Source: Sandaracinaceae bacterium
GTDB lineage: Bacteria; Myxococcota_A; Polyangia; Polyangiales; JADJQN01
Assembly: GCA_947483975.1 (NCBI GenBank)
Contig: CANKOL010000008.1
Location: forward strand, 1-35,749
Length of the DNA stretch: 35,749 nucleotides
Direction of reading: 5' to 3'
Under the pieces are notes generated by a model that did no database searches, was not told the origin of the DNA, and was given only the letters and a program-made list of their open reading frames with translations. The position numbers and the translations under genes are program-made. Position 1 is the stretch's first letter. Each line of letters begins with the position of its first letter. Shown here one piece after another: positions 1-35,749 of the stretch.

Positions 1-199
1 CGCGCTCCGCGGTCGCGTGCAGTGGGTGATCAAGCCCGACGACCCGGAGGGGCGCGAGCCCGGGATGGGGATCGGCTTCGTCTACGAGAACGAGGCCGAG
101 AGCGATCTCATCGCGTCGATCGTCGAGCGCCTGATGGTCGACTCGCTCGGGCAAGTCATCTTCGGCAAGCTCGTCGGCAACCGCACGCGCGACGAATAG
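1..199 (+). CDS. 3' end of a PilZ-like (TIGR02266-type) myxobacterial protein, truncated by the window edge
   Basis: C-terminal pattern 'VQWV...PGMGIGF...' resembles the last strands of PilZ/TIGR02266 domains; stop at 197-199; the start lies outside the window. Confidence 0.55.
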   Translation, partial: ALRGRVQWVIKPDDPEGREPGMGIGFVYENEAESDLIASIVERLMVDSLGQVIFGKLVGNRTRDE

Positions 200-244
200 C
201 GCGCCCGCCTCGACGCGCCGTGCCGCGCCCCGGCGAAGGGACCA

Positions 245-250
245 TATAGT
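245..250 (+). promoter_or_regulatory. Sigma70-type -10 element directly upstream of nadA (probably leaderless)
   Basis: TATAGT at 245-250, 6 nt before ATG 257; no Shine-Dalgarno in between. Confidence 0.55.
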
Positions 251-256
251 GTCGCC

Positions 257-1204
257 ATGACCGCCGCGCCGCTCCCCTCCGCGCTCGACCTCGAAGCCGA
301 GATCCGCCGCCTCAAGCAGGAGCGGAACGCCGTGATCCTGGCCCACTACTACCAGGACTCCGAGATCCAGGACCTCGCCGACTTCATCGGCGACTCGCTC
401 CAGCTCGCGCAGGCCGCGAAGAAGACGGACGCCGCCGTCATCGCCTTCTGCGGCGTGCACTTCATGGCCGAGACCGCGAAGATCCTGAACCCGGGGCGCG
501 TCGTCGTGCTGCCCGACCTCGAGGCGGGCTGCTCGCTCGCGTCGGGCTGCCCGGGCGACGCCTTCGTGCGCTGGCGCGCCAAGTACCCGGACGCCGTCGC
601 CATCAGCTACATCAACTGCACCGCCGAGGTGAAGGCCGCGAGCGACCTGATCTGCACCTCGTCGAACGCCGTGAAGATCGTCGCGTCTGTCCCCGCCGAC
701 AAGCAGATCCTCTTCGCGCCCGATCAGAACCTCGGCCGCTACGTGATGAAGCAGACGGGCCGCGAGATGATCCTCTGGCCGGGCAGCTGCATCGTCCACG
801 AGACGTTCAGCGAGCGGCGCCTGATCGAGCTCATGACGCGGCACCCCGACGCGGAGGTCATCGCGCACCCGGAGTGCGAGGAGCCGCTCCTGCGCCGCTC
901 GGCGTTCATCGGCTCGACGAGCGCGCTCCTCAAGCACACGGCGGAGAGCCCGAAGCGCGAGTTCATCGTGCTGACGGAGCCCGGCATCCTCCACCAGATG
1001 CAGAAGGCCTCGCCCGACAAGCTCTTCCTCGCGGGTCCGCCCGTCGACGAGAGCTGCTCCTGCAACGAGTGCCCGTTCATGCGCCTCAACACGCTGGAGA
1101 AGCTCTACCTCGCGCTGCGCGACCTTCAGCCGCGCATCGAGATGCAGGAAGACCTCCGCGTGAGGGCGCTCGCGCCGATCGAGCGGATGCTCGCGCTGAG
1201 CTGA
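257..1204 (+). CDS. nadA: Quinolinate synthase A (4Fe-4S)
   Basis: Motifs [30 protein letters not shown] and the three Fe-S cysteines in AGCSLA, SCIVHE and ECPFMR. Confidence 0.97.
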
Positions 1205-1226
1205 ACGAGCCGCGGCGCGCGACCAC

Positions 1227-1478
1227 TCAGCGAACCTCGACGGTGCCGCCGCGGTGCTCGTGCCCGCGCCCCCGGTTGCCGCCGACGACCACGACCCCAC
1301 CGCGCCCACGGTTGTCGTGGCGTTCGCCGTGGTAGCCGCGGTGGTTGTACGGGCGGCCGTAACCGGGGCCGACACGGGCGAAGCAACCCGAGGCCAGCAC
1401 TAGCGCGCCGAGGAGCGTGAGCGCCAGCGCCAACGCGCGCGTGAGTCGGAGCGGACTACGTCCGGTGGTGGTCATCAT
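1227..1478 (-). CDS. Small putative lipoprotein with Gly/Arg/His-rich mature part
   Basis: Basic N-terminus, hydrophobic stretch and lipobox-like LASGC; fills the gap between nadA and the next gene. Confidence 0.6.
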   Translation of the reverse strand: MMTTTGRSPLRLTRALALALTLLGALVLASGCFARVGPGYGRPYNHRGYHGERHDNRGRGGVVVVGGNRGRGHEHRGGTVEVR

Positions 1479-1533
1479 CTCGTGTACGAAGCACGCCGCG
1501 CGCCGATACGCTACCCAGCGGGAGCGCGGCGAC

Positions 1534-2487
1534 TCAGCGCGTCTCGATGACCAGCCGGTAGTTACCGCACATCCCGAAGCCGCTCGTCGCGACGCGCACG
1601 ACGAGGCGCCCGCTGTCGTCCGTGGTGCTGCACTCGGTGTCGATCGCGACGGTCTCCGTCGAGGTGCCCGGGTTCACGGAGCTGCAGCCTGTGCCGCCCG
1701 CGCCGCTGTAATTGCTGCCGATCGTGCAGGTATGGGCGTCGCCGCCGGCGGTGCAGCGATACCACGCGACGAGGTCGAGGTTGCTGCCCGCGGGCATCCC
1801 ATCGAGCGTCACGGTCAACACCGGATTGCCGCCGTCCGTGCCGTCGGTGACGTCGACGAAGAAGTAGTCGAGGTCGAGCGCGTCGTCTGAGTTGTAGATC
1901 GTCTCGGTGAGCGTCGGGCCATTGTCCGCGTCGTTCGTGGCGCCGAGGCGAATGGCGGCTGACTCGGTGTCGTTCGGCTCGCCCGGGTCGGGCGCGCACA
2001 CGCAGCGGCCTGAGGTACACGCGGAGCCTGAGCCGCAATCGCCGCAAGCGAGCGGCGTCCCGCAGCCGTCGTCTGGCGTGCCGCACATCGCGACGAGGTC
2101 GTCGCACGTCCGCGGCGTGCACGCGCAGCCCTCCCCTTCGCGGACGAACGGCGGCGCGCACTCGAAGTCGCACATTCCCCCCGCCGAGCAGATCGCCGTG
2201 CCGCCCGCCGGCGCCGTGCACGGCGCGCTCCCGCAGCCGAGCCGACAGCCGTTCGCGGGATCATCCGTGCGGTCCGCCGTGCAACCGCTCGGGCAAACGT
2301 GCTGCCCGCTCGCGCAGCCGACCCGCATGTCGACGGGCCGACTCGCGTCACCGGGGCCGGCGTCGTACGCGCGCCCGCCAGCGTCGATCGTCGCGGTTCC
2401 GCCCGAGGCGCACGCACCGACGAGCGCACCCAGCGCGAGCACGACCACGAGAGCCGAGGCGGCAGGCGCACGAGAGAGGGACAGCAT
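1534..2487 (-). CDS. Cys-rich lipoprotein with C-terminal PPC-like (pre-peptidase C-terminal) domain
   Basis: Likely start ATG 2487 (the track's 2715 start overlaps the prfB 5' end); signal with lipobox VGAC; many CxxC-type repeats; 'DPGEPNDT...DLDYF' pattern typical of myxobacterial PPC-like domains. Confidence 0.75.
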   Translation of the reverse strand: MLSLSRAPAASALVVVLALGALVGACASGGTATIDAGGRAYDAGPGDASRPVDMRVGCASGQHVCPSGCTADRTDDPANGCRLGCGSAPCTAPAGGTAICSAGGMCDFECAPPFVREGEGCACTPRTCDDLVAMCGTPDDGCGTPLACGDCGSGSACTSGRCVCAPDPGEPNDTESAAIRLGATNDADNGPTLTETIYNSDDALDLDYFFVDVTDGTDGGNPVLTVTLDGMPAGSNLDLVAWYRCTAGGDAHTCTIGSNYSGAGGTGCSSVNPGTSTETVAIDTECSTTDDSGRLVVRVATSGFGMCGNYRLVIETR

Positions 2488-2548
2488 CGACCGCGAAGAT
2501 GACACGAGCGCGGCGCGCGCGAAACGCCCGCTTCCTCGGCCCATCCGA

Positions 2549-2577
2549 TTGACATGGCCCAGCGACCAAGCTAGTTG
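2549..2577 (+). promoter_or_regulatory. Putative sigma70 promoter of the prfB-lysS-lol-bamA operon
   Basis: Perfect TTGACA at 2549-2554, 17-nt spacer, imperfect -10 TAGTTG at 2572-2577, ATG at 2587. Confidence 0.5.
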
Positions 2578-2586
2578 CGCCCCCCT

Positions 2587-3745
2587 ATGTCGATGACCGT
2601 CAGCGAGTGCCGCGATTCTCTCGCGAACTTCGCTCAGCGCCTGGATGCGCTGGGGAGGTACCTTTGACGTCCCTGACCTGCGCCGGAAGCTCCGCGAGCT
2701 AAACGACCGCACCACGGCCGAGGGCTTCTGGGAAGACCCCGACCGTGCTCAGACGATGCTGCGCGAGCGCGCGGCCGTCGAAGAGCAGATCACCACCTTC
2801 GAGAAGCTCAGCACGTCCGTGAAGGATCTCGGCGAGCTGCTCGAGATGGCCGTCGCCGAGGGCGACGAGTCGATGATCGAGGACGTCGGCACGCAGATGC
2901 CGGACCTCGAGCGCGGCATTCGCACGATGGAGGTCGCGCGCATGCTCTCCGGCGCGGAGGACCGCTCGGACTGCATCGTCACGATCCACCCCGGCACCGG
3001 CGGACTCGACGCGCAGGACTGGGCCGCGATGCTCATGCGCATGTACCTGCGCTGGTGCGAGCGGCGCGGCTTCAAGACCGAGATCATCGACCGGCAGGAC
3101 GACGAAGCCGGCATCAAAGAGGTCTCGTTCCTCGTGCGCGGCCCGTACGCGTACGGCTTTCTGCGCGCGGAGGGCGGCGTGCACCGCCTGATCCGCATCT
3201 CGCCCTTCGACGCCAACGCGCGCCGTCAGACCGCGTTCGCCGCGGTGTTCGTCGTCCCCGATCTCGACGAGGGCAAGACGGATATCGTCATCAAGGCGGA
3301 GGATCTCGAGGTCGACACCTTCCGCTCGGGTGGCAAGGGCGGGCAGCACGTCAACAAGACCGAGTCCGCCATCCGCATCACGCACATCCCCACGGGGATC
3401 ATCGTGAAGTGCCAGGCGGAGCGCTCGCAGCACAAGAACCGCGCGAGCGCGATGAAGATGATGCTCGGCTTGCTCTACGAGCGTCGGCGTCAGGAGCGCG
3501 AGGCGGAGTTCGAGAAGACGTACGCCTCGGACAAGATGGAGATCGGCTTCGGCTCGCAGATCCGCACCTACACGATGGCGCCCTATCGCCTCGTCAAGGA
3601 CGAGCGGACGGAGCTCAAGGTGAGCAACATCGACGCCGTGCTCGACGGCGATCTCGACGAGTTCATCGAGTCGTACCTCCTCTGGTCGGCGAATCGGAAA
3701 GCGCAGCGCCAATCTGGCTCTGCCGGAACGAACACGAGCCCATAG
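2587..3745 (+). CDS. prfB: Peptide chain release factor 2, expressed through a programmed +1 frameshift
   Basis: Frame 0 from ATG 2587 gives MSMTVSECRDSLANFAQRLDALGRYL, ending in CTT TGA (2662-2667); the +1 frame resumes at GAC 2666 and contains the RF2 SPF motif (RISPFD) and GGQ (GGKGGQHVN). Confidence 0.97.
2653..2668 (+). promoter_or_regulatory. RF2 programmed +1 frameshift cassette
   Basis: GGGAGG-TAC-CTT-TGA-C: internal Shine-Dalgarno, slippery CTT-T and weak stop context TGA-C. Confidence 0.95.
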
Positions 3746-3805
3746 CGGTTCGAGGCCCGGCGATGCCGCTCTCGGGGCAGCGCCACAGCGCGAGCGGGGA
3801 CCTAC

Positions 3806-5413
3806 GTGGCGAGTGAAGACGAGCTGAGAGCGGCGCGGCAGGCGCACGCGGTGAGCATCGAAGCGGCGGGGACGAAGGCGTTTCCCAACGACTTCCGGGC
3901 CGACCCGGTGACCGAGGGGCGTCGGCGCGCGCTCGTCGCGCTCGCGGAGGGAGCCGCCGAGGCGCGCGAGGGGCTCCCCGCGGAGGACGGCGTCTCCGCC
4001 GACGCCGAGCACTTCCCGCTCTACGGGCGCGTGATGGCCAAGCGCGGCCCGTTCGTCGTCTTTCAGACGCCGTACGGCAAGGCGCAGGCGCTCGTCCGCG
4101 CCGACGCGCTGCCCGCCGAGGACGCGCGCCTCTTCGCGGAGGTCGACCTCGCCGATCACGCGTACGTCTCCGGTCCGCTCCTGCGCACGAAGACGGGCGC
4201 GCTCGCCGTGAAGGCGCTGCGCTGGCGGCACCTCGGCAAGGCGATGCTCCCGCCGCCGGACAAGTGGCACGGGCTCACCGACATCGAAAAGCGCTACCGC
4301 GAGCGCTACGTCGATCTCTTCGCGAACCCGGACGTCGCCGCGGTGTTCCGCGCGCGATCGCTGATCGTGCGCGAGCTGCGCACTTTCCTCGAGACGCGCG
4401 ACTTCCTCGAGGTCGAGACGCCGATGCTGCATCAGCTCCGCGGCGGCGCGACGGCCAAGCCCTTCCACACGCACCACAACGCGCTCGATCTGCCGCTGTT
4501 TCTGCGGATCGCGCCGGAGCTGTACCTCAAGCGGCTCGTCGTCGGGGGCTTCGATCGCGTCTACGAGATCGGTCGCAGCTTCCGCAACGAGGGCGTCAGC
4601 TCGCGCCACAACCCCGAGTTCACGATGCTCGAGGCGTACCTCGCGTACGCCACCGTCGACGACTGGATGGATCTCCTCGAGGCGATGCTGAAGCAGGCGG
4701 ACGCCCGCGTCGGCGAGGCGTACCCGCAGCTCACCGGCGGGCGCACGTTCTCGTTCGCCGCGCCGTGGAAGCGCGTGCGGATGCGCGACGCGATCGTCGA
4801 GCGCGCGGCGCGCGCAGGGCAAGGCGAGGTGCCGCCCTCGCCCTTCGCCGGGCGCCTGACGCACGACGTCGTCTACGACGAGGCGAAGCTGCTCGCCGCG
4901 TGTGAGGCCGTCGCGCCGTCCCTCGACGAGCACGCGCGCAAGCTGCTCGCGAAGGCCGAGACGCACGGCGCGCGGCTGTTCTTGCTCTACGAGCTCGTCG
5001 TCGAGCCGGACCTGACCAAGCTCTACCGCACCGACGATGGGTCGCAGTCGCTGCCGGTGTTCGTCATGGACTACCCGTTCGAGGTGTCGCCGCTCGCGCG
5101 CCGCAACGACCTCGAGCCCGCGTTCACCGACCGCTTCGAGCTCTTCGTCGACGGACGCGAGATCGCCAACGCCTTCAGCGAGCTCAACGACCCGGACGAT
5201 CAGGCTGCGCGGTTCCGCGGACAGCTCGACAACCGCGCCGGCGGCGACGAAGAGGCGATGGACTACGACGCCGACTACATCCGGGCGCTCTCGCACGGCA
5301 TGCCGCCGGCGGCGGGCATGGGGCTCGGCGTCGACCGCCTGACGATGCTGCTCTGCGGCCAGGCGTCGATCCGCGACGTGCTGCTCTTCCCGCTGCTGCG
5401 CGGGCCGGCGTGA
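3806..5413 (+). CDS. lysS: Lysine--tRNA ligase (class II)
   Basis: [33 protein letters not shown]...[30 protein letters not shown]; standard prfB-lysS linkage. Confidence 0.96.
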
Positions 5414-5414
5414 C

Positions 5415-7706
5415 GTGAGCCGCGAGCTACGCGCAGGAGTGGTCCCGAGCGCCTATGCGCTCTGGGTGCCGGTGTACCTCGCGGGGCTCGTCTCGCTCGC
5501 GGTGCTGCCCTTCGAGCGAATCGCGCACAACCCGCTCGGCGGCACGGCGGCGCTCACTGGCCTCGCGGTGCTGTACACGCTCTGGCTGCCGGTCGCCCTC
5601 GTGCTCCAGCTCGGGCTCGCGATCGCCGCGCTCGTCAGCATGAGGCGCGTCGCGCGCGGCACCGTGGGGCGCGCGCGCCTGGTCGTGCTCGGCTGGGCGG
5701 GCGTCGCGCAGCCGCTCTTGCAGGCCGCCCTGGCGTGGCTCTTGACCGCCGCGCGCATCGACGCGCTGCTCGCGCACGGCGCAGGTCCCCGCGTGCTCGG
5801 CGAGGTCCAGTACGAGCTGCCGCCCAACTTATCGCTCGTCTACCTGATCGTGGTCGTCGCGACGAGCGCCTCGCTCCTCGTGCTGCTCGGCACCGAGCTT
5901 TCGTGCTGGTTTCTCCTCCCGAAGCGCGCCCGCGCGGCCGTGTGGATCGGCGTCGACGTCCTGCTCGTCGTGGCGTTCGTGCTCGCCACGCTGTTCTTCC
6001 CGCTGCGCCCGAGCCCCATCGCCCCCGACGTGGCGCAGCCCGCCATCCGCCTCGCGATCACGACGGCGTTCGTCATCCGCGCGATCGCCCGCCTGCTCGC
6101 GCCTCTGCTCGACGTGATCGAGCACACGAGCTTCAACGCGCTGATCGCCGCGCGGATGCTGCGCGCGGGCAAGAGCGGCTTTCTCACGGCGATCGGCACG
6201 CTCTCGATCCTCGCCGTGTCCGTCTCGTCCTGCGCGCTGACGACGACGCTCAGCGTGATGGGCGGCTTCCGCCAGGACCTCAAGCGCAAGATCCTCGGCA
6301 ACAGCGCGCACGTCGTCGTGGACCGTGAGCACGGCACCTTCGACGGCTGGATGCCGATGCTCGCGCGCGTCCGCTCCGTGCCCAACGTGATCGGCGCCTC
6401 GCCCTACGCGGCAGGCGAGGTGATGGTCTCGAGCGCGTCGAACCTCTCCGGCGCGGTGCTGCGCGGCATCGATCCGGCGACCGCCTCGCAGGTGACGGAC
6501 CTCGAGCGCAACCTGAAGCGCGGGCGCATGGCGTACCTGCGGCACCCCGAGCAGCTCGTGGATCTGCCGCGCAATCAGATCGACGGCGCCCTGCTCCCGC
6601 CCGACCGACCGCTCTTCATCCGGCCCGACGCGGGCGCGCCGGTCGTCGATCCGACCGACGAGGCGCACGCCGGGAGCGGGCTCGCGCTCGATCTCGACAG
6701 CATCCTGGCAGAGGCGCGCGACGGCGGAGTGGGCTCGAGCCCCATCGCGGCGGACGCCGGCCTACCCAGCCTCGCCAGCGCCGAGCCTCCCGCTCTCGGC
6801 GACCCGCGCGATCGCACGCCGCACGATCCGCGTGACGACGGGCTGCGCGGCGGCGGCCTGCACCTCGACGACTACCTCCTCCCCGACGACGATCTCGGGC
6901 CGCGGCGCGAGGTGCTGCCCGGGATCATCGTCGGCCAAGAGCTCGCGCGCACGCTCCGCTTGTTCGTCGGCGACGAGGTGAGCGTCGTCTCGCCGCTCGG
7001 CGGGCTCGGTCCAACGGGCCCTGTGCCGAAGTCGCGCGCCTTCCGCGTCGCGGGGATCTTCTACAGCGGCATGTACGAGTACGACATGAAGTACGTGTAC
7101 GTGATGCTCCCCGTCGCGCAGGACTTCCTCTCGACCGGCGACGCGATCACCGGCATCGAGATCAAGGTGCGCGACGTCGAGCGCGCGCCCGACGCGGCGA
7201 TCGCGATCCGCCGCGTGATCGACCGCAGCGACGTGCGCGTCCGCGACTGGCAGGAGACGAACCGCAACCTCTTCGGCGCGCTCGCGCTCGAGAAGCTCGC
7301 GATGTTCATCGCGCTCGGAATAGCCATCATCGTCGCGGGCTTCTGCGTCTTCGGAACGCTCACCCTGATGGTGCAAGAGAAGGCGCGCGAGGTCGGGGTG
7401 CTGAAGGCCATGGGCACCAAGCCCGGCGGCATCGTCGGCGCGTTCCTGTTCGAGGGCGTGCTGATCGGGCTCTTCGGCTCGAGCATCGGCCTCGGCGCGG
7501 GCTACGTCGCGTGCTTCGCGGCGGAGCACTTCGGCGTGCAGATGAACCCCGAGGTCTATTACATCGACAAGCTCCCCGTGGCCGTCGACGGGACGGAATT
7601 CCTGATGGTCTTCGTCGCCTCGGTCGCCGTCTGCATGCTCGCGACGGTGTTCCCCGCGGTCCTCGCGAGCCGGCTCAAGCCGGTGGACGCCCTCCGCTTC
7701 GACTGA
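5415..7706 (+). CDS. LolC/E-family (FtsX/MacB-like) lipoprotein-releasing ABC permease with extra N-terminal membrane domain
   Basis: SVMGGF..DL..KILG, GIFYSGMYEYD, DWQETNRNLF.AL..EK, EKAREVGVLKAMG, YYIDKLP and LKPVDALRFD; lies directly upstream of lolD. Confidence 0.9.
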   Translation: MSRELRAGVVPSAYALWVPVYLAGLVSLAVLPFERIAHNPLGGTAALTGLAVLYTLWLPVALVLQLGLAIAALVSMRRVARGTVGRARLVVLGWAGVAQPLLQAALAWLLTAARIDALLAHGAGPRVLGEVQYELPPNLSLVYLIVVVATSASLLVLLGTELSCWFLLPKRARAAVWIGVDVLLVVAFVLATLFFPLRPSPIAPDVAQPAIRLAITTAFVIRAIARLLAPLLDVIEHTSFNALIAARMLRAGKSGFLTAIGTLSILAVSVSSCALTTTLSVMGGFRQDLKRKILGNSAHVVVDREHGTFDGWMPMLARVRSVPNVIGASPYAAGEVMVSSASNLSGAVLRGIDPATASQVTDLERNLKRGRMAYLRHPEQLVDLPRNQIDGALLPPDRPLFIRPDAGAPVVDPTDEAHAGSGLALDLDSILAEARDGGVGSSPIAADAGLPSLASAEPPALGDPRDRTPHDPRDDGLRGGGLHLDDYLLPDDDLGPRREVLPGIIVGQELARTLRLFVGDEVSVVSPLGGLGPTGPVPKSRAFRVAGIFYSGMYEYDMKYVYVMLPVAQDFLSTGDAITGIEIKVRDVERAPDAAIAIRRVIDRSDVRVRDWQETNRNLFGALALEKLAMFIALGIAIIVAGFCVFGTLTLMVQEKAREVGVLKAMGTKPGGIVGAFLFEGVLIGLFGSSIGLGAGYVACFAAEHFGVQMNPEVYYIDKLPVAVDGTEFLMVFVASVAVCMLATVFPAVLASRLKPVDALRFD

Positions 7707-7731
7707 AGCCGTTTGGATTGGAGAACAGGCC

Positions 7732-8493
7732 GTGGCCAAGTCGCTCGTGATGGTCGAGAAGCTGCAGAAGAAGTTCCTCCACGAGGGGCGCGAGGTCGCC
7801 GTGCTCAACGGGATCGACCTCGGCATCGACGAGGGGGAGATGCTCTGCGTCGTCGGGCAGTCGGGCGCCGGCAAGAGCACGCTTTTGCACCTGCTCGGCA
7901 CGCTCGATCTGCCGACCGCCGGGCGCATCGTCTACGACGGCGTCGACGTGACGAAGATGTCGAGCGCGCGCCTCGCCGAGTTCCGCAACGAGAAGCTCGG
8001 CTTCGTCTTCCAGTTCCATCACCTGCTGCCTGAGTTCACTGCCCTCGAGAACGTCATGATGCCGGGCCTCATCCGCGGGCAGCGGCGCGCGGAGGTGACG
8101 CAGCGCGCGCAGGCGCTGCTCGAGGAGGTCGGGCTCGCCCATCGCCTCAGCCACCGCCCAGGCGAGCTATCGGGCGGCGAGCAGCAGCGCGTCGCCCTCG
8201 CGCGCGCCCTCGTCATGAACCCGCGCCTCGTGCTCGCGGACGAGCCGACGGGCAACCTCGACAGCAAGACGAGCGAGGCGATCCACACGCTCTTCTTCGA
8301 GCTCAACCGCACCAAGGGCATCACCTTCCTGATCGTGACGCACTCGCGGGAGCTCGCCGACATGATGCCGCGCAAGGTCACGATGCGCGACGGCAAGGTC
8401 GAGAAGGACGAGCAGCAGCACGGCTTCACGCTGCCCGCCGCGGCAGTGCCTGTCGGCGACGACACGCTTGACCCCCCTACCCCCCACGGCTAA
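7732..8493 (+). CDS. lolD: Lipoprotein-releasing ABC transporter ATP-binding subunit
   Basis: Walker A GQSGAGKS, LolD motif GFVFQFHHLL, signature LSGGEQQR, Walker B VLADEPTGNLD. Confidence 0.92.
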   Translation: MAKSLVMVEKLQKKFLHEGREVAVLNGIDLGIDEGEMLCVVGQSGAGKSTLLHLLGTLDLPTAGRIVYDGVDVTKMSSARLAEFRNEKLGFVFQFHHLLPEFTALENVMMPGLIRGQRRAEVTQRAQALLEEVGLAHRLSHRPGELSGGEQQRVALARALVMNPRLVLADEPTGNLDSKTSEAIHTLFFELNRTKGITFLIVTHSRELADMMPRKVTMRDGKVEKDEQQHGFTLPAAAVPVGDDTLDPPTPHG

Positions 8494-8505
8494 ACACGGC
8501 CGCTC

Positions 8506-11073
8506 TTGTCTACTCGCATCACCACCCTGCTCCTGCTCGCTGCCCTGGCGCTCGCCGGTGCGCCGCGCGCGCTGGTTTTTGCTCAGGATGCGGGCGTTCG
8601 CGGGGCGAGCGCAGACGCGGGCACGCCCATCGCGGGCGACGAGGATGAGGCCGAGCCTGAGGGCGAGGAGTACGTCGAGGGCGAGCCGCAGGTCGCGGTG
8701 CCTCAGACGATCTGCCAAGGCCGCATGATCGGCCGGATTCGCGTCGAGGGTGCGGAGCGCGTCGCCGCAGAGGACGTGCTCGGCTCGATGCGGCTGCGAC
8801 GCGGTCTGCCGTGCACGGACGCGGAGGTCACGCGCGACGCTCGCGCAGTCTGGGATCTGGGCTACTTCGATGATCTCGCCGTCGAGGCCGAGCTTTCCGG
8901 CACGACGCTCGACCTCGTCATGCGCGTGCACGAGCGCCCGGCGATCGGGCGCATCCGCTACGTCGGCAACGACGCCATCGCCGACTCGGACCTCGACGAG
9001 AAGGTGACGCTGCGCGAGGGCGCGATCCTCTCCGTCCCCGACGTGCGCGAGAACGTCACCAAGATCCGCGACCTCTACGCCGAGAAGGGCTACTTCCTCG
9101 CCCGCGTCGAGTTCCGGATGCGCGTGCTCCCGTCGAACGAGGTCGAGGTCATCTTCGACATCCACGAGGGCGCGCAGGTCACCGTCCGCAACATCCGCTT
9201 CGTCGGCAACAGCACGATCAGCGACGCCGAGATCTCGGCCGTGATGCAGACGAGCGAGACGGGCTTCTTCTCGTTCATGTCGTCGTCGAACACCTTCCGT
9301 AAGGAGTTCTTCGAGGAGGACGTGAACCGCCTCCAGGCGCTCTACTACGATCGCGGCTTTCTCTCGGTGCAGGTCGGCACGCCGCGCATCGAGCTGACGC
9401 CGGATCGGCAGCACATCGACATCACCGTACCCATCGACGAGGGGCCGCGCTTCCACGTCGGGCGCGTCCGCATCGTCGAGGTCGACGTCGACAACGGCGA
9501 GGTCGAGCCGCTCGGTGGGCGCCGGCATCTGCGCGAGCAGATCAGCGTGCAGCCCGGCGATTGGTTCAGCCGCACGACGATCGCCCACGACCTGCTGGCC
9601 GTCACCCGCACCTACCGCGACCAAGGCTACGCGAAGGTCGAGATCCAGCCGCAGACCGACCTCGACATGGCCCGCCGCACGGTCGGCGTCGTCATCCAGA
9701 TCCAGCGCGGACCGCGCGTGCGAGTCGAGCGCATCGAGATCCACGGCAACGCCAAGACGCGTGACCTCGTCATCCGCCGCGAGATCGTGATCATCGAGGG
9801 CGACCTCTACAATCAGACGCTGGTCGAGGAGTCCAAGGCGCGCATCCAGGCGCTCGGCTTCTTCGAGTCGGTCGAGGTCAGCGAGGAGGAGGGCTCCGCG
9901 CCCAACTCCCTCGTCCTCAACTTCGAGGTCGCAGAGAAGGCCACCGGCACATTCCAGGTCGGCGCCGGCTTCTCGTCGATCGAGTCGTTCATCTTCACGG
10001 CGCAGGTCCAGCAGAACAACCTGTTCGGGCTCGGCCAGTCGCTGACCCTGCAGCTTCAGCTCTCGGGCATTCGGCAGCTGATCCAGGTGCGCGTCGTCGA
10101 GCCGTATCTCTGGGGCACGGAGTGGAGCGCGGCCGTCGAGGCCTTCCGCACGACGCGCCAGTACGACAGCTTCAACCGCGACTCGACCGGCGGCTCGCTC
10201 ACGCTCGGGCACACCGTCTTCACGGACTATCTGCGGCTGTTCGCGCAGTACACCGCTGAGTACGTCGCCATCAGCGAGCGCACCGGCGGCGGGCTCGGCA
10301 CCGCGAGCACACAGAGCGTCAGCGCGGGGCTGCGACTGCCGATCGCCAACCTGTTCCGCTCGGGGCTGACGAGCTCGCTGCGCCTCTCGCTCTCGTGGGA
10401 CTCGCGGGACAATCGCCTCTTCCCGACGCGCGGCATCTACGCCTCGCTCTCGAGCGAGCTCGCCGACTCGGTGCTCGGCTCGCAGAACACCTTCCTGCGG
10501 CACCGGCTCTTCTTCCGCTGGTACTACCCGCTGTTTGGCGGCGTCGTGCTGAAGATGAACACCGAGGCGGGCCTGATCACGTCGCGCGAGCCCGCGGGAG
10601 TGCCCGTCTTCGAGCGCTTCTTCCTCGGCGGGATCACCGACGTCCGCGGCTTCCCGCTGCGCTCGCTCGGCCCGCGCACCGGGCTGCCGCTCTCGATCGA
10701 TCCGAACGCCGCGGGCACGACCTACGGCGAGCCCTTCGGCGGCAACCTCCAGTTCTTCTACAACCTCGAGGTCGAGTTCCCGATCCTCGAGTCGGTCGGC
10801 GTCCGCGGCGTGCTCTTCACCGACGCCGGAAACGCATGGAACCTCGAGAAGAACCTCTGCCAGGCGCCGGCGGCTACCTACGTCGACTCGGCCGCCGACC
10901 CTTGCGGCTTCGACCCGCTCGGGCTCCGCTTCAGCGCCGGCTTCGGCGTGCGCTGGTTCTCTCCGCTCGGTCCGCTCCGCTTCGAGTGGGGTATGCCCTT
11001 CTCACCGCGCGTGCCGTACGAGGCAGGCTCCTTCCCGGGTCGCTTCGAGTTCACGATCGGCAACTTCTTCTGA
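8506..11073 (+). CDS. bamA: Outer membrane protein assembly factor BamA
   Basis: TTG start, signal peptide, repeated POTRA-like units, barrel start EKATGTFQVGAGFS, VRGF motif, WFSPLGPLRF, terminal FTIGNFF. Confidence 0.96.
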   Translation: MSTRITTLLLLAALALAGAPRALVFAQDAGVRGASADAGTPIAGDEDEAEPEGEEYVEGEPQVAVPQTICQGRMIGRIRVEGAERVAAEDVLGSMRLRRGLPCTDAEVTRDARAVWDLGYFDDLAVEAELSGTTLDLVMRVHERPAIGRIRYVGNDAIADSDLDEKVTLREGAILSVPDVRENVTKIRDLYAEKGYFLARVEFRMRVLPSNEVEVIFDIHEGAQVTVRNIRFVGNSTISDAEISAVMQTSETGFFSFMSSSNTFRKEFFEEDVNRLQALYYDRGFLSVQVGTPRIELTPDRQHIDITVPIDEGPRFHVGRVRIVEVDVDNGEVEPLGGRRHLREQISVQPGDWFSRTTIAHDLLAVTRTYRDQGYAKVEIQPQTDLDMARRTVGVVIQIQRGPRVRVERIEIHGNAKTRDLVIRREIVIIEGDLYNQTLVEESKARIQALGFFESVEVSEEEGSAPNSLVLNFEVAEKATGTFQVGAGFSSIESFIFTAQVQQNNLFGLGQSLTLQLQLSGIRQLIQVRVVEPYLWGTEWSAAVEAFRTTRQYDSFNRDSTGGSLTLGHTVFTDYLRLFAQYTAEYVAISERTGGGLGTASTQSVSAGLRLPIANLFRSGLTSSLRLSLSWDSRDNRLFPTRGIYASLSSELADSVLGSQNTFLRHRLFFRWYYPLFGGVVLKMNTEAGLITSREPAGVPVFERFFLGGITDVRGFPLRSLGPRTGLPLSIDPNAAGTTYGEPFGGNLQFFYNLEVEFPILESVGVRGVLFTDAGNAWNLEKNLCQAPAATYVDSAADPCGFDPLGLRFSAGFGVRWFSPLGPLRFEWGMPFSPRVPYEAGSFPGRFEFTIGNFF

Positions 11074-11227
11074 CGCGCGCCCATGAATCGTCGCGCAAGC
11101 TCGCCCGTCTCCTTCGTGCCTTCCGCTCCTCGGTCCCTAGCCACGCTTGACGCCCCAGCGTCCCGCGTGTAGCAACGCTCGGCCCGGTGCTTCGCAGCCG
11201 GGTCGTCTCCGAAAGGTCTGCGCCTCG

Positions 11228-11851
11228 ATGAAGATCACCCGTCACGCGTTCACGCTCGTCGCTGCCCTCCTGCTCGCGACCATGGCGCCCAAGCTGCACG
11301 CCCAGGTGCGCGTCGCCGTGGTCGACCTCCAGCGCGCGCTCAACGAGACCGAGGACGGCCGGCGCGCGAAGACGCAGCTGAAGCGCCTGTTCAAGTCGCG
11401 CCAGCAGGCGCTCGACGACAAGCAGAACCAGCTGAAGAAGATGAAGGAGGACATCGAGAAGCAGAAGAACGTGCTCTCGCAGCCCGCCCTTCAGAAGAAG
11501 CTCGAGGAGTACCAGCAGGCGTTCGTCGAGCTGCAGACCGTGTACGTCGACTACCAGCGCGAGCTCGCCTCGAAGGAAGCGGAGCTGACGAAGGTGATCA
11601 TCGAGCGCATGGAGAACATCCTGCGTCGCCTCGGTCAGGCCGAGGGCTACACGCTGATCCTCGAGCGCGGCGAGGCCGGCGTGATGTGGGTCCCGAGCAA
11701 CCTCGACGTCACCGACGCGGTCATCCAGCACTACAACGCTGGCGAGGGTCGCGACGGCGAAGCAGCGGCAGCCCCGGCCGCCGGTGGTGGCGGTGGTGCG
11801 GCTCGGCCTCCCGCGGGCGGCACCAAGCGCCCGCCGACCAAGCGTCGCTGA
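11228..11851 (+). CDS. skp: Skp/OmpH periplasmic chaperone
   Basis: ATG 11228; signal ending AQ; 'VAVVDLQRAL', long coiled-coil, 'GYTLIL...DVTDAVI'; position after bamA. A TTGACG-N17-TAGCAA promoter-like element lies at 11147-11175. Confidence 0.9.
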   Translation: MKITRHAFTLVAALLLATMAPKLHAQVRVAVVDLQRALNETEDGRRAKTQLKRLFKSRQQALDDKQNQLKKMKEDIEKQKNVLSQPALQKKLEEYQQAFVELQTVYVDYQRELASKEAELTKVIIERMENILRRLGQAEGYTLILERGEAGVMWVPSNLDVTDAVIQHYNAGEGRDGEAAAAPAAGGGGGAARPPAGGTKRPPTKRR

Positions 11852-11857
11852 GGCCGC

Positions 11858-12304
11858 TTGGACCTCGACATCGCGCGGATCCTCCGGATCCTCCCGCACC
11901 GGGCTCCCTTCGTGCTGATCGACCGCGTGACGGAGCTCGTCCCGCGGCAGCGCGCGAAGGCGCTCAAGTGCGTCACCTACAACGAGCCGTTCTTCCCCGG
12001 TCATTTCCCGGGGCAGCCGGTGTTCCCGGGGATGTTGATCATCGAGGCGATGTCCCAGCTGATGGGCGTACTCGTCTACGCGTCGGAGCCCTTCGACAGC
12101 ACGCAGAAGCTGATGCACGTCGTCGGCGTCGAGCGCGCGAAGTTCCGCAAGGCCGTCATCCCCGGCGATCGCATGGAGATCGAGATCGAGGTATCGAGGC
12201 GCCGCTCCAACATCTGGAAGTGCGCCGGCCGCGCGACGGTGGACGGCGTGCTGGTCGCGGAGGCGGACCTCCTCGCGGCGATCACGGACCGAGACGCGAC
12301 GTGA
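11858..12304 (+). CDS. fabZ: 3-hydroxyacyl-ACP dehydratase
   Basis: LPHR.PF.LIDRV, NEPFF.GHFP..PV.PG.LIIEAM.Q (catalytic His/Glu), KFRK.V.PGD. Confidence 0.93.
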   Translation: MDLDIARILRILPHRAPFVLIDRVTELVPRQRAKALKCVTYNEPFFPGHFPGQPVFPGMLIIEAMSQLMGVLVYASEPFDSTQKLMHVVGVERAKFRKAVIPGDRMEIEIEVSRRRSNIWKCAGRATVDGVLVAEADLLAAITDRDAT

Positions 12305-12507
12305 CGGACCCGCGCACCCACGCGCGGTATCTGACCTACCGCGAGACGCACCAGTACTTCCGACGCCCCGATCGGCCCATGCTCGATTGGGAGGCGTGGC
12401 AGGCGCTCGACGCGGAGCTCGTCACGCTCGCGCCGCTGCAAAAGACGGGCACCCCCGAGGAGCGCGCGCGGCTGAAGCTCGTTCGCGCGCTGCTGCTGAA
12501 GGACTGA
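12301..12507 (+). CDS. Small hypothetical protein (68 aa)
   Basis: GTG 12301 overlaps the fabZ stop (GTGA, translational coupling); MTDPRTHARYLTYRETHQYF...LLLKD has normal codon usage and fills the gap to the next gene. Confidence 0.65.
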   Translation: MTDPRTHARYLTYRETHQYFRRPDRPMLDWEAWQALDAELVTLAPLQKTGTPEERARLKLVRALLLKD

Positions 12508-12527
12508 CCTTGCGCTACAACCGCGCG

Positions 12528-13952
12528 GTGCGCCGCCACCTCGCCGCCCTGGTCACCGCCTCGGTCCTCGCGTCGACGGCTACGGTCGCGCTCGCGGACG
12601 ATCCACCTATCCCGGCCGCGGCGCCGGCGGCGGCGCATCGCCCCGTGCGCGACCTCGCCGCGCTGGTCGCGCGCGCTGAGGAGCGCTGGCCAGGCGTGTC
12701 CGCCGCGCAGCACAAGATCGCCGGCGCCGAGGCGCGGCTGCAGGAGGCGTGGGTCTCGCCGTTCTTTCAGCTGAACGCGACGGGCACCTTCGCGATGGCG
12801 CCCGGCGCGAACGGCACGCCGACGTTCTCGCCCGACTCGCAGCTGCCACTCGACAACCCGTGGGGCCCGTCCCTCGGGATTCGCGTCGAGGGCACGGTCC
12901 CGCTCTACACCTTCGGCAAGCTCGGCGCTGCGCGGGACGCGGCGCGCGCCGGGATTCGCGCCGCAGAAGCCGAGAGCGACAAGGCGCACGCGCAGGTGCG
13001 CCTCGACGTTCGCCGCGCCTACTTCGCGCTGGGGCTGGCGCTCGACGCGCAGCAGATGATGGGCGAGGGGCGCAGCAAGATTGACCGCGCCGTGCGGCGC
13101 CTCGACGAGCGGATCGCCGCCGACGACCCGGACGTCAACGAGATGGACCGCTGGCGCCTCGCGTCGACGCTCGCTGAGATCGAGGCGCGCGCCTCGGAGG
13201 CCGAGCGGCTCGGCAACGTGTCGCGCGACGCGCTCGAGATCATCACGGGTGAGACCGGCTTCGACGTGCCGGATTGCCCGATGACCGCCGTGGAGCTGCC
13301 GCTGCGGCCGCTCGCTTGGTATCAGCAAGCGGCGCGGCTCAGCCGACCGGAGCTCGGGATGCTCCGCGCCGGCGTCAGCGCCCGCGACGCAGCCGCCGAC
13401 GCCGCGCGCGCGCAGTACTTCCCCGATCTCGCGCTCGCGCTGACGGCCGGCTACACGTGGACGCCGGGCATCACGAACCAGAGCAACCCGTTCATCCCGG
13501 ACCCGGCGAACGCGCCGTCGCTCGGCGCAGGGCTGGTCGCCCGCTGGTCGCTCGACCTCTACGGCGCCAACCGGCGCAGCGCGCGCGCCGACGAGGAGCT
13601 CCTCGAGGTGCGCGATCGCCTCGACGAGGCCGACGCCGGGCTCGATCTCGAGGTCGCGACCGTGTTCGAGGAGCTAGGCGACGCGCGCCGACGCGAGCAA
13701 GCCTGGGGCCGTGGACATCGCGAGACGCGCGCCTGGTTCGTCGCCGCGGCGCAGGCGTATCAGGTCGGCACCGTCGAGCCGCGCGACCTCGTCGACGCCG
13801 TCCGCGCCTACTTCAGCGCCCGCTTCAGCCACGTGCAGGCGATCCAGGACGTCAACGTCGCGACCGCGAAGCTCGAGCGCGCGACGGGCACGGAGGTGCT
13901 CGCGGCCGACGCCTGGGAGCGCCGCTGCGACGCCGCGGCCGACGCGCCCTGA
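12528..13952 (+). CDS. TolC/outer membrane efflux protein family
   Basis: Likely GTG start at 12528 with signal peptide (ALA-DD); two OEP-like halves (VPLYTFGKL; AARAQYFPDLAL; AYQVG...DLVDA...LERATG). Confidence 0.85.
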   Translation: MRRHLAALVTASVLASTATVALADDPPIPAAAPAAAHRPVRDLAALVARAEERWPGVSAAQHKIAGAEARLQEAWVSPFFQLNATGTFAMAPGANGTPTFSPDSQLPLDNPWGPSLGIRVEGTVPLYTFGKLGAARDAARAGIRAAEAESDKAHAQVRLDVRRAYFALGLALDAQQMMGEGRSKIDRAVRRLDERIAADDPDVNEMDRWRLASTLAEIEARASEAERLGNVSRDALEIITGETGFDVPDCPMTAVELPLRPLAWYQQAARLSRPELGMLRAGVSARDAAADAARAQYFPDLALALTAGYTWTPGITNQSNPFIPDPANAPSLGAGLVARWSLDLYGANRRSARADEELLEVRDRLDEADAGLDLEVATVFEELGDARRREQAWGRGHRETRAWFVAAAQAYQVGTVEPRDLVDAVRAYFSARFSHVQAIQDVNVATAKLERATGTEVLAADAWERRCDAAADAP

Positions 13953-14013
13953 GCGCCATTGAATGACCGCAGCGATGCGGACGTCCGAACTGACGATGCG
14001 ACAGGAACTCCAG

Positions 14014-14640
14014 ATGTCCCGCCTCCTCTCCATGGTGCTCTCGCTCGTCCTCGCCCTGGCCGCGCTCGCCGGCAGCGCTGCGCACGCCCAGGACGCGAGC
14101 GCCGCCCAAGCCTACCTGCGCAGCCAACACACCCAGGTGCAGCAGCTGATGCGGCACCCCGTGCGCGGCACGGCGGCGGTGGAGGCGCGCAAGACGCAGC
14201 TCACGCACGCGCTCAGCGAGCTGCTCGACTACACGGAGCTCGCGCATCGGGCGCTCGGCGAGCACGAGGCGCAGGCGACGCCGGCTCAGCGCGCCGCCTT
14301 CGAGGCGCTGCTGCGGCAGCTCGTGGAGCGTAGCTACCAGAAGAGCCTCGAGAGCACGGTCGACTACGAGGTCCGCTACGTCAGCGCGGACGCCGGTGCG
14401 ACGGGGGTCACGGTCCGCACCGTGGCGCGGTCGCGCTCGAACGGCCGTGAGCCCGAGGTCAGCATCGACTACTCGCTGCACCAGGTCGCTGGCGCTTGGC
14501 GGGTCTTCGACGTCGCGACCGACGGCGTCAGCCTGGTGCGCAACTACCGCTCGCAGTTCCACCGGATCGTCGTCCGCAACGGGATCGACGCCCTCCTCGC
14601 CAAGATGCGCGAACGCCTGGCGAACGAGGGCGATCTGTGA
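14014..14640 (+). CDS. MlaC/Ttg2D-family phospholipid-binding periplasmic protein
   Basis: ATG 14014 preceded by AGGA (alternative starts from 13963); signal AHA-Q; 'LDY.ELA.RALG' and 'WRVFDVATDGVSLVRNYRSQF...GID.LL..M' MlaC signature. Confidence 0.88.
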   Translation: MSRLLSMVLSLVLALAALAGSAAHAQDASAAQAYLRSQHTQVQQLMRHPVRGTAAVEARKTQLTHALSELLDYTELAHRALGEHEAQATPAQRAAFEALLRQLVERSYQKSLESTVDYEVRYVSADAGATGVTVRTVARSRSNGREPEVSIDYSLHQVAGAWRVFDVATDGVSLVRNYRSQFHRIVVRNGIDALLAKMRERLANEGDL

Positions 14641-14655
14641 GCGCCTAGCGCGCCC

Positions 14656-14672
14656 GGGGTCGGCTCGACCCC
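14656..14672. terminator. GC hairpin between the converging mlaC and Crp/Fnr genes
   Basis: GGGGTCG-GCT-CGACCCC; no U-tract, so terminator function is uncertain. Confidence 0.35.
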
Positions 14673-14697
14673 AGGCTCGACCGGGCCCGAGCGACGG

Positions 14698-15453
14698 CTA
14701 CACCACGAGGGCCTTGAGGCCCTCGGAGTCGACCAGCACGATGCGACGGTGGTCGAAGATGACGAGCTTGCGCCGCTTGAGGTCGCCGAGCGTCAGGGTC
14801 ACGGTCTCCCGCGTGGAGCCGACGTAGCTGGCGATCTCCATGTGGGTGAACTTCACGCCGATCAGCGTGCCCCGCGACTCGGGGATGCCGTAGTTCTCGG
14901 CCGCCTCGAGCAGGAACTCGACGACCCGCGACTCGACGGTGCGTGAGAGCAGCGCCTCGACCCGCGCTTCGGCGGCGCGCCGACGCGCGCTCACGATGAC
15001 GAGCACGCGGTGGCCGAAGCCGGCGTGCGTCTCGAGGAGCTTCGCCACGAGGCGATACGGCACCTTGACCGCCTCGAGCTGCTCGTGGGCGAGCGCGGTG
15101 TCGTGATGGCTTCCGCCGTTCCCGAGGCCCGTCTCTCCGACGAGCTCCCCGGGCCCCCGATAGGCGAGCGTCAGAGCGCGCTCTTCCGGGCCGTTGCGCA
15201 CGATCCGCGCGCGACCAGCGGCCACGACGTAGACGGACTGCGCCTGATCGGCCGCGTCGTAGAGCACGCGGCGTCTCGGGAAGCGCACGAGCACGCTCTT
15301 GCGCACCACGTCCGCGAGTACGTCGCCCGGGAGCGACGCGAAGGCAGCGTTCCGCCCGAGGACCTGGCGCTTGCGCCCCTCTTGCTCGGTGCTGGCCCGT
15401 GCCGCGACGCTTTCCATCCCTGCGACTGATTTAGAAGTGAGCTGACTTTCCAC
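14698..15453 (-). CDS. Crp/Fnr family transcriptional regulator
   Basis: GTG start 5 nt after GGGGAGG; cNMP-binding fold (VYVVAAGRARI, GPGELVGE) and HTH 'THMEIASYVGSTRETVTLTL' with a CRP-like RET recognition helix. Confidence 0.92.
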   Translation of the reverse strand: MESQLTSKSVAGMESVAARASTEQEGRKRQVLGRNAAFASLPGDVLADVVRKSVLVRFPRRRVLYDAADQAQSVYVVAAGRARIVRNGPEERALTLAYRGPGELVGETGLGNGGSHHDTALAHEQLEAVKVPYRLVAKLLETHAGFGHRVLVIVSARRRAAEARVEALLSRTVESRVVEFLLEAAENYGIPESRGTLIGVKFTHMEIASYVGSTRETVTLTLGDLKRRKLVIFDHRRIVLVDSEGLKALVV

Positions 15454-15575
15454 TCAAACCTCCCCGCCTGTTTACAGCAATAATCGAGGATTGCACGCTC
15501 ATCAAACAGCGGCAAGCCTATTTTGTGACCCACCATCCCGCCGAGACAGCGCCGCCGCGCCGTCGCTCACAGTCG

Positions 15576-15605
15576 TTGACGCCGCCCCTCTCCGCCGAAT
15601 AGAGT
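15576..15605 (+). promoter_or_regulatory. Putative sigma70 promoter of DUF507-yicC-gmk
   Basis: TTGACG (15576-15581), 18-nt spacer, TAGAGT (15600-15605), in the A/T-richer divergent intergenic region. Confidence 0.55.
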
Positions 15606-15632
15606 GCGCCACCGCGCGGAGAGCGGGCCCTC

Positions 15633-16145
15633 ATGCGCCTCTACATCGGCAAGGTTCAAGCGATCTCGGACGAGGTCATCAAGTCGCTCATGACCGACGG
15701 TGATCTCGAGGTGGACAGCGCCGAGGAGGCGCGCCTCGATATCGAGTCGGTCCTCAAGGAGTACGTCCGGCGCGACCGCGAGGTCGGCGAAGAGGCCAAG
15801 AACCGCATGGAGTCACGCGGCCTCGGCTACTCACAGCTCGGCAAGGTCAAGGCGCAGGTCGCCAAGGAGAAGGGCATTCAGACGGGCGAGGACACCCTCC
15901 CCTACCTCATCGAGCAGATCCTCGAGATGCTCTTCCACTCGCAGCACGTCATCGAGATCTTCGCGGACGACACCGACCTGCGGAAGAAGATGGCGCCCAT
16001 CCTGCGCAAGCACATGGACGTCGACGACCAGCTCGACGTCGAGGTGCGCGGGCGCATCAAGAACCTCGAGGAGGGTACCGCCGCCTTCGACATCGAGTAC
16101 GCGAAGGTGATGGAGCAGATGCGGCGCAAGAAGGGCCTCACCTGA
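15633..16145 (+). CDS. DUF507 family protein
   Basis: MRLY..KV..IS.E...L start and 'EEG...FDIEY.K.ME...RKKGL' end typical of DUF507. Confidence 0.75.
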   Translation: MRLYIGKVQAISDEVIKSLMTDGDLEVDSAEEARLDIESVLKEYVRRDREVGEEAKNRMESRGLGYSQLGKVKAQVAKEKGIQTGEDTLPYLIEQILEMLFHSQHVIEIFADDTDLRKKMAPILRKHMDVDDQLDVEVRGRIKNLEEGTAAFDIEYAKVMEQMRRKKGLT

Positions 16146-16206
16146 GGTCTGCCGCGCGCGGGCGCCTGCTGTTTTGCGGCGCGGGCGCCGAGCACACGAG
16201 GGCCGT

Positions 16207-17082
16207 ATGCGCAGCATGACGGGCTTCGGAGCGGGGCAGGCCCCGCTCGGGACGAGGCGCGTGCACGTCGAGGCGCGCGCGGTGAACCATCGCTACCTCG
16301 AGGTCCGCGTGCGGATGCCGCGGGAGCTCGTCGATCAGGCCGCGTTCGTGGAGCAGCTCGCGCGCCGCACGACGGGGCGCGGGCGCGTCGAGCTGGTCGT
16401 GCGCCTCGAGGGCGAGGGAGCGGGCGCGCCTGTGCTCGACCTGCCGAAGGCGCGGGCGGCGCTCGCGCAGCTGAGCGCGCTGCGCGACGAGGTTCGCCCG
16501 GGCGAGGCGGTGCCGCTCTCGCTGCTGTCGTGCGTGCCGGAGCTGTTCACGCCGAGCGAGCCCATCGCCGACGAGGGCGCCCGCGAGGCGCTGACCGTCG
16601 CCGTCGAGCGAGCCTGCGAGGAGCTCGGGCGGATGCGCCTTGTCGAGGGGCGCGCGCTCGCGGTCGATCTGCGGACCCGCCTCGCGGAGGCGCGCGGGCA
16701 CCTCGCGGCGGTGCGCGAGCGGCTGCCGCACGTCGTCGCGGCGTACCGAGAGCGGCTGCGTGAGCGGCTCGCGCTGCTGCTGCGGAGCGCGGAGGTCGCG
16801 GTCGATCCGGCGCGGCTCGAGCAGGAGATCGCCATCTTCGCGGACCGCGCGGACGTCGCCGAGGAGCTCACGCGGCTCGACAGCCACACCGCGCAGCTCG
16901 ACAAGCTCTTCGAGGACGACGGCGACACAGTCGGCCGGCGCCTCGACTTCTTGCTGCAAGAGATGATGCGCGAGGCGAACACCATCGGCAGCAAGAGCCC
17001 GGACGCGGCGGTCACGATCCACGTCGTCGAGCTGAAGGCGGAGCTCGAGCGGATGCGCGAGCAGGCGCAGAACGTCCTCTGA
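16207..17082 (+). CDS. yicC: YicC/YloC family endoribonuclease
   Basis: MRSMTGFG start at 16207, 'AVNHRYLE', 'DVAEELTRL.SH', 'GRRLDFLLQEM.REANTIGSK', 'ERMREQAQN'; upstream of gmk. Confidence 0.94.
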   Translation: MRSMTGFGAGQAPLGTRRVHVEARAVNHRYLEVRVRMPRELVDQAAFVEQLARRTTGRGRVELVVRLEGEGAGAPVLDLPKARAALAQLSALRDEVRPGEAVPLSLLSCVPELFTPSEPIADEGAREALTVAVERACEELGRMRLVEGRALAVDLRTRLAEARGHLAAVRERLPHVVAAYRERLRERLALLLRSAEVAVDPARLEQEIAIFADRADVAEELTRLDSHTAQLDKLFEDDGDTVGRRLDFLLQEMMREANTIGSKSPDAAVTIHVVELKAELERMREQAQNVL

Positions 17083-17097
17083 GCGCGCGCTCTGCGA

Positions 17098-17126
17098 TTG
17101 AGCCCGGGGCCCACAACCCGTAAGCT
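17098..17126 (+). promoter_or_regulatory. Putative internal promoter for gmk (leaderless-type)
   Basis: TTGAGC-N17-TAAGCT, 8 nt before ATG 17135. Confidence 0.5.
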
Positions 17127-17134
17127 CGCGCGCG

Positions 17135-17749
17135 ATGGATGAGCTGCTGCTGCTGATCGTTTGCTCGCCCTCCGGCGCCGGGAAGACGACGCTCACGCGA
17201 CGCCTGCTCGCGGAGCTACCGGAGCTCACGTTCTCCGTCTCGCACACGACGCGCGGCCCGCGCGCGAACGAGGTGCAGGGCAAGGACTACCACTTCATCC
17301 CGCGAGAGACGTTCGAGGGCATGGTCGCGCGCGGCGAGTTCGCCGAGTGGGCCGAGGTGCACGGCAACTTCTACGGCACGAGCAGCGCCGAGATCGCGCG
17401 CGCCAAGACCGAGGGCAAGCGCGGCGTCGTGTTCGACATCGACTACCAGGGCGCGCGGCAGATCCAGGCGAAGTTCAAGGAGGCGGTCGGCGTGTTCATC
17501 CTGCCGCCGTCCCTCGAGGAGCTCGAGCGCAGGCTGCGCGGGCGCGCGACGGACGCCGAGGACGTCATCCGCCGGAGGTTCGCGAAGGCGCTCGTCGAGA
17601 TCGAGCACTACCCGCTGCTCGACTACCTGATCGTCAACGACGACATCGACCGCGCGAGCGGCGAGCTGCGCAGCGTAGTGCGCGCAGAGCTTTGTCGGCG
17701 ATGGCGCATGGCGCCGCGGGCCGAGGCGCTGCTGCGCAAGAAGGGCTGA
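17135..17749 (+). CDS. gmk: Guanylate kinase
   Basis: P-loop SPSGAGKTT, SVSHTTR..R..E..GKDYHF, EWAEVHGNFYGT, DIDYQGA.Q, FILPPS.EEL..RL. Confidence 0.97.
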   Translation: MDELLLLIVCSPSGAGKTTLTRRLLAELPELTFSVSHTTRGPRANEVQGKDYHFIPRETFEGMVARGEFAEWAEVHGNFYGTSSAEIARAKTEGKRGVVFDIDYQGARQIQAKFKEAVGVFILPPSLEELERRLRGRATDAEDVIRRRFAKALVEIEHYPLLDYLIVNDDIDRASGELRSVVRAELCRRWRMAPRAEALLRKKG

Positions 17750-17811
17750 AGGGCTGGCGAGCCGCGCGGCGGCGACCGGCGCCAACCCGCGCCTGCGAGA
17801 ACGCCCGTCCG

Positions 17812-18084
17812 GAGCTGTTCAACAGGTCGCCCGAGGTCGCGTCACCGTCGCCTGACCTGTTCAACAGGTCGCCGGAGGTCGCGGCACCGTCGACCGACCT
17901 GTTCAACAGGTCCGCCCGCGGTCGCGGCACCGTCGACCGACCTGTTCAACAGGTCCGCCCGCGGTCGCGGCACCGTCACCTGACCTGTTCAACAGGTCCG
18001 CCCGCGGTCGCGGCACCGTCACCTGACCTGTTCAGCAGGTCCATGCGCGGTCAGCACACCGTCGCCTGACCTGTTCAACAGGTC
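17812..18084. repeat. Tandem array of seven 17-bp palindromes (GACCTGTT-C-AACAGGTC) with 42-43 bp period
   Basis: Copies start at 17812 (GAGCTG variant), 17854, 17896, 17939, 17982, 18025 (TTCAGCAGG variant) and 18068; the 25-26 nt linkers are homologous to each other. Confidence 0.97.
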
Positions 18085-18099
18085 GGCGGGCGGTTTCGA

Positions 18100-18121
18100 C
18101 GCCTTCGCCGGTGCGAAGGCG
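18100..18121. other. 9-bp hairpin between the repeat array and the RNA candidate
   Basis: CGCCTTCGC-CGGT-GCGAAGGCG; no U-tract; possible terminator or processing boundary. Confidence 0.5.
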
Positions 18122-18123
18122 CG

Positions 18124-18323
18124 CCGCCCCGGGTAGCTCGTCGAAGGGGAACAAGCTCGAACAACCTCAACCTTGGTCGGGGGCGACCCCACCCACGTTG
18201 AGGTCGACCCAGCCGGGCCGGAGGCGATTCTGCCCGAAATTGTTCAGGAATAGACTGGCCCAGCGTACAGGTCGCGCTGACCGAGGATGGCCTCCGCGGG
18301 GATCCGACCTAGCTACAGAGCGG
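18124..18323 (-). ncRNA. Candidate structured non-coding RNA (~200 nt), family not recognised
   Basis: Ends pair in three stacked segments (18317-18323/18124-18130, 18311-18316/18133-18138, 18303-18308/18140-18145) enclosing four internal stems; several pairs are G-U on the minus strand but A-C on the plus strand; no credible ORF. Confidence 0.6.
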
Positions 18324-18401
18324 TATCGGCTCGCAGTTTCGTGTCGCTGCACGGGCGAGCCCATCGGCCACCGCGCCGATCGGACGTCGCGCTGAGGCGT
18401 C

Positions 18402-21332
18402 TCAGCCGCCGAGCACCGGTGCGACGCGAGAGAGGCGCTCGAGGCCCTCGGGGCGGACGGCGAAGAGGAGCGCGTGACCGTCGATGGCGCCTGGGGTCCA
18501 GGGCGCGAAGGCGTGCCGGCCGGGGTAGTAGAAGCAGACGGTGTGCCCGGCGCGCGCGAGGGCGTCACAGGCGGCGCGAGGCTCGGAGCCGGGGACGACC
18601 TGCGCGACGAAGAGCGTCGCGGGGAGCGAGCGCGCGGCGGCGATGAGCGCTTCGACGTCGGTCTCCGCGCCGCTGTCTGCGCGGAGGCGCACGACGTCGG
18701 GGGCGGCCTCCGCGAAGAGCCCCGCCAGCGTGCGGTCGCGCGAGACGACGCGGACGTTCGAGTGACGCGCGGCGTTCACGCGCAGAAACGGAGCCTCTGC
18801 GGGCGAAGACGCGACGGTCGTGACGGCGCCGCGCGCGCCGACGACGAGCGCCGCGCTGACGGCGTACGCGCCGACCCCGCCGTCGAGGTCGAGCACGCGG
18901 TCGCCGTCGTCGAGCACCAGGCGCAGCACCGCGAGGTCGGGGTCGTACCAGTCGCCCTGCTCGAGCAGCGCGAAGGTGCCGGCGTGCGTGAAGGTGCCGG
19001 GCACGCTGAGCTCCGTGCCTTGAAAAGCGAGAGTGAGGCTCGGCTGCTCCGCGCCCGCGAGCGCGAGGGCCGCGTCGAAGCGTGGGTCCGTGGCGAACGC
19101 GCGCGCCGCCTCGAAGGCCGCTCGCACGGCAGCAGGCACGGGCTTGCCGGCCGCGCGCGCCTCGAGCGCGAAGAGCAGCCCGAAGCGGAAGTACGCCTCG
19201 GCGTTGGTCGGCTCGAGCTCTGCCCAGCGCAGCAGCAGCTCGTGGGGGCCCTGCCGCTCGAAGAACATCGAGTCGGCCGCGTACGAGAGGCATTGCCGCA
19301 GGAGCAGCCCCTCGACGCTCGGGGCGCCCCACTCGAGCAGCAGCAGCGGCGGGACCGCGCCCTCGGGCTCACCGCGTCGCAGCGCCTCGTATGCGCGCCG
19401 CGCATACGCCGCGGCCTCTCTGCGGCGACGCAGCTTGCCCGTCGCGTCGGCGAGCAGCGCAAGCTCAGCGACGCTCAGCGCGGAGCGACTGACGCGCGGC
19501 TCGCGGGCGCTCGCCTCCGCGGGCACCTCGAGGCGCGCGCTGAGCGTCGCCGGCGGGAGGCCGCGACACCAGCCGATCCACGCCTCGCGATAGACGCGCT
19601 CGAGGTCGTCGGTGAACGAGGCGCCGTCGGTCAGGCCGCGCTCGACGACGGTCGCGCGGAGCGTGCGCCGAAGCTCGGCGAGCCGGTCGAGATCACCGGC
19701 GAGCAGCGCCGCCTGCTCGACGTACGCGTCGCGCGTCGCGGCGGCCCACTCCGGGCGCCCGAGGCGGGAGAGCAGGCTGAGCCCGACGCGCGCGGCGTGC
19801 GCCCGGCCGACCAGCGACACCACCGGCACGCCCATCCAGAGCGCCTCGCAGGTGGTCGTCGTCCCGTTGTAGGGGAACGTGTCGAGCGCGAGGTCGACCT
19901 CGCCGTAGACCGCGAGGTGGCTCGTGCGCGCCGCCTCCCACGGGCGTAGCTCGAGCCGCGTCGCGTCGACGCCGTGCCGCGCGAACGCGTCGACGTAGCG
20001 GCGCCGCACCTCGGGGTCCGCGAACGGCTGCCCCTTCAGCAGCAAGCGCGAGCCGGGCACGCGCAGCAGCACCGCCGCCCACGTCGAGAGCACCTCGTCA
20101 TCGATCTTCGAGGTCGCGTTGAACGAGCCGAACGTCACGCGCCCCGCGCGGAGGGCGGGGAGCGGCGCGACGTCGGGCGCATCGTAGGGCGGCGTGTAGA
20201 CGAGAAAGCCGTGCGGGAGCCGCACGAGCGTCTCGGTGCTGAGCGCGGCGCTCTCTGGCGGGTCGGTCCAGCGGTCGACCAGGCGATACTGGATGGAGCG
20301 CAGCCCGGTCGTGCCCGGATAGCCGAGGTACGTCAGCTGCACGGGCGCCGGGCGCAGCGCGAGCACGCCGAGCCGGCAGTCCTCGGTGTGCCCCGCAAGC
20401 TCGACGAGGACGTCGATCTCGTCGCGGGCGATCAGCGCGGCGACCTGCCCATCGCTCAGCCCGACGACGGGGCGCCAGGCATGCGCCCAAGCCTCGAAGC
20501 GCGTGGTCGTCGCGTCGGGGCGCGCGACGTCCGAATACGCGTAGACGCGAAACTCGCGCGGGTCGTGCTCGGCGAAGATCCCCTCGAGGAAGTACGCGAC
20601 CGAGTGGGTCCGGAAGTCGGCCGAGAGATAGCCGATGCGCAGCGGACGCCGCTCGTCGGGGGTGTTGGTGTGGCTCGGCGCGGACGCGCGCGGCTCGTGC
20701 GCCTCGCCCCAGCGGCGGTGCTCGTCGAAGACGGTCTCGGGCGCGACGTTGCTCGGGTAGTGCAGCGTCAGGAGGAAGTTCGAGCGGACGCTCGCGTGCT
20801 CAGGGGCGAGCGCCACCGCCCGACGATGGAGGGCGACCGCCTCGTCGAGGCGCCCGACGCTCCGCAGCAGCGCGCCGAGGTTGCTCATCGCCTCGACGTT
20901 CGCGGGGTCGAGCGCGAGCGCGCGCTCGAAGGCGCGGATCGCCTCGCCGCTGCGCCCGAGGCGGCGGAGCGTCAGCGCGAGGTTGTTGTGGAGCGACGTT
21001 CGCTGCGGGTCGATCGCGAGCCCGCGGCGGTAGCTCTCGAGGGCGTCGTCGTAGCGCCCGAGGGCGTGGAGCACGTTGCCGCGGTTGCCGAGCACGCCGG
21101 CCGCGCGCGGCTCGAGCAGGAGCGCGGCGTCGAAGCACGCGAGCGCCTCGTCGTAGCGGCCGCGCTGCTGCTGCAATAGCCCGAGCGCGTTCGGGATCTC
21201 CCAGCGCGTCGGATCGAGCGCGGCGGCCTCCGCGTAGCGCGCCTGGGCGGCGTGCCACTCCCCGGCGCGCGCGTGCTCGCCGGCGCGCTCGAAGGCGCGT
21301 TCCACGGCGTGCGCGTCGGGCGGGCGAAGCAC
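18402..21332 (-). CDS. TPR-repeat GT41 (SPINDLY/OGT-like) glycosyltransferase with C-terminal extension ending in an FkbM-like methyltransferase fold
   Basis: Likely GTG start 21332 (the track's 21566 start overlaps the upstream gene); TPRs; LRIGYLSADFRTHSV, IDVLVELAGHT, PAPVQLTYLGYPGTTG, TFGSFN..SK, DTFPYNGTTTTCEALWMGVPVV; the tail has LLEQGDWYDPD and VLDLDGGVGAYA. Confidence 0.88.
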   Translation of the reverse strand: MLRPPDAHAVERAFERAGEHARAGEWHAAQARYAEAAALDPTRWEIPNALGLLQQQRGRYDEALACFDAALLLEPRAAGVLGNRGNVLHALGRYDDALESYRRGLAIDPQRTSLHNNLALTLRRLGRSGEAIRAFERALALDPANVEAMSNLGALLRSVGRLDEAVALHRRAVALAPEHASVRSNFLLTLHYPSNVAPETVFDEHRRWGEAHEPRASAPSHTNTPDERRPLRIGYLSADFRTHSVAYFLEGIFAEHDPREFRVYAYSDVARPDATTTRFEAWAHAWRPVVGLSDGQVAALIARDEIDVLVELAGHTEDCRLGVLALRPAPVQLTYLGYPGTTGLRSIQYRLVDRWTDPPESAALSTETLVRLPHGFLVYTPPYDAPDVAPLPALRAGRVTFGSFNATSKIDDEVLSTWAAVLLRVPGSRLLLKGQPFADPEVRRRYVDAFARHGVDATRLELRPWEAARTSHLAVYGEVDLALDTFPYNGTTTTCEALWMGVPVVSLVGRAHAARVGLSLLSRLGRPEWAAATRDAYVEQAALLAGDLDRLAELRRTLRATVVERGLTDGASFTDDLERVYREAWIGWCRGLPPATLSARLEVPAEASAREPRVSRSALSVAELALLADATGKLRRRREAAAYARRAYEALRRGEPEGAVPPLLLLEWGAPSVEGLLLRQCLSYAADSMFFERQGPHELLLRWAELEPTNAEAYFRFGLLFALEARAAGKPVPAAVRAAFEAARAFATDPRFDAALALAGAEQPSLTLAFQGTELSVPGTFTHAGTFALLEQGDWYDPDLAVLRLVLDDGDRVLDLDGGVGAYAVSAALVVGARGAVTTVASSPAEAPFLRVNAARHSNVRVVSRDRTLAGLFAEAAPDVVRLRADSGAETDVEALIAAARSLPATLFVAQVVPGSEPRAACDALARAGHTVCFYYPGRHAFAPWTPGAIDGHALLFAVRPEGLERLSRVAPVLGG

Positions 21333-21382
21333 GGAGCGACGGTGCAGGACCGTCCGGGGGAAGTCAAAGTCGGGACCAGTGC

Positions 21383-21416
21383 GCGCCGCTGCGCCGATGC
21401 GCCGCTGCGCCGCTGC
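21383..21416. repeat. Short tandem repeat (GCGCCGCT)x4 between the two GT41 genes
   Basis: gcgccgct gcgccgat gcgccgct gcgccgct gc. Confidence 0.7.
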
Positions 21417-21426
21417 TTCGACGGCG

Positions 21427-23205
21427 CTACGGCGCGGCGCTCGCCTCGAACGCGGCGAGGAGCGCCGCCTCGAACGCTCGCGTGACCCGCGCGCCGTCCG
21501 TGATGCCCGAGCGCAGCAAGCGCTCCCGCGCGCTCGCCCGCAGGTCCACGCGCCGCGGCGTGTCACGCAGCAGCTCCCGCGCCTTCTGCACGTACTCGTC
21601 GTCGCTGAGGGCGATGTGCTCGCTCAGCCCGAGGCGCGACAGCAGGCTCACGCCGACGCGCGAGACGTGCGCGTCGCCCGCGAGCGTCACGACGGGCACG
21701 CCCATCCAGAGCGCGTCGCAGGTCGTCGTCGTGCCGTGATAGGGAAACGAGTCGAGCGCGACGTCGACCTGCCCGTACGCGGCGAGGTGCCCGTCGAGCG
21801 CGGCCACGTGCCCGAGCAGCACGACGCGGTCGAGCGCGATCCCGTGCGCGACGAGGCGCTGCTCGACGAGCCTGCGCGTCGCCGGGTGCGAGAGGAAGCT
21901 CTCCTTGAGGAGCAGCCGAGCCTCGGGCGTCGCGGCGAGCAGACGGCTCCACAGCGCGAGCGTGCGCTCGGAGAGCTTGGCGAGCGCGTTGAAGGAGCCG
22001 AACGTCGGCGGGGCGCCCGTCGTCGACGGCGGAGCCACGACGTCGGGGCTCGGCGCGGGGGGTCGGTAGCAGAGAAAGCCGCTCTCGAGCCGCAGGAGAC
22101 GCTCGGTGTGCAGGGCGTCGTCGGCGGTGCCCGGGTCCGCCCACGCGTCGGTCAGCCGGAAGTCGACGCTCGCGAGGCCGGTCGTGTTCGGATAGCCGAG
22201 GTACGTCAGCTGAACGGGCGTCGGCCTTCGGGCGAAGACGCCGAGACGGTTGCCCTGCGTGTGGCCGCCGAGGTCGACCAGCACGTCGAGCGCGTCGCGC
22301 CGGAGCTGGGCGGCGAGCGCGTCGTCGTCGAGGCCGGCGGCCTCGGTGAACGTCGAGAAATGCGGCCGGAGGCGCGCGGTGACCTCGTCCGAGGCGCGCG
22401 ACGCGCTGTACGCGTGAAGCTCGAAGCGCTCCCGGTCGAAGTGCTCGAGCAGCGGCTCGAGGAAGAACGCGACGGAGTGCTTCCGTAGGTCCGCGGAGAC
22501 GAAGCCGACGCGCAGCTTGCGGCCCTCGAGCGGGCGCCGAGCCTGCGGCGGGAGCGGCTGCGCGAGCTGCGCGGCGACCTCGCCGTAGCGCCTGTGCGCG
22601 GCGAAGATCGTGTCGCGGCCGCGCTCGCTCGAGTAGTGCATCAGCATCAGCAGATTGTCGTAGTAAGAGAGCTCCGCGGGGGCGAGCGCGACGGCGCGCT
22701 CGAGGTGCGGCAGCGCGCGCGCGTGCAGCCCGAGCGACGAGCACACGAGGCCGAGGTTGCTGTGCACGCCGGCGTCGTTCGGGTCGAGCGCGAGGGAGCG
22801 CTCGAGGAGCTGCAGCGCCTCGTCGAGCTCGCCCGTGGCGCGCAGCACGCCGCCCAAATTGCGCAGCACGAGCGGGTGATTGGGATCGTTGCGGAGGGCC
22901 GCCCGCAGCTGCACGGCGGCCTCCTCCGCTGCGCCGCGCTGACCGAGCAGCACGCCGAGGTTCACGCGCGCCTCGAACGCGTCCGCGTCGATCGAGATGG
23001 AGCGACCGTACGCTTGCTCGGCCGCCGCGAACTCGCCGCGCGCGGCGTGCACCTTCGCGAGCACGAGCCACGCGAGCGGGCTGCGCGGCTCCTTGCGCAG
23101 GATCGCGCGGACCGCCTTCTCTGCCTCGGGCAGCCGCCCTCCCCGACGCAGCGCGTCGGCCTGCACGAGGTCGCGGTGCACGCGCGCGTCGTGCGGGTTG
23201 GCCAT
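21427..23205 (-). CDS. TPR-repeat GT41 (SPINDLY/OGT-like) glycosyltransferase
   Basis: TPRs, then LRVGFVSADLRKHSV, LDVLVDLGGHT, PTPVQLTYLGYPNTTG, TFGSFNALAK, DSFPYHGTTTTCDALWMGVPVV. Confidence 0.9.
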   Translation of the reverse strand: MANPHDARVHRDLVQADALRRGGRLPEAEKAVRAILRKEPRSPLAWLVLAKVHAARGEFAAAEQAYGRSISIDADAFEARVNLGVLLGQRGAAEEAAVQLRAALRNDPNHPLVLRNLGGVLRATGELDEALQLLERSLALDPNDAGVHSNLGLVCSSLGLHARALPHLERAVALAPAELSYYDNLLMLMHYSSERGRDTIFAAHRRYGEVAAQLAQPLPPQARRPLEGRKLRVGFVSADLRKHSVAFFLEPLLEHFDRERFELHAYSASRASDEVTARLRPHFSTFTEAAGLDDDALAAQLRRDALDVLVDLGGHTQGNRLGVFARRPTPVQLTYLGYPNTTGLASVDFRLTDAWADPGTADDALHTERLLRLESGFLCYRPPAPSPDVVAPPSTTGAPPTFGSFNALAKLSERTLALWSRLLAATPEARLLLKESFLSHPATRRLVEQRLVAHGIALDRVVLLGHVAALDGHLAAYGQVDVALDSFPYHGTTTTCDALWMGVPVVTLAGDAHVSRVGVSLLSRLGLSEHIALSDDEYVQKARELLRDTPRRVDLRASARERLLRSGITDGARVTRAFEAALLAAFEASAAP

Positions 23206-23302
23206 CGCCCTACGCCCCCTGTCGTCGAGGGCCCGCCGAGCGAGCGCAGAGGCGTGGAGAGCGCGCGAGAACCCCGAGACTCACGCGGCGATGCTGCGAG
23301 CG

Positions 23303-23332
23303 GCCCCGAGCGAAGTCAACGGCGCTCGGGGC
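23303..23332. other. Perfect 10-bp hairpin in the GMC-GT41 intergenic region
   Basis: GCCCCGAGCG-AAGTCAACGG-CGCTCGGGGC, about 35 nt past the GMC stop. Confidence 0.6.
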
Positions 23333-23367
23333 GTGCGTCGCGCACCGCTTCGTGGACTCACCCGCGC

Positions 23368-24912
23368 TCATGCGGCGTGCCCGCCGAGGTCCTCGACGAC
23401 GTGCCGCGCGACGCGCATCGCGAGCGCGTAGATGCCGATCTGCGGCGGGCCACCGAGCGACGTCGGGAACAGCGAGCCGTCGACGACGTAGACGGCGCGC
23501 ATCGTGTGGTGCCGTCCGCGCTCGTCGACGACGCTCGTCGCCGGGTCGGCGCCCATGCGCAGCGTGCCCATCGGATGCACCGCAGTCAGGCGCGCGTCGT
23601 GCGGGGCGAAACGCGACGGGAGCAGCTGATCGAGGTCGCGCTCCGTGCGGATGGTGATCGCAGGCAGCGCGGGGACGAGCACTTCCGTCGCGCCGGCGGC
23701 GAGCAAGATGCGCGCAGCGGCGCGCGCGCCGAGGGCGAGCTGCGCGCGGTCGGCTTCGTTGGGCACGTACGCGATGCGCACGCGGTCGCCGTCGAGCGTG
23801 ACGCGCCCCTCGGTCTCGTCGTGCACCATCGCCGCGAGCCCGACGAGGTGCGCGTAGCGGCGCAGCTGCCGAAAGAGCCCCGGACCAAAACCCGGGACGA
23901 GCGACGCCGTGCCGACGGGGTGCGCGAACGACGGTACGATCCACACGCGCTTGTCCGAGCCCGGGCGCAGGTCGAGCAGCTCCGTGCACTCGACGCTCTG
24001 CGGGATGCCGCGCCACGCCTCGACGCGCTCTTCGAAGACGCCCGCGACCGCGACGCCCGGATGCAGGCGCAGCCCGCGCCCGAGCTGCGCGTGCGGGTCG
24101 AGCAGCTCGCTCCGCAGCGCGATGGTCGCAGAGCCGATCGCGCTGCCCGCGAGACACAGCGCCTTCGCGCGCACCGAGAGCGTGCCGCGCACACCGCCCT
24201 TCCCGTCGCCGATGGTCGCGCGCAATTCGCGCAGCTCGCCGCGCTCGGTGCGAAAGCGGTCGACGCGCGTGTCGGTGTAGACGGTCGCCCCCGCGGCGAC
24301 GGCCTGCGGCACGAGCACGCGGCGCGCGTTGAGCTTCGCGTCGTAGGCGCAGCCGAGCTCGCAGAAGCCGCTGCCGACGCAGCGCTCGTCGCGGTTGTGC
24401 GAGAGGCGCCCGCCGCGGAAGCCGAGGCGGTGAATCCCGCGCTCGAAGATGCGGTTGGCCGCGTTGACCTGCGCGTCGCGGATCGGCGTCACGGAGAGCA
24501 GGCGCTCGACCTCGGTGAAGAGCGGCGCGAGCGCGGCGTCGGTGAGCCCCGTGAGCCCGTGCTCGTCGCGCCAGCGCGCGAGGATCTCCGGCGCGATGCG
24601 CTTGCAGAGGTTGGTGTTGTGCACCGTCGAGCCGCCGAGCCCGCGCCCGGACAGCACGAGGATGGCGAGGTCCTCCGTGTGCCGCCCGCCGAGCTCTTGG
24701 AAGAGCTCCGGGATCATCTCGTCCTCGCGCTGCGTGAAGTCCGCAGGCGCGTGGTCGCCGCCCTCCTCGAGCAGCACGACCGCGAGCCCGGCGCGCGCGA
24801 GCTCCCGCGCGGCCATCGAGCCACCCGCGCCTCCGCCGCAGACGACGACGTCGCACGTCTCGGAGCGGTCGCCGGGCGCGAGGTCGCGGCCGCGCACGAG
24901 CTGCCCGCTCAT
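23368..24912 (-). CDS. GMC family flavoprotein oxidoreductase
   Basis: ATG 24912 overlaps the upstream stop (ATGA); DVVVCGGGAGG...VVLLEEG FAD motif, GRGLGGSTV.N, CVGSGFCELGC, HPMGT.RMG, VVDGSLFPTSLG..P. Confidence 0.92.
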   Translation of the reverse strand: MSGQLVRGRDLAPGDRSETCDVVVCGGGAGGSMAARELARAGLAVVLLEEGGDHAPADFTQREDEMIPELFQELGGRHTEDLAILVLSGRGLGGSTVHNTNLCKRIAPEILARWRDEHGLTGLTDAALAPLFTEVERLLSVTPIRDAQVNAANRIFERGIHRLGFRGGRLSHNRDERCVGSGFCELGCAYDAKLNARRVLVPQAVAAGATVYTDTRVDRFRTERGELRELRATIGDGKGGVRGTLSVRAKALCLAGSAIGSATIALRSELLDPHAQLGRGLRLHPGVAVAGVFEERVEAWRGIPQSVECTELLDLRPGSDKRVWIVPSFAHPVGTASLVPGFGPGLFRQLRRYAHLVGLAAMVHDETEGRVTLDGDRVRIAYVPNEADRAQLALGARAAARILLAAGATEVLVPALPAITIRTERDLDQLLPSRFAPHDARLTAVHPMGTLRMGADPATSVVDERGRHHTMRAVYVVDGSLFPTSLGGPPQIGIYALAMRVARHVVEDLGGHAA

Positions 24913-25517
24913 CGGCTGTGCTCCCGCGCGCCGCCCCGCGCGGCCTCGCTCCAGCCGCGCGCCGGGCGCCCGACGGTCGGCCCATCGTAGCCGAGGCCGG
25001 CCCACGTCCGCGCATCGCGGAAGTACCCCATCACGCACAGGCTCTTGAGCGCCTCGAACGCCCCGCGCACGAGGTCGACCGAGCTCGTCATCATCGCGTC
25101 GAGCACGGCGTCCTGCGCGACGCCGTCGAGCCGCGTGAAGCGCGCAGCGTGCCCGCCGCTGCGGGGAAACGCGTGCTCAACGAGCTGCAAGAGGCGCAGC
25201 AGATCGGTGCGATTCGCGGCGTCGAGCCGCGCGACGAGGCCGTCGATGAACAGCGCGACGTCGACGTCGCCCGCGCTCGGCATATCCGCGGCGTCGACGC
25301 GCAGGATGCGCGCCGCGATGGCGGCGACGATCAGGTACTCCTTCGGGGAGAGCGCGCGGAGCTTCGCTACGGTGTCGTCCGAGACGTCGTAGCCGCCCGT
25401 CTGCCACGCGAACAGCCCGCCCGCGGCGAGCGCGGCGACGCCCATCAGCCCGAGGCGCAAGAAGCGCCGACGACCGCGGGACGGTGGCGCGCCGGCTGGC
25501 TTCTTCGGCTCGCTCAT
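24909..25517 (-). CDS. Tat-exported accessory subunit, gluconate 2-dehydrogenase subunit 3-like
   Basis: GRRRFL twin-arginine motif plus hydrophobic stretch; 'RFTRL....QD.VL' and 'F..LK.L...GYF.D...W..LGY.GP'; coupled to the GMC gene. Confidence 0.75.
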   Translation of the reverse strand: MSEPKKPAGAPPSRGRRRFLRLGLMGVAALAAGGLFAWQTGGYDVSDDTVAKLRALSPKEYLIVAAIAARILRVDAADMPSAGDVDVALFIDGLVARLDAANRTDLLRLLQLVEHAFPRSGGHAARFTRLDGVAQDAVLDAMMTSSVDLVRGAFEALKSLCVMGYFRDARTWAGLGYDGPTVGRPARGWSEAARGGAREHSR

Positions 25518-25570
25518 CGTGGTAGCCGTATCGCGACCGCGCTCATCGCGCCAGATGCTAACGTGCCGCG

Positions 25571-27130
25571 ATGCGTCGCAACGCGATGGCTGCCGTGTGG
25601 TTCGTCGGCGCGTGCGCCTCGACCGCGCTCCTCGGCAACGCGGCCTTCCCGAGCGAGAGCCCGGCCCAGGCGCCCCCGAGCGCGCCGACGCTGCGTTTCC
25701 TCGACGCGTCGAACGCGCCGCGCACCGGGGCGCGCAGCGCGCTCGCGATCTCGCACGCCGTGACCAACGACGCGACCCTGCCCCGCAGCGCCGCGTGGGA
25801 AGTAACGAGCCCCGCCGACCCGGACAACCTGCGCCTCGAGCTCGACGACGGCGCGAGCAGCGCGCTCACCTCTACCGTGACGCTCGAGTCCATCAACCCC
25901 CGAAACGGCGTCGCCCGCGGGCGCCTGACCGGGCTGCCGCTGACGCGCCCGACGCCGAGCGTCCCGTTGCGCTCGACGTTCGTCCGCCTCGTCGCGGACG
26001 CGATCGACGCCGAGGCGCCGGGCGTCTCGGACCGCGTGCTTCGCGTCGCGCTCGGGGACGTCGTCCGGGCGACCTACGTCGACGCCATGGGCCGCGCCAC
26101 CGTCACCAGCCTGCGCGTGGTCCCTTCCGCCGCGGCGGGCGGTGAGCGCGTCCTCTACCGCGGTCGGCTGCGCGTGCGGGTCCTGCGGAACACCGCGGGC
26201 GGCGCTCCCTCCATCGGCGCGACCGACGCAGACGCGCTGCGCTTGGCTCGCGAGCAGGTCGAGATCGCCAACGAGGCGTGGGCGCAGTGTGGCCTGACCT
26301 TCGGCCCGCCAGACTCCGCCGACGTCGCCGTCGTCGACCCGCCGGTGTCCGCGCTGCTCGCGGTCGCAGACCTCGACGGGCTCCCGGCGAAGGGCGGCGG
26401 CACGGTCCGCTTCACCGTCGCCGGGCGCGCGATCCGGCCCGTCGCGACGCGGGCCGGGGAACGTCCGCTCGGCACGGCGCTGCGCCTCGCAGACGCCGTG
26501 CGCGCGCTCGGCTTCGTCGCGCAGGTCTTCGAGAATATGCCGACGGAGCTCGCGACCGGGCGCAGCGCCGACCTCGTCGTGCGCGCGCGCGACGGCACGC
26601 CCGCCGTCCTCGCTCGCGACGGCGACGCGCCGCTCAGCACGGACGCGCGACAGAGCGTCAGCCTCGGTCGCGTGCAGCTCGACGACGGCCTGCAGGAGTT
26701 CGAGAACATGACAGCGGTCGTCGGCACGCTCGAGGAGCGCGCGCTGCTCCGCCTCCTCGCGGACGACGATCCAGGCACCGTCGACATCTTGGTGATCGAC
26801 CACTTCACCGGGCATACACGGCAAGGAGAGGCGTTCATCGAGGGCGACGGCGGCACCATCGCGAACGCGCTCGTGCTCGATCGCAATGGCGTGCGGCAAG
26901 AGCGCGAAGCGTGGACGCAGGCCCACGAGCTAGGCCATGTGCTGCTCAATCAGCCGTTCCACCCCGACAACGTCGGCCCCGATCGACCGTGGCTGCTGAT
27001 GGACGCGGACGCGAGCCTCGGGCTCGTCACAGGGCCCAAGCGCCTCAGCCCCGGGGAGTGCGCGCGCGTGCTCGTCGAGAGCGGCCCCGACGCGCAGCCC
27101 GCGCTGCTCAGCCGAGTGCCCGTCGAGTGA
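25571..27130 (+). CDS. Secreted hypothetical protein with C-terminal zinc-metallopeptidase-like motif
   Basis: Signal-like N-terminus; AHELGHVLLNQPFH followed by WLLMD; TGC-TAACGT -10 element 6 nt before the ATG. Confidence 0.7.
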   Translation: MRRNAMAAVWFVGACASTALLGNAAFPSESPAQAPPSAPTLRFLDASNAPRTGARSALAISHAVTNDATLPRSAAWEVTSPADPDNLRLELDDGASSALTSTVTLESINPRNGVARGRLTGLPLTRPTPSVPLRSTFVRLVADAIDAEAPGVSDRVLRVALGDVVRATYVDAMGRATVTSLRVVPSAAAGGERVLYRGRLRVRVLRNTAGGAPSIGATDADALRLAREQVEIANEAWAQCGLTFGPPDSADVAVVDPPVSALLAVADLDGLPAKGGGTVRFTVAGRAIRPVATRAGERPLGTALRLADAVRALGFVAQVFENMPTELATGRSADLVVRARDGTPAVLARDGDAPLSTDARQSVSLGRVQLDDGLQEFENMTAVVGTLEERALLRLLADDDPGTVDILVIDHFTGHTRQGEAFIEGDGGTIANALVLDRNGVRQEREAWTQAHELGHVLLNQPFHPDNVGPDRPWLLMDADASLGLVTGPKRLSPGECARVLVESGPDAQPALLSRVPVE

Positions 27131-28531
27131 TCACGGATCGAGCGCGGCACGGAGCGCGTCCGCGAGAGAGCCCACCTCGATCACCTCGATGCCGTCGCGC
27201 TCCTCGGCCGTCAGGCGCTGGGCGTTCCCGCGCGGGATGATCGCCCGGTGGAAGCCCATCTTGCGGGACTCCGTGAGCCTCGGCGCGGCGCGCGGCACGG
27301 CGCGCACCTCTCCCGCGAGCCCGACCTCCCCGAAGACGACGAGGTCCGGCGCGACGGCGCGCTCGCGCAGGCTCGACACGACGGCGATCGCCAGCGCGAG
27401 GTCGAGCGCGGGCTCCTCGACGCGCGCCCCGCCGGCGACGCTAGCGAACACATCGCGATCGAGGACGTGCACGTCCGCCTTGCGCTCGAGCACCGCGAGC
27501 AAGATCGCGAGGCGGTTGCCGTCGAGCCCCGTCGCGACGCGGCGCGCCGCCCCATAGACCGCCGGCGCGACGAGCGCCTGCACCTCGACGAGCAGCGGCC
27601 GTGAGCCCTCGGCGGTCGGCACGACGAGCGACCCCGCCGCGGCGCGCGGACGCTCGGCGAGGAAGAGCGCGCTCGGGTCCGGCACCTCTCGGAGCCCCTC
27701 GCGCACCATCTCGAAGACGGCGACCTCCTGCGCGGGGCCGAAGCGATTCTTGGTCGTGCGCACGAGCCGAAACGCGTGCGTGCGATCGCCCTCGAAGCTC
27801 AGGACGGCGTCGACGAGGTGCTCGAGCAGCTTGGGCCCCGCGATCGCGCCGTCCTTCGTCACGTGCCCGATCAAGAACAACGCGACCCCGGTGCGCTTGG
27901 CGAGATCGACGAGGCGCGCGGTGACCTCGCGCAGCTGCCCGATGCTGCCCGCCGCCGACTCGAGGTCGCCTGAGCGGATCGTCTGGATCGAGTCGATGAC
28001 GGCGACGTCGGGGCGGTCCTTGGCGAACGCCGCCTCGACGTCCTCGAGCTCCGTCGTCGCCTGAACGACGACGTCGTTCACCCCGGGCGACTCGAGCCTG
28101 CGCGCACGCAAGGCGATCTGCGCCGCAGACTCCTCCCCCGTCACATACAGCGTCTTGGCGCCGCGCTCCGCCAGCCCGGCGAGCGCCTGCATCAGCAGCG
28201 TGGACTTCCCGATACCGGGGTCCCCGCCGACGAGCACGACGCTCCCCCCGACGACCCCGCCGCCGAGCACGCGGTCGAGCTCGCCGAGCCCCGTCAGGAG
28301 CCGCCGCGCGTCATCCGCGCGCACCTCCGAGAGCTTCGTCGGAGCGCGGTTCGCGTCCCCGCCGACGCGCGCGCTACCCGCCGACGCGCGCCCGCCGCCC
28401 GAGGACGCCGGGCGGGCGCGCTCCTCGGCGAGCGTCCCCCATGCCTGACACTGTGGACAACGCCCCAGCCAGCGGGGCGACGAGGCCCCGCAAGCCGTAC
28501 ACACATAGACCGTCTGCGCCTTCTTGCTCAT
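27131..28531 (-). CDS. radA: DNA repair protein RadA/Sms
   Basis: CxxC...CPxC zinc finger, ELDRVLGGG, GDPGIGKSTLL, IDSIQT, KNRFG motif, Lon-like C-terminus. Confidence 0.97.
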   Translation of the reverse strand: MSKKAQTVYVCTACGASSPRWLGRCPQCQAWGTLAEERARPASSGGGRASAGSARVGGDANRAPTKLSEVRADDARRLLTGLGELDRVLGGGVVGGSVVLVGGDPGIGKSTLLMQALAGLAERGAKTLYVTGEESAAQIALRARRLESPGVNDVVVQATTELEDVEAAFAKDRPDVAVIDSIQTIRSGDLESAAGSIGQLREVTARLVDLAKRTGVALFLIGHVTKDGAIAGPKLLEHLVDAVLSFEGDRTHAFRLVRTTKNRFGPAQEVAVFEMVREGLREVPDPSALFLAERPRAAAGSLVVPTAEGSRPLLVEVQALVAPAVYGAARRVATGLDGNRLAILLAVLERKADVHVLDRDVFASVAGGARVEEPALDLALAIAVVSSLRERAVAPDLVVFGEVGLAGEVRAVPRAAPRLTESRKMGFHRAIIPRGNAQRLTAEERDGIEVIEVGSLADALRAALDP

Positions 28532-28564
28532 GCGCGAGTGCTCGGCCCTCGAGCGAGCGAGTTG

Positions 28565-30610
28565 CTAGAACTGCACGCCGAGGATGAGGCGGATCATCTG
28601 CGCGTTCTTGAGCGCCGGATTGCCCGTCGAGACCTCGGTCGTGCTGCCGTTCGACAGATAGCCGAGGCCCTGCATCGGGAAGAGCAGGCCGAACTGCGCC
28701 ATCGCGTAGAAGCCGTCGAGGATCTCGGGGCCGTCCTCGCTGCGGTAGTAGAGCGACGCGTCCACCTCGACGCCGAGGTCCGCGCTGTTGCCCCAGGTCT
28801 GCACGGGCGCCGACGCGCGGCTGTAGACGAGATCGACGCGCCCACCGAGCAGCTGCCCGAAGTCGCCACGGATGAAGTCGTAGCTGACGCCCGGGCGGAA
28901 GTAGTACGCGCCGCTGATCTGGCGAAGGATGGAGCGCCAGAGGATCAGGTCGACCCGGTAATTCGGGTGAAAGCGGAAGGTCGAGATGGCGCCGTCGCGG
29001 CCAGGAGCGCGCGCTGTCGAGTCGACGAGTGCGCCGAGACCGTCGTTGCCCGCCTCCGAGTCGCCGCTCGCGAAGCCCCCGTTGAGGTGGAACGCCAGCT
29101 TGTCGTCGAGCAGGCGGAACTCGCCGTCGAAGGTCGCGCCCCACTGCGCGATGTTGAGGTTGGCGCCTGCATAGGCGCCCGTCGTGCCCGTGCCGACGCC
29201 GTTGTTGACGTTGCCGATGCTGCCGAGCACCGCCGCGCCCTCGAACTCGAGCCGCAGCTTGCCGACGAGGAGCTGCGCCCAGACGTCCGGGACCCACTGC
29301 TCCGAGCGGCGACGCACGAGGTACGGGTCGAGGTCGGTGCTGTGCGCGGTGCTCGCCGCGCCGCCCGCGTCGGCGACGCGCCGATCGCTCGAGAGGAGCT
29401 GATAGCGATAGAGGAGGAACGCGCCCGCGTTGAGCACGAGGTCCCCGCGCGCGAGCGCAGCAGACTGCTCTTCCGCCGTCGAGCGGCGCGCGACGGAGAA
29501 CATGTACTGAGTCGCGTCGTCGCGCTGCGCGGGGTCGTAGGGGACCGCGTAGTCCGACACGCTGCCGTCGGCGTTCGCGCGGAGCCGACCGATGACGCCC
29601 GAGCTCGAGAAGTCGTAGGCGGCCATCAAATAAAGCCCAGCGAGCTTCGTGATGGCCATCAAACGATCGACATCGGTCGAGTAGTCGCCGTCGAAGTCGT
29701 CGCCCGCGTTGGCGACCATGCCGAGGCCCCAGTTCCAGCCCATGCGACCGAAGCGCAGCTCGCCGAGCGTCCGATTGCGGACCTCCGCCCACGCGCGGCG
29801 CGCGATGACGGTATCCGTGAGGCCGCTCCCCGAGGACGACGAGGGCAGCGCGGTCGAGCCGAACGAACCGAAGCTCGAGAACGGCGAGCGGCTCCCGTCG
29901 CCGCCGATGATCGAGTCGGGCGTGGAGCCGAGGACGACGTTGTCGAAGACGTCGAGCCACATCTTGATGCGGACGTCGTCGCTGAGGTTGAACTGCGGCA
30001 TCAAGCGAAGCCGCATATTCGTCGTCGCGAGCGCCGCCGTGTCGCACTCGGTCGACGAGCAGCCGCCTGCGACCGACACGCGCCGCTCGACGGGGACCCA
30101 GTTGTCGAAGGGCGTGTACGCGCCGCCGGTCGCCTCGGACCAGGGCCGGCCGACGTTGAACGTGTCGTCGAGCTCGCCACGGGCGCGGAAGTAGCCGTGG
30201 AGCGTCAGGATCGACTGCGGCGCGGTCCAGCCGTCCGGCGTCGAAGGATCGCTCTGCGACTCGGCTCCGCCGTGCGCGAGGCGGGCTTCGTCGTCCTCCG
30301 GGGCGAGCAGGGGCTGGTCCCCTGGCTCCGTGGTCGGCGGGGCGTCCGAGTCGGCTTCTGCGTCGCCTTCCGCGTCCGCGGCGGGACCTGCCGAGGTCGT
30401 GCCGCTGAGGTCCGGCGCCTCGAGGGTCGGGGCGCGCAGCTGAACCTGGTCGTCGCCCTCCTCGTCGGCTTCGGCGTCTTCCTCGTCCGCGACGGGTTCG
30501 GGCGCGCGCACTCCAGCATCGGGGGCGGGGCGCGGGCGGGGCTGGGCGGCGGCGGGCGCGGCCATGAAGGCCAGCGCGACCACGCAATTCACGAGGAGAA
30601 ATCGACGCAT
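28565..30610 (-). CDS. Myxobacterial outer-membrane beta-barrel protein, TIGR04551-like
   Basis: Signal peptide, acidic low-complexity N-terminus, LHGYFRAR, NMRLRL.P, DVFDNVVLGSTP, GRM...WGLG..AN.G, FHPNYRVDLILWR, terminal GVQF (Bam signal). TTGACC-N17-TAAGAC promoter-like element at 30648-30620. Confidence 0.75.
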   Translation of the reverse strand: MRRFLLVNCVVALAFMAAPAAAQPRPRPAPDAGVRAPEPVADEEDAEADEEGDDQVQLRAPTLEAPDLSGTTSAGPAADAEGDAEADSDAPPTTEPGDQPLLAPEDDEARLAHGGAESQSDPSTPDGWTAPQSILTLHGYFRARGELDDTFNVGRPWSEATGGAYTPFDNWVPVERRVSVAGGCSSTECDTAALATTNMRLRLMPQFNLSDDVRIKMWLDVFDNVVLGSTPDSIIGGDGSRSPFSSFGSFGSTALPSSSSGSGLTDTVIARRAWAEVRNRTLGELRFGRMGWNWGLGMVANAGDDFDGDYSTDVDRLMAITKLAGLYLMAAYDFSSSGVIGRLRANADGSVSDYAVPYDPAQRDDATQYMFSVARRSTAEEQSAALARGDLVLNAGAFLLYRYQLLSSDRRVADAGGAASTAHSTDLDPYLVRRRSEQWVPDVWAQLLVGKLRLEFEGAAVLGSIGNVNNGVGTGTTGAYAGANLNIAQWGATFDGEFRLLDDKLAFHLNGGFASGDSEAGNDGLGALVDSTARAPGRDGAISTFRFHPNYRVDLILWRSILRQISGAYYFRPGVSYDFIRGDFGQLLGGRVDLVYSRASAPVQTWGNSADLGVEVDASLYYRSEDGPEILDGFYAMAQFGLLFPMQGLGYLSNGSTTEVSTGNPALKNAQMIRLILGVQF

Positions 30611-30745
30611 TGCGGCCCGGTCTTACACGCGGCCCCCGCGTGGGTCAACGTGAGCGTGCGGAGGGCTCGGCGCGCTCGTCGGTGGAGAATCGCTCGCTCT
30701 CACCTTGACGCGCACCGCTCCGGGCGACTACCACGGCTCGAAATC

Positions 30746-32401
30746 GTGTCCTCTGCCCTCCGCCTTGTCCCACTCGGTGGCCTCGGGGAGATCGGGATGA
30801 ACTGTATGGCGGTCGAGACTGACGACTCGATCGTCGTGCTCGACTGCGGCGTGATGTTCCCGGAACGGGGCCTCGGCGTCGACGTCATTCACCCCGACTT
30901 CTCGTACCTCCTCGAGCGCCGCCACCTCGTTCGCGCGATCGTCCTCACCCACGGGCACGAGGACCACATCGGTGCCGTGCCGTACTTGCTACGGCACCTC
31001 GACGTCCCCGTGTACGGCCCGCCATACGCGCTCGCGCTCGTCCGCGAGCGTCTGCGCGAGCACGAGCTGCTCGATGGCGCGAAGCTCATCGCGACGCGCC
31101 CACGCGCCCGCTACGTCGCAGGCTCGATCGACTTCGAGCCCGTGCGCGTCACGCACTCCATCGCCGACGCGACCGCCCTCGCCTTCCGCACGCCGGCGGG
31201 CCTGTTCGTGCACACGGGCGACTTCAAGATCGACCTCAGCATGGAGGGCGGCGACGCCTTCGACGCCGAGCGCTTCGCCGAGCTCGGTGACGAGGGCGTC
31301 CGCGCACTGCTCAGCGACTCGACGAACGTCGACATCCCGGGCAGCGCCGGCAGCGAGGCGAGCGCCGCCGAGCAGCTCACCTCGATCATCCAGCAGGCCG
31401 ACACGCGCGTCATCGTCGCGATGTTCGCGTCCAACGCGCACCGCATCCGCGCCGTGATCGCGGCGACCCGCGCGGCGGGAAAGCAGCTCTGCTTCCTCGG
31501 GCGCTCGGTGCAGCTGCACGCGCGCGTCGCGGTCGAAGAGGGCTTCCTCGACGACCCCGGCGCGCTGCTCGTCCCGCAAGAGCGCGTGCAGTCGGTCCCG
31601 CGCAACCGCCTCGTCGCCATCGCGACCGGCACGCAGGGCGAGCCCGCAGCGGCCCTCGCGCGCCTCGCGGCCGAGTCCCACCCCACCCTGCGCCTCGAGC
31701 CCGGCGACCAGGTCGTGCTCTCGTCGCGCGTCATCCCCGGCCACGAGCGCACGGTCTCCGCGCTGATCAACGAGCTCGAGCGGCGCGGCGTCGTCGTGCG
31801 CTCGCCGATCACGGACCCAGGCGTTCACGTCAGCGGCCACGCGCAGCAGGACGAGCAGCGCCGCATGATCGAGCTGACGCGCCCCGACGGCTTCGTGCCC
31901 GTCCACGGCAGCTACCACCACCTCCGGCGGCACGCGGACCTCGCGCGCGACATGGGCGTCGGCGAGCACGTCGTCATCGAGAACGGCGCGATCCTCGAGG
32001 TCGACAAGACGGCCATGCGCGTCGTCGGCAAGGCACCTGTGGGCCGCATCAGCGTCGACGCGGGCGAGGAGATCCCCGACGTCGTGCTGCGCGACCGCGC
32101 CTCGCTCGCAGAGAACGGCGTCGTGATGGCGGTGCTCGTCGTCGACAGCTCGGGCAAGCGCCTCGTGCAGGAGCCCGACGTGATCACGCGCGGCGTCCTG
32201 CACGAGGAGGCGTCGCCGGGCCTGCTCGCGGACGCCCGCCGCGACGTCGCGGACGCGCTCTACGCCATGCGGACGCCGCTCGATCAGGTCGACGATGCCG
32301 AGCTCCGCGAGATCGCGCGCCGCGCGCTCAAGCGCTTCTTCTGGCGCGAGCTCGGCCGCAAGCCGCTCACCTACTCGGTCATCGTCAGAGTGCCCCGCTG
32401 A
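30746..32401 (+). CDS. rnj: Ribonuclease J
   Basis: Real start GTG 30746 (not 28538); PLGGLGEIGMN, THGHEDHIG, HTGDFK.D, SDSTN, TGTQGEP, HVSGHA, PVHG. Confidence 0.96.
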   Translation: MSSALRLVPLGGLGEIGMNCMAVETDDSIVVLDCGVMFPERGLGVDVIHPDFSYLLERRHLVRAIVLTHGHEDHIGAVPYLLRHLDVPVYGPPYALALVRERLREHELLDGAKLIATRPRARYVAGSIDFEPVRVTHSIADATALAFRTPAGLFVHTGDFKIDLSMEGGDAFDAERFAELGDEGVRALLSDSTNVDIPGSAGSEASAAEQLTSIIQQADTRVIVAMFASNAHRIRAVIAATRAAGKQLCFLGRSVQLHARVAVEEGFLDDPGALLVPQERVQSVPRNRLVAIATGTQGEPAAALARLAAESHPTLRLEPGDQVVLSSRVIPGHERTVSALINELERRGVVVRSPITDPGVHVSGHAQQDEQRRMIELTRPDGFVPVHGSYHHLRRHADLARDMGVGEHVVIENGAILEVDKTAMRVVGKAPVGRISVDAGEEIPDVVLRDRASLAENGVVMAVLVVDSSGKRLVQEPDVITRGVLHEEASPGLLADARRDVADALYAMRTPLDQVDDAELREIARRALKRFFWRELGRKPLTYSVIVRVPR

Positions 32402-32423
32402 GCGGCTCGCGGCGCGGCGGTCG

Positions 32424-32810
32424 TCAGTTGTACTGGAACGCGACCGGCGAGCCGCCGACCTCGACGCCCATCTGCGTCGCGAGCACGTTGCCGTCGCAGT
32501 CGGTCAGCTTGATGTCCCAGGTGCCGGGGTTGACCGACCAGCCGATCGACCGCCCCGCCGAGAGCGTCTCAGTGCCGAGCTGATCGGGGCCCCACTGCGT
32601 CGTGGACGCAGGCGAGAAGAAGATGCGACAGACGCTGTCGCTCGAGTTGTTGACCACCACGATCGCCGAGCCGGACGTCTGACCCGTCGCGCTCTGAGGG
32701 ATGGTGCTCGAGGTGCCGCGGTTGGGCTGGATGATGCAGCCCGAGACCGCGCCGACCACGACCAGAACCATGAGCCAAACCTTCGCGTTGTTGAGCATCG
32801 AGTTCGCCAT
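32424..32810 (-). CDS. Small lipoprotein with beta-sandwich-like domain
   Basis: Lipobox VSGC; 'VVNNS...VC.I..SP....WGPD.LG...L..G......V.PG.WDIK..DC' pattern. Confidence 0.75.
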   Translation of the reverse strand: MANSMLNNAKVWLMVLVVVGAVSGCIIQPNRGTSSTIPQSATGQTSGSAIVVVNNSSDSVCRIFFSPASTTQWGPDQLGTETLSAGRSIGWSVNPGTWDIKLTDCDGNVLATQMGVEVGGSPVAFQYN

Positions 32811-32837
32811 CCTTTCGAGCTTGGGTCCGTGTGCGCC

Positions 32838-33332
32838 TCAGGCGCCTGCATCCGCCGCTGCTGCGTCCGTGTCGGCGGCGCCGGCGTCGTCACCGCCGGC
32901 GTCGTCACCGCCGGCGTCGTCACTGCCGGCGTCGTCTGGGCCGGCGTCGACGGCCGCGCCGGCGTCGATGGGCGCGACTCCTGCGTCGAGCCCGAGGAAC
33001 GGCACGGTGCCGCCGCCCGGGCCGCAGCCGAGCGAGCAGTCGTCGACCTCGCCGCACGTCGTCGCCAGCGCGTAGCAGGCCTGCACGCGGTCGCGCACGG
33101 CGGGGTCGAGGCCAGCCCCCGCGGTGGCGCACGTCGTGACGCACTCCGCTGCGGTCGCCGTGATCAGGCAGTCGAGGTGAGCGAGGTTCGCGCACGCCTC
33201 TTCGCAGGTGGCGCTCGAGACCTCCGGCGCGCGGCAAGCGGGCGTCGACGCCTCGCCGCAGCCCACCGCCATCAGGAGGGCGAACGTCCCCACGAACGCC
33301 ATGGCTGGACGCAGCGCTGGCACGGCGCTCAC
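32838..33332 (-). CDS. Cys-rich lipoprotein with DAG-repeat acidic tail
   Basis: GTG 33332 overlaps the upstream stop (or ATG 33302); lipobox AVGC; helical CxxxC pattern; C-terminal DAG repeats. Confidence 0.7.
   Translation of the reverse strand: MSAVPALRPAMAFVGTFALLMAVGCGEASTPACRAPEVSSATCEEACANLAHLDCLITATAAECVTTCATAGAGLDPAVRDRVQACYALATTCGEVDDCSLGCGPGGGTVPFLGLDAGVAPIDAGAAVDAGPDDAGSDDAGGDDAGGDDAGAADTDAAAADAGA
32880..32949. repeat. 15-bp in-frame tandem repeat (GCCGGCGTCGTCACC) encoding xDDAG units
   Basis: Four full copies at 32880, 32895, 32910 and 32925, plus a partial copy at 32940. Confidence 0.85.
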
Positions 33333-34906
33333 AGCCCCTCCGCGATGCCGAGCGAGATGCCGAAGTCGTTGCTCGACTGGAACCCCGTCAGCGTGCGTCC
33401 GGGCGCCTCGACCTCGAGCTGCCACAGGCGCCCGTAGTTGAGCAGCACGTAGAACTGCTCGTTGAGATCCCAGCGCACGACGACCTTCACGAGCGTGCTG
33501 TCGAGCTGGAAGATGTCGACGAGTCGGTTGAAATTCTGGCGCGAGTAGAGCGCATAGATGTCGATCTTGTCCGCGAGCCGCGGGACCTGCAGGGACAGCA
33601 CGAACTGCCCGTCGTTGCTGCGGCGGAAGTTGTCGCCGATGTAAAACCGCGCCGAGAGCGCCGTGCGCCGGTCGTCGTCCGAGCCTCGATACAACTCGAA
33701 CGTCATGCCGACCTGGTAGCCGCCGGCCCAGTTACCAGCGCCGAGGCCGTCCAGCGCCTGCTGCTTCGTCGAGAACGCGCCGTCCGCGCCCATCGCGGCT
33801 TGCGTCTCGGGCGTCAGCGCAAACTGCTCGCGCTGGATGTTGTAGTAGCTGTCGAAGTAGTTGGGGACGTAGTTCTGCTCGATGTAGCGAAACTCGCCCT
33901 GCCCACGCACGGAGTAGGCGCCGTACGGGTGGTTGTAGATGAACCAGAGCTGCGCGTGGCCGCCCATCCCGTGGCCAGTGAGGTAGTTCCAGTCGGCGTG
34001 CGCCTCGACGGCGACCTGCGTGCCGAACACGTATTTGTACTCGAAGTCCGCGCCGAGCTCCGTCACCGGTCGCGTCGTGTAGCGCAGGTTGCTCTGGCCG
34101 TCGGTGAGCGCGTGCCCGAACGCGGTCTGCACGGTGAGCGGCGCGCGCAGGTCGCTGACGGCGGACACGTTGAGCTGCAGCTCGTGGCGGTACTCGTAGG
34201 AGTCCGCCGTCTCGTCCATCTCGTAGACGAACGGGCGCAGGGCCAGCGTGCCGCCGAGCAGGCTCGGGGCGACGACGTTGTCCATCACGAAGCGTCCGAC
34301 GACGAACTCGTGGAACTGCCACTCGGCGACGAGCCCCGGCCGGAAGTGGTCGGGGTTGAGGTTGTTCGAGTAGGAGTTGAGGATCGTGCCGTGTCCGAGC
34401 GACAGATCGTATTGAGGGCCGACTCGGACGGTGAAGTAGTAGTCCTCGCGCTCGACTTGCCACGGCAGGCAGAGGCCGTGTTCGCGCTCGAAGCGGCCGT
34501 GTTCGCTCCAATCGACGCGAACACACTGCCCGACGCGGAAGAAGTCCCCGACCTCGTCCCAGTCCTGCTTGCGCAGCTCGCCGTCGCTCACGCGCAGGCG
34601 CAGCGGGATGCGTATCGCGGCTTGCAGGACGTAGAAGCGGAGGTCCGCCGACAGCGTGGGCGCGATGTAGTTGGTCTCGTCGAGCGTCGCGTAGCCGAGC
34701 TCGCCGCCCGCGTGCAGGTCCTGCTCGTCGCCCGCCTCGGTATCGCGCGCAGCCTCGCCGTCCTCGCCCTGCCCTCGCGTCGAGCCCGTGCCGCTCGTCT
34801 GCGACATCGCGATTCCGCGTAACTGCGCCGCCGCGCCGACCGCGGGGAGCGTCGTCGCGAGCAGGGCAGTGCACGCAAGGCAGCGCGCGAGGCTTCGTAG
34901 GAGCAT
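33329..34906 (-). CDS. Exported hypothetical protein, probable outer-membrane beta-barrel
   Basis: Signal peptide; many amphipathic, aromatic-bounded strands (e.g. IDIYALYSR, VKVVVRWDLNEQFYVLLNYGRLW); TTGAAT-N18-TAGCGT promoter-like element at 34945-34916. Confidence 0.7.
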   Translation of the reverse strand: MLLRSLARCLACTALLATTLPAVGAAAQLRGIAMSQTSGTGSTRGQGEDGEAARDTEAGDEQDLHAGGELGYATLDETNYIAPTLSADLRFYVLQAAIRIPLRLRVSDGELRKQDWDEVGDFFRVGQCVRVDWSEHGRFEREHGLCLPWQVEREDYYFTVRVGPQYDLSLGHGTILNSYSNNLNPDHFRPGLVAEWQFHEFVVGRFVMDNVVAPSLLGGTLALRPFVYEMDETADSYEYRHELQLNVSAVSDLRAPLTVQTAFGHALTDGQSNLRYTTRPVTELGADFEYKYVFGTQVAVEAHADWNYLTGHGMGGHAQLWFIYNHPYGAYSVRGQGEFRYIEQNYVPNYFDSYYNIQREQFALTPETQAAMGADGAFSTKQQALDGLGAGNWAGGYQVGMTFELYRGSDDDRRTALSARFYIGDNFRRSNDGQFVLSLQVPRLADKIDIYALYSRQNFNRLVDIFQLDSTLVKVVVRWDLNEQFYVLLNYGRLWQLEVEAPGRTLTGFQSSNDFGISLGIAEGL

Positions 34907-34976
34907 TCGCCTGGAACGCTAACAGGCGGAGCGGCCGACATTCAACAAGCGAAAATCGCGAACCAAAAACAAGTTA

Positions 34977-34992
34977 GGCGAGTCAGCTCACA
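34977..34992. promoter_or_regulatory. CRP-box-like site
   Basis: GGCGA-GTCAGC-TCACA versus the TGTGA-N6-TCACA consensus: one perfect half-site, upstream of the 34906 promoter. Confidence 0.4.
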
Positions 34993-35018
34993 CTTCAGGG
35001 AGAGTCTGTCGCAATGCG

Positions 35019-35067
35019 GGAGCGCGCTGACCTCTGCCGAACTACCCGCAGAGGCCAACGCCGCTCC
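35019..35067 (-). terminator. Long hairpin after the MYXO-CTERM gene
   Basis: Minus strand GGAGCG-G-CGTTGGCCTCTGC / GCAGAGGTCAGCG-CGCTCC, 19 pairs with one bulge and two G-U pairs, starting 18 nt after the stop; no U-tract. Confidence 0.55.
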
Positions 35068-35084
35068 TCAGGGAGCGCCCTCGC

Positions 35085-35749
35085 TCAGCGGCGCCGACGA
35101 CGACGCGCGAGCACGAGCACGAGGCTCGCGAGAGCAAGCCATGCGGCACCGTGGGTGCTCGGCTGCCCGACGAGGGCACAGCCGCATCCGGTGCTGCGCG
35201 AGGTGCGCCGGTACGTCACCGAGGCGTCGAGTCGGACGGCTGCGTCCGTCGGCACGCTGGCGTCGACGGGGATTCCGGCGTCCTCGCACGCCGGACTCAG
35301 GACGTGCGTGCAGACGTTCGCGGCGCTGCACGCGTCGCTCGTGCACGCGATGGCATCGTCGCAGTCCGTCGCGTCATGACAGCACGCGGCGACCGCCGAG
35401 TGCGCGCAGCCACCAGCCTCCGAGCAGGTGTCTGCCGTGCAGACGTCGCTGTCGTCGCAGCCGGGGTTCACGTCGGACACGCAGCCGCCGGCGGCGCACG
35501 TCTCCGCGCCGTCGCAGAAGAGTCCGTCGTCGCACGTCGTCCCGTCGGCGAGGAAGAGGTTGATGGGGCAGCTGAGGCTCATCCCCGAGCACGCCTCTGG
35601 CGCGTCGCAGGCGCCGACCGCCGCGCGACAGACGACGCCCGCCGCGGCACGCACATCGGCCGGGCATGCGGCCGCCGAGCCAGTGCACGCCTCCGCGAGG
35701 TCACACGCGCCCGCCGCTGCGCGGCACTCGGTGCCGAGAGCTGCGAACG
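35085..35749 (-). CDS. 3' part of a Cys-rich surface protein with MYXO-CTERM-type sorting tail (5' end outside the window)
   Basis: Disintegrin-like repeats (CRAAVGACDAPEACSG), slime-mould-type repeats (CDDSDVCTADTC, CDDAIACTSDAC), tail TGCGC...AAWLALASLVLVLARRRRRR. Confidence 0.85.
   Translation of the reverse strand, partial: FAALGTECRAAAGACDLAEACTGSAAACPADVRAAAGVVCRAAVGACDAPEACSGMSLSCPINLFLADGTTCDDGLFCDGAETCAAGGCVSDVNPGCDDSDVCTADTCSEAGGCAHSAVAACCHDATDCDDAIACTSDACSAANVCTHVLSPACEDAGIPVDASVPTDAAVRLDASVTYRRTSRSTGCGCALVGQPSTHGAAWLALASLVLVLARRRRRR

Follow-up and report, generated by a model that had tools for sequence, protein, structure and literature searches.

The window analysed here is a stretch of 35,749 nucleotides from a Sandaracinaceae bacterium (assembly GCA_947483975.1, genome G000; contig CANKOL010000008.1, positions 1 to 35,749). 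The names of homologues point to a myxobacterium of the Polyangia type. Around its middle, a tandem array of palindromes lies between two convergent genes, with the following features.

17135 to 17749, plus strand: gmk (guanylate kinase, Pfam PF00625), the left neighbour, which stops 62 bp before the array
17812 to 18084, no strand: palindrome array of seven 17-bp dyads, GACCTGTT-C-AACAGGTC, with a 42/43-bp period and six homologous, drifting linkers of 25 to 26 bp
18164 to 18209, no strand: inverted pair of a dispersed REP-like repeat, 80 bp past the array
18402 to 21332, minus strand: TPR and glycosyl transferase 41 (GT41) gene (Pfam PF13844 plus TPR), convergent with gmk; its start is that of a hexamer gene model, and the longest ORF begins at 21566
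21427 to 23205, minus strand: second TPR and glycosyl transferase 41 gene, whose nearest match (71%) is on another contig of the same-genus genome G001
17750 to 23378: block that G001 lacks between the gmk and GMC oxidoreductase genes, with the array at its left edge

The gmk and GMC oxidoreductase genes are direct neighbours in G001, where a few smaller gaps differ as well. One of these concerns the yicC gene upstream of gmk (window positions 16174 to 17082), which lacks a match at the corresponding position of G001. A release factor gene with PCRF and RF-1 domains occupies window positions 2645 to 3745. The initial annotation had set the array downstream of gmk and considered a chromosome-organisation site there. 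A gmk-linked or unique site of that kind did not survive the comparison: no array follows gmk in any of the five relatives checked (G001 to G005), no ParA or ParB family member was found among the 41 window ORFs scanned (the single ParB_N match in the assembly is on another contig), and the genome holds about 40 arrays with different dyads. Because none of the five relatives has an array after gmk, we do not tie the array functionally to that gene; judged from these sequence comparisons, it lies at a rearrangement junction rather than being a feature of gmk.

Recounting reproduced the structure first described. The dyad GACCTGTTNAACAGGTC matches seven times, starting at 17812, 17854, 17896, 17939, 17982, 18025, and 18068 (spacings of 42, 42, 43, 43, 43, and 43 bp); five copies are exact and two carry one mismatch each, against a chance expectation of 0.03 matches per window (mean of 100 shuffles). 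Linkers 4 and 5 are identical, and linkers 2 and 3 have a common 3' end. The initial annotation had called the array noncoding, and all six frames score so (−0.69 to −1.31, compared with +0.59 for gmk). Its dismissal of CRISPR also stands, given that the linkers are homologous, two of them identical, that no cas genes occur among the 41 window ORFs scanned, and that an Rfam search over the array gave no match. Neither a sigma-70 promoter nor an intrinsic terminator was found at the array, and no terminal inverted repeats were seen bracketing it.

The array is also present in public lake and freshwater sequencing runs. In a run from a different study (X11), a 773-nt contig starts ahead of the array and continues across four dyads, showing 13 differences; because this contig covers four dyads in one piece, we reject the assembly artefact that the initial annotation had allowed for. 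All seven of the differences listed (out of the 13) fall in linkers and none in dyads. Among seven runs examined, no contig spans the whole array, and the copy number of seven is therefore that of this one assembly. In another run (X6), a contig joint omits 171 bp, exactly four array units, which, as read from assembled contigs only, points to copy number variation among strains. A doubly changed, still symmetric form of the dyad occurs in two sister-strain runs, and in such runs the array dyad has at least three left flanks besides this one. A sister-strain contig of 3,561 nt (X13), which joins the window at 18388, carries some 2 kb not found here to the left of the GT41 3' end; this extra DNA is joined to a match of 28 letters to the dyad. 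In G000, nothing matched five flank probes derived from contigs of sister strains.

The search of this genome and its relatives that the initial annotation had proposed yielded a single locus: allowing up to two mismatches, the dyad has seven sites, all in this array, in an assembly that is 81% complete. It is absent from the 60 relatives searched, the paired-dyad pattern is found in none of 400 genomes of the order, and no plasmid match for the array was found. A scan of metagenome contigs with the dyad pattern gave seven loci. At one of them (L149), the dyad occurs seven times at spacings of 43, 43, 43, 42, 43, and 42 bp, with two alternating linker types that are unrelated to the linkers of the 17812 to 18084 array; L149 lies between convergent genes and has no gene of the helical type described below. 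A second locus (L154) has three dyad copies at 43 bp, and the remaining five have 20- to 21-bp spacing, two of them being apparently coding. On the unrelated contigs L151, L152, and L153, the core of the array dyad recurs at 20 to 21 bp, half the period. Single-dyad matches were set aside as chance (108 stretches in 596 Gb, with about 139 expected; 80 are listed, each with one site), as were seven lone viral matches. The two-dyad pattern occurs at two loci in viral contigs, neither of them a 42-bp array, and kinship with the dyads of C131 or L163 through a common 9-bp core was not above chance.

We are highly confident that the array belongs to a genome-wide class of palindrome arrays locked at a period of 41 to 43 bp. 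With coding status judged by our own hexamer gene model, 24 noncoding arrays (at least three copies, at least 80% match) have this period, whereas the same criteria return 0 to 2 arrays per period at 33 to 40 and 44 to 100 bp, except for three at 85 bp. An independent exact-lag count in the genome found 20 loci at 42 bp and 0 to 1 at 44 to 47 and 52 to 53 bp. A looser list contains 39 noncoding arrays with periods of 40 to 44 or 83 to 86 bp, which comprise several dyad families, recurring at several loci of G000, and many singletons. The spacing near four DNA turns noted in the initial annotation is thus found across unrelated sequences.

Tight dyads occur in 22 of 36 arrays at this period versus 8.3 expected, and in 12 of 77 at other periods versus 13.5 expected, figures from a consensus-based test that replaced a first test, in which the core showed no excess over a null of perfect arrays. 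Palindromes spanning the whole unit were rejected, the outer arms being complementary at just 0.38 versus 0.29. We did not use the histogram of dyad spacings as evidence, because the arrays were chosen by period and the argument would be circular. Deviation from consensus per base is 0.038 in dyads versus 0.082 in linkers over 18 arrays and 0.061 versus 0.158 over 17 gene-linked arrays, two sets that overlap and in which family members are not independent. Along with the linker-only changes listed for X11 and the dyad kept at L149, these values agree with the expectation in the initial annotation that the dyad would be the better conserved part. The lower variation of dyads could alternatively come from hairpin-templated repair.

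The class is linked to a family of helical proteins. Directly 3' of 5 of the 39 arrays lie genes of one all-helical family of about 300 aa, of which a profile search finds nine members in G000, three of them followed by a HerA/DUF87-like ATPase gene. Of the eight G000 genes of this family whose 5' end is intact, six pass a cutoff for periodicity that 41 of 3,987 genes reach. The family is present in 76 of 201 genomes of the order and has 4,531 representatives at 50% identity. At helical-gene loci of other genomes, the top lag is 41 to 43 bp upstream in 22 of 29 and downstream in 3 of 29, these 29 being a selected subset of the matches, namely the highest-scoring loci with one taken per genome. 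Five genomes with helical families have 10 arrays in 1.03 Mb, one of them (G102) having none in 140 kb, and three sampled genomes without either family, two of which are incomplete (70% and 85%), have one array, likely coding, in 1.06 Mb (p = 0.005, a value overstated by the relatedness of genomes and of array families).

Between array and gene, the motif GCAAC-N16/17-CGA is present in 26 of 36 cases. The motif also precedes unrelated genes and so is likely a general ECF-type promoter. A second helical family, of about 255 aa and with 144 relatives (for example, C47:9845-10615 [L237] and C127:1935-2699 in G000), shares with the first its PGxPGxxPF tail and its promoter motif; phased repeats lie upstream of its genes in several cases, some at 21 to 22 bp, and the profiles of the two families match with a probability of 40%. 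The helical protein is predicted to be all-helical (pLDDT 87), and ten of its arginines show conservation of 80% or more across the family. No recognised DNA-binding fold was found in it, neither family shows a motif or fold of a nuclease or recombinase, and fold searches with both returned generic bundles only (best Z scores, 8.7 and 8.1). Residues 101 to 205 or so of the first family match Avd and 23S-IVP four-helix bundles at a Z score of about 7, also in Atlas, and these matches are indistinguishable from generic bundles. For two helical proteins, Atlas gives DUF6261 as the closest family with a name (0.79 to 0.80), a lead to possible homology; in Pfam, including PF19775 (DUF6261), none of 35 helical family members has a match.

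We postulate, with middling confidence, that the array at 17812 to 18084 is an orphan from a cassette made up of an array, an ECF-like promoter motif, a helical gene, and often a HerA-like ATPase gene. In such a cassette, a protein with two-fold symmetry, for which the helical protein is the simplest candidate, would dock on each dyad, and sites four turns apart would be aligned on one face of the DNA, an arrangement that the geometry of sopC (see below) also suggests. That the helical protein itself binds the dyads is plausible, and we rate it somewhat short of an even chance. Array sequence tracks the protein tree weakly (Mantel r, 0.23): the L163 and L167 proteins are 74% identical yet their dyads differ, and distant proteins have a common dyad. 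Such weak tracking is a poor fit with one protein per dyad.

The main rival to docking is a duplicating activity with a 42-bp reach, in which an activity of the cassette or the host nicks or misrepairs DNA at the palindrome and duplicates the adjoining segment, leaving arrays of any sequence at many sites that are products without function. Such an activity would accommodate the poor agreement of dyads with the protein tree, the lack of sequence relationship between array families, and the occurrence of arrays where the helical gene family is present. It would also account for the narrowness of the period (20 loci at a lag of 42 bp and 0 to 1 at 52 to 53 bp, a spacing that helical phasing by itself would permit as well). 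It has more difficulty with L149, where dyad and period are kept with two unrelated alternating linkers, beyond what fresh duplication would leave, with the position of arrays on the promoter side of genes, and with the absence of a nuclease or recombinase motif or fold from both helical families. We consider this explanation unlikely. Upstream of L148, L164, L165, L166, L170, and L133, many units have a second dyad, often A/T rich, about half a period away, and a similar second dyad is common to one protein clade.

The array could also be transcribed behind gmk into an RNA of repeated hairpins that acts as a sponge or as a repeat RNA of the type III toxin-antitoxin kind. Type III toxin-antitoxin loci have a repeat array before a gene, a layout that the array-before-gene order of the cassettes resembles, and the array strand folds far better than shuffled sequences (z, −7.2), as expected of any palindrome array. 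Changes within dyads show no hairpin bias, transitions that would keep G-U pairing on the sense strand not being favoured (10 versus 18; p = 0.18), which agrees with the statement in the initial annotation that a 1-nt centre keeps the dyad from closing fully as a hairpin. The dyad centres are mostly 0 to 2 nt, and in cassettes a promoter-like motif comes after the array. A type III repeat RNA was rejected at this locus on the lack of an Rfam match and of a co-oriented gene following the array, and an RNA element of any of these kinds seems to us extremely improbable.

This array has the noncoding 41- to 43-bp period and the tight, better-kept dyad of the cassettes and lacks their motif and gene. 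The best promoter motif score near it is 6.0, compared with 15 to 26 for 25 of 26 training sites; no cassette leader, helical gene, or gene relic was found beside it; and no cassette units match its dyad above chance. We class it as an orphan because the GCAAC-N16-CGA motif and a helical gene are missing downstream, and it is probably a stray copy or deletion remnant of an array and helical-gene cassette. Orphans are common: about 33 of the 39 arrays in G000 and all five sampled in G045 have no adjacent family gene. Two of them (C38 and C208) have, besides the array, 96 to 154 bp of leader in common with cassette C304, the homology ending near the promoter, where it is followed by the same REP-like repeat as at 18164 to 18209; C38 retains 17 nt of the gene start. 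The flanks of a third (C56) are common with cassette C51, and an orphan array in G001 retains the promoter motif. A remnant origin is demonstrated for a handful of arrays only, most arrays being orphans. We speculate that orphans arise by loss of the gene part or by copying of the upstream part only, often beside REP or MITE repeats, and that slippage then adds or removes units; orphans may even so continue to titrate the protein.

The REP-like repeat has 69 sites in 31 clusters in the assembly. Several of these clusters, in tandem or flanking, accompany genes that are RAYT-like by eye (C460, C7, C127, and C139), and at C47:14032-14685 in G000 an array of GC-rich hairpins with a 40-bp period comes after a different RAYT-like gene. 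A dispersed element of about 160 bp (73 to 85% identity; G000 C42:12496-12705 and 12 others) adjoins a 41- to 42-bp array in 5 of its 13 matches. Repeat traffic of this sort is central to another explanation, that the array is a neutral minisatellite moved by REP or MITE elements and linked to helical genes through common hot spots for mobile DNA. The varying copy number among strains, the REP-like pair 80 bp away, the adjoining 160-bp elements, and the position at a rearrangement junction are all consistent with it, as is the co-occurrence of arrays and REP repeats (5 of 27 versus 15 of 310 long intergenic gaps, a comparison confounded by gap length). It leaves unexplained why unrelated sequences keep a 42-bp period, why the dyad excess is confined to that period, and why arrays lie on the upstream side at 22 of 29 genes, and terminal inverted repeats around the array were not seen. 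We regard a neutral minisatellite as rather unlikely.

The number of orphans admits a further reading, in which they are functional loading sites across the chromosome, this copy being active, and the helical protein with a HerA-like motor organises, marks, or moves DNA through about 40 arrays. Orphans do outnumber gene-linked arrays, dyad families occur at several loci of G000, the sister-strain runs add at least three left flanks, and symmetry is preserved through the double change of the dyad. Even genomes of the same genus do not keep the position, however; both helical gene families are missing from the close relatives G002 and G003; and several orphans resemble truncated leaders. This reading strikes us as very unlikely, and the copy at 17812 to 18084 is itself likely vestigial.

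A broader conjecture, to which we give a small chance, is that the myxobacterial helical proteins and Bacteroidota DUF6261 form one cross-phylum system: a helical dimer would read a swappable palindrome on a four-turn ruler, a HerA-type motor would act on the loaded DNA, and the system would seed or maintain dozens of arrays per chromosome, including this one. An array pattern scan of 151 genomes matched two, through a 21-bp repeat that is likely coding and through a contig-end array without a DUF6261 gene. In a genome of another phylum (G598), L232:60-500 is a degenerate 41- to 43-bp array of TTGAGGTCAA-like sites that reaches the contig end.

In our judgement the array class lies outside known kinds of repeat, and a literature search with limited reach into subscription journals found no published description of it. 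According to the cited description, F-plasmid sopC, which is bound by SopB, consists of 43-bp direct repeats that each contain one 16-bp inverted repeat (PMC3177203). The array resembles it in having tandem repeats of about 43 bp that each hold an inverted repeat, of 17 bp here. Unlike sopC, it has no ParA or ParB gene nearby, its class comprises dozens of chromosomal arrays with different dyads, the dyad has an odd 1-nt centre, and the protein of the class is an unrelated helical bundle. A partition site of the sopC/parS type was rejected on the missing adjacent parA/parB operon (41 ORFs scanned).

Short extragenic palindromes with an 8-bp arm, located between convergent genes, also recall the CGTC REPs, described as having 4- to 5-nt loops, a CCA-type tail, high copy number, mostly head-to-head dimers, and a tag that abuts an 8- to 9-bp stem (PMC3733652). 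Here CGTC stands 4 nt before the dyad in six of seven units, the centre is 1 nt, units run head to tail, and the assembly has a single locus. Set against REPs as so described, we therefore reject GTAG/CGTC REPs and BIMEs for the array; of the REP/BIME alternative in the initial annotation, what holds is the presence, 80 bp away, of a separate family of REP-like repeats.

As far as the cited account of MITE464 goes, the 41-nt array inside it comes closest among published repeats. In Porphyromonas gingivalis, MITE464/PgRS and BrickBuilt are described as dispersed intergenic tandem repeats of 41 or 23 nt, bounded by IS5-type terminal inverted repeats and each of one sequence family (PMC4596501). 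Compared with elements of that description, terminal inverted repeats are not seen here and the period is common to unrelated sequences; the 5.6-kb block differs in G001, so there is no clean empty site for comparison with a MITE. Novelty belongs to the class, of which this copy may be a vestige. What defines this repeat class is a constant length instead of a sequence, and it is linked to a protein family that is very large and has no name. Its cleanest natural control is the recurrence elsewhere of one dyad and period with wholly different linkers, along with the symmetric double change. Next to the partition sites, REPs, and MITEs described so far, the class points to a so far unknown DNA-binding or repeat-making mechanism.
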